Assembly: GCA_040390065.1 (NCBI GenBank)
Contig: JAZJZE010000009.1
Location: 224,001-288,000, forward strand
From: a bacterium
Lineage (GTDB): Archaea; Thermoplasmatota; E2; JACPAO01; JAHFTW01
DNA length: 64,000 nt
Reading direction: 5' to 3'
In this document: positions 1 to 64,000 of the stretch, one piece after another
Numbering within the stretch: position 1 is the first letter of the stretch
Layout: every line of letters starts with the position of its first letter
Position numbers and translations under genes: made by a program
The notes under the pieces: generated by a model
The model's database searches: none
What the model was told of the DNA's origin: nothing
The model's input: the letters and a program-made list of their open reading frames with translations, nothing else

Positions 1-1
1 C

Positions 2-718
2 ATCCTCCTCATCGTCGCGGCCGGTGTCGGCGCCGTCATCTGGCTCAACCTGCCGCACGACTGCCCCGACCACTGGCACGCAACACAGCGCGTCTTCGTG
101 CCGGACGGCATGGGCTCCGATGGCTACGACATTCCGCACACCATCGACTGGAACGCCCCCAAGAACGCCGCCAACCAGATCTACTACAACTACGGCATCG
201 ACGACGCGATGAGCCCGACCATGCACATGCACCAAAGCGGCCCCGAGCAAGGGTCGGAGGCTTTGGGCCCGACGCAATTCCACTTCGAAGGCAACGGCAA
301 ATGCATCGGCATCCAGAACGCTTACAGCGAGATTGATTTGAGCGTGGACAGCCACTCCGTCACCGTCATGCAGGGCACGCCCCTCTACGCCGCCAACATC
401 AAGGGAACGAGCCTGGAGGCAACCGGCGGCCACTGGGAGGCAGGCGGCAACCACACGCTGCGCTTCTTCCTCGAGACGAACGTGGGCAACAACACGTGGG
501 CCTGGTCGGAGCGCAGCTTCGACGACTACAAGCATTACCAGGCGCACGACATGGAATCCTTCATGGTCGCCTTCGGCCACTACAGTGACGCGCAACTGCA
601 GTCGATGATGGACCAGATTCCAGCCCCCATCAGTCGCCCCGGGGACGCGCAGGTGCTGCCCTTCTACACGCCGCCGGTTGTCGTCACCACGACGCCGACC
701 AGCAGTTCGACGACGTAA
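2..718 (+). CDS. Membrane-anchored hypothetical protein, 5'-truncated by the window edge
   Basis: The frame of ORF 98..718 is open back to base 2 and encodes a hydrophobic stretch ILLIVAAGVGAVIWL. It has a Thr/Ser-rich tail and GC3-biased codons. Confidence 0.65.
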   Translation: MLLIVAAGVGAVIWLNLPHDCPDHWHATQRVFVPDGMGSDGYDIPHTIDWNAPKNAANQIYYNYGIDDAMSPTMHMHQSGPEQGSEALGPTQFHFEGNGKCIGIQNAYSEIDLSVDSHSVTVMQGTPLYAANIKGTSLEATGGHWEAGGNHTLRFFLETNVGNNTWAWSERSFDDYKHYQAHDMESFMVAFGHYSDAQLQSMMDQIPAPISRPGDAQVLPFYTPPVVVTTTPTSSSTT

Positions 719-789
719 GCGACGCGCGTCGGGCGTCCAGGCCCGACTTTGCTCGGCACCGCACCGGCGCCGGCCGCAATGCCTAAGAC

Positions 790-1122
790 GTGCCAAACCC
801 CCGCATGCGTATGGACCGCCCAGTCGGAATTCTTGCAATCGCGCTGCTGTGCGGCCTATGCCTGGGAAGCCCGGGGGGCGGCGCAAGCGCAAGGGAGGCG
901 GCGCCTGGCCACCCGCCGGCTGGCGCCGTCGCGTCGCCGGATTACCTGGGGATTCTTCACGCCAACAGCGCCATGTCCGTTGCCGACCAATTGCCGGCCG
1001 GGTCCACGACACGCTGCATCCCATGCGCGCAAAGCGACATGTGGCCAGGGGACTTTGCCGCCCCAGCCGTCCCGATGACATCCGCCGACTCCATTGCCCA
1101 GTCCTCCGACGACGGCCTCTAG
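790..1122 (+). CDS. Small putative secreted hypothetical protein
   Basis: Signal-like segment GILAIALLCGLCLG. It fills the gap before the convergent meaB stop. The start is uncertain (790/802/808). Confidence 0.35.
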   Translation: MPNPRMRMDRPVGILAIALLCGLCLGSPGGGASAREAAPGHPPAGAVASPDYLGILHANSAMSVADQLPAGSTTRCIPCAQSDMWPGDFAAPAVPMTSADSIAQSSDDGL

Positions 1123-2108
1123 CCAGTGCGCGTGCGGTAGTCCACCAGGATTGCGCGCGCCGCATCGCCCGGGCTGCGCCGACCGGCCTCTGCCTCGGCG
1201 ACCAGGTGCGCAAACTGCGGCCGGGGCGTGCCGTCGCGGGCGAAGGCGTGCGACACGACGTCGCTGGCCAAGAGCAGGCGGACTTGCTCGCGCACGCGGC
1301 GGGCCCGACGTTGTGCCCACGTTCCCGACGCCTCGCTCCAGGCACGATGCTTGACCAGGACGTCGAGGAGAGGCCCGGTTCCTTCGCCACGCTCGGCCAC
1401 GGTGCGCAGGATTGGCGGGGTCCACGCGTCGCCGCCGTTTGGCGCGGGCGCGGGGTGCGCCAGCATGAGGTTCGCTTCGACTTCGGATGCGACCTTGTCG
1501 GCGCCGGTGAGGTCTGACTTGTTGACGACGAAAACGTCGGCGATCTCCATGATGCCCGCCTTGACGCTCTGCACGTCGTCGCCCAGGTTCGGCACGAGGA
1601 CGACCACGACGGAGTCGGCAAGCCGCGCGATGTCGACCTCGGCCTGGCCGACGCCGACGGTCTCCACAAAGACCACGTCCTTGCCCGCTGCAGACAGCAC
1701 CCGCACGGCATCCAACGTGTGCCGCGACAACCCGCCCAACGCACCGCGCGTCCCCATGCTGCGGATGAAGACATCGCGGTCGCCGGCGTGGCCCTGCATG
1801 CGGATGCGGTCGCCGAGGATCGCGCCCCCTGTAAACGGGCTGGACGGGTCGACGGCCACGACGCCGACGGACAGGCCGCGCCGCCGCGCTTCGGCGATGA
1901 GGCGGTCGACGAGCGTGGACTTGCCCGTCCCAGGCGCGCCCGTCACGCCGATGACGTACGCCTTCCCCTGCGGCATGGCGGAGAGCGCATCCGCTGCGCC
2001 TTCGTCGTCGGCCTCCAGCCGCGAGATGAGGCGGCCGATGGCGCGGCGGTCGCCGGCGGCGGCCTGCGAGGCCAATTCGCCTGCCGGGCCGCCGGGCGCG
2101 CGCAGCAT
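1119..2108 (-). CDS. meaB: Methylmalonyl-CoA mutase-associated GTPase MeaB/ArgK
   Basis: Walker A GAPGTGKST, motifs VDPSSPFTGGAILGDRIRM, ETVGVGQ and VNKSD. It lies next to a mutase B12 domain gene. Confidence 0.95.
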   Translation of the reverse strand: MLRAPGGPAGELASQAAAGDRRAIGRLISRLEADDEGAADALSAMPQGKAYVIGVTGAPGTGKSTLVDRLIAEARRRGLSVGVVAVDPSSPFTGGAILGDRIRMQGHAGDRDVFIRSMGTRGALGGLSRHTLDAVRVLSAAGKDVVFVETVGVGQAEVDIARLADSVVVVLVPNLGDDVQSVKAGIMEIADVFVVNKSDLTGADKVASEVEANLMLAHPAPAPNGGDAWTPPILRTVAERGEGTGPLLDVLVKHRAWSEASGTWAQRRARRVREQVRLLLASDVVSHAFARDGTPRPQFAHLVAEAEAGRRSPGDAARAILVDYRTRTG

Positions 2109-2111
2109 GTC

Positions 2112-2537
2112 CTAGGCCCGCACGGCCTCGACGCCGTTGGCAAAGCGCGGGTGGCCCTCGATGAACTGCACGATGGAGCGGGTGTCCGTGCCGGGCCCGA
2201 AGACCGCTTCGATGCCGACGGCCTTGAGCCGATGCGCATCGTCGTCGGGGATGATGCCGCCGCCGAAGACGACGACGTCCTCGGCGCCCTCGGCGACCAG
2301 CATCTGCTTGACCTTGGGGAACAGGGTCATGTGCGCGCCCGAGAGGCAGGACAGGCCGACGAGGTCGACGTCCTCCTGGATGGCGGCGGCGACGATCTGC
2401 TGGGGCGTCTGGCGCAGGCCGGTGTAGATGACCTCGAAGCCGGCGTCGCGCAAGGCCCGGGCGACGACCTTGGCGCCGCGGTCGTGGCCGTCGAGGCCCG
2501 GCTTGGCGACCAGGATGCGGATCTGCCGTTCCGTCAT
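2112..2537 (-). CDS. Stand-alone cobalamin-binding subunit of (methylmalonyl/acyl)-CoA mutase
   Basis: B12-binding motifs [11 protein letters not shown] (DxHxxG), GLSCLSGAH and GGGIIP. The start was trimmed to MTERQIR. Confidence 0.93.
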
Positions 2538-2592
2538 TGGGGCGTTCCAGAAGATGGCTCTAGATAACCCTGCTCCAAGGGCCCATCGTGGC

Positions 2593-4887
2593 CTAGGCTT
2601 GGCGACGGCGCAGCAGGAGGACCGCGGCGCCGAGTGCAGCCACCAGGGCCACGAGTTCGAAGCCGGGCGTCTTGCCGCTGTTGCCGGCCGCCGCGTCCAG
2701 GGCGCTTGCCTGGTCGGCTTCGTCGAGGTACGGGTGGTCCGTGTCGATGACGGCGTACAAGTGCAGCAGGCTGCGCTGGTTGAAGTCGCTCTGGCTGGTG
2801 GCCGTGAGGACCAGGTCTGCCGCATCGGGGCGGGCGGCCGTGTCAGGCGCCTTGACGGCGACGGCCAGGAAGACCGAGCCGCCGGCGGGGATGGTGACCT
2901 GCGGGTTCTGCATGATGAGGCGCGACCAGGAGTCGGCCGTGCCTACCGCGTGCGTGCCGGTCATCTCGACGAGGAAAGTGTCCTGCTTGTCGCCGTGGTT
3001 CGTGAGGGTTACGTTGAACAGCACCGTCTTGCCAGGGTTGACGAAGCGGTTGGGCTCCGACGTGGCCACGAGTTCGACCGTCGACAGGAAGATGTCCTGC
3101 ACCGGGTCGTGGTACTCGACGAGGGGCAGGGTGAACGTGCCGCCGGGGAGGAGGACGGGGGAGTCCTTCGGGCCGAAGAACGGGTCGGCGCGCGTGAAGT
3201 TCAATGTGAGGAACAAGACGAGCGAGGCGCCCTTCTGGAAGGGGATGAACTCGCCGCCCGGCCTGGCGTGCACGACGGTCTTGAACTCCTTGTCCGGGTT
3301 CTGGGCGGAGACGTCCACCGGTGTCGTGGCCTCGAGGGTCGCGACGACCGTTGCGTTCGCCGAAGGCGAATCGATGTTGACGCCCTGACCCTTCGGGGGC
3401 GCGCCGTAGTAGACCAGCTTGCCGCTGAAGACGGCGCCGTTCATGGGCAGCGCGTTCTTGATGTGCACCGAGATCTCGGCGGGGCCCCCCAGCATGCCGT
3501 TGCCCTTCGTGTCGAAGTCGAGGCCCATGTCGAGGGCCGGCTCGAGGGGGACGTCCCAGGCGTAGTGGACCTTCGGAAGGTCGGTCACCGCAAGGTTCGC
3601 GCCGCCGCACGTGTTGGTCGCGGCCGTCTCCTCGCAGTCCAGCGTCGCGGGGATCAACGTCTTCTTGTCGTTGGGCTCGTGCTCCGGGTCGAGGGCGTTC
3701 ATGTAGACGTAGCCCTCGAGGCCGGTGTCGCCCGGGAACAGCGATTCGATGACCGTTGCCGTCGGATCGGTGCTCGCGGCGGTCGAGTGCAGCCAGATCT
3801 GGTTGTGGTGGCCCGCCGGCTGCGGCGGGTTCACGTACCGGACGCCGAGCTGGACACGGCCGACGGAGCCGGGGTCGCTGACGGATTGCAGTTCGACCAC
3901 GAAGTTGAGGAAGGCGCCGTGCGCGTGGGCAAAGGGCGTCGTCACGAGGATGGGGAACAGGAGCGTCCCGTTGCCCGGGATCGTGAGCTGCGCCGCCGGC
4001 AGCTTGACCTGCCAGACGTTGGGGACGCCGACGGTGACGAGGTTGAAGCGGTCCTCGCTCTTGGCGAGGTTGGTCGCCTGGACCTGGAAGACGATGGTCG
4101 TCGCCTCACCGTTGGAGGCGCGCGTCGGGATGGCGGAGCGCAGGCGGGCGTGGCCGGATTGGGCGACGCCGAAGTGGATAGGGAGCTTGCCCTCGTTGAC
4201 CGTGCTGTTTCCGTTGTCCGGCATCGCGTCGCTGGCCGTCGGCGTCGGGGCCTTGCCGCCGCCGGTCGGGCCGCGGCCCAAGCCGATCTGGGCGTTGATG
4301 GCCTTGGAGGTGACGTGGAAACCCGTGAAGGGGACGTCCGGGTGGGGCGCGCCGCCGTTGCCATCGGCAAGAAGGTCGCGGTGGGCGACGGTCGCCGAGA
4401 CGGTGTTGGCCGTGAGGTCCTCCGAGAAGACGAGTTCGGCCGGGTCGGAGGTGATGGTGAAGTAGCCGTTGCGGCCGGGGTCGAAGGCCTGGAGTTGGCC
4501 GAAGTAGTTCGTGCCCGCGAAGTGTTGGCGGTTGACGATCAAGCGGAACTGGCGGTCGTAGTTCTGGAAGTAGATGCCATACTGGCCGGACTCCGTGCCG
4601 GGCAGTTCAGTGGGTTGCGGCGAGAGGTTCTTGACGCCAAGGATGAACGTGAAGGAGTCCGTGGTCTCCTTGACGTCCAGCGACTTGAGGTCGGTCGGGT
4701 CCCAGCGGCCGTCGGGCGCCTTCTGGCAGGTGCCGTTCTCGCAGACGTCGACGTCCAAGAGGCCGTCGTCGGCCATGTGCGTCGCCGGCAGGTCCGTACC
4801 CGGGGGTGCCTGGGCGTGCGTCGGCACGACCAAGGCGGCGGAGGCGGTCATGATGAAGGCCAGCAGCACGGCTGTCCGGTTGCGCAT
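2593..4887 (-). CDS. Secreted cell-surface protein with Ig-like domains and a PGF-CTERM sorting signal
   Basis: N-terminal signal peptide [11 protein letters not shown] and C-terminal [25 protein letters not shown] (archaeosortase-type PGF-CTERM). Confidence 0.85.
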
Positions 4888-4955
4888 GGAAATCCCAGGT
4901 AGGGCGGAGGGACAAAACCCTTGTGGTGCCAGCCTGGCCTTTTTGGCCTCTTGCA

Positions 4956-7631
4956 TCAGGGCTGCGGCGGCGTCGGCGGAGCGGCCGGGCCGGGCGCTGG
5001 TGGCGGCGTCGGCGGCGGCAGGACCAGGTTGCCATCGCCCTCGTCAGCCGGCAACGTCGCGACTTGCGTGATGCGGTCGTCGTCGTCCATGCGCATGAGG
5101 GTGACGCCCTGCGTCGAGCGGCCCATGGCGCGCAGTTGGTCGACGGGGATGCGGACACCCATGCCGGATTTCGTCAAGAGCAGGAGCGATTCGTCGCCCT
5201 TCACGGTACGCACGGCGACGACGGGGCCGTTGCGGTCGTTGACGACGATCGTGCGCACACCCTTGCCGCCGCGGTGCGTCTTGCGGTACTCGTCGAGTTC
5301 CGTGCGCTTTCCATAGCCGTTCGCCGTCACGGAGAGCAGGCTGGTTCCTGGTTCCGCAATGGCGAGCGACACGACTTCGTCGCCGCTTTCGAGCGTGATG
5401 CCGCGGACGCCTGCAGCGGGGCGGCCCATGACGCGGACTTCCGACTCGTCGAAGCGGCACGCTTGGCCCATCTTCGTCGCCAGGATGACGTCGGCTTTTC
5501 CGTCCGTGCGGCGGACCGCGAGAAGCTCGTCGCCCTCGTCCAGGCCAATCGCAATGATGCCGCCGGCGCGGATGTTCTTGAAATCAGCCAGCGCCGTGCG
5601 TTTGACGGTGCCCATCTTCGTCGCGAAGAACAGCGTCGGCCCGGTGGCGTCGGAGCCTTCGGGGGCCTCGCCTTCGGAGAAGTCACGCACCGGGATGATG
5701 GTCTCGACCTTCTCGTCGCCCTCCAGTTGCAGCAGGTTGATGGCCGGCTTGCCCTTCGTCTGGCGCGACCCCGTGGGCACCTTGTAGCCCTTCAGCCAAT
5801 GGATGCGGGCCTTGTTCGTGAAGAAGCACAGCCAGTCATGCGTCGAGCCCACCGTCGATTCCATGACGGCGTCCTTCGCGGCAGCCTCGTCTTCCGATTC
5901 GCTGCCCTTGAGCTTGAGACCACGCAGGCCCTTGCCGCCGCGGTTCTGTTCGCGCCACGTGTCGAGGGGCAGCCGCTTGACGTACTGCTCCTGCGTCAGC
6001 AGGAAGACGGACTCCTCCTCGGGGATGAGCGACTCGTCGTCGATGTCGATGTCGCCCTCGGCAATCTGGGTGCGACGCTTGTCACCGAATTCGGCGCGCG
6101 CCTTGGCAAGCTCTTCCTTGATGATCGCGTAGACTTGCGCCGGGTCGGCAAGGACGCCCTTGTAGTACGCGATCTGGACTTGCAGTTGCGCGTGCTCCGT
6201 CTTCACGGCGTCGGTTTCGAGTCCCGTGAGGCGCTGCAGGCGCATGTCCAGGATGGCCTTGCCTTGGATCTCGCTCAGCTTGAACTGCCCCATGAGGCCA
6301 GCCAACGCGGTTTCCGGGTCCTTGCTCGCGCGGATCAGGGCCACCACGGCGTCGATGTTGGCAAGCGCGATGAGGAGGCCTTCCAGCACGTGCGCGCGGG
6401 CTTCCGCCTTCTTGAGTTCGAATTGCGTGCGACGCGTCACGACCTCGAAGCGGTGCTTGAGGAATACCAGGATGAGTTCGCGCAGGCCCATGGTGCGGGG
6501 CCGGCCGTCGACCAAGGCCAGGTTGTTGACGGCGAAACTGGTCTGCAGCGCCGTGTGCTTCCACAACTGGTTCAGGACGACGTCCGGGATGGCGTCGCGC
6601 TTGAGTTCGATGACCATGCGCATGCCGCGCCGGTCGGATTCGTCGCGCAGGTCGGAGATGCCTTCGAGCACTTTCTCCTTGACGAGCTCCGCCATGGCGA
6701 TGAGCAGGTCCGACTTGTTGACTTGGTAGGGGATCTCGTGGAAGACGATGCGCTCACGGTCCCGGTCCATCTCCTCGATGGTGTAGGCGCCGCGCACGAC
6801 GACGCGGCCGCGGCCCGTCGAGAGGTACGAGAGGATGCCGCCCTTGCCGTGGATGATACCGCCCGTCGGGAAGTCCGGGCCCTGCACGTGCTGCATGAGG
6901 TCCAGGCTGGTTGCGCCGGGTTCGTCGATGAGGCGCACGGCGGCGTCGACGACTTCGCTGAGGTTGTGCGGCGGCACGTTCGTGGCCATGCCGACGGCGA
7001 TGCCGGCGGAGCCATTGACGAGGAGGTTCGGGACTGCCGACGGCATGACCGAGGGCTCCTGCAAGGTGCCGTCGAAGTTGGGGACGAAGTCGACCGTCTC
7101 CTTGTCGAGGTCGTTGAGGATCTGCAGCGAGAACTTGGCGAGGCGGGACTCCGTGTACCTCATGGCTGCCGCAGCATCGCCGTCGACGGAGCCGAAGTTT
7201 CCTTGGCCATCGACGAGCAGGTAGCGCAGGCTCCAACTCTGGGCCATGCGGACCATGGCTTCGTAGACCGAGGAGTCGCCGTGTGGGTGGTATTTGCCGA
7301 GCACTTCACCGACGACGCGGGCGGACTTCTTGTGCGCCGACGTGGGCCCCATGCCGAGTTCGCTCATGCCGTAGAGGATGCGGCGGTGGACCGGTTTGAG
7401 GCCGTCGCGCGCGTCCGGGAGTGCACGCGAGACGATGACGGACATGGCGTAGTCGAGGAACGACTTGCGCATCTCCTGTTCGACGGGGCGCGCATTGACG
7501 TTGACGCTGACGGCGCGGCCGGGGGCGTTGTAGTTCGTCGGAATCTTGGGCTCGGCGGGCTCGGCGGGCGACTTGCCGGATTTTCCGCCGACGTTAGGCT
7601 TGCCTTCTGGGTTGGATCCGTTTTCAGCCAT
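4956..7631 (-). CDS. gyrA: DNA gyrase subunit A
   Basis: [35 protein letters not shown], catalytic AAMRYTE, GyrA-box QNRGGKG and C-terminal pinwheel repeats. Confidence 0.98.
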
Positions 7632-7639
7632 GTCGTCAC

Positions 7640-11366
<3,727 letters not shown>

Positions 11367-11375
11367 CCGTCGGCT

Positions 11376-12422
11376 CTAGGAGGGAGGACCGGACGCCGAT
11401 GGCTCCGCAGCCGCCAGGTCTGCCGGTGGCACGCCTTGAGTCTCCTCGAAGACGACCTGCACCTTGTCGGGCCTCGGCGTCGGCGGCGGCAGGCCCACGA
11501 GTTTGGCAAGCGCCGCGCGGACCCCTTCCTGGTCTTCGGCGTCAAGGCCGAAATATTCCGGGAACAGGGGCGTCGTGGCCAGGATCTTGGTCGGGCCCTC
11601 CTCGCGGGCGCGAACCAGGCCGCGCTCGATGAGTTCTGGGATGTGCTCGTAGACCTTCGTGCCGATCATGTTGACCAGTTCGGACTGCTTCATCGGCTGG
11701 TGGTACGCGATGAGGGCCAGCGTCTTCAGCAGCTTGGGCGCGATCTCCATGGGCGCAAAGCGCGCGGCAGGCTCGGCGGCTCGGCTGCGCACCTGCATGG
11801 CCCACTTGGCGCCAGCCTTGCCGACCTCGAGGACGGTGTCGCGGCCCTCGTAGTCGTCGGCCAGTTCCTTGATGGCCTTCTTGATGGTGTCGGGGCTGAG
11901 CTTCGTCTCGTGGGCGATCTCCTCGATGGCGATCGGCTTGCCGGCCGAGAAGAGCGCGGCCTCGACGACGTGCTTGGGTTGCATGCCCTTGGTGTTGAGC
12001 GGGGCGTGGGGGGGCGTGGGCTTGGCAGCCTTCGCCGGTTCTGCGACTGTGGGTGCCGCCGACTCATTCGATGCGGGCACGTCGGCCGGCGTCGGCGCGT
12101 TGGGAGCGGGACTTGTGGTCCCAGATTTGGCGGCTTTGGCGCGCGCCTTCAGGGCCTTCGGCATCGCAGTCGTCGGCGTCATGGGCGCCATCGGCGCTTG
12201 AGGATTCCCCGCATTTTCCTTGCGGATGGTCTCGGCGATGGCGTGCAAGTCATCGGCGTGGGCGGCTGGCGCCGGCTTCACGACGACCTCCTCGGCGACC
12301 GGGGCCGCCTTCTTGGCCTTCTTCTTGTCGGCGCGCAACTTCTCCAGGATCTGCGCGGCCGTGTTGGGTTTGCCGTAGTTGCGGCGGACTTCCATGGGAG
12401 TCCCGTCGGGTGCTTCACTCAT
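11376..12422 (-). CDS. scpB: SMC-Scp complex subunit ScpB with a long low-complexity N-terminal extension
   Basis: VEAALFSAGKPI, LKTLALIAYHQP, ATTPLFPEYFGL. It is translationally coupled to scpA. Confidence 0.92.
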   Translation of the reverse strand: MSEAPDGTPMEVRRNYGKPNTAAQILEKLRADKKKAKKAAPVAEEVVVKPAPAAHADDLHAIAETIRKENAGNPQAPMAPMTPTTAMPKALKARAKAAKSGTTSPAPNAPTPADVPASNESAAPTVAEPAKAAKPTPPHAPLNTKGMQPKHVVEAALFSAGKPIAIEEIAHETKLSPDTIKKAIKELADDYEGRDTVLEVGKAGAKWAMQVRSRAAEPAARFAPMEIAPKLLKTLALIAYHQPMKQSELVNMIGTKVYEHIPELIERGLVRAREEGPTKILATTPLFPEYFGLDAEDQEGVRAALAKLVGLPPPTPRPDKVQVVFEETQGVPPADLAAAEPSASGPPS

Positions 12423-13369
12423 GCCTTGACCTCTTCATCGATGACCGCGGCCGCCTCGGGCAGGCGCGGCGTGATCCAGATCTCGCCCTTGGGGAAGTCC
12501 TCCTGTGTCACGAGGATGCGCTGCGCCTTGGCAAGAAACAGGAGCGCGTTGAAGGTCTGCACGACGTCGGCGGAGTTGGACTCCACGATGCTCGTGAGCG
12601 GTACAGGTGTGGTCGGCACCTCGAGGATGCGAGTCCACGTCTCGGCGATCTCGGATTCGAGGTCGTCCTTGTGCATCATGCCGCCGACGCGTCCGCGCAT
12701 GCGGCGGCGCAGCGACAGGCGTGCCGCGAGTTTCTGCTCGTTGAGGACCAAGCGTTGCTGGGCCTCGGCGTGCACCTCCTCGAACGCTGAAAGGAGCTCC
12801 ATGAGGGTGACGCGGCGGTCGCCCTTGTGGCGGATCTTCTCGTCGATGGGCGCGCGAGGAAGGGCGAGCACGCGCGAATTGTAGTCGACCTGGTCCTCGC
12901 TCCAGCCGTAGTCGGGGATGTCCTGCCATCCGACCTCGTCGGGCTCCTGCGCGCGGATGACGGCGCGGTCCGCCACCTGCTGGCTCTGCGCCTTGAGGAC
13001 GGTCCACGCCATGAGGATGATGCGCCCGGCCGTGACGAGGTCGACGCCGTGCTCGCGGGCCTCCTTGAGGTACAATTGCGCGAACTTGGACAAGTCGAGG
13101 TCCCATGGGTCGAGGTGGTTCTGGATGACGAGCTCGAACGCGATGGCGAGGTCGCGCTGGAACCCCTCCTTCAGGGTGACGTGTTCGCCATCGCGGGAAT
13201 CCTGCACCATCTGCACGTAGGATTCGATCTTGGCGCCGTCGTCGTCGTCGCCAACCATTGCCTTGTGCCACAGGAGGTGACGCACGACCTGCGACGTGTG
13301 CAGGCTGGCCTGCGTCGTCGCCTTCGGCGCAACGGCGTCCTTGAACCTGGACTGGGCGGGCGGGGCCAT
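12419..13369 (-). CDS. scpA: Kleisin ScpA
   Basis: LDPWDLDL, DLVTAGRIILMAWTVLKAQS, RRVTLMELLSAF, FNALLFLA. It lies between smc and scpB. Confidence 0.9.
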   Translation of the reverse strand: MAPPAQSRFKDAVAPKATTQASLHTSQVVRHLLWHKAMVGDDDDGAKIESYVQMVQDSRDGEHVTLKEGFQRDLAIAFELVIQNHLDPWDLDLSKFAQLYLKEAREHGVDLVTAGRIILMAWTVLKAQSQQVADRAVIRAQEPDEVGWQDIPDYGWSEDQVDYNSRVLALPRAPIDEKIRHKGDRRVTLMELLSAFEEVHAEAQQRLVLNEQKLAARLSLRRRMRGRVGGMMHKDDLESEIAETWTRILEVPTTPVPLTSIVESNSADVVQTFNALLFLAKAQRILVTQEDFPKGEIWITPRLPEAAAVIDEEVKA

Positions 13370-16300
13370 TACGGCTTCACCTCGACTGACACGGCGCGCT
13401 CCATGAGTTGCGTGATGGTCGTCTCCTTCGCGGCCTTGGGTTTCTCCTTCGCCTTGGCTTTCTTCTTCGTGGCTTGGCCGCCCTCGCCGTCGAAGCCCTG
13501 CGTCACGTCGTGGCCGCCGCCGTCGCCGTCGTCGCCGCCGGCACCGGATGCACCGACGTCGCCTTCGCTAGGCAGCGTGTCGAGGTCGAAGCGCGCGATG
13601 ATCTCGGAGACACCGGGACGGACCTGCGTGACACCGTAGATGTGACTCGCCTCCTTCAGGGTGATTTTCCTGAGTGAGACCACAATGAACTGGGCAAAGC
13701 GCGCGTTGTCCTTGATCATGCGGGCCAGGAACTCCGAGTTCACGGCGTCGAGGTTCTGGTCGACTTCGTCGAAGTAGTAGAAGGGGCTCGGGTCGTAGCG
13801 CTGGATGGCGAAGATGAACGCCATGGACGTGAGCGACTTCTCGCCGCCGGAGAGCGAGTCGATGCGCGTGACCTTCTTCTCGGGCGGCTGGGCCTTGAGG
13901 ATCAGGCCGCCGTCGAATGGGGCCTTCTCGTTCTCGAGTTCCAGGTATGCCTTGCCGCCCTTCGTGAGGAGGCCGTAGACGGAGGCGAATTGTTCGTTGA
14001 CGGCTGTCAGGACCGTCATGAGGGCCGCCTTCTTGTTCGTCGCGATCTCGTCGACGAGCTTCAGGAGTTCCCCTTTCTGGTTCTCCAGGCGGGCGACCTC
14101 GTCCTTGAGTTCCTTCGCGCGCGCCGATTGGGCGTCGTGCTGCTCGAGCGCCGTCTGGTTGACGGGGCCGAGGCGGTCGAGGGCGGATTCCTGGTTCCGA
14201 AGCTCGCGCTTGAGGTCCTCGATGGGCGGCACGTCCTCGCCGGCCTTGACCTCGACGGGGTTCTCCTGCAACTCGAGCTTGGCGTCGCCGAGGGCTTCCT
14301 CCAGGAGCGGCAGCTTGGACTTGGCGTTGGTGACGAGGCCGAAGTGGGTCTCCATGCGGTCGGCCACTTTGTCGATGCGGGCCTTCAGGTCCGTGAGGTC
14401 CTTGTAGGCGCGGTCGCGCTGCTCGTTCAGGCCCTTCAATGCCCCGGTGGCCTTCTTCTCCATCTTGAGGATGGCTTCGACCTCGGCCTTGGCCTTGCCA
14501 TAGGCGGCGGTGAATTTCTTGACGTCCTCGGCGAGCTTGGCTGCGGAGCCTGAACCGCCATCGATCTGGGCGGCGACCTCGTCGCGGCGCGCGGCGACGA
14601 GTTGCAGTTGCGTGGCCGCGACCTGGCGCCGGTTCTCGGCCTTGAGGGCGGCCTCCGTGAGTTCGCGCACCTCCGCCTCGAGCTTCTCGACGCGCTCGCG
14701 CAGATCCTTGCGCGTGCCCTTGAGGAGCAGTTGGCCCTTGTCCTGGCGGAGTTTCTCGAGTTGCGCAAGGCGCTCCTCCAGCGTGGCCGTCGCCTTTGCG
14801 AGCTTCGCCGAGGCCGCCTCCGTGTCGCGGCCGTCCTTGGCAAGCGCCGTCTGCTCCTTCGCGAGGACCTGCTTGCGTTCCTCGAGGGCCGTGACCTTGC
14901 GCTCGAGTTCCTTCAAGCGGTCCTCCTGGCTTGCGCCCGCGGCGCCCTCGGCTGCCAGTGCGGCCTGTAGGTCGTCGAGTTCCTTGCGTGCCGCCGCGGC
15001 CTTGGCGACGGCTTCCTGCTGTGCCTCTTCCGCCTTCGCGATCTCCCCGAGAAGTTCGTCCATGCGGCCGCGGTCGGCATTGGTGAACTGGATGTCGTCG
15101 CCCTTGCCCTTGGACTGCTTGCCGCCAGTCATGGCGCCGGATTTCTCGAAGAGTTCGCCGTCGAGGGTGACGATGCGGACACCGCCCATCATGCGGCGGC
15201 CGTTGGCCATCGTGTCGGCCACGAGGGTATCCTGGAAGACGTGCCAGAACGCGTTCTGGTAGCGCGGGTTGAACTCGATGAGGTCGAGGGCGAAGCCGAG
15301 GCAGCCCTGCTCCTTGACTTTCATGAGCGCTTGGCCCGACGGGCGGCCGGGGACCATCTTGTTGAGTGGCAGGAGTGTGACGCGGCCCGACTGGCGGCGC
15401 TTCACGAGGTCGATGCACTGGGCCGCGACCGAGTCGTCCTCGACGACGATCGCCTGCAGGCGGCCGGCGGCGGCGATCTGCATCGCCTCGCTGTGCTTCT
15501 TGTCGACCTTGGCAAGCTCGGCCACGGTGCCGATGACACCCTTGATCTCGCGCTTGTCGCGGGCGGACAGGACGTCCTGGACGGCTTGGCCGTAACCGCC
15601 TTGGGCCCGCGCCGCGGCTTCCTCGTTGGCGCGCAAGTCGGCTAGGTCGCGCTGCAGGCGACGGATGCGCATCTCGAGCTCTTCGGCCTGCTTGCCGAAC
15701 TCTGCTTGGGCCTTTCGGAGCTCGAACAGGCGCTTCTCTGCGTCCTTGCGCTTCTTGCCGGCGCCGCCGGCGGTGCCGCGCAGTTCCTTGAGTTGCCACG
15801 ACGATTCCTTGAGGTCCGTGTCGACGGCCTCGTCCTGCTGGGTCGCTTCGGCGAGCGCCTTGGCGACGGCCTTGGCGCGCTCCGCGACGCGGTCCGACTC
15901 CAGTTTCGCCTCGTGCAATTCCGTCTGCTTGGCCTCGTGCTCCTGCTTCAGGGCGACGAGCTCGCGGTTGATCTGCATGGCGTTGGTGTCGCCTTTGGAG
16001 ATGAGGTCGCGGGCGCCGTCGAGTTCCTTCTTGCGAAGCTCCAGCGCCTGCGTCGTCTGCGCATGCTCCTTGCCGCATTCGGCTTCGAGCGCCTTCGTCT
16101 TGGAGAGGTCGCGTTCGATGCGGCGCAACTCGTCGGCCATGGGGCCGCTCGACTCGTGGGCCGTCGCGAGTTCGCCCTTGGCGAAGTTGATGCGCTCCTC
16201 CAGCCGCACCATCTCGTCGCGGGCCGCCTTCATGCGGTCCTGGAGGGCCTCGACCTCGGCGCCGCCTTCGGCGCGGATCTTGGCCTCGAGTTCGGCAAAG

Positions 16301-17148
16301 CGCGCCTCCGTTTCCTTGTGCTTGTCCTTGAGCGCCGCAAGCTCCGCGCCGTGCTTCTCGCGTTCCTTGCTGAAGCGCTCGATCTCGGTGTGCAGGTGGG
16401 CGATCTGGGCGCCCACGTCGTCGCGGCGCCGCATGGCCATGAGCCCCTTGCAGCGCTTGATGCCGTCCTGGAGGTCGCGGTAGCGCTGCGCCGAGTCCTT
16501 CTCCTTGTCCAGCTGGTCGAGGCTGCGCTTCAGTTCGTCGAGGACAATGCCGATGCGTTCCAGGTTCGCCTGCACGTCGCTGCGGCGGTTCTCGGCGGAG
16601 GCGAGGTCGCGGTCGAACGTCGTGACGCCTGCGATGTCGTCGAGGATGCGGCGGCGGTCGACGGGCGTCATATTGCAGATGGATTGCACGTCGCCTTGCA
16701 GCGTGATGTTGTAGCCGTCGGCGCTGATGCGGGCGTGGTCCAGCAGGTCGACGAATTCCTTCTTCTGCGAGCCGCGGCCGTTGACGTAGAAGTACGAGTG
16801 GCAGCCGTCGGGCGACTCGTCGCTCGGGGCGCGCTTGATGCGTCGCGTCAGGACGACGGTGTCTTCCTCGACGGGCATGATGCGGTCCGTGTTGTCGAAC
16901 ACCAGGGAGACGGAGGCGGCCTCCGCCGGCTTGCCCTCCTTGCCGCCGTTGAAGATCAAGTCGGACAGGCTCTTCGCTCGCATGGCGCGCGGCGAGTTGG
17001 GGCCGAGGACGAACATGATTGCGTCGCCGATGTTGGACTTCCCCGAGCCGTTGGGGCCCGTGATGGCCGTGAAGCCGGGCTCGAAGGGCACGGTAAACTT
17101 GCCCTTGAAGGTCTTGAAATTCTCCATGTGCACTTCGCGCAGGTGCAT
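13369..17148 (-). CDS. smc: Chromosome segregation protein SMC
   Basis: NFKTF, Walker A GPNGSGKSN, coiled coils, hinge (GVIGTVAEL...GRVTLLPLN), LSGGEKS and FDEVD. The start was trimmed to MHLREV. Confidence 0.97.
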   Translation of the reverse strand: MHLREVHMENFKTFKGKFTVPFEPGFTAITGPNGSGKSNIGDAIMFVLGPNSPRAMRAKSLSDLIFNGGKEGKPAEAASVSLVFDNTDRIMPVEEDTVVLTRRIKRAPSDESPDGCHSYFYVNGRGSQKKEFVDLLDHARISADGYNITLQGDVQSICNMTPVDRRRILDDIAGVTTFDRDLASAENRRSDVQANLERIGIVLDELKRSLDQLDKEKDSAQRYRDLQDGIKRCKGLMAMRRRDDVGAQIAHLHTEIERFSKEREKHGAELAALKDKHKETEARFAELEAKIRAEGGAEVEALQDRMKAARDEMVRLEERINFAKGELATAHESSGPMADELRRIERDLSKTKALEAECGKEHAQTTQALELRKKELDGARDLISKGDTNAMQINRELVALKQEHEAKQTELHEAKLESDRVAERAKAVAKALAEATQQDEAVDTDLKESSWQLKELRGTAGGAGKKRKDAEKRLFELRKAQAEFGKQAEELEMRIRRLQRDLADLRANEEAAARAQGGYGQAVQDVLSARDKREIKGVIGTVAELAKVDKKHSEAMQIAAAGRLQAIVVEDDSVAAQCIDLVKRRQSGRVTLLPLNKMVPGRPSGQALMKVKEQGCLGFALDLIEFNPRYQNAFWHVFQDTLVADTMANGRRMMGGVRIVTLDGELFEKSGAMTGGKQSKGKGDDIQFTNADRGRMDELLGEIAKAEEAQQEAVAKAAAARKELDDLQAALAAEGAAGASQEDRLKELERKVTALEERKQVLAKEQTALAKDGRDTEAASAKLAKATATLEERLAQLEKLRQDKGQLLLKGTRKDLRERVEKLEAEVRELTEAALKAENRRQVAATQLQLVAARRDEVAAQIDGGSGSAAKLAEDVKKFTAAYGKAKAEVEAILKMEKKATGALKGLNEQRDRAYKDLTDLKARIDKVADRMETHFGLVTNAKSKLPLLEEALGDAKLELQENPVEVKAGEDVPPIEDLKRELRNQESALDRLGPVNQTALEQHDAQSARAKELKDEVARLENQKGELLKLVDEIATNKKAALMTVLTAVNEQFASVYGLLTKGGKAYLELENEKAPFDGGLILKAQPPEKKVTRIDSLSGGEKSLTSMAFIFAIQRYDPSPFYYFDEVDQNLDAVNSEFLARMIKDNARFAQFIVVSLRKITLKEASHIYGVTQVRPGVSEIIARFDLDTLPSEGDVGASGAGGDDGDGGGHDVTQGFDGEGGQATKKKAKAKEKPKAAKETTITQLMERAVSVEVKP

Positions 17149-17389
17149 TTGAGGCCACCAATGGGCCGGGCTGACCGTCGCCTTGGCCCGCGCTGGAGCC
17201 ATGGCTTGGCGTGCATCCCGTATCCCGTTTCTCCGACCCTGACGGCCCCCTATAAGGGTACCGAGAACCCCTTCGTTTCCGTTGGAGGACCGTCAATGAC
17301 TATATGGTAGATTGTTATCTGATTGGATGCCGATTGTTGCTTCGACGAGAAATGGGGGTTCCCCGATGGGTTCATCGTTTCCCCCTTCC

Positions 17390-17484
17390 GCCCCCGGCGG
17401 CCCACGCGCGCGGCTTCGCGTCGCGCGCTTGCCACTCCCTCGCGCCGCCGGCTTCGCTTCGGCGGGCTCGCCCCGGCCGGGGGC
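17390..17484. repeat. Dispersed ~95-bp GC-rich hairpin repeat (REP/MITE-like), copy 1
   Basis: It begins gcccccggcggccc and ends gctcgccccggccgggggc. Related copies are at 41977-42067, 46127-46225 and 46826-46916. Confidence 0.75.
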
Positions 17485-17636
17485 CCTCCGCTTGGCCTCT
17501 TTCGATTGCGCCATGCAAGTCGCCGCCGTCGGAGGATTGACGAATCGTGCGGTGGACGTTGACCCGCAGGAATCCGGGCGGCGGCGCCTCGCCCCCGATT
17601 GGGGCCTGTCGATGTCCCCCTGAACCGTTCATCTAC

Positions 17637-18224
17637 ATGCCTTGCCTGCCGCGCAGCGTGGCCTTCCTCAAGCCCGACGACACGCCTGACGTGGCCTACG
17701 AGTTCTTCGCGCCCTTCGCCCACGTCGAGGGCAAGTACGAGTGGTGCCGCATCCGCAGCCCGACGCACGGCGTCTTCGATTGCTTCATCCTTCTCGGAGC
17801 GACGACGTCCGTCCCCGCCACGGTCTACGTGAACTCCGTCCTCGGCCAAGCCTTCATGCGTGAACGCTACCCCGAATGCGCGACCATCCGCGTCAATCCG
17901 GGCCAACTCAAGGTCGACGAGTCCCCCGACGGGCGCACGGTGACGGGCACTCTCTCGACCACCGAAGGCCCTGTGCGCGCCGCGAGCATGACCCTGCGGG
18001 CGCCCGCCGCGGCCATCCCCACAGCGGTCCCCTACGGCGGCGAAGGCAAGCCCGTGTGGGGCGGCCGCTGGACCTGCTGGGGCGTCGACCTCAACGTCGC
18101 CGGCTCCTGCGACGGCTCCATCGAGCGCCAGGATGGCAAGCGCGTCGTGCTGCGTGGCACGCCGTGCATCGTCACCCTCGGCTCCTTCGCGCGCATCGCG
18201 CCATTGCCAAAATCATCGGCCTAG
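17637..18224 (+). CDS. Hypothetical protein
   Basis: GC3-biased ORF with normal globular composition, start MPCLPR, convergent overlap with the next gene's stop. Confidence 0.7.
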   Translation: MPCLPRSVAFLKPDDTPDVAYEFFAPFAHVEGKYEWCRIRSPTHGVFDCFILLGATTSVPATVYVNSVLGQAFMRERYPECATIRVNPGQLKVDESPDGRTVTGTLSTTEGPVRAASMTLRAPAAAIPTAVPYGGEGKPVWGGRWTCWGVDLNVAGSCDGSIERQDGKRVVLRGTPCIVTLGSFARIAPLPKSSA

Positions 18225-20566
18225 CGGCTGCGGCGCACCATCACGACGGTGACCACGACCGCCAGCACCAGTGCCGCGGCGCCAGCCGCCAGCATGACGG
18301 CCAGAAGTCCGTTACCGCCTTGGGCGGGGGCTGCAAGGCCCGCGTCCGTCGACTCAAGAGGCGCGCTTGCGCCAGGACCGCCCGCGGCGGCGAGGTCCTT
18401 GCCGTCGCACACGTCGCCCACCTGGTTGCCGTTGGCATCCAACTGGTCCACGTTGGCCACCGTCGCGCAGTTGTCGGCTGCGTTGGGCACGTTGTCGCCG
18501 TCGATGTCGCTGTCGCAGGCGTCGCCTTCGCCGTCCGCATTCATGTCGGGCTGGTCACCATTGGACGTCTCAGGGCAGTTGTCACGGGCGTTCAGGATCC
18601 TGTCGTTGTCCATGTCCGTGTCGCACGCGTCGCCGACGGCGTCGAGGTCCAGGTCATCCTGGCTCCCGTTGGCAACGAAGACGCAGTTGTCTTGCGCGTT
18701 CAGGATGCCGTCGCCGTCGATGTCTGCGCCAGCGACTGCGGGGTCGACGCCGTCATGCGGCGGGCGCGGCGCGTGGCCGTTGTCCTGCGAGATGGTCGGC
18801 AGCAGACAAGCGTCGCCAACCGTGGCCGTCACAATCTGCGTCTGCTTGGAGACGAAGCCGTTGTCGTCCGTGATGGTCAACGTGACGCTGTAGTCGCCCG
18901 CTCCGGGGTACGTGTGCGTTGGACTTTGCTCATCGCTGGTCGTACCGTCGCCGAACTCCCAGGCCCAGCTGTTGATGGCACCCGTTCCCTTGAGGCTGCC
19001 ATCGATGAAGTGGATGGGATGAGCCCCGCAAACGAGGGAGGGGTCCGTCCACTTGAAACTCGCCCCGGGCGGCAACGGCGGCGGCACCACGAGGGGCGTT
19101 CCACCGAAGGCGTCGTAGAAGTAGGACGTGTAGAAGCCGAGGCCGAGCATCTGGCTTGTAATCGGAATCCCGGGCGGCGCCGCGATGAGGTACGTCGCAC
19201 CGGCTTGGCTCGGAATGAACTTCGTGAAGCACGAATACCCCGAACTGCCGATGGGGCGCTCCACGGCAGGGAACGGAATGGGGGCGCCGCCGTCCGTGGC
19301 GATCGTGATGGGCGTGCCGCCTGGGGCGCCGACGTAGATGGTCGTCTCCCACGTCGGGTCGGCGTACATCCAGTGCCCCGAGGTGGAGCGGTCGATGGCG
19401 GAGATTTCCACGTACGACGGGTCACCGTAAGCGGTGTTGGCGTTGTAGACTTGCGCGAGGGAACCGATCGGGTTGCTGGCGCCAGTCTGGTGCGGCGGCA
19501 CGTCGCTGCGGGCCAGGTACTGCACGACGTGGATCTGGTCCGACGCCGTCACGACCGTGTCGGTGTTGAAGCGGAACAGGCTGTACGTGCCCGGGGTGAC
19601 CGTCGCCGTGGTCGTGCCGCCAATGGCGGGCCTGGCGAACATGATGGTCGTCGGGCCGTTCACGGCACGGATCTTCAGCCAGTCAAGCTGTCCCGTGCCG
19701 CTCTGCTGCGCCGAGCACATGACGTACACCTTGCCGGTGACCGCGTTGGGCAGCATCTGCTCGTTGATGGTGTCGCAGCTGCCGTCTTCGAGGGACAGGC
19801 AGTTGGAGCCGGCGTAGACGGCGCAGGAGGTGGAGCACTTGATGCTGGAGCCGGTGAGGTCGGCGGGCGGGCAGGCCAAGACCGCAATCACGCACGTGAT
19901 GTCGCCGTCCTTCGCCGTGACGTGCAGAGCCCAGCCGCGGTTGACCGTGTAGCCATAAGGTGTACCGGGAACCATGGGCGGCACGGTGACGCCCGACGCC
20001 ACCGTGCCCGCGGTGGGGACGGAGACCATGACCGTCACGGTTGTCGAGTCCTTGATGGCGACGACGGTGAAGTAGGCGGGGTTCGGGTTGAGGTACGCGA
20101 TGCTGTTGGCGGCGGTCGCCACGACGTAGTCCTTGCCGAGCTTGCTCTCAGGCAAGAGGCGCGTCGCATCGGTGGTTGCGCTGACGCCGTAGACTGCGGT
20201 CGTCTGCATGACCGAGAAGTCGTTGTCCGAGGTCGTGACGAGGTAGGTCGCCTTGTTGGAAAGTTGCGTGAAGTCGTAGGCGTCGCCGAAACTGTATTGG
20301 TTCGTCGTGGCAAACGGGACAGGCCCGCCTCCGACTGGGACCAGGCCGGCTTTCAGGTATTGCACGGTTCCGATTCCCGAACCCAGGAGGCCGGTGCCGT
20401 GATACGTCGTCGAGATGACCGTCGTCGGCTGGCCGTCGACTTCGTACGTGGGCAGGCCGATGCCCCAGTAGTTCTCGGCGCTCGCGTGATGCGGCAGGAC
20501 CAACAGGACGACTGCGACGCCGGCGGCCGCAACAAACAGGGTTGCAAGAGGGACTCGTGAATCCAT
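18221..20566 (-). CDS. Surface protein: IgGFc-binding-like N-terminal domain + PKD + thrombospondin type-3 repeats + C-terminal TM anchor
   Basis: LLPESKLGKDYVV / FTVVAIKDSTTVTV / DLTGSSI / CDTINEQMLP / GDPS (IgGFc-like), WEFGDG...PTHTY (PKD), DGDG...DNC...NxxQxDxDxDxxGDAC repeats, TM + RRSR. Confidence 0.85.
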   Translation of the reverse strand: MDSRVPLATLFVAAAGVAVVLLVLPHHASAENYWGIGLPTYEVDGQPTTVISTTYHGTGLLGSGIGTVQYLKAGLVPVGGGPVPFATTNQYSFGDAYDFTQLSNKATYLVTTSDNDFSVMQTTAVYGVSATTDATRLLPESKLGKDYVVATAANSIAYLNPNPAYFTVVAIKDSTTVTVMVSVPTAGTVASGVTVPPMVPGTPYGYTVNRGWALHVTAKDGDITCVIAVLACPPADLTGSSIKCSTSCAVYAGSNCLSLEDGSCDTINEQMLPNAVTGKVYVMCSAQQSGTGQLDWLKIRAVNGPTTIMFARPAIGGTTTATVTPGTYSLFRFNTDTVVTASDQIHVVQYLARSDVPPHQTGASNPIGSLAQVYNANTAYGDPSYVEISAIDRSTSGHWMYADPTWETTIYVGAPGGTPITIATDGGAPIPFPAVERPIGSSGYSCFTKFIPSQAGATYLIAAPPGIPITSQMLGLGFYTSYFYDAFGGTPLVVPPPLPPGASFKWTDPSLVCGAHPIHFIDGSLKGTGAINSWAWEFGDGTTSDEQSPTHTYPGAGDYSVTLTITDDNGFVSKQTQIVTATVGDACLLPTISQDNGHAPRPPHDGVDPAVAGADIDGDGILNAQDNCVFVANGSQDDLDLDAVGDACDTDMDNDRILNARDNCPETSNGDQPDMNADGEGDACDSDIDGDNVPNAADNCATVANVDQLDANGNQVGDVCDGKDLAAAGGPGASAPLESTDAGLAAPAQGGNGLLAVMLAAGAAALVLAVVVTVVMVRRSR

Positions 20567-20699
20567 ACCCAACACTCAATCGACGACCGACCTCGTGGTA
20601 CTTAGGGATTATCCTGCACGACGACGGGCGGTTGCCTTTGGCTGCGAATTCCGCACCATGGTTCCCAATTATCGAGTCGCCTCGTGCCGGCGGGGCGAC

Positions 20700-20951
20700 C
20701 TAGGTGCGCTCGATGCCGAAAGCCACGTTCAGGTTCACCTTGTATTCGGTGATCTTGCCTTCGCTGCACTTCACGCTCATGTTGAGGACGTGGGCGCCGC
20801 TGATGCCGCGCGTGCTTGCGGCGGCATCCTTCAGGCAGTTGCGGATTGCGTCCTCGAAGGATTTCGTGGACGTGGACACGAGTTCGACGACCTTGGCCGT
20901 GCGGTGCTCGTGCTTGCTCGTGTGGTTGGTCATCGTCTGCGTCTTGGCCAT
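20700..20951 (-). CDS. Dodecin family protein
   Basis: AKVVELVSTSTKSFEDAIRN...ITEYKVNLNVAF. Confidence 0.88.
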   Translation of the reverse strand: MAKTQTMTNHTSKHEHRTAKVVELVSTSTKSFEDAIRNCLKDAAASTRGISGAHVLNMSVKCSEGKITEYKVNLNVAFGIERT

Positions 20952-21037
20952 GGGGTCGACCCGGCGAGGCAAAGCGCTCGGGCGTTGATAGCCTGTTCCC
21001 CGCGGCAAGCGCGCAGCGGCGCCGTGACGCGGGCCGT

Positions 21038-22021
21038 CTACGACAGGACGATGTCGAGCTGGTACGGCACGGGGCCGGCGTTGGTGTACTGGAACGAGCC
21101 AGCGGCGCCGTTGGCCTCGCAGCCGTCCTGCATGGCGCCGACCTGGACGCTCCACAGCCCCGACGAGTCCGTCGGGGACGTGAACGTCTCAGTGGCCTGC
21201 ACGGGGTCCACAGGGCTCGAGCTGCCCAGGGCGCCGGCCGAGCAAAGGAGGGGCGCGGCGTTGGGGTCGTACAAGCCGATGTCGACGTCCGTGCCGTCGC
21301 TTGGCGAGTAGGTGCCGTCGAACTTGGTCGTGGCTGTCACCGTGACGCCGGCGGGGAGGTCGACCGTGTACTTGTCGACCATCGAGTCGCGGCTTGCGCC
21401 GCCCGGGGGGCTGACGCCAGCCGCCGAGACCTTCTGCGGCTGCACTTCGCCCGTGATCGTCCAGTGGACCTTGACCGTGCCCTTGAGGGGCGCGAAGACC
21501 GCCGCGGGGACCTTGTCGTCGGCGGATGCGTACAGGGCGGCCACGACGACGATGGGGCCGGCGACCGGCATCTGGGTCTCTAGCATCTCGTTGGCCGGCC
21601 GCATCGTGACCGTGGTGTTGCCGCCGACGGCGACGCCCCACATCACGGTGTAGCCCGCGAGCTGGTCGAACTCCTTGATGCGCACATCGAGGCGCGACGC
21701 GTTGGCGCCCGACAGGGCCGTCGTTTCGCCGCCGCCGCCCATCGGAGCCGCGCCCGCCATGGTCGGGCCTGCGATGGCGGGGACCGTGGTCTCGCCGCCG
21801 ATGGTCGTGCCCCAGTCGCCTTCGTTGATGCGGGCCTGCAGGTGCATGCCGCCGATCAGGAGGAAGGGCGTGCCGTTGTACTCGGCAGGGGAGCCATCGG
21901 GCAGGGATGTCGCGGCATCGGCGCCGAAGACGTCGGAGAGGGCTGGCTTCTCGTTGCTGGCGCAGCCGGCCAGAAGGGCGGTTGCCAGGAGGCTGGCGAT
22001 GAGGAGGCGAATCGGGGCCAT
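21038..22021 (-). CDS. Lipoprotein with a C-terminal PPC-like beta domain
   Basis: Lipobox LLAGC; DVDIGLYDP and GLWSVQV motifs. Confidence 0.75.
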   Translation of the reverse strand: MAPIRLLIASLLATALLAGCASNEKPALSDVFGADAATSLPDGSPAEYNGTPFLLIGGMHLQARINEGDWGTTIGGETTVPAIAGPTMAGAAPMGGGGETTALSGANASRLDVRIKEFDQLAGYTVMWGVAVGGNTTVTMRPANEMLETQMPVAGPIVVVAALYASADDKVPAAVFAPLKGTVKVHWTITGEVQPQKVSAAGVSPPGGASRDSMVDKYTVDLPAGVTVTATTKFDGTYSPSDGTDVDIGLYDPNAAPLLCSAGALGSSSPVDPVQATETFTSPTDSSGLWSVQVGAMQDGCEANGAAGSFQYTNAGPVPYQLDIVLS

Positions 22022-22042
22022 GGCCGTCGCACCAGGGGGTGG

Positions 22043-23698
22043 TCAAAAAGCCTTGGCGTCGCCAGGAGGCGGAGCCGGCAGGGGCGGAATGGCGAATTGC
22101 TTCGCCTCGACGAGGTAGGCCTGCCACTCGGCCGCCTGGCGCTTTGCGTCCCAGCCGAGCAAGTCGGCCATCCAGGTGAGCGCGGCCTGCGCTGGACCCG
22201 GGTTGCCGTCGTGTTGCAAGCCGAGGTCCGTGCGGCGCAGCAGGGCGTCGCCGAGGTGCAGGGCCTGCTCGCTGCGCACGGCGTAGGTGACCTCGCAGCC
22301 GAGGTGCGGCGCATCCATGTGAAGGGCGCGGCGCGCCCCCGGCCGCGCATCGCAGGACACGACGTCACGCCACGTTGCACCGTACGTTGCCAGCAGGCGC
22401 TCGGCCGTGGCGGAGGCAAACCCCATGCCACTCGCCTCCGCCAGGGCGTTGGCGCGGAAGTCCTGCCATGCGCCCTCGGGGCACCCGATGTAGGGCGTGG
22501 TCAGTGTCGGATGCGTCCGGGCCTGCGCTTTGCGGCCGAGGCTGCGCGCAACGCGGTCGACCGTCTCCTGCGCAAGCCGCCGTGCAGTCGTGATCTTGCC
22601 GCCCTGCAGCGTCCAGAGGCCGTCGACGTCGTCGCGGCGGGCGTGGTCGTAGATGACGTGGCGACGCGTGACGTTGGATTCCGTCACGCCAGGTTGGTTG
22701 ACGAGGGCCCGCACGCCGGCGTACGTGTACTGGAGGCGGTCGAGCGGCGCGTCCGGGAAGTATTCGCGCGCCGCATTGGTGAGGTAGGCGACATCGGCGG
22801 CGTCGGCGACGGCGTCGTACGGGTCGCCTTCGTAGTCGGTGTCCGTCGTGCCGACGATGGAATGCTGCTCCCAGGGCAGGACGAAGAAGCTGCGGCCGTC
22901 TCGGTTGCGCACCATGACCGCGACGTCGCAGAAGCGCGGCACCACGAGGTGCGTGCCCTTGGTCTTGCGCACTTTGGGCGGCAAGCCGTCGCCGAGCGGC
23001 CCCAGGACCTCGTCGACCCAGCAGCCGCTCGCGTTCACGACCGCGCGCGCCCGCACGGACCAGACCTTTCCGTCCTCGTCCTCGACGCGGGCGCCCGTCA
23101 CACGGCGGCGACCCGCCTCGCGCGAGAACTCCAGGAAATCGACGCGCGTGTGGTTCAAGGTCACGGCGCCTAGGGCCCGGGCCTCGACCACCATCTCCAC
23201 GATGAGGCGCTCGACGCGGCGGATCTGGCCGTCATAGAACGTGGCGGCCCCCGCGAGGTCGGCAGGGCGCAGGGCAGGTGCCAATGCCAACGTGGCGTCA
23301 CGCCGCAAGTAAGCGCGGCGCGGCAGGGACTTGCCGCGGCTTAGCAAGTCGTACAGCCACAATCCGATCCTGACCGTGCGCCGGGCGGCCACGTGCGGGT
23401 AAAGAGGATAGACGAAGCGCAGCGGGCGCACCAGGTGCGGGGCCTGCCGCAGCAGCAGCTCGCGTTCCTGCAGGGCTTCGTGCACCAAGGCGAACTCGAA
23501 CTGCTCGAGGTACCGCAGGCCGCCATGCGCAAGTTTGGAGGACTTGGCCGACGTCCCGGCACCCCAATCCCGCATCTCGACGAGGCAGACGGACAGACCG
23601 CGCAGCGCCGCGTCGCGCGCGATGGCAGCGCCGTTGACGCCCCCGCCCACGACGAGCACGTCGAAGGTCCGGCCGCTCGGGTCGTCGCCTTCGGGCAC
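22043..23698 (-). CDS. glpD: FAD-dependent glycerol-3-phosphate dehydrogenase/oxidase
   Basis: DVLVVGGGVNG, GTSAKSSKLAHGGLRYLEQ, KGTHLVV, GTTDT, YAGVRAL, GGKITTARRLA, LLRRTDLG. Confidence 0.93.
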   Translation of the reverse strand: MPEGDDPSGRTFDVLVVGGGVNGAAIARDAALRGLSVCLVEMRDWGAGTSAKSSKLAHGGLRYLEQFEFALVHEALQERELLLRQAPHLVRPLRFVYPLYPHVAARRTVRIGLWLYDLLSRGKSLPRRAYLRRDATLALAPALRPADLAGAATFYDGQIRRVERLIVEMVVEARALGAVTLNHTRVDFLEFSREAGRRRVTGARVEDEDGKVWSVRARAVVNASGCWVDEVLGPLGDGLPPKVRKTKGTHLVVPRFCDVAVMVRNRDGRSFFVLPWEQHSIVGTTDTDYEGDPYDAVADAADVAYLTNAAREYFPDAPLDRLQYTYAGVRALVNQPGVTESNVTRRHVIYDHARRDDVDGLWTLQGGKITTARRLAQETVDRVARSLGRKAQARTHPTLTTPYIGCPEGAWQDFRANALAEASGMGFASATAERLLATYGATWRDVVSCDARPGARRALHMDAPHLGCEVTYAVRSEQALHLGDALLRRTDLGLQHDGNPGPAQAALTWMADLLGWDAKRQAAEWQAYLVEAKQFAIPPLPAPPPGDAKAF

Positions 23699-23748
23699 GG
23701 GCCGGGGACGGCGATGCAGCCCTTAGCCGTAGCGCAGCGCGTCGGCGC

Positions 23749-24177
23749 TCACGATGGCAGCGTGACGGAGCGCGCAAGGTCGCGGGCACCAAGCGCCAGA
23801 CGTGCAAGGGCCGTGTCGGCTAGGCTCGACAACTCGACGCGCGGGAACTTGGCCTGCGGGTCGAAGCCGGCGTCCGGCAGTTCCGGGCGCTCGTCGCACC
23901 ACGCCGTCCACGACGCCGCGGAGACGCCGTGGGCGTGCAGCAGGACGCGGGCCAACTCGAGGCGGGGAGAGGCTCCCGCGTGCAGCGTGCCGGCGGTGAA
24001 GGGCCGGCCTTGCGCATCTACGGCGACGAGGCGGATGGCCAAACGCCCGACTGCGAGGTTGCCGCCGCCGCCTTGCCAGGCGTGGGCGATGGTCCGCACC
24101 GGCAGGGCGACAGGCGGGTCGAGCCCTTGCAGGAAGCCGAGCAGCGCCGTTTCAGCCTGAACCTCGGGGGCTCCCAT
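23749..24177 (-). CDS. Hypothetical protein
   Basis: ORF co-oriented with and just upstream of glpD. No recognisable motif. Confidence 0.35.
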   Translation of the reverse strand: MGAPEVQAETALLGFLQGLDPPVALPVRTIAHAWQGGGGNLAVGRLAIRLVAVDAQGRPFTAGTLHAGASPRLELARVLLHAHGVSAASWTAWCDERPELPDAGFDPQAKFPRVELSSLADTALARLALGARDLARSVTLPS

Positions 24178-24331
24178 GCACCGTTTCCATGGCGGTGGCA
24201 CTTATGAGGCTATTCGGGTCAGGCAGGCTGCAGCGCAACCTGGGCGTGCCCAGGCAAGGGGATCCGGTTTGCGCCCGCCGCAATCGCATCGATGTCCGCC
24301 GATGGTCTCCCTGGCAGTTGCCGAAACGCTC

Positions 24332-25048
24332 ATGTTGTTCCACCTGGGTGCCCGCGTCGTGAAGGAAGCGCTCCTGGAGAAGATGGCGGGCGAGATCACG
24401 CTCTCTGCTGCACCGGGGCCCACCATCCGAAAGTGGCGCGAATCCTTCGAATTGTCGCAATCGGAACTGGCCGCCCGCCTGGACGTCAACCCGAGCGTCG
24501 TCTCCGACTACGAATCGGGCCGCCGCAAGTCGCCGGGCATCGGGACCGTCCGGCGCATCGTCGAAGCCCTCGTCGACCTCGACGCGCAGCGGGGCGGCCA
24601 CGTGCTTGCACGCTACCACAGCCTCCTGAACCCGACGGAGGGCATCCTGGCCATCGGAGAATATCGCCGCAGCGTGCCGGGGCCCGAATTCCTCGAACGC
24701 ATCGAGGGCCGCGCCCTCGTCATGGCCAACCTGGCGCAGAGGTCGGTGCAGGGGTACACGCTCATCGACTCTCTCAAGGCCATTGCGAGCCTGAACGCAA
24801 CGGACTACGTGCGCGTCTACGGCTGGAACACGCAGCGCGCCCTGTGCTTCACCGGCATCAAGTACGGCCGCAGCCCGATGATCGCCATCCGGGTGCACCC
24901 GATGAAGCCCAGCCTCGTCGTGTACCACCGCCCTGAGGACGTCGACAAGCTCGCGTACCGCCTGGCCGAGTACGAACAGATCCCGCTGCTGACCACGGAC
25001 CTCGACTTGGACGAACTGGAAGCGCGCCTTGCAAGCTTGGTCGGCTAG
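24332..25048 (+). CDS. Archaeal XRE-HTH transcriptional regulator (COG1709-like)
   Basis: KMAGEITLS...IRKWRESFELSQSELA...SVVSDYESGRRKSPG, GYTLIDSLKAI, YGRSPMIAIRV. The start is uncertain. Confidence 0.88.
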   Translation: MLFHLGARVVKEALLEKMAGEITLSAAPGPTIRKWRESFELSQSELAARLDVNPSVVSDYESGRRKSPGIGTVRRIVEALVDLDAQRGGHVLARYHSLLNPTEGILAIGEYRRSVPGPEFLERIEGRALVMANLAQRSVQGYTLIDSLKAIASLNATDYVRVYGWNTQRALCFTGIKYGRSPMIAIRVHPMKPSLVVYHRPEDVDKLAYRLAEYEQIPLLTTDLDLDELEARLASLVG

Positions 25049-27144
25049 GCCGAGCCGCGCCGCTGCCGCACTGCAAGGGCGACCAAGACGGCGACGAGGG
25101 CGGCGGCGCCGGCCATCATGGCAAGCGACGCCATCGTGAACTGCAACCCGTGGGCCCCCTGGAGTTGAGCCACCGGCGTGCCGGCGCACGGGTCGCACGC
25201 AGGCCGCGCGGCCGTTGCTGCACATGCGTCACCGACGCCGTCGCCGTTGGCATCCTTCTGGTCCGGGTTGGGCTTGAGCGGACAATCGTCGAGGAAGATG
25301 CCCACGTCGCCGGCCTGCGGCACGCCGTCGCCGTCGAGGTCGAGGTCGCAGGCGTCGCCCTGGTGGTCGCGGTCCATGTCGGTTTGGTCGCGGTTGGCGA
25401 TGCCGGGGCAATTGTCCACGGCGTCGTCCACCCAGTCGGCGTCGTCGTCGTGGATCGGCCGGGCGGCCGCCGCAGCGGTCGAGGTCGGGACGTCCGGTTC
25501 GTCCGGCTGGGCGTCGCAGGCATCGCCCAGACTATCGCGGTCGCGGTCGACCTGCTCATGGTTGGGGACGCTGGGGCAATTGTCGGCGATGTCCTCGATG
25601 CCGTCACGATCACTGTCCAAGGAATCGTCCATGTGGGAGGCCTCGGGCACGACGATGTTGAACCGTGTCGCGGCGAAGTTGTGCGCATCACGCACGGTGA
25701 CCGTCATGGTCCAGGTCCCGGTCTGCTTGACGAGCCAAATCCAGCAGTGGGTTTCCCAATCGAACTGGCCGCCCTCCGGCGCACCCTCGACCTGCCAGGA
25801 CAGCACGGGGGTGTCCGCGTCTGCCGCAGTGAAACAGATTTCCATGGTGTGATCGACGTGGCCGAGCCGGTCGCGCTCGTTCACGATGGTGGGCGGGCAG
25901 TCCGTGTCGGCGAACGCCTGGATGGTCTTGGTCATCGTCGACACTCCTTTTGCGGAGTCCTTGACGGTGAGCGTCACGTCGTACCAGCCGGTCACCGCGT
26001 AGGGGTGCGTGACGGCGGGCCCGGTGCCCCCGTTGCCATCACCGAAGTCCCAGTCCCACGACACGATGTCGCCGTCGGGGTCGGAGGCGGTGCTGGTGAA
26101 GTGCACGACGGGGTCCATGCAGGACTGGTCCGCCTGGTACTCGAATGACGCCACGGGAGGCTTGCCCGCCAGGTCGCCGCCGAAGGCCATGAAGAACGTG
26201 ACATCGAGGTTGGCCGCGCACGCCGCGGCGCAGAGGTGGGAGCGGTCGACGTTGAAGATGAGGGCCCCGATGGCCGCGAGGTCCGCCATGGCTGCCGGCC
26301 TGGTTGGGGCGGCGCCGTAGTACAGCGTGAAGGTGCGCGACGCCTTTGGGGCGAGGGTGCCGAAGTTGAAGTCCCACACCATGGCAGAGTCGGCCGGCCC
26401 TTGGTCGATAAGCGGAATGTTGGAGCCGGAGTTCGGGCCGCTGCCGAGGGAGACGAAGCCGTAGGTGGGGACCGGACACGTGGATGCCGAGGCGATGCGC
26501 GTCGCGACGATGGGGCTTGGCCCGAAGGATCCCGACGGGATGGTGTCGATTGTCTCCAGGGTCGAGTCGTCGTTGACGCCGGCCGAACCCCAGGACATGA
26601 CGCGGCGGTACAGCACGTTCGTGAGGGTGAAGGACGGGCTGTCGTTCTTCATCGTGATGTGGTCCTGGTACACGTCCGGGACCCCGGGGAACGGCTCGTA
26701 CTTCTGCGTCATGATGAGGTTGTTGATGACCACGACCGACTCGGCCGTCGTGGCGTCGCTCGTGAACGTGACGTCGGTTGGCGGGAAGGCCGAGACGCCG
26801 ACGCAGTTGTTCGTGTAGCCGGCCGTGTTCTTGTAGGCCGCAACGTTCTGGCCGGCGACGGTGACGCCCCAGCCCTCGCCTTCGAAGTCGCAGTCCATGC
26901 CCTCGTCGCCCGTCGGGTCGTAGTACACGCTCGTCACGGTGTTGGCGCAGTTCGTCGACTGCGGTCCACCTGGCTGCATGAGCTGGCCGGTCTTCTGTAC
27001 ACCGAGGTGGAGGTTGCCGCTGCCGATGACCGCCTGCCCGTCGGCCGGTTGGGTCAGTACGAGAAGGGCAACGGCACCGGCAAGGACGGCTGCCGCGCAC
27101 AGCAGGCCGACCGGCAGGGTCCGCGTCGATGACAGCAGCACCAC
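25045..27144 (-). CDS. Surface protein: unknown N-terminal domain + PKD + Ig-like + thrombospondin type-3 repeats + C-terminal TM anchor
   Basis: Signal peptide, SDPDGDIVSWDWDFGDG (PKD), DNCP...NxxQxDxDxDxxGDAC repeats, TM + RQRR. Confidence 0.85.
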   Translation of the reverse strand: MVLLSSTRTLPVGLLCAAAVLAGAVALLVLTQPADGQAVIGSGNLHLGVQKTGQLMQPGGPQSTNCANTVTSVYYDPTGDEGMDCDFEGEGWGVTVAGQNVAAYKNTAGYTNNCVGVSAFPPTDVTFTSDATTAESVVVINNLIMTQKYEPFPGVPDVYQDHITMKNDSPSFTLTNVLYRRVMSWGSAGVNDDSTLETIDTIPSGSFGPSPIVATRIASASTCPVPTYGFVSLGSGPNSGSNIPLIDQGPADSAMVWDFNFGTLAPKASRTFTLYYGAAPTRPAAMADLAAIGALIFNVDRSHLCAAACAANLDVTFFMAFGGDLAGKPPVASFEYQADQSCMDPVVHFTSTASDPDGDIVSWDWDFGDGNGGTGPAVTHPYAVTGWYDVTLTVKDSAKGVSTMTKTIQAFADTDCPPTIVNERDRLGHVDHTMEICFTAADADTPVLSWQVEGAPEGGQFDWETHCWIWLVKQTGTWTMTVTVRDAHNFAATRFNIVVPEASHMDDSLDSDRDGIEDIADNCPSVPNHEQVDRDRDSLGDACDAQPDEPDVPTSTAAAAARPIHDDDADWVDDAVDNCPGIANRDQTDMDRDHQGDACDLDLDGDGVPQAGDVGIFLDDCPLKPNPDQKDANGDGVGDACAATAARPACDPCAGTPVAQLQGAHGLQFTMASLAMMAGAAALVAVLVALAVRQRRGSA

Positions 27145-27190
27145 CGCGCGGCAATCAGACTGGACCTAAATGGTTCTTCTGGCCCTTCCC

Positions 27191-27703
27191 CTAAGGGGAG
27201 ACGCGCACGCCGAGCCGGGCGAGAAAGACGAGGAGGCCAAAGAGGAGCCAGAAGATGGCGCCGGAGCCGCCGAGGACGATTGCGGCCGTGTCCCAGCGCT
27301 TGGCCCAAGGGAAATCCAGGCGCTTGTAGTAGCGGTGATTCGACAGGAAGACCCACGCGCCGAGCGCGAAGACCACGAGCGACGAGCCGATGGCCCACGT
27401 CGGCGACACTCCAGAGCCCGTCGTGCAGGACGCCGCGGCGCCTTTCGGGCAGCCGGCAAGCAGGTACACCAAGGCGATGCTGGCCGCCATGAGGCTTGCG
27501 CCAAACCATTCGCCATACAGGAAGCCGCGCGCCGCCGTGTACTTCGCGACGGTCTCCTCGGTGACGGCCATGCCGGCGCGGGCCTTCTGAGCACGCACCT
27601 TGCGGGCCTTCGTCTCGGGGTGGTTGCGCGAACCGAAGCGCTGCAGCAGGCCCATCGGCTTTTCCGGCGTCTCCGGTTGCGGCGGGTGGTCGGCGGGCGG
27701 CAT
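27191..27703 (-). CDS. Hypothetical membrane protein (3 TM)
   Basis: Three hydrophobic segments and GC3 bias. The start may be MPPAD (27703) or the GTG at 27718. Confidence 0.65.
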   Translation of the reverse strand: MPPADHPPQPETPEKPMGLLQRFGSRNHPETKARKVRAQKARAGMAVTEETVAKYTAARGFLYGEWFGASLMAASIALVYLLAGCPKGAAASCTTGSGVSPTWAIGSSLVVFALGAWVFLSNHRYYKRLDFPWAKRWDTAAIVLGGSGAIFWLLFGLLVFLARLGVRVSP

Positions 27704-27784
27704 GGCCTCGTCGGGCACGGAGGCGGCCAGGAACGGGTTGTAGATGAAGGGTTGCGGGGGTGGCTGCGCAGGCGACGGCTCCCA

Positions 27785-27870
27785 ACTGAAACAGGAATCC
27801 ACAGAATCGACGGAAATCCGACAAACCAGGGTTCCGTGGATTCGGTGGATTCCGATGCCGGGGCGAGGGC
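27785..27870. repeat. Palindromic element copy A (22-bp arms, 16-bp spacer)
   Basis: ggaatccacagaatcgacggaa (27794-27815) and ttccgtggattcggtggattcc (27832-27853), 20/22 complementary. Confidence 0.85.
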
Positions 27871-28020
27871 CGGGCAGCGGCCCCACCGTGATGCCGGCTC
27901 ACGGGCCACTGGCAGAAGCGCTCGCCATTCCGTGGGGTTCCGTACGCTCCGTGGCTCGTCAGGGGGACGCGCGCGACTTGCCAGAAGGCAATCAGTTGCG
28001 GTGTCCGACGACGACGCCCG

Positions 28021-28107
28021 ACTGGAACAGGAATCCACGGAATCCACAGAAACCCAAGCAGTCGCGGTTCGGTGGATTCGGTGGATTCCAATGTCCGGGG
28101 CGGGGGC
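28021..28107. repeat. Palindromic element copy B (22-bp arms, 16-bp spacer), a direct repeat of copy A at 236-bp offset
   Basis: ggaatccacggaatccacagaa (28030-28051) and ttcggtggattcggtggattcc (28068-28089), with the same flanks actgRaacag and Ratg(t)ccggggcgRgggc. Confidence 0.85.
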
Positions 28108-28184
28108 TGCGCAGCCCGCCTAGATTATGCCCGAAAACGCCCAACCCGCGCAACAGTTGGCTGCTCAGCGGACTCAGTGGTTGG

Positions 28185-29621
28185 TCACGGATACGCGCGC
28201 GACGGTGTGCGCGGGTACGGTAGCATGTCCCGGATGTGTTCCTGGCCGGTGAACCAACGAAGCAGCCGCTCGATGCCGAGGCCGAAACCCGCGTGAGGGA
28301 CAGAACCGTAGCGGCGGAGATCGAAGTACCAGTCGTAAGGCCGCAGGTATGCTTGGTTCATGGCTTCGTCGTCGGCCATGATGGATGGCAAGCGCTCGTC
28401 GCTGTCCCGCCCAAAGGTTTTCGCAATCGCCAGCAACTCCTCCCCGAATTTGGTCCTGTCTTCCTTGTCCGGGCTGCTGGCCATCGCTCGCCACTGTGCG
28501 ATGAGCCGCGTCTTCATGCTCTCGATGTCCTCACTCCTCTGGCTTCCCCCGATAATCTCCCCGAACCCGTCCGGCGCCAGCATGTCCGAGCACAGCACGC
28601 GGTCTGTTCCCTTCTTCTCGGCCATGTAGAACGCCTTGATGTTCGCCGGCCAGTCGCTGACGAAAATCGGGCTCGTGCGGCCTTCCGTGAGCGCCTTCTC
28701 GTGGGGCACGCCGAAGTCGTCGCCGTGGTTGATCTGGAATCCTTGCCGTTTGAGTTCGGCGATGGCGTCGGCGTAGTCGAGGCGCTCGAACGGGGCCTTC
28801 ACGGCGAGGAGGCGGGCCGGGTCCTGCTTGAGGATCTTGAGGTCCGCCTCGCATTCGCGTGCGACCGTGTGCGCGAGGTGCGTCACCATCTTCTCCTGGA
28901 ACTTGCGGTTGTCCTCGGAGTCCCACCAGGCGTACTCGGCTTCGAGGTGGTGGAATTCCGTGAGGTGCTTCGTGGTGCGGCTCTTCTCAGCTCTGAAACT
29001 CGGGGTGATGCAGAACACCTTGGGGATGCCGAAGATGCAGCCCTCGAGGTACATCTGGGCGCTCTGCGAGAGGTACGCGGTCTGGCCGAAGTAGTCGAAG
29101 GTGAACAGCGTCGATCCGCCTTCGCATGCGTTGGTCGTGATGACGGACGGGTCCACCTCGACGAAGCCCTCGGCGTCGTAGAAGTCGCGGATGGCCTTGT
29201 AGAGGCGGCCCTTGATGCGCAGGATGGCGGAGAGTTCGGTGCTGCGCAGCCACAAGTGCCGCATGTCAAGCTCGAACTCGGTGCCCTGCTCGCCGCGCAG
29301 CGGGAAGTCTGCGGCCTTCTGGTGCAGCGTGAACTTGGTGGCCTTGACCTCGAAGCCGCCGGGGGCGCGCTCGTCGGCCACGACGGTGCCTTCCAGCAAT
29401 TCGACGGAGGATTCGATGAGGGCCGACTTGGCAGACTCGAGGCTGGCGTCGTCGGCGACACCCGTCTTGACGGTGCATTGCACGACGCCGCCGGAGCCGT
29501 CGCGCAGGACGATGAAGGCCATCTTGCCGGCGGAGCGCGAGCGGTGCACCCAGCCGCGCACCCGGACCATCTGGCCGGTCTTGCGCCCCGCCAAGATGTC
29601 GCTCACCGTATCGAAGGCCAC
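28185..29621 (-). CDS. asnS: Asparagine--tRNA ligase
   Basis: OB fold VRVRGWVHRSR...FIVLRDGSG, RHLWLRS, ACEGGSTLF, YLSQSAQMYLE, FRAEKSRTTKHLTEF, GEIIGGSQR, DLRRYGSVPHAGFGLGIER. GTG start inferred. Confidence 0.93.
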   Translation of the reverse strand: MAFDTVSDILAGRKTGQMVRVRGWVHRSRSAGKMAFIVLRDGSGGVVQCTVKTGVADDASLESAKSALIESSVELLEGTVVADERAPGGFEVKATKFTLHQKAADFPLRGEQGTEFELDMRHLWLRSTELSAILRIKGRLYKAIRDFYDAEGFVEVDPSVITTNACEGGSTLFTFDYFGQTAYLSQSAQMYLEGCIFGIPKVFCITPSFRAEKSRTTKHLTEFHHLEAEYAWWDSEDNRKFQEKMVTHLAHTVARECEADLKILKQDPARLLAVKAPFERLDYADAIAELKRQGFQINHGDDFGVPHEKALTEGRTSPIFVSDWPANIKAFYMAEKKGTDRVLCSDMLAPDGFGEIIGGSQRSEDIESMKTRLIAQWRAMASSPDKEDRTKFGEELLAIAKTFGRDSDERLPSIMADDEAMNQAYLRPYDWYFDLRRYGSVPHAGFGLGIERLLRWFTGQEHIRDMLPYPRTPSRAYP

Positions 29622-29667
29622 GGCGCGGCCACATGGCGGCCTGTCAAAAGGCTTGGCGCGAGGGGAT

Positions 29668-30084
29668 CTAGGCCGTCGTGTTGCCAGCGATGACTGGCGG
29701 CGACGGGGCGTCCGGGATGCGCGGGACCTCGGGGATGCGGGGGATCTCGGGCACGTGGACGCCTGGCGGGCAGTTGCCGGAGTGCTCGTGCACGGTCGCA
29801 TCGCCGCCGCCGCTGTGCGTCTCGATGCGTACGCTTTGTTGCGTGGAGTCGGACTGTTCGGTGCCGTCGGTGACGACGCGCGTCCCGTCGGGGCCGGACG
29901 AGCCTTCGGAATGATACGTGCCGTGGATGGTCGTCTCGGATTGCGTCTCGCCGACGGATTCGATGGTCTGGGGGCCCGTCGGCCCATGGCGCACGACGTC
30001 CGTCTCGCTGCACGACAACGGCGCACTTGCGCACCCCGCCACGGCGAACGCGACGAAGGCGGCCACCACGAGGACCTCTCGCAC
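29668..30084 (-). CDS. Small lipoprotein with Pro/Ile repeats
   Basis: Lipobox AVAGC and PEIPRIPEVPRIP repeats. Confidence 0.6.
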   Translation of the reverse strand: MREVLVVAAFVAFAVAGCASAPLSCSETDVVRHGPTGPQTIESVGETQSETTIHGTYHSEGSSGPDGTRVVTDGTEQSDSTQQSVRIETHSGGGDATVHEHSGNCPPGVHVPEIPRIPEVPRIPDAPSPPVIAGNTTA

Positions 30085-30168
30085 GGTGGTGCATGCGCCC
30101 GACTCGCCGTAAATCTATGCCTTCGACGCCGACGCCGCGGCCGCCCTGGTTAAATCGCTGGCCGCCGC

Positions 30169-31071
30169 ATGGGAAGCATGGAGGCCGCAACGCGCGGAAA
30201 GGCCGAAGCCGCGCTGCAAGCGCTGCGCCGCGGCTGGCCCTTTGGGGCATTGCTTGCCTTCGGCTTGGGGCTCACGGTCGTTGTCGGCGCGAATCTGTCC
30301 AACGCCCAGCCGTATGGGGCTCGGCCTTGGGGTTGGCCAGGGGCGGCGTCCTTCGAGAACGGCGTCGCCTACGTGCGGCCCGAACTCGTGCTGGCCGTGA
30401 CGTTGCCGTGCGTCGTCTGGGGGGCTCGCGCCCTGCGCCGGGTGCCGCCCGGACTTCGTCCCTTTGCCGCCACGGCGGGTGTCGACCTTGCCGTTCTAGG
30501 CTGCGCGACGGTCGTCGGCACTTTGCTTGGGGCGTGGGGCGCATCGTCGTCCCCGGCCGACGCCCTGTGGGCCTTCGCCGTGGCACACGGACTTCTTGGC
30601 GCAACGTTCTACTCGATCGGCCTGGTTGCCGCCGCAGCCACACGCCGCTGGTCGCTCGCGGCAGCCGCCACCGCCTGGGTCGGCTTCGTGGTGCTGCTCG
30701 ACGACGGGATCAAGTTGCAGCTGTTCCGTCAGGCGGGTTATGCCAACCTGGTCACCGGCCAGTTCCCATCCTGGTTCTACTTGTCCCAGGGGCTCTCGCC
30801 TGTCGCCGCCTACCGTGCGCTGCTGATTGTTTGGCGTCCCGGCTTCCGCGACGGCCTGGAACATTACGTGCTTGATCGTGCCCCGATGCCCGGCTGGGTC
30901 AGTCCGGGAAACTTCGCTGCCGCCATCGTGGCGCTCTGGATCGCCGTGCCCATCGCCTTGGCCGCCGCCATTTGGTGGTGGCGCAGTCGCCGGGACACGA
31001 CCGAAGTCGGGCTCGCCGCGGCCATGCAGGAGGCCCACCAGATGGGCGTTGTACTCGACGACGAGCCCTAG
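30169..31071 (+). CDS. ABC-2 type transporter permease-like membrane protein
   Basis: About 6 TM segments and the PSWFYLSQGLSPVAAYR motif typical of archaeal ABC-2/NosY-like permeases. Confidence 0.7.
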   Translation: MGSMEAATRGKAEAALQALRRGWPFGALLAFGLGLTVVVGANLSNAQPYGARPWGWPGAASFENGVAYVRPELVLAVTLPCVVWGARALRRVPPGLRPFAATAGVDLAVLGCATVVGTLLGAWGASSSPADALWAFAVAHGLLGATFYSIGLVAAAATRRWSLAAAATAWVGFVVLLDDGIKLQLFRQAGYANLVTGQFPSWFYLSQGLSPVAAYRALLIVWRPGFRDGLEHYVLDRAPMPGWVSPGNFAAAIVALWIAVPIALAAAIWWWRSRRDTTEVGLAAAMQEAHQMGVVLDDEP

Positions 31072-31721
31072 GGCCAGAGCCAAACGTCGCGGTGCGGATA
31101 GTGCACGGGCCATTCGTGGTCGGGCCGGCCGGCGGCCTCGTGCCAGGCGTCGAACCGTTTTTTCCACAACGCGTACTCGCGCGGCGGCGTCGGCAGGCGG
31201 CGGTGGCGGTTGGCGTTGAGTGCGTCCTCGACGGCCCACACGTTGCGCGACGACAGCCTCCACGGGGCACGCAACTCACGAAGGTCGAGGACACCGTAGC
31301 CCTTCACCCGGCCGGTCTGGTCGATGAAGGGAGCCATGTACGAGCGCACCAACGCGTCCAGCGTGCCGTACACGGGCCGTCGGCCATGCAGCCCCGGGCA
31401 ACGCGAACGGGCGACGGCGCCCCAGCGGCCTGCATCCCGGAAGAGGTAGATGACGTGGTCGAGGCGGTCGACGGACTCGATGTCCAGGATGACGGGCGGA
31501 TGGCCGTGCTGCTCGAGGATGGTCGCCGCCGACAAGGCCGCCTCGAGGCAATGGGCCGTACGGTGTCTGACGACGCCCCGCAAGGTCCGCGCCGTCTCGC
31601 CGCGACGCTCCCAGTTGTACGGCAAGCGGTTGAGCCAGTGCTGCACCGCGACCGGCGTGCGCAGGCGGCGGACCAGGGCACGCTCCCTCGGCGTGAAATT
31701 GGGGTCCGCGGGCGGCGTCAA
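31068..31721 (-). CDS. Transglutaminase-like conserved hypothetical protein
   Basis: LRTPVAVQHWLNRLPYN, AHCLEAALSAA, DHVIYLF, WGAVARS (Cys-His catalytic pattern). The start is approximate. Confidence 0.75.
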   Translation of the reverse strand: MTPPADPNFTPRERALVRRLRTPVAVQHWLNRLPYNWERRGETARTLRGVVRHRTAHCLEAALSAATILEQHGHPPVILDIESVDRLDHVIYLFRDAGRWGAVARSRCPGLHGRRPVYGTLDALVRSYMAPFIDQTGRVKGYGVLDLRELRAPWRLSSRNVWAVEDALNANRHRRLPTPPREYALWKKRFDAWHEAAGRPDHEWPVHYPHRDVWLWP

Positions 31722-31814
31722 CAGGCGGCAAGGGGCGGCCGGGACTTGGCGTCTTGGGTCACTTTCGCTTGCCTCTCGGCAAGGCCCAAACCTTTCCGGA
31801 GGTTGGTCGTTGCG

Positions 31815-31982
31815 ATGAGCCCCACCATCCTCGTGGCCTGCAACTCTTGTGGCGCGCGCTTTCCTGCCGAGACGCACGCCGGCCTCCTGCGCTGCACGCC
31901 TTGCGACGACCGACTCGCCTTCCGCTTGACCGGAACCGGGCCCCTGGTCACGCAGATTGTCGACGCGGAGGCCACCCTGTGA
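31815..31982 (+). CDS. Small zinc-ribbon protein (55 aa)
   Basis: CNSC...CTPC. Its stop overlaps the GTG start of the next gene (GTGA). Confidence 0.55.
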   Translation: MSPTILVACNSCGARFPAETHAGLLRCTPCDDRLAFRLTGTGPLVTQIVDAEATL

Positions 31983-32449
31983 AGTTCGCCGCCATTGTCT
32001 GCGCGCGCTGCCGCCGCGCCCGGACCGTCGAAACACGCCACGCAACGGCCTCCTGCCCACATTGCGGCGTCCCCGCCACCTTGGCTCAGCGCACGCCAAT
32101 CTGGACGGGCGACGACGTTGCCGGCGGCCAGGCAGCAATCCTCATGCACGCGGGGGGGACGGTGGCGGTCGCCCAGGCGGCTCGGCCGACGCGTGCCCGC
32201 GACCTGCCGCACGACTCGCCCACCATGGCCGCGGCAAGCAAGGCCACGGGAATCGTGAATCGCTCCGAAAAGGCCGAGGCAGTGACGCGCGCCCTGCTGG
32301 AGGATGGAACGGCCAGCCACATCGACCTCGTCCAGGCGATGCTGGAGGCCGGCCTGGACGGCGGCCGAGCCCAATCCGAGGTCGTACGCATGCTGGCGAC
32401 GGACTTCATCCTGGAGCCGCGGCCGGGGAGGTATCGCCTCGTCGGCTAG
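31979..32449 (+). CDS. Zn-ribbon + winged-helix archaeal protein (DUF1922/DUF5817-like)
   Basis: AIVCARC...SCPHCG at the N-terminus and ILEPRPGRYRLV wing at the C-terminus. Confidence 0.75.
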   Translation: MKFAAIVCARCRRARTVETRHATASCPHCGVPATLAQRTPIWTGDDVAGGQAAILMHAGGTVAVAQAARPTRARDLPHDSPTMAAASKATGIVNRSEKAEAVTRALLEDGTASHIDLVQAMLEAGLDGGRAQSEVVRMLATDFILEPRPGRYRLVG

Positions 32450-33219
32450 CTCGTCTTGCGCCGCTCGCGGCGACGTTCCTTTCGGATCATGTCGCGCACT
32501 TCGGGCGGCACGATGACCTGGAGAATGCGCTTGTCCGTGTAGACGAGGGCGAAGATTCCCCAGCCAAGGCTCGCCAGTGCCGGAATGACTTGGTCGCCCG
32601 GCCTGAGCCAGAACCACATCAGGGCAAGACCGGGGGCAATCCATAGGGAACCCGTGACGCTGCCCCGCCAGAGGCGGCCCTCGCCCACTTCCCGGCCAAT
32701 CCATGTTCCGGATGCCCCGCCGGCGAGGACGAGGCCGAAGGACACGAGAAGCAGCGACGCGTCGAGGATGAGCGCGGGCGTCTCCGTCACGACGCGGCCT
32801 CCATCGCTTACGATGTTGGCGGCGGCGAATTCCGTGGCCCACATAGCGCCAAACGCGAGGCCGAGAGCGGCCCCATAATACGCCGAGTCCTTGCGCATGC
32901 GGAACTTGCGGAAGCCGAGGACGCTCGTCTTGGCAAGCGTCTGGATCAGGCCGTATCCGAGCGCCGTGTAGGCGAAGGAATAGACGAGGGTCCCGGTCGT
33001 AAACGGCGGGCCCGTCCCTTGGATGACCTGCGGATACTCGAAGCCGAAGAGCCGGACCTCGAGAAAGCGCACGACGAGGGCCGCGAAGATGCCGGCCCCC
33101 ATGGCGAAGAACAGGCGGTTGTCCTCGAAGTAGCCCTCGTAGCGGCCGAGCATGAACCAGATAAGGGCGGCCGTGGGCAGGAAGATGCCGACGGCTGCGA
33201 CGAGGTCGGCGTAGGCCAC
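32446..33219 (-). CDS. Multi-pass membrane protein (PrsW-like topology, catalytic motifs not evident)
   Basis: About 7 TM segments, YYGAALGLAFGA, basic C-terminal tail. GTG start inferred. Confidence 0.7.
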   Translation of the reverse strand: MAYADLVAAVGIFLPTAALIWFMLGRYEGYFEDNRLFFAMGAGIFAALVVRFLEVRLFGFEYPQVIQGTGPPFTTGTLVYSFAYTALGYGLIQTLAKTSVLGFRKFRMRKDSAYYGAALGLAFGAMWATEFAAANIVSDGGRVVTETPALILDASLLLVSFGLVLAGGASGTWIGREVGEGRLWRGSVTGSLWIAPGLALMWFWLRPGDQVIPALASLGWGIFALVYTDKRILQVIVPPEVRDMIRKERRRERRKTS

Positions 33220-33252
33220 GGCGCCGCGACTCGGGCCTGCAACAAAGCCTTG

Positions 33253-33954
33253 ATGGCGGCGGCCCGGCTGCCTCGCATCGTGCAAGTACCGCGCATCGTC
33301 GTCAACGCCAAGGCCTACCCGCAAGCCACGGGCCCGGGGGTTGTCGGACTCGCCCGGGCATGTCAGGCCGCGGCCGTGCGCGCCGAGGCGACGCTGGCCC
33401 TTGCAGTCCCCGCCACGGAGATCCACCGAGTCGCCCGCTTGCGCCTGTCGCGGGTGCAGGTCTGGGGCCAGCACGTCGAGGCGACGCACCCCGGCGCTGC
33501 GACGGGGGCCATCAACGCCGAGATGCTGCAGGCCGCGGGTGCGAGGGCAACGCTGGTCAACCACGCCGAACGCAAGGTGGGCGGCGCCGTCCTGCGCGAC
33601 ACGATGGCGCGCCTGCATGTCCTCGGCTTCCCCGCCCTTGTCTGCGCCGATTCCATCGCGGAGGCCCGCTCCGTTGCACGCCTTCATCCGGCGGCGATCG
33701 CGATTGAGCCGCCGGAACTGATTGGGGGCGACGTCAGCGTCACTTCGGCGGACCCGGCCATCGTCGCCGACGCCGTCACCGCCGTCCATCGCATCGCCCC
33801 TCGCCTTCCGGTGCTCTGCGGTGCCGGCGTCAAGACCGGCGCCGACGTCGCGGCCGCCATCGCTCTCGGCGCGCACGGCGTCCTTCTGGCCTCGGGCGTC
33901 GTCAAGGCCGCCTCGCCCGCCCGCGCGCTTCGCGACCTGTTGTCCGGGTTGTAG
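33253..33954 (+). CDS. tpiA: Triose-phosphate isomerase, archaeal type
   Basis: VVNAKAY, GQHV, TLVNHAER, AIEPPELIG, LCGAGV, GVLLASGVVKA. Confidence 0.95.
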   Translation: MAAARLPRIVQVPRIVVNAKAYPQATGPGVVGLARACQAAAVRAEATLALAVPATEIHRVARLRLSRVQVWGQHVEATHPGAATGAINAEMLQAAGARATLVNHAERKVGGAVLRDTMARLHVLGFPALVCADSIAEARSVARLHPAAIAIEPPELIGGDVSVTSADPAIVADAVTAVHRIAPRLPVLCGAGVKTGADVAAAIALGAHGVLLASGVVKAASPARALRDLLSGL

Positions 33955-33957
33955 ACG

Positions 33958-36609
33958 ATGTCGAAACCTGGCGACGTCGTGGAGTTCAAGTCCGGACTCT
34001 TTGCCATCGAAGCGCCGCGCAACCTCGGCATCCTGCTCGAACGGCGACGCGTGAAGGGCGTGGCCCTGGTTCGGCTGGCGACCCTGGACGGCGAGAAGGA
34101 GTGCAAGGCCGAACACTTGACGAAACGCCTCTTCCGGTCGCGTTACGAGGGCGACCTGCGGCAAACCGCCGATGTCGCGGCCCGGCTCCGGCACCTCGTG
34201 GCCCAGCACGCCGGCGGGGCGCTTGCGGAGGAACCGGAGGACGACCTCGACCGGCTTGAGGAGGCGCTGTGGGAGGCAACGTGCGACGACGGCCGGCCGG
34301 AGTGGTCCGAGCAGGACATCGCCCAAGCCCATTATGGCATGGCAAGTCCGGTGCAGTTGCGTGACGTCCGCGCTGCACTCGACCGGGACCGGCGTCCTGG
34401 GGTCGGGCGGTTCCAGCCTGCGGGACGCGGCGACCTGTGGCGGCCGTGGCGCCGAAGCGAAGCGGATGCGATGCGCAAGGCCTCGCAGGAATTGGCGACG
34501 CTGCGGCGGAGCCTGATCCACACCGAGGAAACGGAGCTTGGCAAGACGTTCACGGCCGTCGCCATGGATGCCGCGGCGCTTCCCAGCGACCTTGCCGCAA
34601 CGTTGGCGTGGGTGCGCCGCGCGATGGAGCAGTTCGTGGACTGGGACGGGATTCCGCATGGCGAGCCCGTGGCGGGAATCGGCGGCCTCGGCGCCGTCGA
34701 CGCGTTTGGCATGGACCTCCACCGGCAACTTGGTTTTCTGGCCCAGGACTGGATCCAGAGCGAGCACACGAGCCGCTCCAGCGACTACATCCATTTCCTC
34801 CTGGGCACCCGCCTCTGGGGCCCCCAGGATGCCGTCGACGCTCTGATCCGGCGCCACGTCAACCAGGAGGAGTTCTTCGAGCACGTCGCGGATGCCCGCG
34901 CCGAGGACGCCGCTGCCGCGCATCCCGAACCCGACTTGGCAATGGACCCGGCCCGCACGGACCTGAGGCACTTGCCCTGCTACACGATCGATCCCCCCGA
35001 TGCGAAGGACTTCGACGACGCCGCCGGGCTGGAGCCCTTGCCGGCGCCAGGCCACGTCCGCCTGTGGGTGCACGTCGCCGACGTCAGCCATTACGTGACG
35101 CCGGACTCGACGCTTGACCGCCACGCCAAGAAGCGCGCGACATCCGTCTATCTGCCCGGCCGCGTGCTGCCGATGCTGCCACACCGCCTCAGCGACCATC
35201 TTTGTTCGCTGCGCAGCGACGGCGACCGCTTCGCGCTCAGCGTTGGCATGGACGTCGACGGCGATGGCCACATCGTGGCGCGGCAGTTCCGCAAGGCGGC
35301 CATCCGCGTCACCGAGAACCTCGCGTACGGGCAAGCGTTGGCGCGCGCAAAGGCCGGCGAAGAACCGTTTGCCGGCCTCTTGGCCCTGGCGGCTCGCATG
35401 CGGCGGCATCGCGGCGGCCTGGAACTCGAGACCGGGGAACTGAAGGTGCTCCTCGGCGCCACAGGCTTCTCCGCCTTGGAGAAGCGGGCCGACGAGGCCA
35501 CGCGCATGATCGAGACGTTCATGGTCGCGGCCAACGAAGCCGTTGCCGAGCACCTGGCGGCGGCGGACGTCGCGCAGTTGTTCCGCTGCCACCCTTTGCC
35601 GGACCGCACCAAGGCCAGCCGGCTGGCCCACCAACTGGAGACGATGGGCATCGACGTGCAGATCGACCTGCCGGGCGCCAAAGCGCTGGCCGCTGGACCC
35701 GGCGAGTCCATCCTCGACCAGCTGCGGCGCGGCGGTGGCAAGCTCGAACTGTTCGGCGGCGGCATCGCAATCGCCGGCGGCGCAGCGGAAGCCCCCAAGC
35801 TGGAGGCCCCCCAGAAGGTGCCTGGCTTCGCCCAGTTGGTCCCCGAGGAGCGCGCCGCTTGGCTTGCACCGTTTCGCAAGGTGGTGGCAGCCCTCGCATC
35901 CCATCCAGATGACGCCGTGGCCGAGGTGGCGACTCTCAAGGTGCTGGCCGCGATGGGCCGCGCCTACTACACGCCAGACAACGAGGGCCACTTCGGCCTG
36001 GCCTCGACGCATTACTGCCACTTCACGAGCCCCATCCGGCGCTATCCCGACCTCGTCGTGCACCGCAACCTCAAGTGGCTGATCGACGGCCGCAGCGGCC
36101 ATGCCCCCCACACCGCCGAATCGCTTCGCGCCCTGTGCGACCATTGCAGCAACCAGGAACGCGCGGCCGACCAACTCGAACGTCGCATCAAATCAAGTTG
36201 CCTCGTGCTCGCCAGCCTCGACGAAAACCCGGACCCGCAGGCAGACGCGGCCACGGAGGCTGGGGCAGGGTCAGGCCGTGAGGCGTCGGCACGAATCACC
36301 GGCATCACCCCGGCCAGCGTGTTCGTACTGCGCGGCGACGGCATCGAGGCGCGCATCCCCGGCCGCGACTTGCCGGGGGGGCCCTACCAGGCCGACGAGT
36401 GGGAGTCCATGCTGCTCTTCCCGTCGCCCATCGACGCGGACACCGACGACAAGCGGGCCGCCGTGCAGGATGTCACGCAATGGCTCGACCCGGAATCCGG
36501 GGAACTGCGTCGGGTCCGGGCAAGGCTGGCCGACAAGGTGACCGTGCGTTTGGCGGGACGCGACGTGGCGGCGGGTCGGACGGGCGCTCAACTGCTGCGT
36601 TGGGCGTGA
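33958..36609 (+). CDS. rnr: RNB-domain 3'-5' exoribonuclease (RNase R/II family) with an atypical N-terminal region
   Basis: TIDPPDAKDFDDA, VHVADVSHYV, RATSVYLP, IETFMVAANEAVA, GHFGLA...HFTSPIRRYPDLVVHR. Confidence 0.9.
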   Translation: MSKPGDVVEFKSGLFAIEAPRNLGILLERRRVKGVALVRLATLDGEKECKAEHLTKRLFRSRYEGDLRQTADVAARLRHLVAQHAGGALAEEPEDDLDRLEEALWEATCDDGRPEWSEQDIAQAHYGMASPVQLRDVRAALDRDRRPGVGRFQPAGRGDLWRPWRRSEADAMRKASQELATLRRSLIHTEETELGKTFTAVAMDAAALPSDLAATLAWVRRAMEQFVDWDGIPHGEPVAGIGGLGAVDAFGMDLHRQLGFLAQDWIQSEHTSRSSDYIHFLLGTRLWGPQDAVDALIRRHVNQEEFFEHVADARAEDAAAAHPEPDLAMDPARTDLRHLPCYTIDPPDAKDFDDAAGLEPLPAPGHVRLWVHVADVSHYVTPDSTLDRHAKKRATSVYLPGRVLPMLPHRLSDHLCSLRSDGDRFALSVGMDVDGDGHIVARQFRKAAIRVTENLAYGQALARAKAGEEPFAGLLALAARMRRHRGGLELETGELKVLLGATGFSALEKRADEATRMIETFMVAANEAVAEHLAAADVAQLFRCHPLPDRTKASRLAHQLETMGIDVQIDLPGAKALAAGPGESILDQLRRGGGKLELFGGGIAIAGGAAEAPKLEAPQKVPGFAQLVPEERAAWLAPFRKVVAALASHPDDAVAEVATLKVLAAMGRAYYTPDNEGHFGLASTHYCHFTSPIRRYPDLVVHRNLKWLIDGRSGHAPHTAESLRALCDHCSNQERAADQLERRIKSSCLVLASLDENPDPQADAATEAGAGSGREASARITGITPASVFVLRGDGIEARIPGRDLPGGPYQADEWESMLLFPSPIDADTDDKRAAVQDVTQWLDPESGELRRVRARLADKVTVRLAGRDVAAGRTGAQLLRWA

Positions 36610-36613
36610 CGCG

Positions 36614-38083
36614 TCATACCCCGAGGCTCATGCGCACGAAGTCGCGGATGCCCGGACCCAGGCCCACCATGATGATGGCGAACTTGACGAGGCCAATCAT
36701 GGTCGGATAGCGCTGCGCGTCCTTGGGGTTCGACACGTCGATTGCGTACACGACGAGAAGACTGACGACGAGCTTGACGGGGAGGAAGCCGAAGAACGTC
36801 GGATAGTCGTGCATGGGGGCGAAGCCCGTCTGCGTCCCGGCGTCGCGCGTCCACTCGATGATTTTGCCAGAGAGGACGTGCTTCTCGTCGTAGACGCGGC
36901 CGATGTCGATGCCGATGGACGTGGCAAAACCGTCGAGCATCTGGCTGAAGACGAGGAGCATGTTGATGGGGGAGGCGAAGGCGGCCCACTTCGGGTCGCG
37001 GCCGGCCGCCTTGTCGCGTGCCGACCAGGCTCGCGCCGCCCAGGCGATGACGATGGCGACGGCCGCTGCGGCAAACGGCGCCCACAAGGCGAGGATGACG
37101 GGGTGCGTGCTGAGGCACCGGTCCGGGAAGATAAGCGGGCACGACTGGCCGGTGGCCAAGTATGGTAGCCATGGGGCCCGCATGAACTGGGCGATGTACG
37201 CGACGGACAGCAGGATCCATCCAATCGACATGAAGCCGACGAGCTCGCTCGGGTCGATGCGGCCGATGCGCCGGAAGCGCCAGGCAGCGATGGCGTACGC
37301 GATGAGGCCGAACAGGGCGACCCAGATGGGGTTCACGTAGGAGTGCACCTGGTTCCAGGTCGGCGGCAGGTACAGCAGCAGGTAGCAGACGACCGGCAAG
37401 GCCACGACGAACCAGAGCTTGGCCAGCGCGCGCTCGAGGCCGGCCTTCTCCGCGATGCCCTTCAGATAGTGGCCGATGACGAAGGTGGCAACACCCATCG
37501 CGGCAAACAACAGGTAGATGGGCGGCGTGATGAAGAAGTACTGCGTCGGCTGGCCGAACAGGTTGACGTCCTCGAGGACGTGGAAGACGGAGCCGGCGAC
37601 GACCCATCCGACGGCGCCCATGATGAGCTTCGGGCCCATGACGGTCTTCTTGCGGGCCAGCATCTGCGCCGTGCCGAGGATGCACAGGCCGAGGAGTGCG
37701 GCCCAGGTGAGCGTGTTGACGATGGTGTAGCCTGAATGGGTCGTCACGCCCTGGCCGGAACACGCGGCGGCGACGATGGAGCCGTCCGGCATCAAGCACT
37801 CGGCGGAGTGGCCGGCGGCGTCAGCGTGGATGGGGCCCCAATAGTACTGCCAGATGACTTGCCGGCCGAAGGCCTCGGGCCAGGCCTGCGATGCAATCCA
37901 GGCCATGACGGGCACTCCGATGAGGATGAGCGGGACGAGCCAGACGGGCAGGCGTTCGACGATTCCGGAGAAGCGCGACGGCCGTGGCTCCGGCGCGGGT
38001 GCGGGCGGCTGGGGCGCGACGGCCGGCTCGGCGGGGGGCGGCGCGGTCCCGGCGGATGGCTGCGTCGCGTCGGACTCGTCCAT
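36614..38083 (-). CDS. DUF63 family archaeal membrane protein
   Basis: IWQYYWGPI, GYTIVNTLTW, YFFITPPIY, QMLDGFATSIG, YDEKH, VGLGPGIRD. Confidence 0.85.
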   Translation of the reverse strand: MDESDATQPSAGTAPPPAEPAVAPQPPAPAPEPRPSRFSGIVERLPVWLVPLILIGVPVMAWIASQAWPEAFGRQVIWQYYWGPIHADAAGHSAECLMPDGSIVAAACSGQGVTTHSGYTIVNTLTWAALLGLCILGTAQMLARKKTVMGPKLIMGAVGWVVAGSVFHVLEDVNLFGQPTQYFFITPPIYLLFAAMGVATFVIGHYLKGIAEKAGLERALAKLWFVVALPVVCYLLLYLPPTWNQVHSYVNPIWVALFGLIAYAIAAWRFRRIGRIDPSELVGFMSIGWILLSVAYIAQFMRAPWLPYLATGQSCPLIFPDRCLSTHPVILALWAPFAAAAVAIVIAWAARAWSARDKAAGRDPKWAAFASPINMLLVFSQMLDGFATSIGIDIGRVYDEKHVLSGKIIEWTRDAGTQTGFAPMHDYPTFFGFLPVKLVVSLLVVYAIDVSNPKDAQRYPTMIGLVKFAIIMVGLGPGIRDFVRMSLGV

Positions 38084-38161
38084 GGTCGGGCGTGCCGACT
38101 GGGGCCGCTGTCATAACCGTGATGGGCGCGCCATCCCTAAACGGGCAAATATGGCGCCTTC

Positions 38162-39109
38162 GTGCGAACGGCCGTGAAGGGAGGCTTCGACCGCACCGAC
38201 GCGCAACTTGCCCTTCTCGTCGTCATCTGGGGGACCGCGTTCCCCATCATCCCCGTGGTCGAGCAGGCGCTCGGCCCGTTCCAGTTGACGTGGTATCGCT
38301 ACCTGCCGTTCCCCATCCTCTACGGCGCCTACCTCCTCACCCGGCGGCGCGCAATGTTTGCGACCGTGACGGGACGCGACTGGCTCGTCATGGGTGCGAT
38401 CGGCTGCGTCGGCGTCATCGGCTACCACTTCCCGCTCAACTGGGCCCTCGACCCGGCGCGCCCCGGAGCTCTGACAGGCGCCGCCGGCGCCATCATCATC
38501 GCGACAACGCCCCTCTGGACCATGCTCATCGCCGTCGTCACGGGACACGAACGCTACAATGGGCTCGCCGCGCTTGGCACGGCAATCGCCTTCGGCGGCG
38601 TCGGAGTGGTCATCGCCCTCGGGCAAGCCGACAGCAACGTCCACCTCGCAGCCGGCGCCCTCGTCGCCCTGCTGGCACCCATTTCTTGGGCCCTGTATTC
38701 CGTTTACACGAAGCCGATGATTGCGCGCTACGGTGGCATCTTCGTGACCGGCGTGACGCTGAGCATCGGCACCTTCGCGCTCCTGCCCATCGGCATCCAG
38801 TACGGCGTCGCGCCGCTTCGGGCCCTGAGCGCGGTCCAGTGGTGGGGCCTTGCGTTCCTCGCCATCCTGTCGACGGCCCTCGGCTACGCCCTCTGGAACG
38901 ACGCCCTCAAGCGCCGGACAGCAAGCGCCGTGTCGGCTTACATCTACTTCAATCCCGTCGTGGCCACCGTCGTCGCGGTGCTGTTCTTCCACGAACGGCT
39001 GACGGCGTACTTTGCCCTCGGCGGCGCCCTCGTCATCGCCGGCGTCCTCCTCGTCAACCGGGCCCGCTTGGCCGCGGCCGCCGTTGCCGCCGTCCCCGTG
39101 AAGTCTTAA
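38162..39109 (+). CDS. EamA/DMT family transporter
   Basis: IWGTAF, two 5-TM repeats, STALGYALWN, FNPVVA...FFHERLT. Confidence 0.92.
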   Translation: MRTAVKGGFDRTDAQLALLVVIWGTAFPIIPVVEQALGPFQLTWYRYLPFPILYGAYLLTRRRAMFATVTGRDWLVMGAIGCVGVIGYHFPLNWALDPARPGALTGAAGAIIIATTPLWTMLIAVVTGHERYNGLAALGTAIAFGGVGVVIALGQADSNVHLAAGALVALLAPISWALYSVYTKPMIARYGGIFVTGVTLSIGTFALLPIGIQYGVAPLRALSAVQWWGLAFLAILSTALGYALWNDALKRRTASAVSAYIYFNPVVATVVAVLFFHERLTAYFALGGALVIAGVLLVNRARLAAAAVAAVPVKS

Positions 39110-39131
39110 CGCCGGGCGGTGTGGCGGTGGC

Positions 39132-40337
39132 GTGGCGGTCCTCTCGCTCGCCGATGTCCAGAAGGCCATGCAGTCGCTGCGCGGTGTCGTGCGCCACACG
39201 CCGATGCGGCGCTCGACGACGATTGGCGACATGACCGGCTCGGAGTTCCACTTCAAGCTGGAGAACTTCCAGCTCACGGGCTCGTTCAAGGTGCGCGGCG
39301 CCATCCACAAGGTCGACAGCCTGTCCGCCGCCGACCGCAAGAAGGGCGTCGTGGCGGCCTCTGCGGGCAACCATGCGCAGGGTGTGGCGTACGCGGCACG
39401 CCGGGCGGGCGTCAAGTGCGACATCTTCATGCCCGAGGAGGCAACGCTTGCGAAGGTCATGGCGACGAAGGGCTACGGCGCGACCGTGCACCTTGCTGGC
39501 CGCGACTACCAGGACACCTTCGAGCACGCCTTGGCGTTCCAGAAGAAGGCGGGCGCCGTGTACGTGCACGCCTTCGACGACCCGCTCATCATGGCAGGCC
39601 AAGGGACGATCGGCCTCGAGATCAAGGAGGACCTGCCGAAGGTCGACACGGTCTTCGTCCCCATCGGCGGCGGCGGCCTCATCTCGGGCATCGCGACAGC
39701 CCTCAAGGGATTGGACCCGAAGGTGCGCGTGATCGGCGTGCAGGCCGCAGGCGCCAACACGATCGCCCCCAGCCTCGAGAAAGGTGTCGCCATCACCCTC
39801 GACTCCGTGGACACGATGGCGGACGGCATCGCCGTGCGCAAGGCGAACCCGACGACGCTCTCCGTCATCAAGGAGCGCGTCGACCAGGTCGTGACCGTGT
39901 CGGAGTCGGAGATCAGCGCCGCCATCCTGTTCCTGCTGGAGCGCATGAAGGTCGTGGCGGAAGGGGCGGGCGCCGTGACGCTTGCCGCGGCGATGCATGG
40001 CAAAGCCGACTTGAAGGGGCGCACCGCCTGCGCCCTCGTCTCCGGGGGCAACATCGACATGACGCTCATGTCGCGCATCATCCGCCGCGGTCTCGTCACC
40101 GAAGGCCGCATCGCCGTCTTCAGCATGACCATCAGCGACCGCCCCGGCTCGCTGGCATCGCTTCTCAACCTCATGGCGCAGCACAGGGGCTCCATCATCG
40201 ACATCCGCCACGACCGCCACCACGACGACATCAGCATCAACCGCACGGTGGTCGAGTTGCACGTCGAGACGCGCGGCCCCGAGCACATCGACGAACTGCG
40301 CCGCGCGTTGCAGGGCGCCGGGTACGACCTGCGCTAG
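39132..40337 (+). CDS. ilvA: Threonine ammonia-lyase with a C-terminal ACT domain
   Basis: KLENFQLTGSFKVRGA, ASAGNHAQGVA, PIGGGGLISG, SGGNID, DRPGSL (ACT). Confidence 0.95.
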   Translation: MAVLSLADVQKAMQSLRGVVRHTPMRRSTTIGDMTGSEFHFKLENFQLTGSFKVRGAIHKVDSLSAADRKKGVVAASAGNHAQGVAYAARRAGVKCDIFMPEEATLAKVMATKGYGATVHLAGRDYQDTFEHALAFQKKAGAVYVHAFDDPLIMAGQGTIGLEIKEDLPKVDTVFVPIGGGGLISGIATALKGLDPKVRVIGVQAAGANTIAPSLEKGVAITLDSVDTMADGIAVRKANPTTLSVIKERVDQVVTVSESEISAAILFLLERMKVVAEGAGAVTLAAAMHGKADLKGRTACALVSGGNIDMTLMSRIIRRGLVTEGRIAVFSMTISDRPGSLASLLNLMAQHRGSIIDIRHDRHHDDISINRTVVELHVETRGPEHIDELRRALQGAGYDLR

Positions 40338-40642
40338 CGCGAGATGAGGTCCCAGAGCGGCCGGATGCGCGTGAAGCGTCGCCGCGCCGCACCGATGCCA
40401 CCCGCGAGGAGCCCGACGAGCACGGCGGCAAGCAGCAGGCCCGCGGCGACCGAGACGGCCGGCTTCGTGGCGGGCGCTGCCGTGGCCAGCAGACCGAGGA
40501 GTGCGAGCATGGCGTAGCCGAACAGGACGAGGAGGTTGCCCTGTCGGGCGTGGAAACGGACCAAGCGGTCATGCGGCGCAGAGCGGGCGCACGCGATGGC
40601 GACGCCGGGGACCGGGATGTACGCCAGCCAGGCTGCCGTCAT
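40334..40642 (-). CDS. Small membrane protein (DUF4870-like)
   Basis: AWLAYIP...VRFHARQG motif and 3 TM segments. Confidence 0.7.
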   Translation of the reverse strand: MTAAWLAYIPVPGVAIACARSAPHDRLVRFHARQGNLLVLFGYAMLALLGLLATAAPATKPAVSVAAGLLLAAVLVGLLAGGIGAARRRFTRIRPLWDLISR

Positions 40643-40723
40643 CGGGGCGAGCAGGGCTTGCCGCCTTTGAAGACTGCTGGCCGCGCCGGGAAATCTTATG
40701 GGCGAGGCGCAAGTCCGGCGGCC

Positions 40724-41728
40724 ATGGACACCAAGACCCTCGAAGCCACCGCGCAGGCGCTGGTCGCCGGCACGAAGGGCATCCTCGCGGCCGACGAGTC
40801 GACGGCGACGATCGGCAAGCGCTTCCAGGCCATCGGCACCGAGTCGACGGAGTCGAGCCGCCGCGACTACCGCCACCTCCTCTTCACGACGCCGGGTGCG
40901 GGGGATTCGGTAAGCGGCGCCATCCTCTACGACGAGACGTTGCGGCAGAAGGCGTCGGACGGGACGCCCATTGTCAGCGTGCTGGCCAAGGCCGGCATCA
41001 TCCCCGGCATCAAGGTCGACACGGGCGCATACGACCTGCCCAACTTCCCGGGCGAGAAGATCACGGAAGGGCTCGACGGGCTGCGCGGGCGCCTAGCGGA
41101 GTACCACAAGATCGGGGCGCGCTTTACCAAGTGGCGCGCCGTCATCACGATTGGCGACGGCATCCCGACCGGGTACTGCATCAAGGCCAACGCGCAGGCC
41201 CTCGCACGCTACGCAGCCTTGGCGCAGGAAGCCGGACTGGTCCCCATCGTCGAGCCCGAAGTCCTCATGGACGCGGACAACACGGTCGAGCGCTGCGAAG
41301 AGGTGACGGCCGAAGCGTGGCGCGTCACGTTCAACGCCTTGCGCAAGGCCCGCGTGCACCTGCCCGGAATGCTCCTCAAGCCGAACATGGTGATTGCTGG
41401 CAAGAAGTGCCCGGTGCAGGCGCCTGCCCAAGTCGTGGCGGAGCGCACCGTCACGCTGCTGCGCGCCCATGTCCCCCCCGCCGTGCCGGGCATCGTCTTC
41501 CTGTCTGGTGGCCAGTCGCCCGAGCAGGCAACGGAACACCTGCGTCTCATGAACCGCCTTGGTCCGCACCCGTGGAAACTGTCGTTCAGCTACGGCCGCG
41601 CCCTGCAGGACCCGGCCTTGAAGGCGTGGGGCGGCAAGCCGGCAAACGTCAAAGCTGCGCAGGACGCGTTTGCCAAGGTCGCAAGGGCGAATGCGGCGGC
41701 GTGCGCGGGAAAGACCCTCGTGGCGTAG
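40724..41728 (+). CDS. fba: Class I fructose-bisphosphate aldolase (eukaryote/bacterial glycolytic type)
   Basis: KGILAADES, GIKVD, KWRAV, VPIVEPEV, LLKPNMV, FLSGGQS, SFSYGRALQ. Confidence 0.95.
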   Translation: MDTKTLEATAQALVAGTKGILAADESTATIGKRFQAIGTESTESSRRDYRHLLFTTPGAGDSVSGAILYDETLRQKASDGTPIVSVLAKAGIIPGIKVDTGAYDLPNFPGEKITEGLDGLRGRLAEYHKIGARFTKWRAVITIGDGIPTGYCIKANAQALARYAALAQEAGLVPIVEPEVLMDADNTVERCEEVTAEAWRVTFNALRKARVHLPGMLLKPNMVIAGKKCPVQAPAQVVAERTVTLLRAHVPPAVPGIVFLSGGQSPEQATEHLRLMNRLGPHPWKLSFSYGRALQDPALKAWGGKPANVKAAQDAFAKVARANAAACAGKTLVA

Positions 41729-41799
41729 GCCGCCGTCCTGCCTCGCAGACGTCGACCGGCCACGCCAGGCTCCGACCGCGGCGACGCGCACGAGGTGGC

Positions 41800-42141
41800 C
41801 GCGTGGCTGAGTGTGGGAAACCTGGGAGAACAGGAATCTCGTGAAGAGAACGGGAATGGGTTCCTGTTCTCCGTTCGTCTCCGGTTCTCCCAGGCCGCCC
41901 GTGCCTGAAAGGCCAGGAAACCGTGGAAAATGGGTGAAACGCGTTTCCGGTTTTCGGCGATTTCCTGAGCTTCCAGGCCCCCGGCGGCCCCAGCCATCGC
42001 TGCGCTCGGCTCGCCTCGCCCTCGCTCTGCGCGCTTCGCGGCGCATTCGCTCGCCCCGACCGGGGGCTGCTTCGTGTCCCTTCCATTCCTTCATGACGTC
42101 GCCGCCGTCGGAGGAACGCGGGAATGGTTCGTTGACCTGGA
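41800..42141 (+). repeat. Left arm of a 342-bp perfect inverted repeat (partner 46752-47093)
   Basis: cgcgtggctgagtgtgggaaacctgggag...gttgacctgga is the reverse complement of 46752-47093. The same shadow peptides appear at 41811(+) and 47082(-). It extends ~10 bp further inward with 2 mismatches. Confidence 0.97.
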
Positions 42142-42155
42142 CAAGCAGGTTTTCC

Positions 42156-43136
42156 CTACGGCTGGGGCGAGCTTGCCGCGACGAGGTCTGGCATCTTCGT
42201 CCGTCCGCACAGCCACGCGTACAGTGCGTCTTCGCGGTAGCCGAACGGCGAGAGAAGGGTCTCGACGTTGCGCGCGAGGAGCCGGACGTAGGCGTCGATG
42301 GAGTACGTCTCGCGCGGCGAGCCGAACCATGGCGATTGCTTGCCGAGGAGTTCCACGGGTTTGACCCGCGCATCCCAAGGGCCCGTCTGGCGCGACACGA
42401 CGTACTTGACGTATTCGCCGGGCTTGCGTTCGGTGCCGGCGTCGCGCAGGAGTCTGAGGGCCGCCTTGGTGCCCGTGTTGGCGCTGTAGTCCTCGACGCT
42501 CATGCGGGCTTGCAGCATGAGGCCCAGGTCCTCGGGGTCGACTTCGCGTCGGCGCAGGCGTCCGGCGGCCTCCTTCGCGACGGCAAGGGCGCGTGGGATG
42601 CGCAGCAGGAAACCTTTGGCGTCATCCGCTTCGGCAAAGACGTCCAGCATGCCCTGCTGCACGTCGTACAGAAACGGCGGCGTGCTGTGGCGTTGCACCT
42701 CGATGCCGCGCACTTTGAGGGTGCCGTCCTCGAACTTGCCGTAGTAGCGGTTGGGCACGCCGACTTCGCTTGAGGTGCTGTGGGTCTTCGACGGCAACAG
42801 GACGAGCCAGCGGTAGACGCCTTCCACGTCCATGGGGACGCCGACTTCCTTGGAGACGAGGTGCGACACGTGCACGGCGTCGGCGCGCGTGATGCCGGGC
42901 TTGTGCAGGAAGACGCAGTCCGTGAGCGCGTGCACCATCGTGTAGCCTTCGCGCTGCGCCACTTCGCGGGCGCGCGTCATGCCCGCTCGTCCCAAGCATT
43001 GGATGGCCTGGTGCACCTCGGCGCAGCCGAAGCGGGCGTTGCGGTAGCGGAAGTAGCCGAAGCAGACGACGCCGAGGGCTTTGTGCTCGGATTTGATCGC
43101 TTTGGCCTTGGCGACGAGGTTGGAGGCGCTCGTCAT
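42156..43136 (-). CDS. Family B DNA polymerase (PolB2 type), C-terminal part: second finger helix, palm motifs B/C, thumb
   Basis: KSEHKALGVVCFGYFRYRNARFGCAEVH (motif B), HALTDCVF (PolB2-type motif C), NRYYG, KVRGIEVQRHSTP. The ATG overlaps the RelE stop (ATGA). Confidence 0.9.
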   Translation of the reverse strand: MTSASNLVAKAKAIKSEHKALGVVCFGYFRYRNARFGCAEVHQAIQCLGRAGMTRAREVAQREGYTMVHALTDCVFLHKPGITRADAVHVSHLVSKEVGVPMDVEGVYRWLVLLPSKTHSTSSEVGVPNRYYGKFEDGTLKVRGIEVQRHSTPPFLYDVQQGMLDVFAEADDAKGFLLRIPRALAVAKEAAGRLRRREVDPEDLGLMLQARMSVEDYSANTGTKAALRLLRDAGTERKPGEYVKYVVSRQTGPWDARVKPVELLGKQSPWFGSPRETYSIDAYVRLLARNVETLLSPFGYREDALYAWLCGRTKMPDLVAASSPQP

Positions 43137-43390
43137 CGGTACACCATCGAGCGGTGGCCGAAACGGAAGAACACAATTTCGTTTTCCTGGACGGCGTACA
43201 TGCCGCGATAACGGCCGACATGGACGCGATATGCTCCTCCATGCATCTTCATGACGTCGAGGCCTGGTCGAGGACGAAACGGGTTTTCCTGGAGCATCGT
43301 GAAGGCCTTCTTGAAATGCCGCTGGACAGGGTCGGGCAGGTCATCCAACTCCAGGAGGGCCGACGGGGCGATCGTGACAACAAACGGCAT
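43133..43390 (-). CDS. RelE/ParE family toxin
   Basis: 85 aa; A.LELDDLP...F.KAF.ML.ENPF, DVMKM.G...YRVHVGRYR.MY, FRFGHRSMVYR. Confidence 0.85.
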   Translation of the reverse strand: MPFVVTIAPSALLELDDLPDPVQRHFKKAFTMLQENPFRPRPGLDVMKMHGGAYRVHVGRYRGMYAVQENEIVFFRFGHRSMVYR

Positions 43391-43391
43391 C

Positions 43392-43616
43392 CTATACGAA
43401 CTTCCCTTTCTTGCTGTCCCACGTCAAGCGCGGGCGTTCCTTCATGCGGCGGTCCATCTCCTTCCAGAACGCCTCCGTCGGGGTCTCGTCCATGAATGCG
43501 TTGAGCACGTCGTCGTACGTCTTGCCACCTACTTTGTACGACCTGAGGCGCCGGAGGGTCTCAGGCTTGACGGGGACGGAAGTGAAAGTGGTCGTGCGCA
43601 GGGGGGCCTTGGCCAT
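43392..43616 (-). CDS. Putative antitoxin (archaeal RHH/DUF7557-like)
   Basis: TSVPVKPETLRRLRSYKVGGKTYDDVLN, directly upstream of the RelE toxin. Confidence 0.8.
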   Translation of the reverse strand: MAKAPLRTTTFTSVPVKPETLRRLRSYKVGGKTYDDVLNAFMDETPTEAFWKEMDRRMKERPRLTWDSKKGKFV

Positions 43617-43649
43617 GACAATCATTACAGTCATGACAATCATGAACGT
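43614..43649. repeat. Four 9-bp tandem units upstream of the TA operon (possible operator)
   Basis: catgacaat cattacagt catgacaat catgaacgt. Confidence 0.7.
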
Positions 43650-43737
43650 TGCGGCAGCGGATTCATTTCACTGTCCCGGCCCAAACCATTGTCTACGCCA
43701 AGTCCATCGCATGCTGCCGCCCAGGCGGAAGTGAACC

Positions 43738-44154
43738 ATGGCCACCCAGACCAAGCAGACCCAGAAGCCCGCAGCCTCAATGACCTCGCGCAAGGTGCGT
43801 CCCGGTTTCATCTCGCACACCGAGCTCGCCAGCAAGGACCCTGCCGCCACGAAGGCGTGGTGCCAGAACGTCCTCGGGTGGCAGTTCGGCGCCCCCGTCG
43901 CGACTCCCAACGGCGACTACCACATGTGGCAGTTCGACGAGGCCAACGGCGGCGGCATCCGCAACACCAACGCGGGCGAACCCGGCGGCACCGTCCCCTA
44001 CGCCGAGGTCACCGACATCAAGGCCGCCTACGCCAAGGCCAAGAAGGCTGGCGCCACCGAGATGATGCCGCCCAGCGAAGTGCCCGGCGGCGGCTGGATC
44101 GCCATCGTGCAAGCCCCGGGTTCCGTCCCGATCGGGTTCTGGGCGCCGAAGTGA
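43738..44154 (+). CDS. VOC/glyoxalase family protein
   Basis: GFISHTELASKDPAATKAW...LGWQF, GGGI, YAEVTDI, GWIAIVQAPG...GFW. Confidence 0.9.
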   Translation: MATQTKQTQKPAASMTSRKVRPGFISHTELASKDPAATKAWCQNVLGWQFGAPVATPNGDYHMWQFDEANGGGIRNTNAGEPGGTVPYAEVTDIKAAYAKAKKAGATEMMPPSEVPGGGWIAIVQAPGSVPIGFWAPK

Positions 44155-44158
44155 AGCG

Positions 44159-44542
44159 CTAGCGCACGAACCACGCCGCAACCGATTCCGCGGCGAAGAG
44201 GGCGATGCCGATGCCGGTCCCGATGGCGGAGCCGTTTGGGCCCGTCGACAGGCTTTGCCACAGCGCGATGAGTGTGGCGGCCATGATGCCAGAGGCAAGA
44301 GACGCAATGCCCAGGCCCACGGCCGTATCGGCCCCCACTCGCCACGCGCCGTAGAGCATCACGGCGCCGCAGCCGACGGGCAAGAACCCGATGGCCAGCA
44401 GTCGGGCAAGGCGGGCATCGAAGCCGCCGCGTTCGCCGAAAGCAACCATCGTCACGGCGATCCAGTGGCCGACGCCCGAGAGGAGGGCCACGGCACCGAG
44501 GAGGAAAGCGGCAGTCGTTGCAATCCCCTGTGGGGTTGCCAC
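44159..44542 (-). CDS. Small 4-TM membrane protein
   Basis: Four hydrophobic segments. It fills the space between polB2-N and the VOC gene. Confidence 0.6.
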   Translation of the reverse strand: MATPQGIATTAAFLLGAVALLSGVGHWIAVTMVAFGERGGFDARLARLLAIGFLPVGCGAVMLYGAWRVGADTAVGLGIASLASGIMAATLIALWQSLSTGPNGSAIGTGIGIALFAAESVAAWFVR

Positions 44543-44576
44543 GCCGTGGCATCGGGCAAGCGGACTTGGAGTTTCG

Positions 44577-45941
44577 CTATCCCGGGGCCTTCGCCTTCTT
44601 GAGCACGGCCTTCGCCCAGCGCCGGTGGCCCCACAAGCGACGCAGGATCTCTGACTGGTGTCCCTGCTCCTTGCAGACGTGGTAGCCGAGTTCCGGGATG
44701 ACTTCGCCGTCGGGGCAGCACGTGCAATTCAGGGTATCGGACGAGAGGTTGTGGCGCACGACCAGGCTCGGGTAGTAGCCTGAGAAATCGCATGCCGCGA
44801 CGTCCTCGTACAGGCCGGGTTCCGGCACCATGATCTGGCCGCCGCGGTCGACGGCGCAGAGTGTGGCTGCGTCCTTCCAGTCTTCGGCCAGGTTGCGTTT
44901 CCACGGCAAGGCGACACCGCGGTCGGTGGCGAGGTCGATCTGCATCTGCTGCAGGGCGAAGCCGGCGCCGTTACGGTTGACATCCTGGGCTCTGCGGTTG
45001 GCCACACGTGCGAGGTACACGATGCCATGCAGGTCCTTGCGGTCGTCTTCGGAGTCGAGCGTCTTCTTGGCGAGGTCGATGTGCCAGCGGCCGCGCAAGT
45101 AGAAGGCGTGCGTCTTGAACAGCCAGCGGCCGTACGTGTGGATGCTCTTGCTGGCCTGGTCGGGCTTGTCGGGCAACGGGTCGGCGTCACGGCCCAGGCG
45201 CACCTCACCCTCGATGCCCAGGGCCTTGATGCGGCTGAGGAGGAACGGAATGTCGAAGCGGTCGCCATGGCGCGTCACGATGACATCAGGGTCCAGAAGC
45301 GCAAGGGACGATGCAAAGGCGCGAAGCGTGTCGCGCTCTGCGGCTGCATCGCCAGGCGCCGCGCACGGCAGGACCTCGTCGCCGAGGCGGATGGACTCGA
45401 GCGGGTCCGTGAAGGCGGGCACGTAGCCGTCCTTGCGCGCGGTGACCTCGAGGCGTACAGTGCGCAGGTCGGGATCGGGGTATTCGACGGTCCAGCGGTC
45501 TTCCCCCGGTGCCGGGCGCAGTTCGATGCCCGAGGCCGAGGTTGCAAGGCGGCACATGGACCACAATCCCTGCGCATGCATCCAGCGCGACTCCTGGCCG
45601 TGGTCGACGTCGAAGAACAGGAAGCCCTTCGTGTGCGTGCGGCGCCGCAGGTCCGTCGCGATGGCCCACGTATCCTGCAGGCGCTTGGGTCGCACGCGAA
45701 GCACCTCGGTCTCGGGTCCGCGCAGCCACAGCCGTTGCCGGGACCTCCAAGTCTTGTCGACGCGGCCGTCCTGCGCTAGCAGTTTTTCCGCAAGCGACAG
45801 CGGCTGTGTCTCGGCCTTGACGCAGAAATCCGGGAAGTAGGGCACGAGCCGCTTCGTGACGGCATCGCCGTGCTTGACCCAGACGACGAGGCAGGACTTG
45901 CGCGGATGGGGGTAGACGTCGAAGAGCCAGGCGTCATCCAT
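44577..45941 (-). CDS. Family B DNA polymerase (PolB2 type), N-terminal part: N-domain, degenerate exonuclease, motif A, first finger helix
   Basis: WLFDVYP, DPDVIVTRHGDRFDIPFL, LRGRWHID, DRGGQIMVPEPGLYEDV, DFSGYYPS (motif A), HNLSSDTLNCTCC. It ends ...HRRWAKAVLKKAKAPG*. Confidence 0.9.
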   Translation of the reverse strand: MDDAWLFDVYPHPRKSCLVVWVKHGDAVTKRLVPYFPDFCVKAETQPLSLAEKLLAQDGRVDKTWRSRQRLWLRGPETEVLRVRPKRLQDTWAIATDLRRRTHTKGFLFFDVDHGQESRWMHAQGLWSMCRLATSASGIELRPAPGEDRWTVEYPDPDLRTVRLEVTARKDGYVPAFTDPLESIRLGDEVLPCAAPGDAAAERDTLRAFASSLALLDPDVIVTRHGDRFDIPFLLSRIKALGIEGEVRLGRDADPLPDKPDQASKSIHTYGRWLFKTHAFYLRGRWHIDLAKKTLDSEDDRKDLHGIVYLARVANRRAQDVNRNGAGFALQQMQIDLATDRGVALPWKRNLAEDWKDAATLCAVDRGGQIMVPEPGLYEDVAACDFSGYYPSLVVRHNLSSDTLNCTCCPDGEVIPELGYHVCKEQGHQSEILRRLWGHRRWAKAVLKKAKAPG

Positions 45942-45963
45942 GCCGACGCACCCCTGGACGAAC

Positions 45964-45997
45964 CACTGAACGCACTGAACGCACTGAAATCACTGAA
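45964..45997. repeat. Four CACTGAA boxes at exact 9-bp spacing upstream of polB2-N
   Basis: cactgaa at 45964, 45973, 45982 and 45991. Confidence 0.8.
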
Positions 45998-46126
45998 CCC
46001 CGCAACCCGTCTGCGAAGCCCTGCTTCGCCAAGTCCTCGAAAGGTCCTCAGGTTGCGACGACGGCTTCCTCCACGCGGACCTCAAGATGGGCCTGGAAAA
46101 CCAGGAAATCGAAGAAAACAAGGAAG

Positions 46127-46225
46127 GCCGCCGGTCGGGGCGAGCACGCCGTCGGCGCAGCCGCGGCGAGGCGAGGGCGTGGCAAGCGCGCGATGCGGAG
46201 CAAGCGCGCGAGGGCCGCCGGCGGC
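46127..46225. repeat. Dispersed hairpin repeat, copy 3
   Basis: gccgccggtcggggcgagc...gtggcaagcgcgcga...gggccgccggcggc aligns with the reverse complement of 17390-17484. Confidence 0.75.
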
Positions 46226-46245
46226 AGCGGAAAGCCACAGCAGCT

Positions 46246-46614
46246 TCACGCTTCCACGAGGACCGTCTGCCCGATGCGGCCCAACTCGTAGGCATCGGGT
46301 GCCTTGACGCGGCTCTCGACGAGGCCTGCGCCACGCAGCGCGGTCAGCGCCGCTTCGAGGTCGCGCCGCAGAAGGGCGAGTTCGCGGTTCTGGCCGTCCA
46401 CCATCCGCATGCCCTCCAGTAGCATGGCCAGCATGACGGGGCGTTCGAAGTCGAGGTGCGGGCGCCGGTTGATGGCGTTGGAGTGGCGGCGGGCGCGGCA
46501 GACGAGTTCGTCGAACCACTCCTGCTCGCGCGGGTGCAGTTCGGCGCGAAACTGGGCGTAGCGAGAAAGGAAGATGTCCAGCGCGATTGTCGTGGTCGGG
46601 GTGGATTGTCCCAT
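46246..46614 (-). CDS. Small alpha-helical PolB2-associated protein (arCOG07300-like)
   Basis: MGQSTPT...YAQFRAELHPREQEWFDELVCRARRHSNAI...VMLAMLLE plus a coiled-coil tail. It lies upstream of polB2. Confidence 0.82.
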   Translation of the reverse strand: MGQSTPTTTIALDIFLSRYAQFRAELHPREQEWFDELVCRARRHSNAINRRPHLDFERPVMLAMLLEGMRMVDGQNRELALLRRDLEAALTALRGAGLVESRVKAPDAYELGRIGQTVLVEA

Positions 46615-46751
46615 GGGATTCGCTTGTAGTGGGCACAGGTTCTTCTGTTGCTTTATGGGGTGAGTGAAAACGGCACGGCGAAATAACTGGGTGAAGCGAA
46701 CGTACCATCTGACGGGCCACGGACTGCATCGATTGCACGACAACCTGCATC

Positions 46752-47093
46752 TCCAGGTCAACGAACCATTCCCGCGTTCCTCCGACGGCGGCGACGTCAT
46801 GAAGGAATGGAAGGGACACGAAGCAGCCCCCGGTCGGGGCGAGCGAATGCGCCGCGAAGCGCGCAGAGCGAGGGCGAGGCGAGCCGAGCGCAGCGATGGC
46901 TGGGGCCGCCGGGGGCCTGGAAGCTCAGGAAATCGCCGAAAACCGGAAACGCGTTTCACCCATTTTCCACGGTTTCCTGGCCTTTCAGGCACGGGCGGCC
47001 TGGGAGAACCGGAGACGAACGGAGAACAGGAACCCATTCCCGTTCTCTTCACGAGATTCCTGTTCTCCCAGGTTTCCCACACTCAGCCACGCG
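46752..47093 (-). repeat. Right arm of the 342-bp perfect inverted repeat
   Basis: tccaggtcaacgaaccattcc...ggtttcccacactcagccacgcg is the reverse complement of 41800-42141. Confidence 0.97.
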
Positions 47094-47128
47094 AACCTAC
47101 TTGCCGAAAAGGGCGGCCACGCCGCCAG

Positions 47129-47854
47129 TCATCCGAGTTTGGCCTGCTGCGGCTTCTTGGCACTGGCCTCACCCCAAACCTTGGCTCCGCCTTGCGGTTT
47201 CACGGCCTCGGGATCCCCGCGCCGCTTCCACACGTCCTCGGCGATGGGCACCATCTCGTACGCGTCGTTGGCCGCCGGAACGAGGAGGTTCTGCAAGGCC
47301 TCCTTCCCCGTTGCCGCCGGATCCATCCAAGCGTCTTGCCGGACCCGCGAATCCAATTCCACCACGAAGCGGTCGTGGACCTGCGCCACGAAGTCGTTGG
47401 CCGGCGCCGTCACTTGCACGTGGCCGAGGTCGTCGTACTCGTTGCCCGTACTGGTGAAGGCGTAGTGACGGCGGGCCATGAGGGCTGCAACGACCATCAG
47501 CTTGCCATCGCGGCGTTGGATGCGGAAGGCGGCCTTGGTCTTCGCGTCGCGCTCGACGACGTAGGAGATTGCGGCGAGCGCGTGGTGCTCCGGCTTGCCG
47601 AAGAGACCGCGCCACGCCGGGGATACGAGGTTGTCTCCTCGCGCATTCGTCAGCAGGCGTGGGCCGACCGGCATCCCGAGGCGCACCTTGTCCACGACGC
47701 GCTCGCCACCCTCGAGGCGGGCCACCGGCAGGAAGTCGGCGTGGTGCACGAGCGGCCGCGCGATGCGGTCGCCGGCGTCGTAGACGTAGCGCGTGCCGCC
47801 GAGGGCGTCGATGACCTCCATCGAGCTTGCATCGATGCCTTCGAGTCCGGCCAT
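47129..47854 (-). CDS. SOS response-associated peptidase (SRAP/HMCES) family protein, divergent paralogue 2
   Basis: LTNARGDNL...AWRGLF, ALAAISYVVE, VTAPANDFVAQVHDRFVVEL...WMDP. The N-terminus is MAGLEGI. Confidence 0.8.
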   Translation of the reverse strand: MAGLEGIDASSMEVIDALGGTRYVYDAGDRIARPLVHHADFLPVARLEGGERVVDKVRLGMPVGPRLLTNARGDNLVSPAWRGLFGKPEHHALAAISYVVERDAKTKAAFRIQRRDGKLMVVAALMARRHYAFTSTGNEYDDLGHVQVTAPANDFVAQVHDRFVVELDSRVRQDAWMDPAATGKEALQNLLVPAANDAYEMVPIAEDVWKRRGDPEAVKPQGGAKVWGEASAKKPQQAKLG

Positions 47855-47862
47855 GCCACATC

Positions 47863-48576
47863 TCAGAACCAGGTTGCCGGCTTCTTCGCCGCCGCCTTGC
47901 GGGGTGTTGCGCCGTAGCGCATCGCTTCGCCGATCGGAACCAAGTCGGCGTCCTCGCGGATGCCTGGCTTGAAGATGCGGTCGTCCACGGGGACGGCTTC
48001 CCATTCGTCCTCCGCCGGATGGTGCAGGATCGCCGCGGCCTCCTTCTTTTCCGTCGCGGCCATCCATGCGTCGGCCTCCTTGGGCGACAGCGTGCAGACC
48101 TGGCGGTCGTGGAACTGGCCGAAGAACTTGTTCGGCGCCGTCGTCACGATGGCGCAGCACAACCTGCCTTCGCCCTCGTCCATCTTGCGGGGTGCGCAGA
48201 GGCCCGGCATGACGATTGGTCGGCCGTCGATGCGGCGGAACCACAGGCTCGTCTTCTTGCCGTCGATGGTGGCTTGCTCGTAGATGCCCGTGGCGGCAAC
48301 CAGGCACGGTGACTTTGCGAGCATCGAACCCCACATCGGGCTCTCCAGCAAGCGGTCGTCCCGAGCGTTGCCGACGGGCCGGCCGCCGCCGACGGGGAAG
48401 CCCCAGCGCGCACGCACGGCCACACGTTCCCGGTCCTTGTTGACGGCGATGGGCAGGGTCGTCGTGAGGCGGACGACGGGGTGCGGAACCCAGTCGCCCT
48501 CGTAGTCCCACTTGGAGACGCGCAGGGCGTCCTGGATGTCGATGTCGGCGGCTTGCAGTCCGATGAGGCCGGCCAC
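47863..48576 (-). CDS. SRAP/HMCES family protein, paralogue 1
   Basis: ARWGFP, NARDDRL.ESPMW, CLVAATGIYE, CAIVTTAPN...FHDRQVCTL...AW. The GTG start MAGLIGL is inferred by alignment with paralogue 2. Confidence 0.88.
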   Translation of the reverse strand: MAGLIGLQAADIDIQDALRVSKWDYEGDWVPHPVVRLTTTLPIAVNKDRERVAVRARWGFPVGGGRPVGNARDDRLLESPMWGSMLAKSPCLVAATGIYEQATIDGKKTSLWFRRIDGRPIVMPGLCAPRKMDEGEGRLCCAIVTTAPNKFFGQFHDRQVCTLSPKEADAWMAATEKKEAAAILHHPAEDEWEAVPVDDRIFKPGIREDADLVPIGEAMRYGATPRKAAAKKPATWF

Positions 48577-48602
48577 GGCGTGCGACACGGTGGCGCGGCT
48601 GT

Positions 48603-50207
48603 CTACTTTGCGGCCTTGCGCAGGAGCGGCCGTTCCACGCCGATTGCGTAGGTCTTGTAGCGACCTTGGAAACGCACGGCGATGATGCCCTCGTTCTGCA
48701 AACGGGCCAAGCGGTGCTGCGTCGTGCTGCGCGACCAGCCGCACGTCTCCATGGCGTTGAGGACATCCTTCTGCGGGGCGCCCGGGTGGGCCTCGATCCA
48801 GGAGCGCAGGTTCGCCAACTCAGGATCGCGCAGCACGGCGGTATGGCGCCACGTTTCGGTGTAGCGGCCGTGGTTCTCGAAGAAACGCATGCGCGAATGG
48901 TGTTGGTACTCGATGACGAGCCCGGCGCGCTTCAGGACGTTGAGGTGGTGCCGCGTCGTGCCCGTCGGGATGCGTACACTTCGGCAGACCTCGCGGAAGC
49001 TGGCACCGGGGTGCTCGCAGATGAAGGCGTGCAGGCTGGCGCGGCGCGGATGGGCAAGCGGGTCCTGCGGCGCGGTGAGAAGCGGCGCCAGGAAACGCAA
49101 CAGGACCAGGAGCGCCGCAAGGCCGAGGACGGCCTCACCAGTGACCGCGATGCCGGACACGAGGGTCGCCGGTGCCGGGCTTTCGTCGAGTCGCGCGTCC
49201 TGAAGCTCACCGCCGAATCCGGCAGCCGCCGAACGAGGGCCGGTCGAATGCAGCCCGCCCAGGATGACGTGGCCCGAGGCAAGCAGCGTCTGGTTGTGGG
49301 GCCCATCGCACTGCGCGCAAGAGGACGCCGAGGCAAGGGGCAGACGGACCCAGCCATCGACCTCGACATCGAAGGCCGGCCCGCCGGCCAGCGCGAAGTC
49401 GAGGGCCCCTTGCGCAGTGAGGTTGCCGCCATTCGTCCGGAACTCCTGGTGCGACAGATGGTCGACCGTCACCTCGCTGCCTGCAAGGGAGGGCGCAGCG
49501 ATGCGGGTGCGGCCGCCCGGCGGCGGGCATGGTCTTTGGGTGCACTCGGTGGACGCGTTGAACCATTCGAGTTGCCGCACGCCGGTGGCGTTGAGGGTGA
49601 ACATTTCGCCACGCCCGTTTGCCCAGACGAGGTACGTTTCGTTGTCCGGGACGTCCGGAACGCGCACCGCCAAAGGCTCGTCGATGACGGTTGGCAGGAG
49701 CGGACCGATGCCTTCGTTGGAGTTGGCGATGGCGGCCCGTCCCGTGGTCCTGAAGTCGATGCGGTCGGCCACGAGGACGAGGGAGGAGGAACCAGGGCGG
49801 CGGAAGTCGAGGGACAGGTCGTTCCATGGCGCCGGATCTTGGCGCGGTGCGTCCTGGCCTGGCCCCATCCAGCCGCCTCCCAGTGTGCCGTTGCGCATCG
49901 CTCGGACGTTCTGCATGGTGTGGTTGACGAGGGTGCCCCCGCCGAGGTTCTCGGCCCGAAGTGTGACGGCATCCGGACCGTCGGCCATGAACCAGAGGAT
50001 CAGTCGCGTCACGGCGGTCGCGTTCTCGTGCCCCCCGGCGGCGGCAGGGATCGCAAACGAGACTCTGGGCTGGTCCGCGTCCGTTGCGACGGCGGTGGGG
50101 GGGAGCACGGCGGCAAGGACGATGGCGATGCTGGCCGCGACCTGCAACCGCAACCGTAGGCGTGGGGCTGCGTGGCCGGAGTTGGAAGCGAATCTGTTGG
50201 TCTGCAT
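48603..50207 (-). CDS. Membrane-anchored regulator: extracellular domain, TM helix, tandem C-terminal winged HTH
   Basis: N-terminal signal/TM segment, TM GLAALLVLLRFL, PLAHPRRASL...HPGASFRE...TRHHLNVL, second HTH HPGAPQKD...STTQHRLARL. Confidence 0.8.
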   Translation of the reverse strand: MQTNRFASNSGHAAPRLRLRLQVAASIAIVLAAVLPPTAVATDADQPRVSFAIPAAAGGHENATAVTRLILWFMADGPDAVTLRAENLGGGTLVNHTMQNVRAMRNGTLGGGWMGPGQDAPRQDPAPWNDLSLDFRRPGSSSLVLVADRIDFRTTGRAAIANSNEGIGPLLPTVIDEPLAVRVPDVPDNETYLVWANGRGEMFTLNATGVRQLEWFNASTECTQRPCPPPGGRTRIAAPSLAGSEVTVDHLSHQEFRTNGGNLTAQGALDFALAGGPAFDVEVDGWVRLPLASASSCAQCDGPHNQTLLASGHVILGGLHSTGPRSAAAGFGGELQDARLDESPAPATLVSGIAVTGEAVLGLAALLVLLRFLAPLLTAPQDPLAHPRRASLHAFICEHPGASFREVCRSVRIPTGTTRHHLNVLKRAGLVIEYQHHSRMRFFENHGRYTETWRHTAVLRDPELANLRSWIEAHPGAPQKDVLNAMETCGWSRSTTQHRLARLQNEGIIAVRFQGRYKTYAIGVERPLLRKAAK

Positions 50208-50376
50208 GGCGTGGCCCGGTCGTAGATTTGCCTGGCCTCCTTAACGGGACTCGCTCAATGGTTGGTGTGAGCCCTGCCAACAGGAGGCGACGACGCCACC
50301 GGCTGCGTCTGCTTCTACATGAATCCAGCGCGGTGGGCCCGCATTGCCGATAACGATTTTCGCCAAATCGCGATAG

Positions 50377-50451
50377 TGGGACCTGGGAGATTTGAACTTC
50401 CGACCAGCGGGTTATGAGCCCGTCGCTCTGACCGAGCTGAGCTAAGGTCCC
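50377..50451 (-). tRNA. tRNA with CAT anticodon, most likely tRNA-Ile2(CAU)
   Basis: GGGACCTTAGCTCAGCTCGGTCAGAGCGACGGGCT-CAT-AACCCGCTGGTCGGAAGTTCAAATCTCCCAGGTCCCA folds as a cloverleaf and resembles haloarchaeal Ile2. Elongator Met is not excluded. Confidence 0.9.
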
Positions 50452-50648
50452 TTGCCCGCTGCGAGCCGACGCCACGACAAGAACCCGCCGAAGCCGTGCC
50501 CCGCCGTCGGCCACTTCATAGCCGCTGTGGATAGAACGCTTGAACGACTGGTCGGATCGCCGAAACGCCGGCCGCCACGGCCCGCCGGCCGCGCCCCGCC
50601 ACCGCCCCGGCCACCAAACCTTACAATGGGCACCCCGTCGCCGCGCCC

Positions 50649-50954
50649 GTGAGGATCGGCACGCTGCTTTGGGGGCTCGCCTTCCTCGCCGCCGGCGCCG
50701 TCGTCCTCGCGGGACTTGCCCTCGGAGCCTCGGACTGGTCGACGGGCCCGCGCATCGGCATCGGCATGGTCCTCCTCCTCCTCGGATTCCTCCTCGCCGC
50801 CGGCCCCTGGATTGCGTACGCCGTCCGCCGCGCCTCCAGCAAGGAAAGCAAAGGCGGCTGCCCCGTAGGGACGACTTGCGCCTGCGGCCACTTCAACTTC
50901 AAGCCCCGCGCCCACTGCCGAGAATGCGGCACGGCGACGACGTACCCCGAGTGA
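50649..50954 (+). CDS. Small membrane protein with a C-terminal zinc ribbon
   Basis: Two TM segments, then CACG...CRECG. Confidence 0.65.
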   Translation: MRIGTLLWGLAFLAAGAVVLAGLALGASDWSTGPRIGIGMVLLLLGFLLAAGPWIAYAVRRASSKESKGGCPVGTTCACGHFNFKPRAHCRECGTATTYPE

Positions 50955-51058
50955 CGACGCGGCCCGTCGGCCCAACGACCGACGCGGCTACCTTTTCATA
51001 CCAGCGTTTCTCGGCCGCCATGGGCCCAAGCGGCCCCACCTCTTTCCAACAAGCACAC

Positions 51059-51131
51059 GCTCCGTTAGTCTAGAGGCCAAGGATGCAGGCCTTTCAAGCC
51101 TGCGGCACGGGTTCGAATCCCGTACGGAGCA
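51059..51131 (+). tRNA. tRNA-Glu(TTC)
   Basis: GCTCCGT acceptor stem pairs with ACGGAGC. Anticodon arm CAGGC-CT-TTC-AA-GCCTG and T-loop GGTTCGAATCC. Confidence 0.95.
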
Positions 51132-51223
51132 CTGCGCCGCCGCGAAGCGCGGCAAGGGCCGTACGGGTTCGCCGCGCGCCCGCGGCGCGAGGCATGGCCG
51201 AGGCCGCCGCAGCGGCCTTGGCC

Positions 51224-51243
51224 TCGAATCCCGTGCGGAGCAC
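51224..51243 (+). repeat. Duplicate of the tRNA-Glu 3' end (att-like)
   Basis: tcgaatcccgtgcggagcac versus tcgaatcccgtacggagcac (51113-51132), 19/20 identical. Confidence 0.8.
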
Positions 51244-51472
51244 ATCGATATCGGTTCGAATACCCCAAAAGGGGCCCTTCGAGCCAGTCAGTCGGAATCG
51301 GCAATTCATGCCCTAGCGGCGCGGTCGTTGGCATCATCATGCCTGGGTTCATCGCGGGAGCGACCAGTGCCGCGGAAAACCGCGGGCCACGTGGGATCTG
51401 TCCATTTCCGTCAGTCAGGCCGGCGCTGGTTCGATGCCTGCGCGGGAGGATGGGGGTGTGGAGCGAATCTCC

Positions 51473-51895
51473 ATGGCAACCCAAACCACCCCCCAAACGA
51501 CCAACGCCGCCACCTCCGTCAAGGACCTCATCGCGGAGGCCCGGACAAAGATCGACAATCTCCCGTGCGCCGCGATGGCGCAGGCCCTTGAAGCACCAGA
51601 CGTCCTGCTCGTCGACTTGCGGGAACCGGCCGAGCGCGCCCAGAACGGAACGATCCCCGGCGCCCTGGCGGCGCCGCGGGGCATGTTGGAGTTCTACGCC
51701 GATCCCACGATGCCCTACCACAAGCCCGAGTTCCAGCGCTCCCGCCGCATCCTTCTGTACTGCGCCTCCGGGGGCCGTTCCGCGCTTGCCGGCGCCAGCC
51801 TGCGCCGCCTCGGGTACGACCGCGTCGCGAGTCTCGATGGCGGCTTCAAGGCCTGGCAGGAATCGGGGCGAGAAGTCGCCCCCGTCCAGGCCTGA
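51473..51895 (+). CDS. Rhodanese-like sulfurtransferase
   Basis: LVDLREPAE, GTIPGA..APRGMLEF, active-site LYCASGGRS, LDGGFKAW. Confidence 0.92.
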   Translation: MATQTTPQTTNAATSVKDLIAEARTKIDNLPCAAMAQALEAPDVLLVDLREPAERAQNGTIPGALAAPRGMLEFYADPTMPYHKPEFQRSRRILLYCASGGRSALAGASLRRLGYDRVASLDGGFKAWQESGREVAPVQA

Positions 51896-51961
51896 AGCAA
51901 GCGGCGCGGAGCGTCGGCTGGCGGGCGAAGACGTTATCCTGAAGACCGCACGTGAGGCATC

Positions 51962-52966
51962 ATGGACGCAATCGACGTCGGGATCCTTCGAGCGATGGGC
52001 GTCCGCCCCTACGAGCGGACGCCCAAGCCGCTGGATGCCCTCCAGCCGTCCCGCATCGCGCGCGTGACAGGCTCCAGCGTGAACACCGTGAAGGACCGCA
52101 TCACTCGCATGACCGAGACCGGCGTCATCGCGGGATACCAAGCGGTCCCCAACCTGCGCCACCTGGGCTTGCAAGGTGAAGCGTACCACCTGAACTTCAC
52201 GAGCGACGCAGCCAAGGACGCCGCGATGCCTCGGCTCCTGGCGGTCGACGGCTTGCTGGAGCTGCACGACTTCCTTGGCCAAGGGGCCTGCGCGGACTTT
52301 GCCTTCAAGGACCACGCCGACTTGCAACGCACGCTCGCAACCATCTCCGCAGGATCCCAGCTCGGCGCGCCACGCCACTTCTACAGCCGCGAGATGCCTG
52401 AGGTCAAGCGGTCCCTCACCCCGCTGGATTGGCGCATCGTGCAGGCCTTGCGCGCCGACCCACGGGCGACGCCGGCCGACCTGGCGCCAGCCATCGGCGT
52501 CAGCACCCGCACGGTGAAGCGACACTTGACGCGGATGGCCGCAGAAGGCAGCCTCTTCCTCGTCCCCATGATTGATCCGAGCAAGGCGGACGGCGTTTTC
52601 CTGTTCGAACTCCTCGTCCACCTGCGGGAGGGCACGGGGCCGCGGCCGATGGCTGCGTTGCGGGCCGCTTTCCATGCCGAACACGTCTACGCCTATGTGC
52701 CGGCATCGGCGGAACTCGGGAACTTCGACCTGCTCTTGTTCGCTCGCACGAGCGCCGAGGTGGAAGCGTTGCGTCGGCGCGCCGAAGAGATCGACGGCGT
52801 CGTTCGAGCCGAGGCGTGGCTCTTCCGCGCGTTCCTGGGCTTCCCAACCGGGCTGGATGCCGCAATCGAGCGTGCCTCTCGCGGGTTGGAACCCGCACCC
52901 GCGGCCGTTTCGTCAAAGGGCCAGGGCGATGCCAAACGCCGCCCGCTGGCGCTCAAAAAGACATGA
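51962..52966 (+). CDS. Tandem Lrp/AsnC-type HTH transcriptional regulator
   Basis: Two HTH modules: MDAIDVGIL...NTVKDRITRM and LDWRIVQALRADPR...TRTVKRHL. Confidence 0.85.
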   Translation: MDAIDVGILRAMGVRPYERTPKPLDALQPSRIARVTGSSVNTVKDRITRMTETGVIAGYQAVPNLRHLGLQGEAYHLNFTSDAAKDAAMPRLLAVDGLLELHDFLGQGACADFAFKDHADLQRTLATISAGSQLGAPRHFYSREMPEVKRSLTPLDWRIVQALRADPRATPADLAPAIGVSTRTVKRHLTRMAAEGSLFLVPMIDPSKADGVFLFELLVHLREGTGPRPMAALRAAFHAEHVYAYVPASAELGNFDLLLFARTSAEVEALRRRAEEIDGVVRAEAWLFRAFLGFPTGLDAAIERASRGLEPAPAAVSSKGQGDAKRRPLALKKT

Positions 52967-53044
52967 CGCGGTCGGAATCGCGAACGAATTCGTACAGGTT
53001 TCGCCCCCGGCAGCCTTTACGCCAGCCGCGCTCTCGGCGCCTGC

Positions 53045-54184
53045 ATGGCACGGGCCCTGGTGCTTGGCGGCGGCTTCGGCGGCATCTCGGCAGCCCTGGA
53101 ACTTCGGCGCCTTCTCGGGGCAGGCCACGACGTCACCTTGGTCGACGAGGGCACGGCCTTCCGCATGGGCCTGGGGAACTTGTGGCTGCTTGACGGCCGT
53201 CGCAAGGTCGGCGAGGGAAGACGGGCGCTCCGAGATCTGGAGTCCAAAGGCATCCAGGTGAGGAAGGGGGTCGTGCAGGACATCGACGTCGCCCAGCGTA
53301 GCGCCGTCGTCGACGGCGAGACCCTGCAGTCCGACGGACTGGTCGTCGCTCTCGGCATGCGCCTTGCCCCGGAAGCGACGCCCGGATTCGACCTCACGCA
53401 CAACGTGTACGACGAGGCTGGCGCCGCAGCATTCGCCGCCGCGCTTCAGGAATTCCGCGGTGGGCGCCTGCTCATCCAGGTTTGCGGCTTGCCGTTCAAG
53501 TGTCCGCCTGCGCCGTACGAAGCGGCGCTGATTGCCGCCGACGTCCTGAGGCGCCGGGGTGTCAAGGCCGATATCCACCTCGCGACTCCCGAGGCGCACC
53601 CATTGCCCGTGGCGCCCCCAGAATTCGGCGGCCGCTTGCTGCCCATCCTCGAAGCGGCGGGAATCACGTACCATCCCAACTGCAAGCCAGCGCGTTTCGT
53701 CGACGGCGCCGTGGAATGGGAGAACGGGTCGCGACAATCCTTCGACTTGGCGGCGGCGGTCCCCATCCATCAAGCGCCGCAAGTCATCGCCCGCACGGGC
53801 TTGGCGGGGCCATCCGGGTTCATTCCAGTCGATGCGCACACGATGCAGACGAAGGCCGCCGGAGTCTACGGCGTCGGCGATGTCGCCGCCGTGCCACTCC
53901 CCAACGGCAAGGTCGCGCCGAAGGCCGGCATGCTGGCCGAAGCCCAAGGACGGGCAGCCGCGAGCCACTTGGCAAGGGGAATCCTAGGGTCCGGTAAGGC
54001 AACGGACTTTGCCGGGCGTGGCACCTGCTTCATCGAGCTTGGCAACGGCCAAGCCATTCCGGCCGAGGGCGACTTCTTCGCCGCACCACAACCCCGCTTC
54101 GCCTTCCAGCCCGCCTCGACGCAGGGGCTACAGGAGAAACAGCGCTTCGAGGCGGACCGCCTCAAGGCCTGGTTCGGGGCATAG
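53045..54184 (+). CDS. FAD-dependent oxidoreductase, sulfide:quinone oxidoreductase-like
   Basis: LVLGGGFGG, KCPPAPYE, VYGVGD, PKAGMLA, second Cys in GTCFIE. Confidence 0.85.
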   Translation: MARALVLGGGFGGISAALELRRLLGAGHDVTLVDEGTAFRMGLGNLWLLDGRRKVGEGRRALRDLESKGIQVRKGVVQDIDVAQRSAVVDGETLQSDGLVVALGMRLAPEATPGFDLTHNVYDEAGAAAFAAALQEFRGGRLLIQVCGLPFKCPPAPYEAALIAADVLRRRGVKADIHLATPEAHPLPVAPPEFGGRLLPILEAAGITYHPNCKPARFVDGAVEWENGSRQSFDLAAAVPIHQAPQVIARTGLAGPSGFIPVDAHTMQTKAAGVYGVGDVAAVPLPNGKVAPKAGMLAEAQGRAAASHLARGILGSGKATDFAGRGTCFIELGNGQAIPAEGDFFAAPQPRFAFQPASTQGLQEKQRFEADRLKAWFGA

Positions 54185-54206
54185 TGGGTGATTGGGCCGG
54201 GATGGG

Positions 54207-54581
54207 CTACGAGAATGGTTTGACGGCCCCGGACAATTCGATGAGGACATTGGGCTCGTTGCCGACCACCCATGCGTCGTGGCCTGGCGGCATGACGGCA
54301 ACGTCGCCCGGACCGTATTCCATCTCGCTGCCATCCGCGAGTCGGATACGTTGCCGACCTGACAGGAAGATCTTGACGTGGGACTTCATGCAGAGGTCGG
54401 TCTTTGCGACGGGTTTGACGTCTTCAATCCAGTGCCAGCCGGGCTGCAGGGTCTCACGGTTGAAACTGAGGCCAGCGAGGTTCACGATTTGGAACATGGT
54501 GCGGTTGAAGGGCCGCTTCGTTTCGTCGGGCGTGTCGAAGCTCTTCTTCAACATCGGGATTGTCGGCAGTGTCGTCGTCAT
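54207..54581 (-). CDS. Cupin domain protein
   Basis: KSFDTPDE, LQPGWHW..DVKP...C.KSH, PGDV..MPPGHDAWVVGNEP. Confidence 0.88.
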   Translation of the reverse strand: MTTTLPTIPMLKKSFDTPDETKRPFNRTMFQIVNLAGLSFNRETLQPGWHWIEDVKPVAKTDLCMKSHVKIFLSGRQRIRLADGSEMEYGPGDVAVMPPGHDAWVVGNEPNVLIELSGAVKPFS

Positions 54582-54816
54582 GCTACGCCTCGCAGGATGC
54601 TGAGGATACCTGCAGGCGGTAGATAGCCCTGCGTTAGGGGTAGGCGCCGAGCGCTCCGCAAAACGTCCCGGTCACTTGCAGCCACGGGCCCGCCGTGAAT
54701 TGGTCCGCGAACGAATCGAATCCTTCGCGATTCAATCCGCCAGCAACGGAAGGGCGGAATCGACCCGCCCCTGGCCACTATCCCGTACGGAGCACATTCA
54801 TTGGGCTGGCCGGGCC

Positions 54817-55317
54817 TTACGCCGTGGCCCGTGCGGGCGCCACGGTGGCGTTCGGCACTGGGGGGGTTTCTACGAGGGCGGGTGGCCGGCGTTCGACGAG
54901 GGATTCCAGGGTGATCTGGACTTCGATGTCGGTGAGGTCTTCGGAGAGGCGTTCCTTGAGGATGGTTTGCAGGTGGTTGAGGTCGCGCACGCGCATCATG
55001 ACGAGGACGGGTTTAGGCCCCGTGATGAGAAGGGCCCGGGTGACGTTCGGGATGGCGGCGAGTTGTTTGGCGACGGCGGCGGAGCGTGTGAGGTCGCAGC
55101 GCGCGTATAGGATGGCAAGTGCTGGCAGGCCGGCTTGTTCGAGGTCGATGCGCGCCTCGTAGCCCCGCAGGAAGCCGCCGAGTTCGAGGGCGGTGACGCG
55201 TTCGCGCACGGTGGTCTCGGAGCGGCCGACGGCTTGCGCAAGGTCGGTCAGGCTGATGCGAGCGTTCTTCTGCAGCAACTGAAGGATGCGGAGATTGGTC
55301 TCGTCCATGCGTGCCAT
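54817..55317 (-). CDS. Lrp/AsnC family transcriptional regulator
   Basis: MDETNLRILQLLQKNARISLTDLA..VGRSETTVRERV..LE..G.LRGY plus a RAM domain. Confidence 0.9.
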   Translation of the reverse strand: MARMDETNLRILQLLQKNARISLTDLAQAVGRSETTVRERVTALELGGFLRGYEARIDLEQAGLPALAILYARCDLTRSAAVAKQLAAIPNVTRALLITGPKPVLVMMRVRDLNHLQTILKERLSEDLTDIEVQITLESLVERRPPALVETPPVPNATVAPARATA

Positions 55318-55504
55318 AGCGACGTCCACCGTCCAACTGGACGGATAGGGATAGGCGGCGAAGCCCCTCATATACCTTGGGGCAAGGTTCCGGTTTCGGT
55401 CGATGCAAGCAACGCTGTGGCACGCCGTCGGGTGGGAAGCGGCTTCGCGTGGGTTCCCGCCGCCAAATGGGGCTGGCGGGAATCGCGCTCGTCCTCGCGT
55501 GGGC

Positions 55505-55999
55505 CTAGCCAAAGGTCGCTTCGGACGATGGAGAGGGCGCCTGGCTGGGCTCCGCCAGGCCGGGCGGGCCTTGAGCGGGCGCTTCCGTCTCCCTCGTGGC
55601 CGGGCGTGCGGGGCGCCCCCACATGCCGGCGGGTCGGGAGCCGGGCGCGACGACGCGTTCGATGAGGTGGCCGAGGCGGCCGGCCTCTTCGGCGCGGATG
55701 CGTGCCTGCTCGAGGGCTTCTGGCCGGATGTGCCGCTTGCTCACGAAGAAGTAGCAGGTGCGGCAGTCGCGCAGGCTCGACAGCGAATCGAGCACGCCGT
55801 GGTCCTTGAGGCGGCGCACGGCGTAGCGGATGGTGCGCGGGGGCAGGCCGGTGGCCAGTCCGAGTTCGTTGTGGGTCAAGGGGCCGCGTTCGCGCACGGC
55901 GTCGAGGACGCGACGCGCGGAGCCGGGCAGGTTTTCCACGATGCGCGGATCGACCTGGACGGCGTCGGCCGGAAACTGCAGGAACGAGTATTCGGTCAT
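55505..55999 (-). CDS. Winged-helix DNA-binding protein (archaeal MarR-like)
   Basis: LPGSARRVLDAV...GPLTHNEL...LPPRTIRYAVRRLK...SLRDCRT.Y. Confidence 0.82.
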   Translation of the reverse strand: MTEYSFLQFPADAVQVDPRIVENLPGSARRVLDAVRERGPLTHNELGLATGLPPRTIRYAVRRLKDHGVLDSLSSLRDCRTCYFFVSKRHIRPEALEQARIRAEEAGRLGHLIERVVAPGSRPAGMWGRPARPATRETEAPAQGPPGLAEPSQAPSPSSEATFG

Positions 56000-56236
56000 G
56001 CAACCTTCAATCATCGGCCACCAATGATAAGCCAAGCCCGTGGATGCCGCGGTGCGGGGGGTTTATGCGGCGCGGAATCCGCGGGATTGTCCTAGTGGAC
56101 GCCTGGACCGGCATTCTCCAGGGAGAAACGGGGTCTTTGTGCAACGCGGCGACCTGGGAGGCCTCCGCCAGGCCCATCTCAAGACAACACCGTCGTGAAA
56201 ACAAGTGGGAGGAAGGGAGAAGGGTGCAAGAGTGGT

Positions 56237-56992
56237 CTAGCCGTAGTAGGTCCGGACCTCTCCTGCGAGGGCGCAGCCGCCGGAGTTCGCGACGATCTCG
56301 ATGGCGTAGGCGCCATGCGACGAGAGGGGCGCTTGGATCTCGACGGTCTGGTTCTGGCCTGCCGGGAGCATGACGGTCTGTTCCTTGAGGACCGCCTTGT
56401 TGGGGTCCAGGATGCGCAGACGAATCTCGCTCGATCCGGCAAACACGACGCTTCGCAGGTCGACGTGCAGGACCATGGTGCTGGCCTTGTCACGCACCTC
56501 GACAGGCATCGCGAGCCGCGACGTCTGCGTCGCGTTCAGCGGCCCTGGCGGGGACGCGTAGAGGACTTGGCCAGCGATGGCCATCTTCTCGTCCACCTTG
56601 ACCTCGAGGGAGGTCGAGTCGGACTTCTTGTTCTGCCCGTCGCTCGTGCCCGAGTCGAGCACCGTCACCGTGGCGTGGTAGTCGCCACCGCGGCCGTAGG
56701 TGTGCTTGACGTCGGCCGCTTCGCGGTCGGTCACGCTTGTCTGGTTGCCGTCGCCAAAGTCGAAGACCCAGCTGGCGATCTTGCCGTCCGGGTCGCTCGA
56801 GTCCCTGGCGTCGAAGGCGAACGAATCGGTCGTCCAGCCTTCGTTGCGGTCTGCCTTGAGGCGTGCCTGCGGCGCCTGGTTGCTGGTGCCGCCGCCGAAG
56901 CCGGAACACCCGGCCAGGACGAAACACGACGCTAGCGCCAAGGCGAGGAACACGCCTCGCGGCGTATGGTTGCGTTCGTTGTGGGGTGCCAT
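56237..56992 (-). CDS. PKD-domain lipoprotein
   Basis: Lipobox VLAGC and FDARDSSDPDGKIASWVFDFGDG. Confidence 0.85.
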   Translation of the reverse strand: MAPHNERNHTPRGVFLALALASCFVLAGCSGFGGGTSNQAPQARLKADRNEGWTTDSFAFDARDSSDPDGKIASWVFDFGDGNQTSVTDREAADVKHTYGRGGDYHATVTVLDSGTSDGQNKKSDSTSLEVKVDEKMAIAGQVLYASPPGPLNATQTSRLAMPVEVRDKASTMVLHVDLRSVVFAGSSEIRLRILDPNKAVLKEQTVMLPAGQNQTVEIQAPLSSHGAYAIEIVANSGGCALAGEVRTYYG

Positions 56993-57097
56993 GAGGTCAC
57001 CATCTCACACTGCGGGACCTCATGGGACTTAACCGCTGTTGCAGAATCATTGTCGTTGCCGCGGCCGCAAATTGCAGGTCTGGACGGGGGGCGGGCT

Positions 57098-58480
57098 TTA
57101 CGCGCGGCGGCGTACGACGCCGACCAGCACCGCTGCGCCGATGAGGGCGACGAATGGCAGGAGGGCCGAGTCGCCGGGCTCGCGCGCCACCGCGGCATCT
57201 CGAGACGCCTGGCTGAGACCCGTGGGCGCGGGATTGGTGCCGCCGTTGGCCGGCGCGCTGGCTTGGCCACTGACGACGGGCGACACCGCGGGCGCTGCCG
57301 TATCCGTCGCCGCACCCGGTGTGACGGTGGCACTGGATGCGGGCGGCGCGACCGGGCCAACTTGCGGCGGGGTGGCAGCGGGTTGGACCGGCGCGGCTTG
57401 CGGCGGGTTCGTTCCTGCCGGCGGGCTCGCTGGCTCAGCCGATTGGGCGGGCGCCGACGCAGCCGGCTGCGTATCGGATGGGAGGGGTGTGGACGGTTCC
57501 GCGGACGACGGCTGTGTCACGGAGGCGTCCGTGGCGGGGGGAGCCGCAGTCGCATCGCTCGGCGTGCTGGAGGGGACCTCGACGTTGGCGGGCACCGAAA
57601 GGAGCGATCCTCCGGTCTGCAAGTGGACCGCCAAGGTCGAATTTGCCAGCGTGTCAAACGTCGTGTCTGGAGCCGCGCCCAAGTTGGCCACCAATGCGGG
57701 GGCCGCCGCGGCCTCGACCAGTTGCACCGTGATCTTGTGGTGGATCGGGTCGACGTCGGAGTCGTGGTAGACGTACATGCTCGATACGTCGAGCGGGGGG
57801 GCGATGCCGCCGTTGGGCAGGACGAGCACGTACGCGAAGGCGTCGGTCGTGTTGCCGGAGCAGTCCTGGTTCAACGGGCACGGCCGCTGCGGGAGCGTCG
57901 ATGCCGCGACGGTCGTGAAGACTGGAGCGGCGTCGGCCGGACCGACGGCTGGAGGCGGCGTCCGCACGGGAGTGGACGCGCTGTCCGTCACGGGGGGCGT
58001 CGTCGGCACGGTGAGCTGGGGTGCGGTCACCGGCGTCTGGTCCCCGGCACCCGCTTGCGAGGCATCGATGGCTGTGCCATCGTTGGCTGACATGGCTCCA
58101 GCCGCGCCGCCGTTGGCCTGCAGGAAGACCGCGACGCCGAGAGCCAATGCCATGCCGAGCACCAGCGCCAGCGAGGCCACGGCCATGACGAGGTAGAAAC
58201 GCACGCGCTGCGGCTCGAGGATCGACTTTCCGCGCGCAGAGAGATTGTAGTAGACCCAGCGGCGCTCCGGGTCGTCCATCCGCTCGATGAGACCCGACTC
58301 GGTCAGCTTCTTGAGATGCTCCGACACGGCCGGCTTGCCAAGGTTGAGGCGGACGGCCATCTCCGCACCGGTCATCCGGCGTTCCGACAAGAGGCGTAGG
58401 ATCTCACGCCTGGATTCGCTCGACAGGACCTTCAAGAGGGAGTCGTCGAGGGGGAGTTCGAGGACCTGAGGGGCGTTCAT
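57098..58480 (-). CDS. ArsR-type HTH fused to a TM helix, a Pro/Ala/Thr-rich external region and a C-terminal TM-RRR anchor
   Basis: LKVLSSESRREILRLLSERRMT..E...KPAVSEHLKKL...RWVYYNLS, a TM segment, and the C-terminal LLPFVALIGAAVLVGVVRRRA. Confidence 0.82.
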   Translation of the reverse strand: MNAPQVLELPLDDSLLKVLSSESRREILRLLSERRMTGAEMAVRLNLGKPAVSEHLKKLTESGLIERMDDPERRWVYYNLSARGKSILEPQRVRFYLVMAVASLALVLGMALALGVAVFLQANGGAAGAMSANDGTAIDASQAGAGDQTPVTAPQLTVPTTPPVTDSASTPVRTPPPAVGPADAAPVFTTVAASTLPQRPCPLNQDCSGNTTDAFAYVLVLPNGGIAPPLDVSSMYVYHDSDVDPIHHKITVQLVEAAAAPALVANLGAAPDTTFDTLANSTLAVHLQTGGSLLSVPANVEVPSSTPSDATAAPPATDASVTQPSSAEPSTPLPSDTQPAASAPAQSAEPASPPAGTNPPQAAPVQPAATPPQVGPVAPPASSATVTPGAATDTAAPAVSPVVSGQASAPANGGTNPAPTGLSQASRDAAVAREPGDSALLPFVALIGAAVLVGVVRRRA

Positions 58481-58732
58481 GTCAGACAGGCCATTCGTTC
58501 CGGGCCATATGAAGTTCACTCTGGTGTTCGGTCGACGCCGAACCCGTGCACGGTCCTCTGGAAATGTGGGTTTGGTGGCAACCGAACCATGGTTCGGCCT
58601 GTACAGAAAAGAACGGCCGAAGGCCTACCTCGTGGTCCGCACGATACTTAAGGCAGAGTTTGCGGCAACAGCGGCCCACGCACGCCTGTCGGCAGCCTGA
58701 AGTGGCCCCCGCCTGTGGCTGCCCGAAGCCGG

Positions 58733-59911
58733 ATGCGGGTCGCCATCTTCACCGACAGTTGGTTCCCGCGCATCGACGGTTTGACGACGAGCGTCCAGGG
58801 CTTCAAGGCCGAGTTGGAGAAGCGAGGCCATACCTTCCATGTGTTTACGTCCGGGCCCCGCTGGGAACGAACGCACGACGTCACCCGGTACAAGGGGTTC
58901 CCGTTCTGGGGCTACCCGGATTTCTATGTCAGCCTCCGCCCCGGCCGCCACGATACGGCGCGCATCCTCAAGGAGGAGGGCTTCGACCTCGTGCATATCC
59001 AGAGCCCGTTCATGGTCGGCTGGTGGGGCTTGCGAGGGGCCCGCAAGGCCGGGCTGCCCGTCATCACGAGCTACCACACGTACATCCCCGACCTCGTGCC
59101 CTACGTCGTGCCGCCGGGCTTCCGGACCGTCTCGCAACGCATCGTCTGGCGTTGGACCGAGACCTTCTTCCGCCGCTGCGACGCGGTCCTCGTGCCGAGC
59201 AACTCGTGCGCGCGGGAACTGATCGACCACGTGCCGCACCACAAGATCCCCAACCTCGAGATCCACCCGAACGGCGTCGACACGCGGCGCTTCAACCCCG
59301 GCGCCCGCAGCGACGCGATGCGCGCCCGCCTCGGCCCGCCCGATGCACTCATCCTGCTATCGGTCGGCCGCCTGGCGCGTGAGAAGGACGTGCCCTTCCT
59401 GCTGTCGGCCTTCGCCGAGGCACGCCGCATCGAGCCGCGGCTGCATATTGCCGTCGGTGGGCGCGGCCCCGAACTGGAGCGCGTGCAGAAGCGCGCGGCC
59501 GAACTCGGCATCCAGCCAGCCATGACGTACATGGGCTTCATCCCGGACGCAGAGCTTCCGGCGGCCTACGCTTCCTCGGACGCCTTTGCTTCGGCCAGCC
59601 AGTTCGAGACGCAGGGGATGACGGCCGTGGAGTCCATGGCTTGCGGGACGCCGGTTGCGGCGGTGCGCGCCCGCGGCCTTGCCGACTACGTGGGCGAGGG
59701 AGTGACAGGACACCTGTTCGAACCCGGCGACGTCGAAGGCGCCGCGGAAGCCATCCTGAAGACGGTACGTGCCGGGGCTGCGATGCGGACGGCGGCGCGG
59801 GCTCACGCCGAGACGTTCAGCCTGGACAGCTCCGTCGACCAGTTGGAGATGTGCTACAAGCGCGTCACGGCGGCGGGTCGGCGCGACGGCCGGCTTGAAC
59901 CCCGAATCTAG
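58733..59911 (+). CDS. GT4 family glycosyltransferase (monoglucosyldiacylglycerol synthase-like)
   Basis: MRVAIFTDSWFP..DG, HIQSPF, SYHT, PNGVD, VGRLAREK, FETQGM..VESMACGTPV. Confidence 0.92.
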   Translation: MRVAIFTDSWFPRIDGLTTSVQGFKAELEKRGHTFHVFTSGPRWERTHDVTRYKGFPFWGYPDFYVSLRPGRHDTARILKEEGFDLVHIQSPFMVGWWGLRGARKAGLPVITSYHTYIPDLVPYVVPPGFRTVSQRIVWRWTETFFRRCDAVLVPSNSCARELIDHVPHHKIPNLEIHPNGVDTRRFNPGARSDAMRARLGPPDALILLSVGRLAREKDVPFLLSAFAEARRIEPRLHIAVGGRGPELERVQKRAAELGIQPAMTYMGFIPDAELPAAYASSDAFASASQFETQGMTAVESMACGTPVAAVRARGLADYVGEGVTGHLFEPGDVEGAAEAILKTVRAGAAMRTAARAHAETFSLDSSVDQLEMCYKRVTAAGRRDGRLEPRI

Positions 59912-60507
59912 AACTGGGCAGCGTTCTCGAGGGCCAGGCGCTCGCGGCGGGCCATGACCATGCGGCGGATGGAATAGCCCCACGATGCGGCCAGGAACGC
60001 CGCGGCGGCCGACAGGCTGACGGCGAGGGCGGTGCTGCTGTCGAAGTACTTGTAGGCCGACGTGGCGGCAAGCAGAAGGGCGCCGTACTTTGCCACGGAC
60101 CCCAGGCCGACGTAGAAGACGGCCAGCCCGGGACGCCAGCCGCGCACCCGGATGAAGGCGCCGACGACGGGCAGGACTGGAACGACCCGGTTGACGAGGA
60201 CGAGCTTCTCGTCGCTCACCAGCAGGGAGCCGGCGTAGCCGTCCATGAGGCGGCGCAACCAGCCCGGGAGGCGGATCATGCCGGTGAGATAGTACAGGAG
60301 CCCAGCGGTCATGACCTCGACGGCGGCGGCGATGGCGACGAGGGCCGCGCCCCAGGCCAGGGTCGGGTTCTGCAGGAAGGCGCCGAGGATGGCCAACTCG
60401 GGCAGTAGGGGGACGCCGAGTCCGTCGAGGAGGAACACGATGGCGACGGCGGCCAGCGGGTGCGCCTGCACAAGGATCCACAACGCGGATTGGCCGATTG
60501 CCGTCAC
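59908..60507 (-). CDS. Membrane protein, DedA/VTT-like
   Basis: DGLGVPLLPEL, LVNRVVPVLP motif, 4-5 TM segments. Confidence 0.65.
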   Translation of the reverse strand: MTAIGQSALWILVQAHPLAAVAIVFLLDGLGVPLLPELAILGAFLQNPTLAWGAALVAIAAAVEVMTAGLLYYLTGMIRLPGWLRRLMDGYAGSLLVSDEKLVLVNRVVPVLPVVGAFIRVRGWRPGLAVFYVGLGSVAKYGALLLAATSAYKYFDSSTALAVSLSAAAAFLAASWGYSIRRMVMARRERLALENAAQF

Positions 60508-60599
60508 CTCCAGTCAGGCCGCACGGGCCCTTGGACCGGTTTCGAGACTCGGCCCGTCCTATAAACCTGCCCCTAAACCCGCCGCTTGCGGCAACACGG

Positions 60600-61427
60600 T
60601 TAGCCGCTTGTGGGGGGCTCGGGCCATGCCTTCGAGGCCAGGCGGACCACGACGGCAGCCAGCAAGAGCCCGGCCAGCACATCCACGAGCCAATGGATGC
60701 CGAGGTACATGGTGGAGAAGACGATGGCTGCGGCGAGGGCGACCATGGTGACGCGGAAGGCCCGCGGCATCGGCCCCTGCCAGACGAGCGCCGCCAATGC
60801 CGTCGAGATGGCGGTGTGCAGGCTGGGGAAGCAGTTGTTGACGTCGTTGAAGGAGTAGAGATGCTGCCGCACGAGGGGATACGAGTTGACGATGTTCTCG
60901 ACGTGGGCGTTGTGCACCCAGACCTCGTCGACGGGGACGAAGAGATAGAACGGCAGCGCGGCGAGGAAGCACATGGCATAAGCCGCGAGGCTGCGCCGGG
61001 CGAGCCGGCCCTGGTCCATCCAGACGGGCAACACGATGCACGCGACGATGACGAAGGGGTAGCCCGCCACGTACACCGTCGTCAGGACTGGGCGCAGCCA
61101 CCCCCAGGAAAGATGCGACTGGAGCGCTTCGTGGAATCCACCCTCCAGGCCGGAGAGAAATGTCGTCGGGCCGGTCTGGACGGCCGCGGGCAGGTGCGCC
61201 GTCACCCACGGGTCAAGCTGCGATTCCACGACTTCGGGAATGAGCATGAGGAGCAGGCCGGCAATGACGAGGCCGTGCCGCGACAGGAGCCGCCCCCAGT
61301 ATGCGAGCGTCCAGAGGCGCCGGTCGTGGGGAAGGAAGACCGCTGCGCCGCCGATGGCGGAGGCGGGTAGGGCGACGAGCACGAGCAGGCCGACCGTCTG
61401 GAGCGCCCCGGCCAAGCCGTCAGCCAT
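60600..61427 (-). CDS. PAP2-superfamily membrane enzyme (AUR1/IPC-synthase-like)
   Basis: PFYLFVPV, NCFPSLHTA, STMYLGIHWLVDVLAG. Confidence 0.88.
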   Translation of the reverse strand: MADGLAGALQTVGLLVLVALPASAIGGAAVFLPHDRRLWTLAYWGRLLSRHGLVIAGLLLMLIPEVVESQLDPWVTAHLPAAVQTGPTTFLSGLEGGFHEALQSHLSWGWLRPVLTTVYVAGYPFVIVACIVLPVWMDQGRLARRSLAAYAMCFLAALPFYLFVPVDEVWVHNAHVENIVNSYPLVRQHLYSFNDVNNCFPSLHTAISTALAALVWQGPMPRAFRVTMVALAAAIVFSTMYLGIHWLVDVLAGLLLAAVVVRLASKAWPEPPTSG

Positions 61428-61525
61428 GGCGCGCCCCCATCACGGCCGAGCCACCGGCGTCCACATGACAAAAGGGTTCGGGTCCGCGGCGCAAGTCTCA
61501 AGCCCGTGGGGCATCTCGCGCGCCA

Positions 61526-63028
61526 ATGCGCCCAATCCCTCTGTTTCTCTCCGGTCTGCTGGTGGCCGTCGTCCTCGCGGGATGCACCGAATCGTCGACG
61601 CCGCCGACCTCCGGCCCGACGGCGCCAGCGGACACAATCGCGACGCTGCCCGGGTTCACGCCGCTGGCGCGCAGCCTCCTGCCGACGTTCGCGGCGCCGA
61701 CCCTCATCGACGATGTGCGGGCTGGCGGCGAACCCGTCATCGCGGTCACGCACAAGGGCACCATCCTCGTCGGCTCGCATCCTGGCTTCACGCACTACCA
61801 CCCCGGATCGGACCCCGCGGCGGTCACCGACCTCGTCGGTCCCTTCGGCGGCCAGTCGTACATCTTCCGCAGCACGGACAACGGCACGACCTGGCAGCCC
61901 ATCGGTGCTCCGATGGGAATGGGCATGGGCCCCCGCGGCGCCGGCTTCGGCGTGTCCGACCCGGAGTTCACCGTCATGGAAGACGGCACCATCTGCTTCA
62001 CCGACCTCGAAGCGCTCGCCGCCGCGAGCACGTCGTGCAGCATCGACGACGGCCAGACATGGCTCACGGCGAATCCCGCGTCGTCGGGCGGGCCCGTCGA
62101 CCGGCAGTGGCTGTCGTCGTACAAGGACGAATTCTACTTCACCGGCTCCGGCGCCAAGTTCCGCGCCAGCAAGGACCGGGGCGTCACCTGGGAGGACCGC
62201 GGCGACGAGGCATGCGGCTCCGATGTCGTCGCCAACCCGGCCAACGGGCACCTCTACCAATCCTGCGACGGTTACGCGATGGCGGTGTCGACGGACGGCG
62301 GCCGCTTGTGGAGCAGGCCCCTCGGCCCGAAGGACGCGCAAGGCTCCGGCCTGGCCCTCAACGAGCCAGCGGTCGACTCCGCCGGCAACGTCTGGCTCGC
62401 GTGGGCAGACAACGAGAAGACATTGCACCTGGCCGGGACCCCGGATGAGGGATCCACTTGGCCGTGGGAGCTCGACTTGACGCCGCACTTCCGGCTGTTC
62501 TCGGCGACGGCGAGCCACGCCGCAAGCGGCCTTGCCGGGCCATCGTTCTCCGGCAACATGACAGCGTACCCCGCGACCAACGGCACCTACGTCTGGCCCT
62601 GGGTCTCCGCCGGCTCCGCGGGCCGCCTCTCGGTGACCTGGATTGGCGCCTACGAGGAACAGCCCAGCGAATCGAACGATGGCCCTTGGTACACCTTCAC
62701 CGCGTTCGTCATCAACGCGACGTCGCCCCACCCCACAGTGGTCGTGTCGCAGTTGACTCCCACGCCAATGCACGACGGCCCCATCTGCCAAGGCGGCACC
62801 GGGTGCGAGGTGGGTTCCGTGCAGGGCGAGGCGGGCAGTGACCGGCGGCTGGGCGACTTCTTCGAGACGACCGTCGAACCCGGCACGGGATACCTGCTTG
62901 CGACGTGGTCGAACACCGCAGCGCACCCGAGCGACGTGATCGGCCACCCGCAGTTCGTCCGCCAGACGGGGGGCATCCGCCTCATCGCCGACGACGAGTT
63001 GGCACGCTTCCGGCCGACCCAAGGCTGA
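61526..63028 (+). CDS. Sialidase-like BNR/Asp-box beta-propeller lipoprotein
   Basis: Lipobox VLAGC; Asp boxes STDNGTTW, SIDDGQTW, SKDRGVTW, STDGGRLW, TPDEGSTW; DRQW motif. Confidence 0.85.
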   Translation: MRPIPLFLSGLLVAVVLAGCTESSTPPTSGPTAPADTIATLPGFTPLARSLLPTFAAPTLIDDVRAGGEPVIAVTHKGTILVGSHPGFTHYHPGSDPAAVTDLVGPFGGQSYIFRSTDNGTTWQPIGAPMGMGMGPRGAGFGVSDPEFTVMEDGTICFTDLEALAAASTSCSIDDGQTWLTANPASSGGPVDRQWLSSYKDEFYFTGSGAKFRASKDRGVTWEDRGDEACGSDVVANPANGHLYQSCDGYAMAVSTDGGRLWSRPLGPKDAQGSGLALNEPAVDSAGNVWLAWADNEKTLHLAGTPDEGSTWPWELDLTPHFRLFSATASHAASGLAGPSFSGNMTAYPATNGTYVWPWVSAGSAGRLSVTWIGAYEEQPSESNDGPWYTFTAFVINATSPHPTVVVSQLTPTPMHDGPICQGGTGCEVGSVQGEAGSDRRLGDFFETTVEPGTGYLLATWSNTAAHPSDVIGHPQFVRQTGGIRLIADDELARFRPTQG

Positions 63029-63102
63029 CGCCGGCAGGGGCGAACGGTATCTGCCAAACCATCCGCGACGGTCTAAAAGGCCGGGCCGGCTACTCATGTG
63101 AC

Positions 63103-64000
63103 ATGTCCGCCCGCAGGACCTTGCTTGCCCTCGTGTTCGTCGCCCTCCTGTCGGTACCGGCCACCCCCGTTGCCGCCAAGGAGGTGGCCTTCGGCCTGAA
63201 CGTCAACCTGGACCAGCAGGTCGTGCGCCCCGGCGGCGACCTCGGCGTAACGGTGTACGCCTACACGAACGGCCGCACCTCGTCGACGACTGCCGCCCTC
63301 GCCGTGAACCTGGAATCCATCGGCCCTGGCAGCGACTGGATGGCAAGCCCAAGCCTCGGCCGGGCGCGCTCGGACATCTCCGTCATGGATCCCGGGACGG
63401 ATTACGGCTGGAGCCACCACGTGGTCTGGGCCGGCATCCCGGCCGGAGTGTACCGCCTCGAAGCGCTGGAGGACGGCGACGTCCAGCAACGCCTGCTCGT
63501 GCAAGTGACCGACCTCGGCCTCGTCGTGCAGACCGCGGGACCCGAGCGCCTCGTCTGGGCCGTGAGCCTGGCAAGCGGCGAACCCGTTGCCGGCGCGCAG
63601 ATCCGCGGGGCGTCCACTTGGACGACTGGCGCCGACGGCGTCGCCGTCACCACCGGCACAGGCGACCTCTACGCCTCGAGCTCCATCGGCCCGGCCTACT
63701 ACACGTCCTCCGGCCAATGGTTCGCCGAACCGGCTGGCGCCTTCGACAACCGCATCCACGTCTACACAGACCGGCCGCTGTACCGGCCCGGCCAGACCGT
63801 ACACACGAAGGTCGTTGCCTGGCACGTGGGCCCCGACGGCCTCGTGCCCCTGCCCGGCGACGCCGTGAGCCTATCCGCATCAGTCTACCGCAACGGCCGA
63901 ATGGAGCGCGTCGCAAGCCTTGACGTGCCGCTCGACGCGTACGGCGCTGGCGAGGCCGACATCATCCTCGACGCGACCGCAGGACTCGGCACGTACGACC
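63103..64000 (+). CDS. Alpha-2-macroglobulin family protein, N-terminal part (runs off the window)
   Basis: Read by hand, absent from the ORF track because there is no stop. Signal peptide MSARRTLLALVFVALL, LVQVTDLGLVVQ...VWAVSLASGEPVAGAQI, and MG2 motif VYTDRPLYRPGQTVH. Confidence 0.85.
   Translation, partial: MSARRTLLALVFVALLSVPATPVAAKEVAFGLNVNLDQQVVRPGGDLGVTVYAYTNGRTSSTTAALAVNLESIGPGSDWMASPSLGRARSDISVMDPGTDYGWSHHVVWAGIPAGVYRLEALEDGDVQQRLLVQVTDLGLVVQTAGPERLVWAVSLASGEPVAGAQIRGASTWTTGADGVAVTTGTGDLYASSSIGPAYYTSSGQWFAEPAGAFDNRIHVYTDRPLYRPGQTVHTKVVAWHVGPDGLVPLPGDAVSLSASVYRNGRMERVASLDVPLDAYGAGEADIILDATAGLGTYD

Follow-up and report, generated by a model that had tools for sequence, protein, structure and literature searches.

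A split PolB2 operon between near-identical inverted copies of a dispersed repeat: an apparent genome rearrangement in an uncultured archaeon

Inversions arise in prokaryotic chromosomes by homologous recombination between inverted dispersed repeats, such as copies of insertion sequences, REP/BIME elements or MITEs. The locus described here lies on contig C9 of a 2.68-Mb Thermoplasmata metagenome-assembled genome (MAG) from an uncultured archaeon (assembly 89% complete), in a 64,000-nt stretch of DNA here called the window. It resembles such inversions in that two inverted multi-copy repeats, apparently homogenised, bound a segment oriented unlike its counterpart in relatives, with no element-encoded machinery. 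It departs from them in that the repeat is a hairpin mosaic, and flip-flop of the segment is here only a candidate behaviour.

The genes between the repeats recall a second system, the archaeal PolB2 (Dpo2) mutasome operon, which comprises PolB2, PPB2 (arCOG07300) and iRadA. As that operon is presented in the relevant parts of PMC4104785 and PMC11791011, the first Asp of polymerase motif C is replaced and a small protein with an invariant N-terminal MGxS/T arm is encoded directly upstream, and both features recur here. An association of SRAP with the mutasome is noted in PMC11791011, and SRAP genes neighbour PolB2 here too. Relative to the operon in those accounts, the present one lacks iRadA (Rad51-family matches occur only on contigs C1 and C4), its PPB2-like protein begins MGQS rather than MGRT, and its polymerase is encoded as two halves that have cargo genes in between.

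The cassette and its flanks

The features of the locus, in window coordinates, are as follows.

40739..41728, + strand: fba, class I fructose-bisphosphate aldolase (Pfam Glycolytic, E 7e-127), in the left unique flank
41749..41799, + strand: M0, upstream module of the left repeat copy, outside the identity tract
41800..42154, + strand: left arm, modules M1-M4; 41800-42141 identical to the right arm
42156..43136, - strand: PolB2 C-half, 326 aa (Pfam DNA_pol_B and NCBIfam type-B polymerase models)
43133..43390, - strand: ParE-family toxin gene (Pfam ParE_toxin, E 1.1e-9)
43392..43643, - strand: antitoxin-like gene, 83 aa, two bases upstream of ParE
43738..44154, + strand: VOC/glyoxalase-family gene (Pfam Glyoxalase, E 1.3e-5), cargo on the opposite strand
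44159..44542, - strand: small hydrophobic (membrane) protein gene, 127 aa, cargo (GC3 0.81; hydrophobicity judged by eye)
44577..45941, - strand: PolB2 N-half, 454 aa (Pfam DNA_pol_B_exo1)
45962..45999, - strand: array of short TTCAGTG-type tandem repeats, immediately ahead of the start of the PolB2 N-half
46019..46240, - strand: incomplete third member of the repeat family, resembling M3-M4 (nhmmer E 7e-19 over HMM positions 179-374)
46246..46614, - strand: PPB2 (arCOG07300)-like gene, 122 aa, first gene of the operon (frame from codon-position GC)
46615..46751, - strand: upstream region belonging to the operon, within the flipped segment and including motif TTTCACTCACCCC
46739..47093, - strand: right arm, M1-M4 without M0; 46752-47093 identical to the left arm
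47129..47893, - strand: SRAP-a, SOS-response-associated peptidase paralogue (Pfam SRAP, E 3.6e-14), 3' end facing the right arm
47863..48744, - strand: SRAP-b, second SRAP paralogue (Pfam SRAP, E 7.1e-28)

This inventory agrees with the initial annotation, which had listed an arCOG07300-like gene, a split polB2, a toxin-antitoxin pair, a VOC gene and a membrane gene, and had seen no integrase, transposase, Cas1 or recombinase inside; the 8 inner ORFs gave no match to any of these families in Pfam, NCBIfam or PADLOC, nor was a recombinase or transposase found among the 20 flanking ORFs scanned. Profile searches of Pfam and NCBIfam returned no curated family for the 83-aa gene and no family for the 127-aa hydrophobic ORF. 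The PPB2-like protein has 20 homologues in relatives' loci, all of which begin MGQS(T/A/V), and its gene precedes PolB2 on the same strand, as its immediate neighbour in most loci; DUF8156, suggested by a protein atlas, is a candidate lead for this protein.

The arms as members of a repeat family

The segments at window positions 41800-42141 and 46752-47093 match perfectly as reverse complements along their 342 nt, as first noted by eye, and similarity continues to 42154 and 46739, for a total of 355 nt at 99%. The 3 mismatches are confined to the innermost 13 nt, with 0/342 before them; assuming an even spread, the hand-computed chance of such clustering is (13/355)^3, or ~5e-5. Both inner ends terminate in a family-like manner (GCAGGTT), yet differ from each other at 3/13 positions. 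The arms form the longest near-identical repeat across the whole assembly, and they lie in a window free of N, the sole N-run of contig C9 being ~27 kb past it. The reported lack of a target-site duplication also stands, as the 15-nt outer flanks have no k-mer of at least 4 nt in common.

The two copies differ at their outer ends. The left one remains a family member for 51 nt past the identity tract, where M0 is recognised by an HMM of 7 other family copies (E 5.4e-10), and the right arm starts at the exact M0/M1 module boundary, its outer flank being unmatched by the same HMM even at E 100. The left arm is a series of hairpins (z -3.2 and -3.7).

Comparison of the arm with the rest of the genome, which the initial annotation had proposed, showed it to be a high-copy genomic repeat: the MAG yielded 58 blastn HSPs, and 105 nhmmer hits that merge into 61 non-overlapping loci, 47 of them clear of any CDS (CDS crudely called). 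By sequence, the arms can be assigned to a family of non-coding hairpin-mosaic repeats dispersed through the genome, previously undescribed and seen in the host and one congener only among the 41 genomes searched. They are much more alike than every other pair in the family, other pairs reaching at most 81% identity over at least 300 nt, or at most 86% over 79-101 nt, and blastn of the MAG revealed no young copies besides the arm pair, so that the family does not look active. The third copy sits inside the cassette, between the PPB2-like gene and PolB2, and TTCAGTG-type arrays like the one beside it also precede other family copies.

The congener G004 likewise has a partial family copy upstream of its PolB2 N-half. 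In addition, it carries a family repeat after fba, where its contig ends, and an M3-M4 copy upstream of the PPB2-like gene, equivalent to the position of the right arm. These last two match the two arm positions; the left arm runs into M0 and the right arm does not; and the family-like inner ends differ. On all three counts the arms look like separate older copies.

The family is comparable to the REP/BIME mosaic palindromic repeats of bacteria, and to MITEs, in having dozens of intergenic copies and hairpin-forming modules variously combined. It is unlike them in that its copies showed neither consistent terminal inverted repeats nor target duplications, no Y1/IS200-type (RAYT-like) transposase was found in the 89%-complete assembly, and the host is an archaeon.

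Orientation of the segment and its likely origin

PolB2 was found in 24 of 40 relatives (same family, 17/24; two sister families, 4/4 and 2/2), in one copy per genome. A comparison with related loci, also suggested at the outset, found the operon conserved without inverted repeats, none of at least 60 nt occurring in any of 6 relatives' loci (19-20 kb each). The 3' end of PolB2-C converges on SRAP in 10 of 17 relatives' loci; in G004 the two are only ~12 nt apart, the SRAP-a orthologue abutting the PolB2 3' end, and in two relatives with long loci (G012 and G002) SRAP is not adjacent to PolB2. In the window, homology to the PolB2-C 3' end stops at 42183, beside the left arm, and homology to the SRAP-a 3' end stops at 47174, beside the right arm. 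The PolB2/SRAP junction of relatives is broken exactly at the arms, indicating that the 4.6-kb segment, as assembled, has been turned round. On these comparisons the enclosed PPB2-like/PolB2 operon is chromosomal and inherited, and it keeps its SRAP-linked context across the order. The region is much rearranged in congeners: the PolB2-SRAP block of G004 adjoins homologues of C9:417-437 kb, and that of G006 lies near a tRNA-synthetase/RNB gene cluster, with fba on other contigs in relatives.

The 5.3-kb unit seems, on the sequence evidence, to be the product of a genome rearrangement rather than a novel mobile element that carries a polymerase, and we think it probable that host recombination between inverted family copies both homogenised 342 nt and flipped the chromosomal PolB2 operon. 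The starting point would have been a damage-tolerance operon, made up of the PPB2-like gene and finger-tip-split PolB2 with its cargo, between two inverted hairpin-mosaic repeat copies. Gene conversion by host homologous recombination would homogenise 342 nt of both copies, and reciprocal exchange would flip the 4.6 kb between them, turning the PolB2 3' end away from the SRAP genes, with no factor inside the unit moving or copying it. The perfect identity of the arms had been taken to imply either recent duplication or ongoing homogenisation; of these, homogenisation fits better, because the only 3 differences cluster at the inner ends and each copy has its own family-like terminus, and conversion rather than one-step duplication would then have made the arms identical. 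Against this explanation, other family copies are only 68-86% alike, so that a first exchange between two old copies would be inefficient. The extensive rearrangement in congeners, and the two relatives in which SRAP is not adjacent to PolB2, also weigh against it.

The start of the right arm at an exact module boundary also fits a duplicative inversion in one step, an alternative we consider unlikely. A single M1-M4 unit, originally situated between fba and the PPB2-like gene, would have been copied in inverted orientation into the short PolB2/SRAP-a spacer, with the segment inverted in the process; the mechanism would be either replicative transposition within the molecule, acting in trans, or a template switch where a fork had stalled. 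By reasoning, the replicative-inversion outcome A-E-rc(S)-rc(E)-B matches all four assembled junctions, and the arms are the sole near-identical pair in the family. However, a fresh copy should match to its very end, and the last 13 nt do not; nor is an inverted target duplication evident, the assembly yielded no Y1/IS200-type transposase, the absence of other young copies makes the family seem inactive, and G004 has one copy following fba and a separate one ahead of the PPB2-like gene. The suggestion of a composite of two copies of a recently mobile unit is borne out in part, in that the cassette does lie between two copies of a repeat.

Read-level data were Logan k-mer contigs of one matching run, probably the source sample. 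Their depths are even across the left flank (12.2), inner segment (12.9) and right flank (14.7), which argues against an excised or amplified form; the proposed check for a change in coverage thus came out flat, within contigs that break 30 nt inside each arm end and none of which bridges an arm. Because the arms are identical, both orientations fit the same k-mer graph, and there is a rather small chance that, while two arms exist, the inner orientation, and perhaps the perfect identity, was set by the assembler, the ancestral PolB2-to-SRAP order having been kept and a family copy inserted. The broken contigs, a sample depth of only ~12x, and an arm piece at 11.1x (~1x, where 2x is expected) are in keeping with this, and with the segment flipped back, nothing more than an insertion into a ~42-nt spacer between two stop codons would be needed to explain the second copy. 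On the other hand, the MAG contig passes both arms without Ns, which would normally need pair or long-read support, depths are uniform, the k-mer graph has the terminal 30 nt of the arms in common, and one arm piece of 105 nt stands at 22x (~2x). We infer that the orientation in the assembly is real, or the only one present, and flipping under the favoured recombination between repeats may be ongoing.

An invertible switch had also been envisaged, and the inversion relative to relatives is the part of that idea that stood. For a programmed switch, a recombinase encoded elsewhere would have to flip the mutator operon and so change its expression relative to the SRAP genes. As assembled, the two SRAP genes run in the same direction as the PPB2-like gene and PolB2 N-half, which would allow read-through to couple them, and perfect arms suggest repeated exchange. 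Yet neither the 8 inner ORFs nor the 20 flanking ones scanned gave a recombinase match, the arms, at 342 nt, are generic repeats unlike short recombinase sites, and the arrangement occurs in none of the 6 relatives' loci examined. Moreover, the conserved upstream region of the operon travels with the flipped segment, contrary to a switch of expression: relatives' homology reaches 46704, and a motif similar to TTTCACTCACCCC, by itself not significant in the window, occurs in G004, G006 and G012. We regard such a switch as very unlikely.

The initial annotation had raised a candidate polymerase-carrying mobile or invertible element, and a non-autonomous TIR transposon or self-synthesising element stabilised by the toxin-antitoxin pair would account for the co-occurrence of a family B polymerase, long terminal inverted repeats and that pair; casposons and polintons (see PMC4104785) similarly enclose a family B polymerase gene between long inverted repeats. 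The mobile-element candidate was rejected and is now scarcely credible. Compared with casposons and polintons, the unit has neither Cas1 nor integrase among its inner ORFs and no target-site duplication, its repeats are generic members of the 61-locus family, with the left copy extending past the supposed terminus, and its polymerase belongs to the PolB2 repair clade, with the LTD motif of a translesion enzyme unlike that of a replicative polymerase, in a single-copy, SRAP-linked locus conserved in relatives without arms. Viral contigs held no close PolB2 relative, and plasmid matches were all <30% identity.

The split polymerase gene

PolB2 is split at the finger-tip loop, and the cargo between the halves, here the membrane gene, VOC gene, antitoxin-like gene and ParE, varies among genomes. 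The split recurs across the lineage, with halves 0.35-2.5 kb apart. The N-half contains the N-terminal and exonuclease-like domains, motif A and the first finger helix, and ends at the finger tip, its last residues aligning to residues 473-474 of Pfu/Deep Vent-type polymerases. The C-half, with the second finger helix, motif B, motif C (LTD) and the thumb, aligns to KOD polymerase residues 488-755, LTD lying opposite DTD. The polymerase is accordingly a predicted PolB2-type translesion enzyme in which LTD replaces the DTD of motif C.

The word "split" is absent from PMC11791011, and in PMC4104785, among 12 of 15 places listed, it is applied to PolB3 genes and never to PolB2. The closest parallels, as set out in the pertinent part of PMC3061061, are the bicistronic gp43 of T4-like phages and an engineered split Pfu polymerase, which are likewise divided in the loop between the two finger helices. 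Cistron spacing is 2 bp to 3 kb in the phages, and the split Pfu clone has an ATGA stop/start overlap of the same kind as that before the C-half here, where the ParE stop TGA overlaps the C-half ATG. Unlike those polymerases in that account, the present one is a predicted cellular translesion PolB2 rather than a replicative enzyme, its C-half is coupled to the ParE toxin gene and not to the N-half, and its intervening cargo differs from genome to genome. In G004, G002 and G003, homologues of the 83-aa gene occupy the equivalent position between the polymerase halves; its dN/dS is 0.20-0.36. Both polymerase halves are under purifying selection, with dN/dS of 0.14-0.29 for the N-half and 0.16-0.29 for the C-half.

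Inverted arms and the repeat family to which they belong

The PolB2 genes lie between two arms that, as the initial annotation had it, are exact reverse complements: direct comparison of 41800-42141 with 46752-47093 gives 342 identical nucleotides. Similarity reaches 42154 and 46739 (355 nt, 99%), and the pair is the longest near-identical repeat of the whole 2.68-Mb, 50-contig assembly, which is 89% complete. No N bases lie near the arms, and their outer flanks have no common k-mer of at least 4 nt, in agreement with the earlier remark that a target-site duplication is lacking. The features concerned, in window coordinates, are as follows.

41800-42154 (+), left arm; the flanking gene on this side is fba (class I fructose-bisphosphate aldolase)
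42156-45941, the two PolB2 parts (C-half on the left, N-half on the right) with ParE, antitoxin-like, VOC and membrane genes between them
45962-45999, short tandem TTCAGTG-type repeats
46019-46240, third, partial copy of the arm family, within the cassette
46657-46669, motif upstream of the PPB2-like gene
46739-47093 (-), right arm
47129-48744, SRAP genes a and b
48603-50207, 534-aa ORF upstream of the SRAP genes

The search of the arm against the rest of the genome that the initial annotation had recommended returned 58 blastn HSPs, which makes the arm a member of a multi-copy family. Iterated nhmmer gave 105 matches that reduce to 61 non-overlapping loci in the assembly, 47 of them clear of coding sequences as called by a crude procedure. 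Copies are modular, the modules being termed M0-M4, and single modules also stand alone. The arm folds on either strand as a chain of long hairpins (z -3.2 and -3.7), and comparison of copies shows pairing of the module stems retained in 94-97% of cells. The possession of many intergenic copies built from hairpin modules is shared with REP/BIME- or MITE-like repeats; the latter also come with a cognate RAYT/Y1 transposase, or with terminal inverted repeats and target-site duplications. Here Pfam Y1_Tnp has no match in the 89%-complete assembly, and no consistent duplication was seen at the ends of copies, where a fuzzy search proved too noisy to carry any claim. Against Rfam, with E values up to 1 allowed for 41000-48000, the sole match was a snoRNA at chance level, and the arms had none. 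Among 41 genomes searched, the family occurs in this one, in the congener G004, with 16 matches that are mainly modules 3-4, and, as one weak match, in G012. In G004 one copy follows fba, where the contig ends, and another precedes the PPB2-like gene, the positions of the two arms. Identity of other copies is at most 81% over at least 300 nt (blastn), the two arms forming one outlier pair, and all copies except this pair are old.

A further partial copy, comprising modules 3-4, lies elsewhere in the window at 17348-17573 (C9:241348-241573, C9 being the contig of the window). The TTCAGTG-type repeats are just upstream of the start of the PolB2 N-half, and repeats of the same type directly precede several family copies (C9:217.8, 418.2 and 102.7 kb). 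Two other dispersed families of about 270 nt, with 95-99.6% identity, look younger than the arm family.

Other dispersed repeats of about 270 nt in this genome
First group: C9:24859-25136, C1:365067, C4:72750, C11:172047
Second group: C9:36522, C9:213170, C9:559124, C19:10143, C48:9009

Sequencing support for the arms comes from one run, probably of the source sample, that contains the stretch and was examined as k-mer contigs; two sister runs contain next to none of it. The k-mer contigs break off within the arms, 30 nt from each end (41829, 42112-46781, 47064), and none bridges an arm. Depths are level across left flank, inner segment and right flank (12.2, 12.9 and 14.7), with one arm piece at 22x and another at 11.1x. 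These contig ends and depths support two arm copies as well as the four junction ends, and the depths give no sign of excision or amplification. The assembled orientation and the identity along the full arm are not confirmed by the k-mer contigs, both being as assembled, and there is a small chance that the assembler set one or the other. Two exact 50-nt junction scans of metagenome contigs gave 0 matches each. Joints in the k-mer contigs labeled 'opposite strands' link the arms to the partial family copy within the cassette and were read as repeat cross-matches.

The PolB2 operon and the question of a mobile element

Between the arms are the genes listed in the initial annotation: two PolB halves, ParE, a VOC gene, an 83-aa gene, a hydrophobic 127-aa ORF and a 122-aa gene. 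These genes were compared with the archaeal PolB2 mutasome operon. Replacement of the first Asp in motif C (DxD) is typical of PolB2, according to section 11 of PMC11791011, and is present here, with LTD opposite the catalytic DTD in an alignment of the C-half to KOD polymerase. The 122-aa gene lies directly upstream of the polymerase, and its homologues start with MGQS(T/A/V) in 20 of 20 cases. This is similar, not identical, to the conserved N-terminal 'MGRT' arm (section 14 of PMC11791011) of PPB2/arCOG07300, a small helical partner, and the gene is a candidate PPB2; DUF8156, suggested by a protein atlas, is only a lead. The mutasome operon also includes an inactivated RadA (iRadA), which is absent here by the Pfam Rad51 profile: matches occur only at C1:194 kb and C4:47 kb and none on C9, although a very degenerate iRadA could escape the profile. 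Presence of SRAP beside polB2 was already reported in section 11 of PMC11791011. Because TBP is encoded, sigma-70 has no match above the family cut-off in the genome, and the relatives are Thermoplasmata/Thermoplasmatota, the host is an uncultured archaeon.

In four genomes a TTTCACTC(A/C)CCCC-like motif precedes the PPB2-like start by about 45-55 nt, at 46657-46669 here and at the aligned positions in G004, G006 and G012, and it may be the operon's control element. The upstream motif TTTCACTCACCCC alone is not significant, its single occurrence in the window being no more than expected by chance.

A family B polymerase enclosed by long perfect inverted repeats had suggested a new polymerase-carrying mobile element. 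This suggestion is not supported, given that the arms are family members, the operon is inherited in relatives, and there is neither an integrase nor a target duplication. As the initial annotation had noted, no integrase, transposase, Cas1 or recombinase is inside (0 of 8 inner ORFs match in Pfam, NCBIfam and PADLOC), whereas casposons and polintons encode their own integrase, Cas1 or rve. Those elements are bounded by element-specific TIRs with target-site duplication, whereas the cassette arms belong to the 61-locus family and the left copy overruns its supposed terminus. Furthermore, casposons and polintons occupy variable insertion sites that are empty in relatives, whereas the PolB2 operon is SRAP-linked and repeat-free in relatives. 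Of 40 related genomes, 24 have a homologue of the PolB N-half (25 of 41 counting this one), including 17 of 24 of the same family and 4 of 4 and 2 of 2 in two sister families, and 6 of 6 relatives' loci of 19-20 kb each have no inverted repeats of at least 60 nt. PolB2 is single-copy in the genome, and the 20 surrounding ORFs are housekeeping or regulatory. Viral contigs held no relative of the N-half by a method that detects close relatives only, and plasmid matches to PolB2 were only haloarchaeal PolB genes at <30% identity. Judged from these sequences, the arms are not the ends of an element and the cassette cargo is not mobile, and a mobile TIR element carrying PolB2 is highly improbable. 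A tempting false lead is removed: such repeats around such a polymerase do not amount here to a new self-replicating mobile element. PADLOC 'homing endonuclease' matches on both PolB halves cover the polymerase portions of a 1671-position profile and were taken as polymerase matches, not as an endonuclease.

Probable inversion of the segment between the arms

The polymerase gene and an SRAP gene converge with their 3' ends at 10 of 17 loci from relatives, the two being about 12 nt apart in G004; among the remaining 7, the loci of G012 and G002 include long SRAP-free stretches, and five are too short for a verdict. In the present genome the orthologues of SRAP-a and SRAP-b are at the opposite end, upstream of the PPB2-like gene and running in its direction, and homology to relatives breaks off next to the arms, at 42183 on the left and at 47174 on the right. 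Because of this gene order relative to relatives and the end of homology at the arms, the 4.6 kb between the arms appears, in the orientation assembled, to be inverted with respect to the order conserved in relatives, the arms marking the breakpoints.

The favored reading, which is rather probable, is of a chromosomal PolB2 operon lying between two inverted dispersed-repeat copies that were homogenized and flipped by host recombination. Host recombination would homogenize the two copies and would also flip the operon lying between them. At the inner arm ends, 3 of 13 positions differ after the 342 identical nucleotides, and the family's usual terminus is kept in both copies; this would be the pattern left by a conversion tract within two older copies. 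A one-step duplicative inversion is unlikely, as a fresh copy is expected to be identical to its end. At the outer end, the left copy runs 51 nt beyond the identity tract as module M0 (E 5.4e-10, with a model from seven other copies), and the outer flank of the right copy has no match to the same model.

The initial annotation had also considered an invertible switch. A programmed switch is expected to have short inverted sites, but the arms are 342-nt generic repeats, and the 28 ORFs scanned over 28-63 kb of the window include no recombinase, which leaves a programmed switch with very little probability. The operon's conserved upstream region, with homology to 46704, is inside the segment and moves along with it, and a promoter-flipping switch is unlikely because the operon's own upstream region travels with the segment. 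Host recombination between repeat copies, the favored reading, would make this a clean case of a DNA-repair locus where dispersed non-coding repeats have remodeled the chromosome of an archaeon.

The surroundings, too, are rearranged among congeners: in G004 the block borders homologues of C9:417-437 kb, and fba is on other contigs in five relatives. In that same C9 interval, at C9:417086-417754 and 145 kb distant, this genome has a third SRAP paralogue, next to a further copy of the arm family. Most relatives have two to four SRAP paralogues in tandem beside PolB2 (for instance at L024:14190-16905, the G004 locus, and at loci L030, L037 and L040). The 534-aa ORF has a winged-helix DNA-binding domain only near the C-terminus, at residues 388-451, the rest belonging to no family.

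Split PolB2 and the cargo between its halves

Of greater interest, in what remains, is a lineage-wide split PolB2 with cargo between the halves and, in this genome, a C-half predicted to be coupled to a toxin. The N-half end aligns opposite Pfu-type residues 473-474 and the C-half alignment begins at KOD-type residue 488. With the finger tip placed at Pfu T471-D473 (PMC3061061), the break is at the finger tip, in the loop between the two finger helices, and both parts are intact ORFs. Unsplit relatives have a 6-9-residue loop at the break point. Comparison of window 42156-45941 with loci L023-L035 shows 7 of the 17 tree sequences that have both parts to be broken in the finger-tip loop, their halves lying 354-2471 bp apart. 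On the gene tree the split forms are scattered among the whole ones: the split G012 is sister to the whole G011 (support 100/99), and the split G004 falls within a clade holding two whole G010 copies (support 100/99). Because of this interleaving, the split or whole state must have changed more than once, several times in all. Pairwise dN/dS is 0.14-0.29 for both halves and alike for split-split, split-whole and whole-whole pairs, and selection maintains both halves. Furthermore, in public proteins, 44 of the best 60 stand-alone matches of C-half length, many of which sit on short contigs, start at most 35 residues from the second finger helix (manual count).

Finger-tip splits are known from gp43 of T4-like phages and from an engineered, fully active Pfu polymerase, as PMC3061061 describes; PolB2 is broken in the same loop. 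No report of a finger-tip split in PolB2 was found in the literature covered; operon tables in the supplements of PMC4104785 and PMC11791011 might list split genes. There is evidence that PolB2, an archaeal mutator polymerase, has a widespread naturally split form, broken where phage and engineered polymerases tolerate splitting, and this offers a natural system for testing the assembly of a two-piece translesion polymerase.

The cargo between the PolB2 halves varies by genome.

Cargo between the PolB2 halves
G000 (this genome): membrane gene, VOC gene, antitoxin-like gene, ParE
G004: 571-aa ORF, antitoxin-like gene, ParE
G002: antitoxin-like gene only
G003: antitoxin-like gene and ParE remnant
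G015, G018, G021: membrane protein of about 240 aa
G012: other ORFs

In the present genome the 83-aa antitoxin-like gene is two bases upstream of ParE, and the ParE stop overlaps the start of the PolB2 C-half (ATGA). The split with its cargo allows testing whether toxin-antitoxin linkage regulates PolB2. In a joint reading, unlikely as a whole, toxin-antitoxin genes and other cargo would have inserted time and again at the finger-tip loop in this Thermoplasmata lineage, yielding a naturally two-piece mutator polymerase. In this genome its catalytic C-half would, through the ATGA overlap, be translated from the ParE message; toxin-antitoxin (stress) regulation would then gate how the error-prone enzyme assembles, and the 342-bp arms would flip the operon between convergent and co-directional arrangements with the SRAP abasic-site genes.

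Between this genome and G004, dS of the antitoxin-like gene (43392-43643 against L024:12713-12961) is 0.35, compared with 1.16-1.38 in the PolB2 halves on either side; the neighboring ParE has just 53% identity and a saturated dS. The low value may stem from a more recent exchange of this small gene or from constraint on its codons. G004 has a second toxin-antitoxin-like pair at L024:7011-7708, between the PPB2-like gene and the PolB2 N-half and followed by a 409-aa membrane ORF. The pair consists of a 90-aa ORF that is AbrB/MazE-like and a 134-aa ORF that is PIN-like, both by eye only, and the operon seems to collect toxin-antitoxin-like cassettes.

What the first reader, a model, noticed from the sequence alone, without database searches (positions are those of the whole stretch)
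42156..45941. PolB2 split cleanly at the fingers tip into two genes, with four cargo genes inside the split
Seen: the N part (44577-45941) has motif A DFSGYYPS and ends right after the first finger helix (HRRWAKAVLKKAKAPG*). The C part (42156-43136) starts just before the second finger helix and motif B (KAIKSEHKALGVVCFGY) and keeps HALTDC. The 1.44 kb between them holds a membrane gene, VOC, antitoxin and RelE. Neither half shows frameshifts. The C part has its own ATG overlapping the RelE stop (ATGA). No intein termini are visible. Established: functional two-subunit PolBs exist (Methanothermobacter PolB, and gp43A/gp43B of some T4-like phages split in the fingers). I do not know of one described for archaeal PolB2. 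Inference: this is a heterodimeric error-prone polymerase rather than a dead gene, and the split may be a cargo insertion hotspot.
Basis: partly seen in the sequence, partly recalled or inferred. Interest (0 to 1): 0.85.

Follow-up and report, generated by a model that had tools for sequence, protein, structure and literature searches.

The report
Naturally split archaeal PolB2 polymerase
A damage-tolerance DNA polymerase of a soil or groundwater archaeon is encoded as two separate genes cut at the tip of its fingers domain, with unrelated genes lodged in the gap, and many relatives carry the same cut with different lodgers, so it looks like a working two-piece enzyme and not a dead gene.

Summary
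ORFs 44577-45941(-) and 42156-43136(-) are the N and C parts of one PolB2-type family B polymerase. Against intact relatives no residue is missing, and the cut lies in the variable loop between the two finger helices. The 1440-nt gap holds a membrane protein, a VOC/glyoxalase gene, an RHH antitoxin and a ParE/RelE toxin.

The split is neither private nor decaying:
- 12 of 32 species-level loci and 2 of 13 metagenome loci are cut at the same loop. Their inserts run from 0.35 to over 2.5 kb and differ in content (toxin-antitoxin (TA) pair, HlyIII, DsbA, kelch, GDSL lipase, Pirin, BNR).
- About 30 N-only and 47 C-only protein clusters exist in public data.
- Codon omega is about 0.05 in split halves and 0.04-0.05 in intact genes.
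- A complex model scores 0.86, against 0.00 for the best control.
- Split forms are not one clade (AU p 4.5e-50).

Relatives carry iRadA and a PPB2-like gene upstream and SRAP genes downstream, which supports the PolB2 assignment.

Best reading: a functional heterodimeric PolB2, probably first split by an RHH-RelE cassette, whose gap became ordinary intergenic space. Activity and expression are untested. I found no published description. It is a new variant of a known kind (T4-like gp43A/B, engineered split Pfu).

The parts
44577..45941 (-). PolB2 N subunit (454 aa): N-terminal and decayed exonuclease domains, palm motif A (DFSGYYPS), a Cys-rich insert and the first finger helix. It ends 6 residues after ...AVLKKAK.
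44159..44542 (-). Cargo 1: 127-aa hydrophobic (membrane) protein, on the same strand, 35 nt after the N-subunit stop.
   Evidence: no Pfam or NCBIfam family. No homolog in the 45 related loci.
43738..44154 (+). Cargo 2: VOC/glyoxalase-family protein (138 aa) on the opposite strand. It separates the two polymerase halves into different transcription units.
   Evidence: PF00903, E 1.3e-5
43612..43645 (-). AT-rich element: three CATGACAATCAT-like units 9 nt apart, partly palindromic, at the 5' end of the antitoxin gene. Putative TA promoter/operator that would also drive the C subunit (inference).
   Evidence: The same element stands in L010 and L024. In L006 only the matching N-terminal residues of the antitoxin ORF were read.
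43392..43643 (-). Cargo 3: RHH-like antitoxin (83 aa as listed; a later ATG at 43616 gives 74 aa).
   Evidence: Homologs sit in the split site of L006, L010, L024 and L059. All 3 relatives' copies at 68% identity or more lie inside a split polB2.
43133..43390 (-). Cargo 4: ParE/RelE-family toxin (85 aa). Its stop overlaps the C-subunit start (ATGA).
   Evidence: (PF05016, E 1.1e-9)
42156..43136 (-). PolB2 C subunit (326 aa): second finger helix with degenerate motif B (KALGVVCFGY), motif C HALTDC (L-T-D, first Asp lost), rest of palm, and thumb.
46246..46617 (-). PPB2-like small helical protein (123 aa) upstream of the N subunit. It is conserved upstream of polB2 in relatives.
   Evidence: tblastn hits in 32 of 45 loci. 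The AF2 model shows three helices, the last one long. The Foldseek search gave nothing significant.
41800..42154 (.). Arm 1 of a 355-nt inverted repeat, 99% identical to arm 2. It starts 2 nt after the C-subunit stop codon.
46739..47093 (.). Arm 2 of the inverted repeat. The two arms enclose the PPB2-like gene, both polymerase halves and the cargo.
47863..48744 (-). SRAP (abasic-site protection) gene next to the module. This gene family is reported as enriched near polB2.
   Evidence: (PF02586, E 7e-28), PMC11791011 section 3.1

Best explanation
The two ORFs encode the two subunits of a working PolB2-type translesion/extender polymerase, split at the tip of the fingers domain.

- Assembly. The N subunit brings motif A and the first finger helix. 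The C subunit brings the second finger helix, motif C and the thumb. They should assemble into the normal family B fold, because the cut lies in a surface loop that tolerates a break.
- Origin (inferred). The split most likely began when an RHH-RelE toxin-antitoxin cassette landed in the fingertip loop of an ancestral polB2 allele.
- Later history (inferred). The space between the N half and the cassette then behaved as ordinary intergenic DNA and took up or exchanged other genes. Split and intact alleles were exchanged among related genomes or paralogs by homologous recombination through the very conserved flanks.
- Expression in this genome (inferred). The C subunit is translationally coupled to the toxin gene, and is probably transcribed from the TA promoter, separately from the N subunit.

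What is shown and what is not:
- Shown: anatomy, recurrence, purifying selection, gene neighbourhood.
- Inferred: assembly, activity, origin, expression.
For: 1. No residue is lost at the cut, and the cut maps to the fingertip.
2. The same cut recurs:
   - 12 of 32 genome loci, namely L005, L006, L010, L011, L013, L014, L015, L019, L024, L027, L029, L033.
   - 2 of 13 metagenome loci (L048, L059).
   - Where both halves are on the contig, both are open frames.
3. Protein databases. Of the 114 hits to the N half, 30 end 10-35 aa after the HRR anchor. Of the 117 C-half hits held in the script box, 47 start 7-75 aa before the KSEHK anchor, many with M in place of the V of the loop motif VDxDxV.
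4. Omega (GY+F3X4+G4):
   - N split 0.051 (11 sequences), C split 0.055 (10).
   - N intact 0.046 (20), C intact 0.040 (23).
   - Terminal branch lengths of split and intact rows are alike.
5. Catalytic residues. The motif A Asp and the second Asp of motif C are kept. The first Asp of DxD is Leu, as in most PolB2 (PMC11791011 sections 3.1 and 3.2).
6. Complex model. ipSAE 0.86/0.86/0.85 against a best control of 0.00, with 352-356 contacts and partner pLDDT 82. That mark was reached by 58 of 80 solved complexes and 2 of 110 mismatched pairs. The counts hold only roughly, because my own alignments were used.
7. An engineered Pfu polymerase split between residues 467 and 468 near the fingertip behaves like wild type, and T4-like gp43 is naturally split there (PMC3061061, passages).
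8. Same cassette, same junctions. The RHH gene and its AT-rich element follow the N half in L010 and L024. L024 keeps only the RHH gene plus the last codons of RelE, and L010 keeps a 54-aa RelE remnant.
9. In 41 related genomes, all 3 antitoxin copies at 68% identity or more (besides the window's own) lie inside a split polB2.
Against: - No RNA or protein evidence. No RNA run holding this stretch was listed.
- The complex model may pass only because it resembles solved single-chain polymerases.
- Synonymous sites are saturated (tree lengths 12.7-26 substitutions per codon), and the split and intact subsets share internal branches. Omega therefore cannot speak for this genome's own terminal branch.
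- In this genome the halves are in different transcription units (VOC on the opposite strand), and the iRadA partner lies about 80 kb away. Stoichiometric assembly is therefore not guaranteed.
- In G041 (the genome of L013) no C half was found. The completeness of that genome is not known to me.
- Motif B has lost its N-S pair. What this does to activity is unknown.
- A single ancient cassette insertion would need several returns to the intact state. The alternative, repeated insertion, lacks a mechanism. No signature of co-transfer was seen near the junction.
Confidence: 0.8

Rival explanations
1. Recent pseudogenisation: an insertion killed polB2 in this genome, and the two ORFs are still open only because too little time has passed.
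For: The gene is accessory: 25 of 41 related genomes, the window's own included, have a match. The module is rearranged here: the iRadA-like gene is 80 kb away, and the module is flanked by 99% identical inverted repeats.
Against: - The same split occurs in genomes whose halves are only 56-87% identical to these, with both frames open.
- Omega is about 0.05 in split sets.
- C halves have acquired start codons exactly at the loop.
- The closest known N half (P0001, 87%) and C half (P0116, 84%) are also separate proteins.
Confidence: 0.07
2. The gene is made whole again before use: the cargo is removed at the DNA level (an excising element, as in sigK or nifD), at the RNA level, or at the protein level (split intein).
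For: - Intact alleles are nested among split ones on the tree.
- A low-depth contig of a related organism in run X2 joins 43073 to 44832, with side 20 and likeness 90-95%. This is weak.
Against: - No recombinase, Hint or homing-endonuclease domain among the cargo ORFs scanned here and in relatives.
- No flanking direct repeats beyond 10-14 nt chance-level matches.
- Both halves have their own stop and start codons. One cargo gene is on the opposite strand.
- The only contig of the likely source run that spans the site carries the cargo.
Confidence: 0.04
3. The halves no longer work together as a polymerase. One or both were kept for another role, for example the N half as a DNA- or partner-binding scaffold of the PPB2/iRadA complex.
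For: - No C half was found in G041, the genome of L013.
- In G022 the halves lie on different contigs.
- PolB2 was long predicted to be inactive (PMC4104785, passages).
Against: - Both halves are conserved equally strongly (omega 0.051 against 0.055), and the catalytic Asp residues of motif A (N half) and motif C (C half) are kept.
- In 10 of 12 split genome loci the halves stay within 0.35-2.5 kb of each other on one strand.
Confidence: 0.06
4. Assembly or binning artefact: the cargo was joined into polB2 by mis-assembly.
For: The genome is a MAG of 50 contigs with dispersed repeats. Contigs of the likely source run break inside both repeat arms.
Against: - A second assembler's contig covers 42112-46781 with 0 differences, although from what is probably the same sample.
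- The same architecture appears in 12 independent genome records and 2 metagenome records.
Confidence: 0.01

Closest known systems
gp43A/gp43B split PolB of T4-like phages (Aeromonas phages 44RR, 25, 31, 65; Acinetobacter phage 133), as summarised in PMC3061061 (passages). I did not read the original Petrov et al. papers.
   Same: A natural split inside the fingertip of a family B polymerase. There are two cistrons, 2 bp to 3 kb apart, with variable intervening DNA. The authors regard the fingers tip as a hotspot for insertion elements.
   Different: Those are replicative phage enzymes, and their inserts are untranslated spacers, a homing endonuclease gene or an intron. Here a cellular archaeal repair polymerase (PolB2) is split, and the inserts are a toxin-antitoxin pair and housekeeping-type genes, in many species.
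Engineered split Pfu polymerase (Pfu SQ), PMC3061061
   Same: The cut is near the fingertip (between Pfu residues 467 and 468). The cistrons are coupled through an AUGA overlap. The two fragments reconstitute an enzyme that behaves like wild type. The window's N half ends at the equivalent of Pfu 472-473.
   Different: Pfu SQ is a laboratory product of a PolB3-type replicative enzyme with nothing between the halves. Here the AUGA coupling is between the toxin gene and the C half.
Split PolB of Methanothermobacter thermautotrophicus and the split-intein PolB of Nanoarchaeum equitans (PMC4104785 and PMC3061061, passages)
   Same: Archaeal family B polymerases encoded by two genes that give a two-subunit enzyme.
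   Different: Those are PolB3-type enzymes. The Mth cut is in the palm, about 83 residues after the Pfu split site, and is ascribed to faulty intein excision. N. equitans uses trans-splicing. Here the cut is at the fingertip and no intein trace was found.
PolB2 (Dpo2) mutasome: PolB2 + PPB2 + iRadA (PMC11791011; PMC8764526 abstract)
   Same: - L-T-D in place of DxD.
- A small three-helix protein and a RadA-fold protein without a Walker A motif lie upstream, in the order iRadA-PPB2-PolB2, in relatives.
- SRAP genes lie next door.
   Different: - The polymerase is in two pieces.
- In this genome the iRadA-like gene is 80 kb away.
- That study discarded truncated sequences and never uses the word 'split'.

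Membership tests
Archaeal PolB2 (Dpo2-type family B polymerase) | First Asp of the motif C DxD replaced, second Asp kept; motif A Asp kept | tested here: met
   HALTDC aligns with the chain's ...DTD... in P. abyssi PolB, and DFSGYYPS aligns with motif A. T72 and D73 are invariant in 10 split C halves. The criterion comes from PMC11791011 sections 3.1 and 3.2.
Archaeal PolB2 (Dpo2-type family B polymerase) | Operon or neighbourhood with a small helical protein (PPB2, arCOG07300) | tested here: inconclusive
   The 123-aa ORF 46246-46617(-) has homologs upstream of polB2 in 32 of 45 loci, including Methanoperedens L035. Its model has three helices with a long last helix. No sequence or Foldseek link to a named PPB2 was obtained.
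Archaeal PolB2 (Dpo2-type family B polymerase) | Association with an inactivated RadA homolog (iRadA) | tested here: met
   - A conserved gene lies upstream of the PPB2-like gene in 24 of 45 loci.
- Its AF2 model (pLDDT 77.7, core above 90) matches DMC1/RadA/Rad51 ATPase cores at Foldseek E about 1e-10, TM about 0.6, 13-16% identity.
- It has no Pfam Rad51 hit, and the alignment shows no GKT/S Walker A motif.
- In the window's own genome it lies at C9:350781-351443, about 80 kb away and not adjacent.
Archaeal PolB2 (Dpo2-type family B polymerase) | Exonuclease active site lost | not tested
   Pfam exo1 matches only profile positions 141-225 of 242. The Exo II Asp position is kept (GDRFD). The Exo I region did not align significantly, so inactivation was not checked residue by residue.
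Archaeal PolB2 (Dpo2-type family B polymerase) | Groups with reference PolB2 (S. islandicus Dpo2) rather than PolB1 or PolB3 in a tree | not tested
   - No reference Dpo2 sequence was available from a tool.
- Indirect support: the best NCBIfam models are NF004418 and NF004416 (E 5e-83 and 2e-79 for intact P0005, below their cut-offs), far ahead of the 'polymerase I' models at E 1e-33 or weaker.
- The genome holds a second, different PolB.
Type II toxin-antitoxin pair (RelE/ParE toxin with RHH antitoxin) | Small toxin of the ParE/RelE fold directly after a small antitoxin gene, in one operon | tested here: met
   The toxin matches PF05016 at E 1.1e-9. The antitoxin stop and the toxin start are 1 nt apart. 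Homologous pairs stand in L006, L059, L031 and L062. The antitoxin has no family hit above threshold, so its RHH fold is inferred from the sequence pattern only.
Intein-split or intein-derived split polymerase | Hint/intein or homing-endonuclease sequence at the ends of the halves or in the gap | tested here: not met
   No such Pfam domain appears in either half or in any of the cargo ORFs scanned. The halves abut on intact relatives with no extra residues beyond a 2-10 aa tail and a short leader.

The most novel reading that the evidence does not exclude
The RHH-RelE cassette is more than a lodger. It may use the fingertip loop of polB2 as a safe harbour, and it may have been taken over as the switch for the polymerase.

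- Because the C half is coupled to the TA operon, a complete extender polymerase would be made only when the antitoxin-repressed promoter opens, for example under stress.
- That would explain why the RHH gene and its operator-like element are kept even where RelE has decayed (L010, L024).
- The cassette-bearing allele would spread or be lost by gene conversion between polB2 alleles or paralogs through the highly conserved finger-helix flanks. This would be an addiction-based analogue of intein or homing-endonuclease homing.
Probability: 0.2. Interest if true: 0.8.

Novelty: new variant of a known kind. Interest (0 to 1): 0.66.

Why it matters
- **Where fingertip splits occur.** In the passages I read (PMC3061061), natural fingertip splits of family B polymerases are described only for T4-like phages. 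Here the same solution appears in a cellular DNA-damage-tolerance polymerase. It is polymorphic within one genus and is carried by roughly a third of the loci of this lineage examined here.
- **A natural experiment.** The family offers matched split and intact alleles to ask what a fingertip break does to a translesion extender. The engineered Pfu split widened its substrate range.
- **A caution for surveys.** PolB2 surveys that discard 'truncated' sequences will miss these forms.
- **Gene fission and selfish cassettes.** The family gives a tractable case of a gene fission stabilised, or even driven, by a toxin-antitoxin cassette, with later growth of the gap into a small variable gene island.

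Tried and rejected
- The search for related loci with alignment A1 failed because no conserved stretch was left (the C-half row filled the alignment with gaps). I rebuilt the alignment without that row (A2) and ran it.
- Rfam at E up to 0.1 on 41000-48000 gave no match.
- the bacterial-type promoter/terminator scan gave nothing above the shuffles, and it does not suit archaea anyway.
- no RNA holder was listed. There is no evidence on expression either way.
- Logan contigs break inside both repeat arms, so the orientation of the 4.6-kb segment could not be checked. The joint seen in X2 is too weak to use.
- I looked for higher nucleotide identity near the junction among split pairs, which would be a sign of cassette co-transfer. 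There is none. Junction-proximal parts are simply more conserved in all pairs.
- Foldseek of the PPB2-like model against the PDB gave nothing significant. The sigma-E region ranked 46th with E 9.4.
- Pfam Rad51 does not detect the iRadA-like gene. Only the fold does.
- the control genomes did not tell which NCBIfam model stands for PolB2.
- no direct repeats of att or target-site-duplication type flank the cargo.
- the first parsing of the IQ-TREE output missed omega. I read it from the logs.
- Rows left out of the tree and the AU test: loci with partial N regions (L028, L029, L032, L033, L034) and all metagenome loci.
- Supplements of the PolB2 papers, which list the sequences those authors kept or dropped, could not be seen.

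Full report
**1. The observation**

The window is contig C9:224001-288000 of a 2.68-Mb, 50-contig, 89%-complete MAG with about 67% G+C.

The two polymerase ORFs:
- ORF 44577-45941(-) has 454 aa. It matches Pfam DNA_pol_B_exo1 and positions 44-142 of DNA_pol_B.
- ORF 42156-43136(-) has 326 aa. It matches positions 164-413 of the same profile.

The 1440 nt between them hold four genes:
- A 127-aa hydrophobic ORF (-).
- A Glyoxalase/VOC ORF (+).
- An 83-aa ORF (-).
- A ParE_toxin ORF (-).

The start of the C part overlaps the toxin stop as ATGA.

Aligned with five intact relatives of 779-793 aa, the N part ends and the C part begins inside the short variable loop between the two finger helices, and nothing is missing. 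A profile of N halves aligns to Pfu/Deep Vent chains and stops at their residues 472-473. An intact relative aligned to the P. abyssi PolB chain puts the cut in the same loop. According to PMC3061061 (passages), Pfu residues 471-473 are the fingertip.

A Logan contig of 4670 nt from the run that probably gave this MAG covers 42112-46781 without a difference. The architecture is therefore not an artefact of one assembler.

**2. It recurs**

*Loci.* A scan of one genome per GTDB species gave 32 loci, all but one from Thermoplasmatota-type MAGs by their titles. tblastn with the two halves and reading of the junctions gave these classes:
- Intact, 20 loci: L004, L007, L008, L009, L012, L016, L017, L018, L020-L023, L025, L026, L028, L030-L032, L034, L035.
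- Cut at the same loop, 12 loci.
  - In ten of them the C half follows 0.35-2.5 kb downstream on the same strand: L005, L006, L010, L014, L015, L019, L024, L027, L029, L033.
  - In two of them no C half lies within 1.5 or 3 kb: L011, L013.
- Of 13 metagenome loci, 2 are split (L048, L059), 8 are intact and 3 end before the site.

*Within the genus.* Among the 12 other species of the window's own genus, 8 have the gene. Four are split (G002, G003, G004, G012) and four are intact (G006, G008, G010, G011).

*Protein collection.*
- Of the 114 hits to the N half, 30 end 10-35 residues after the HRR anchor.
- Of the 117 hits to the C half held in the script box, 47 begin 7-75 residues before the KSEHK anchor.
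- Many C halves start MDxDxV, where intact proteins read VDxDxV.

*One case of halves apart.* In G022 (the genome of L011) a stand-alone C half sits on another contig, again preceded by an RHH-RelE pair. In G041 (the genome of L013) none was found.

**3. The cargo varies** (Pfam scans, tblastn)

- Window: membrane protein, VOC, antitoxin, toxin.
- L006: a kelch/galactose-oxidase-like gene on the other strand, then the same antitoxin (83% identical) and a ParE toxin.
- L010: the antitoxin and a 54-aa toxin remnant.
- L024: the antitoxin only, followed by the last codons of the toxin.
- L059: the antitoxin and toxin in the opposite orientation.
- L005: DsbA and a RelE-like ORF.
- L014, L015, L019, L027, L033: a HlyIII gene that begins at or overlaps the stop of the N half. 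L027 also has two Zn_ribbon_2 genes, and L033 a Pirin.
- L029: a GDSL lipase.
- L048: a BNR-repeat protein.
- L013: a 373-aa ORF and an SNF2 helicase.

No recombinase, intein or homing-endonuclease domain was seen in any of the cargo ORFs scanned.

**4. Both halves are under selection**

IQ-TREE codon models (GY+F3X4+G4, fast search) give the following omega values:

| Set | Sequences | Codons | Omega |
|---|---|---|---|
| Split N halves | 11 | 430 | 0.051 |
| Split C halves | 10 | 299 | 0.055 |
| N regions of intact genes | 20 | 435 | 0.046 |
| C regions of intact genes | 23 | 295 | 0.040 |

Synonymous sites are saturated, with tree lengths of 12.7-26 substitutions per codon, and the subsets share internal branches. 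The figures therefore show strong constraint in the family and say nothing about this genome's own branch.

Terminal branches of split and intact rows are of similar length. The motif A Asp and the second motif C Asp are kept.

**5. Do the halves bind?**

A complex model of the two halves, with alignments of 22 and 10 rows, scored ipSAE 0.86, 0.86 and 0.85. The best of three controls scored 0.00.
- The runs had 352-356 contacts and agreed in at least 80% of them. The partner's pLDDT was 82.
- The mark was reached by 58 of 80 solved complexes and 2 of 110 mismatched pairs. These counts hold only roughly, because my own alignments were used.
- The interface is the one expected of an unbroken family B fold: the motif A strands lie against the motif C strands, and finger helix lies against finger helix.
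- Because it mirrors solved single-chain polymerases, the pass may come from memory. It shows likeness, not binding.

Independent support comes from the literature. Pfu polymerase split between residues 467 and 468 and translated from an AUGA-coupled bicistron behaves like wild type. The gp43 of several T4-like phages is naturally split in the fingertip, with 2 bp to 3 kb between the cistrons (PMC3061061, abstract and passages).

**6. What kind of polymerase**

- *Motif C.* It reads L-T-D. Loss of the first Asp of DxD is the hallmark of most PolB2 (PMC11791011 sections 3.1 and 3.2; PMC4104785 passages).
- *PPB2-like gene.* The 123-aa ORF upstream of the N half has homologs upstream of polB2 in 32 of 45 loci. 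It models as three helices with a long last helix. That fits the published description of PPB2, but no direct link was obtained.
- *iRadA-like gene.* A further conserved gene lies upstream of the PPB2-like gene in 24 of 45 loci.
  - It has no Pfam hit and no Walker A motif.
  - It folds like the RadA/DMC1/Rad51 ATPase core: Foldseek E about 1e-10, TM about 0.6.
  - This fits iRadA in the published order iRadA-PPB2-PolB2.
  - In the window's genome this gene lies about 80 kb away.
- *SRAP genes.* They are reported as enriched near polB2. They occur in 24 of 45 loci, often in several copies, and one lies at 47863-48744 here.
- *Not done.* I did not place the family in a tree with a reference Dpo2, and I did not check the exonuclease residues one by one.
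- *Function by analogy.* Dpo2 of S. islandicus is an active polymerase without proofreading that extends mismatched and lesion-opposed termini (PMC8764526, abstract).

**7. History of the split**

*Split forms are not one clade.* On a tree of 28 N regions (quick search), split and intact rows are interspersed. At least 7 changes of state are needed, 4 of them forced by starred branches. The AU test rejects a single clade of the 11 split rows: log-likelihood difference 262, p 4.5e-50.

*The TA-bearing inserts are nevertheless homologous.*
- An AT-rich, partly palindromic element precedes the RHH gene in the window, L010 and L024. In the window it is three 12-nt units spaced 9 nt apart. In L006 only the matching N-terminal residues of the RHH ORF were read.
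- In L010 and L024 the stop codon of the N half lies inside this element.
- L024 retains the toxin's last codons just before the start of the C half.
- In 41 related genomes, all 3 antitoxin copies at 68% identity or more (besides the window's own) lie inside a split polB2.
- The next two copies (64% and 55%) lie elsewhere. One of them is about 4 kb downstream of an intact polB2 (G008, equivalent to L031).
- The cassette is single-copy in the window's genome.

*My reading (inference).* A cassette from the polB2 neighbourhood entered the loop once, or a few times.
- The loop is the one place where a break is harmless, so only such insertions survive.
- The gap then gained and lost genes like any intergenic region.
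- Split and intact alleles were exchanged by homologous recombination between alleles or paralogs. Three of the 25 genomes with a match carry two copies of the family at 43% identity or more.
- The flanks are the most conserved DNA of the gene: 72-87% nucleotide identity in the first 70 codons of the C part, against 62-74% in its distal part.
- A direct test for co-transfer found no signal, so this step stays open.

**8. Expression (inference)**

- In L015 and L024 the gap is a single gene packed between the halves, with start and stop codons overlapping or a few nucleotides apart. This suggests one operon.
- In L010 the gap holds the antitoxin gene and the toxin remnant, and the antitoxin start overlaps the N-half stop in the same way.
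- In the window the opposite-strand VOC gene separates the halves, so the C half must be transcribed with the TA pair.
- The RHH gene and its element are retained where the toxin has decayed (L010, L024). This suggests that they now serve the C half, possibly as a stress-responsive switch. That is the boldest reading the data allow.

**9. Surroundings**

- A 355-nt inverted repeat, 99% identical, has arms at 41800-42154 and 46739-47093. It encloses the PPB2-like gene, both halves and the cargo.
- It belongs to a dispersed family with 51 matches in the genome. The other copies are 86% identical or less, and no full-length copy exceeds 81%.
- In the closest relatives (L004, L006) the best SRAP match lies just downstream of polB2 and converges on it. 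Here it lies beyond the PPB2-like gene on the same strand.
- This is what an inversion between the two arms would give. However, contigs of the likely source run break inside both arms, so the orientation is unconfirmed.

**10. Novelty**

Full-text searches found no description of a split PolB2:
- 'PolB2 + split + archaea'.
- 'split + family B DNA polymerase + Thermoplasmatota'.
- 'split DNA polymerase + fingers + two genes + archaeal'.
- In-paper searches of the three recent PolB surveys.

The 2025 PolB2 survey states that truncated sequences were discarded. Its supplements could not be seen, and subscription journals are not in the library.

Verdict: a real, conserved feature that was interpreted correctly, and a new variant of the known fingertip-split family B polymerases.

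Noticed in passing
window 41800-42154 and 46739-47093; a partial third copy at about 46080-46230: A 355-nt inverted repeat (99% identical) flanks the whole PPB2-polB2 module. The unit belongs to a dispersed family with 51 matches in the 2.68-Mb genome. The other copies are 86% identical or less (no full-length copy above 81%), and the unit shows internal self-complementarity. It has no Rfam match. It may be a MITE-like element.
   Followed up: partly
window 42155-46738 against L004 and L006: Relative to the SRAP gene, the module's orientation is the reverse of that in the two closest relatives, as if the segment between the repeat arms had been inverted. Logan contigs stop inside both arms, so the orientation is unverified, and both isomers could exist.
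   Followed up: partly
G000:C9:350781-351443 (L061:1471-2250, minus strand), outside the window: The iRadA-like partner gene, adjacent to PPB2-polB2 in most relatives, lies about 80 kb from the polymerase in this genome.
   Followed up: partly
L004, L006, L025, L049 and 20 other loci, downstream of polB2: One to four SRAP paralogs are clustered next to polB2 in 24 of 45 loci. L006 and L025 each give four separate tblastn matches.
   Followed up: no
window 43603-43618 against 44584-44595 and 43104-43117: The first codons of the antitoxin (M-A-K-A-P) nearly repeat the last codons of the N half (A-K-A-P-G) and resemble the L-V-A-K-A codons of the C half (11 of 12 and 12 of 14 nt). This may be chance in GCC/AAG-rich sequence, or it may be a trace of microhomology at the original insertion.
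   Followed up: no
window 44577-45941(-), residues 405-428 of the N half: An invariant Cys/His cluster (C406, C408, C409, H421, C423, H428) lies between motif A and the first finger helix, conserved in all 17 rows of alignment A2. It may be a metal site.
   Followed up: no
L031:8990-9480 and G008:C6:50117-50323: In a basal lineage with an intact polB2, a homologous RHH-RelE pair lies 3-4 kb downstream of the polymerase. It is a candidate source of the cassette that later split the gene.
   Followed up: partly
one search hits P0173-P0231: Bacterial proteins (labelled Armatimonadetes, Nitrospinota and 'bacterium') match the C half at 35-41% identity. Many are only 290-400 aa long. They may be contig fragments, or bacterial PolB2 may also occur split.
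   Followed up: no
G002, G010, G017: Three of the 25 genomes with a match carry two copies of this polB2 family, at 43-74% identity to the window's N half. Within one GTDB genus the gene's identity to the window's ranges from 43% to 76%, which suggests old alleles or lateral transfer.
   Followed up: no
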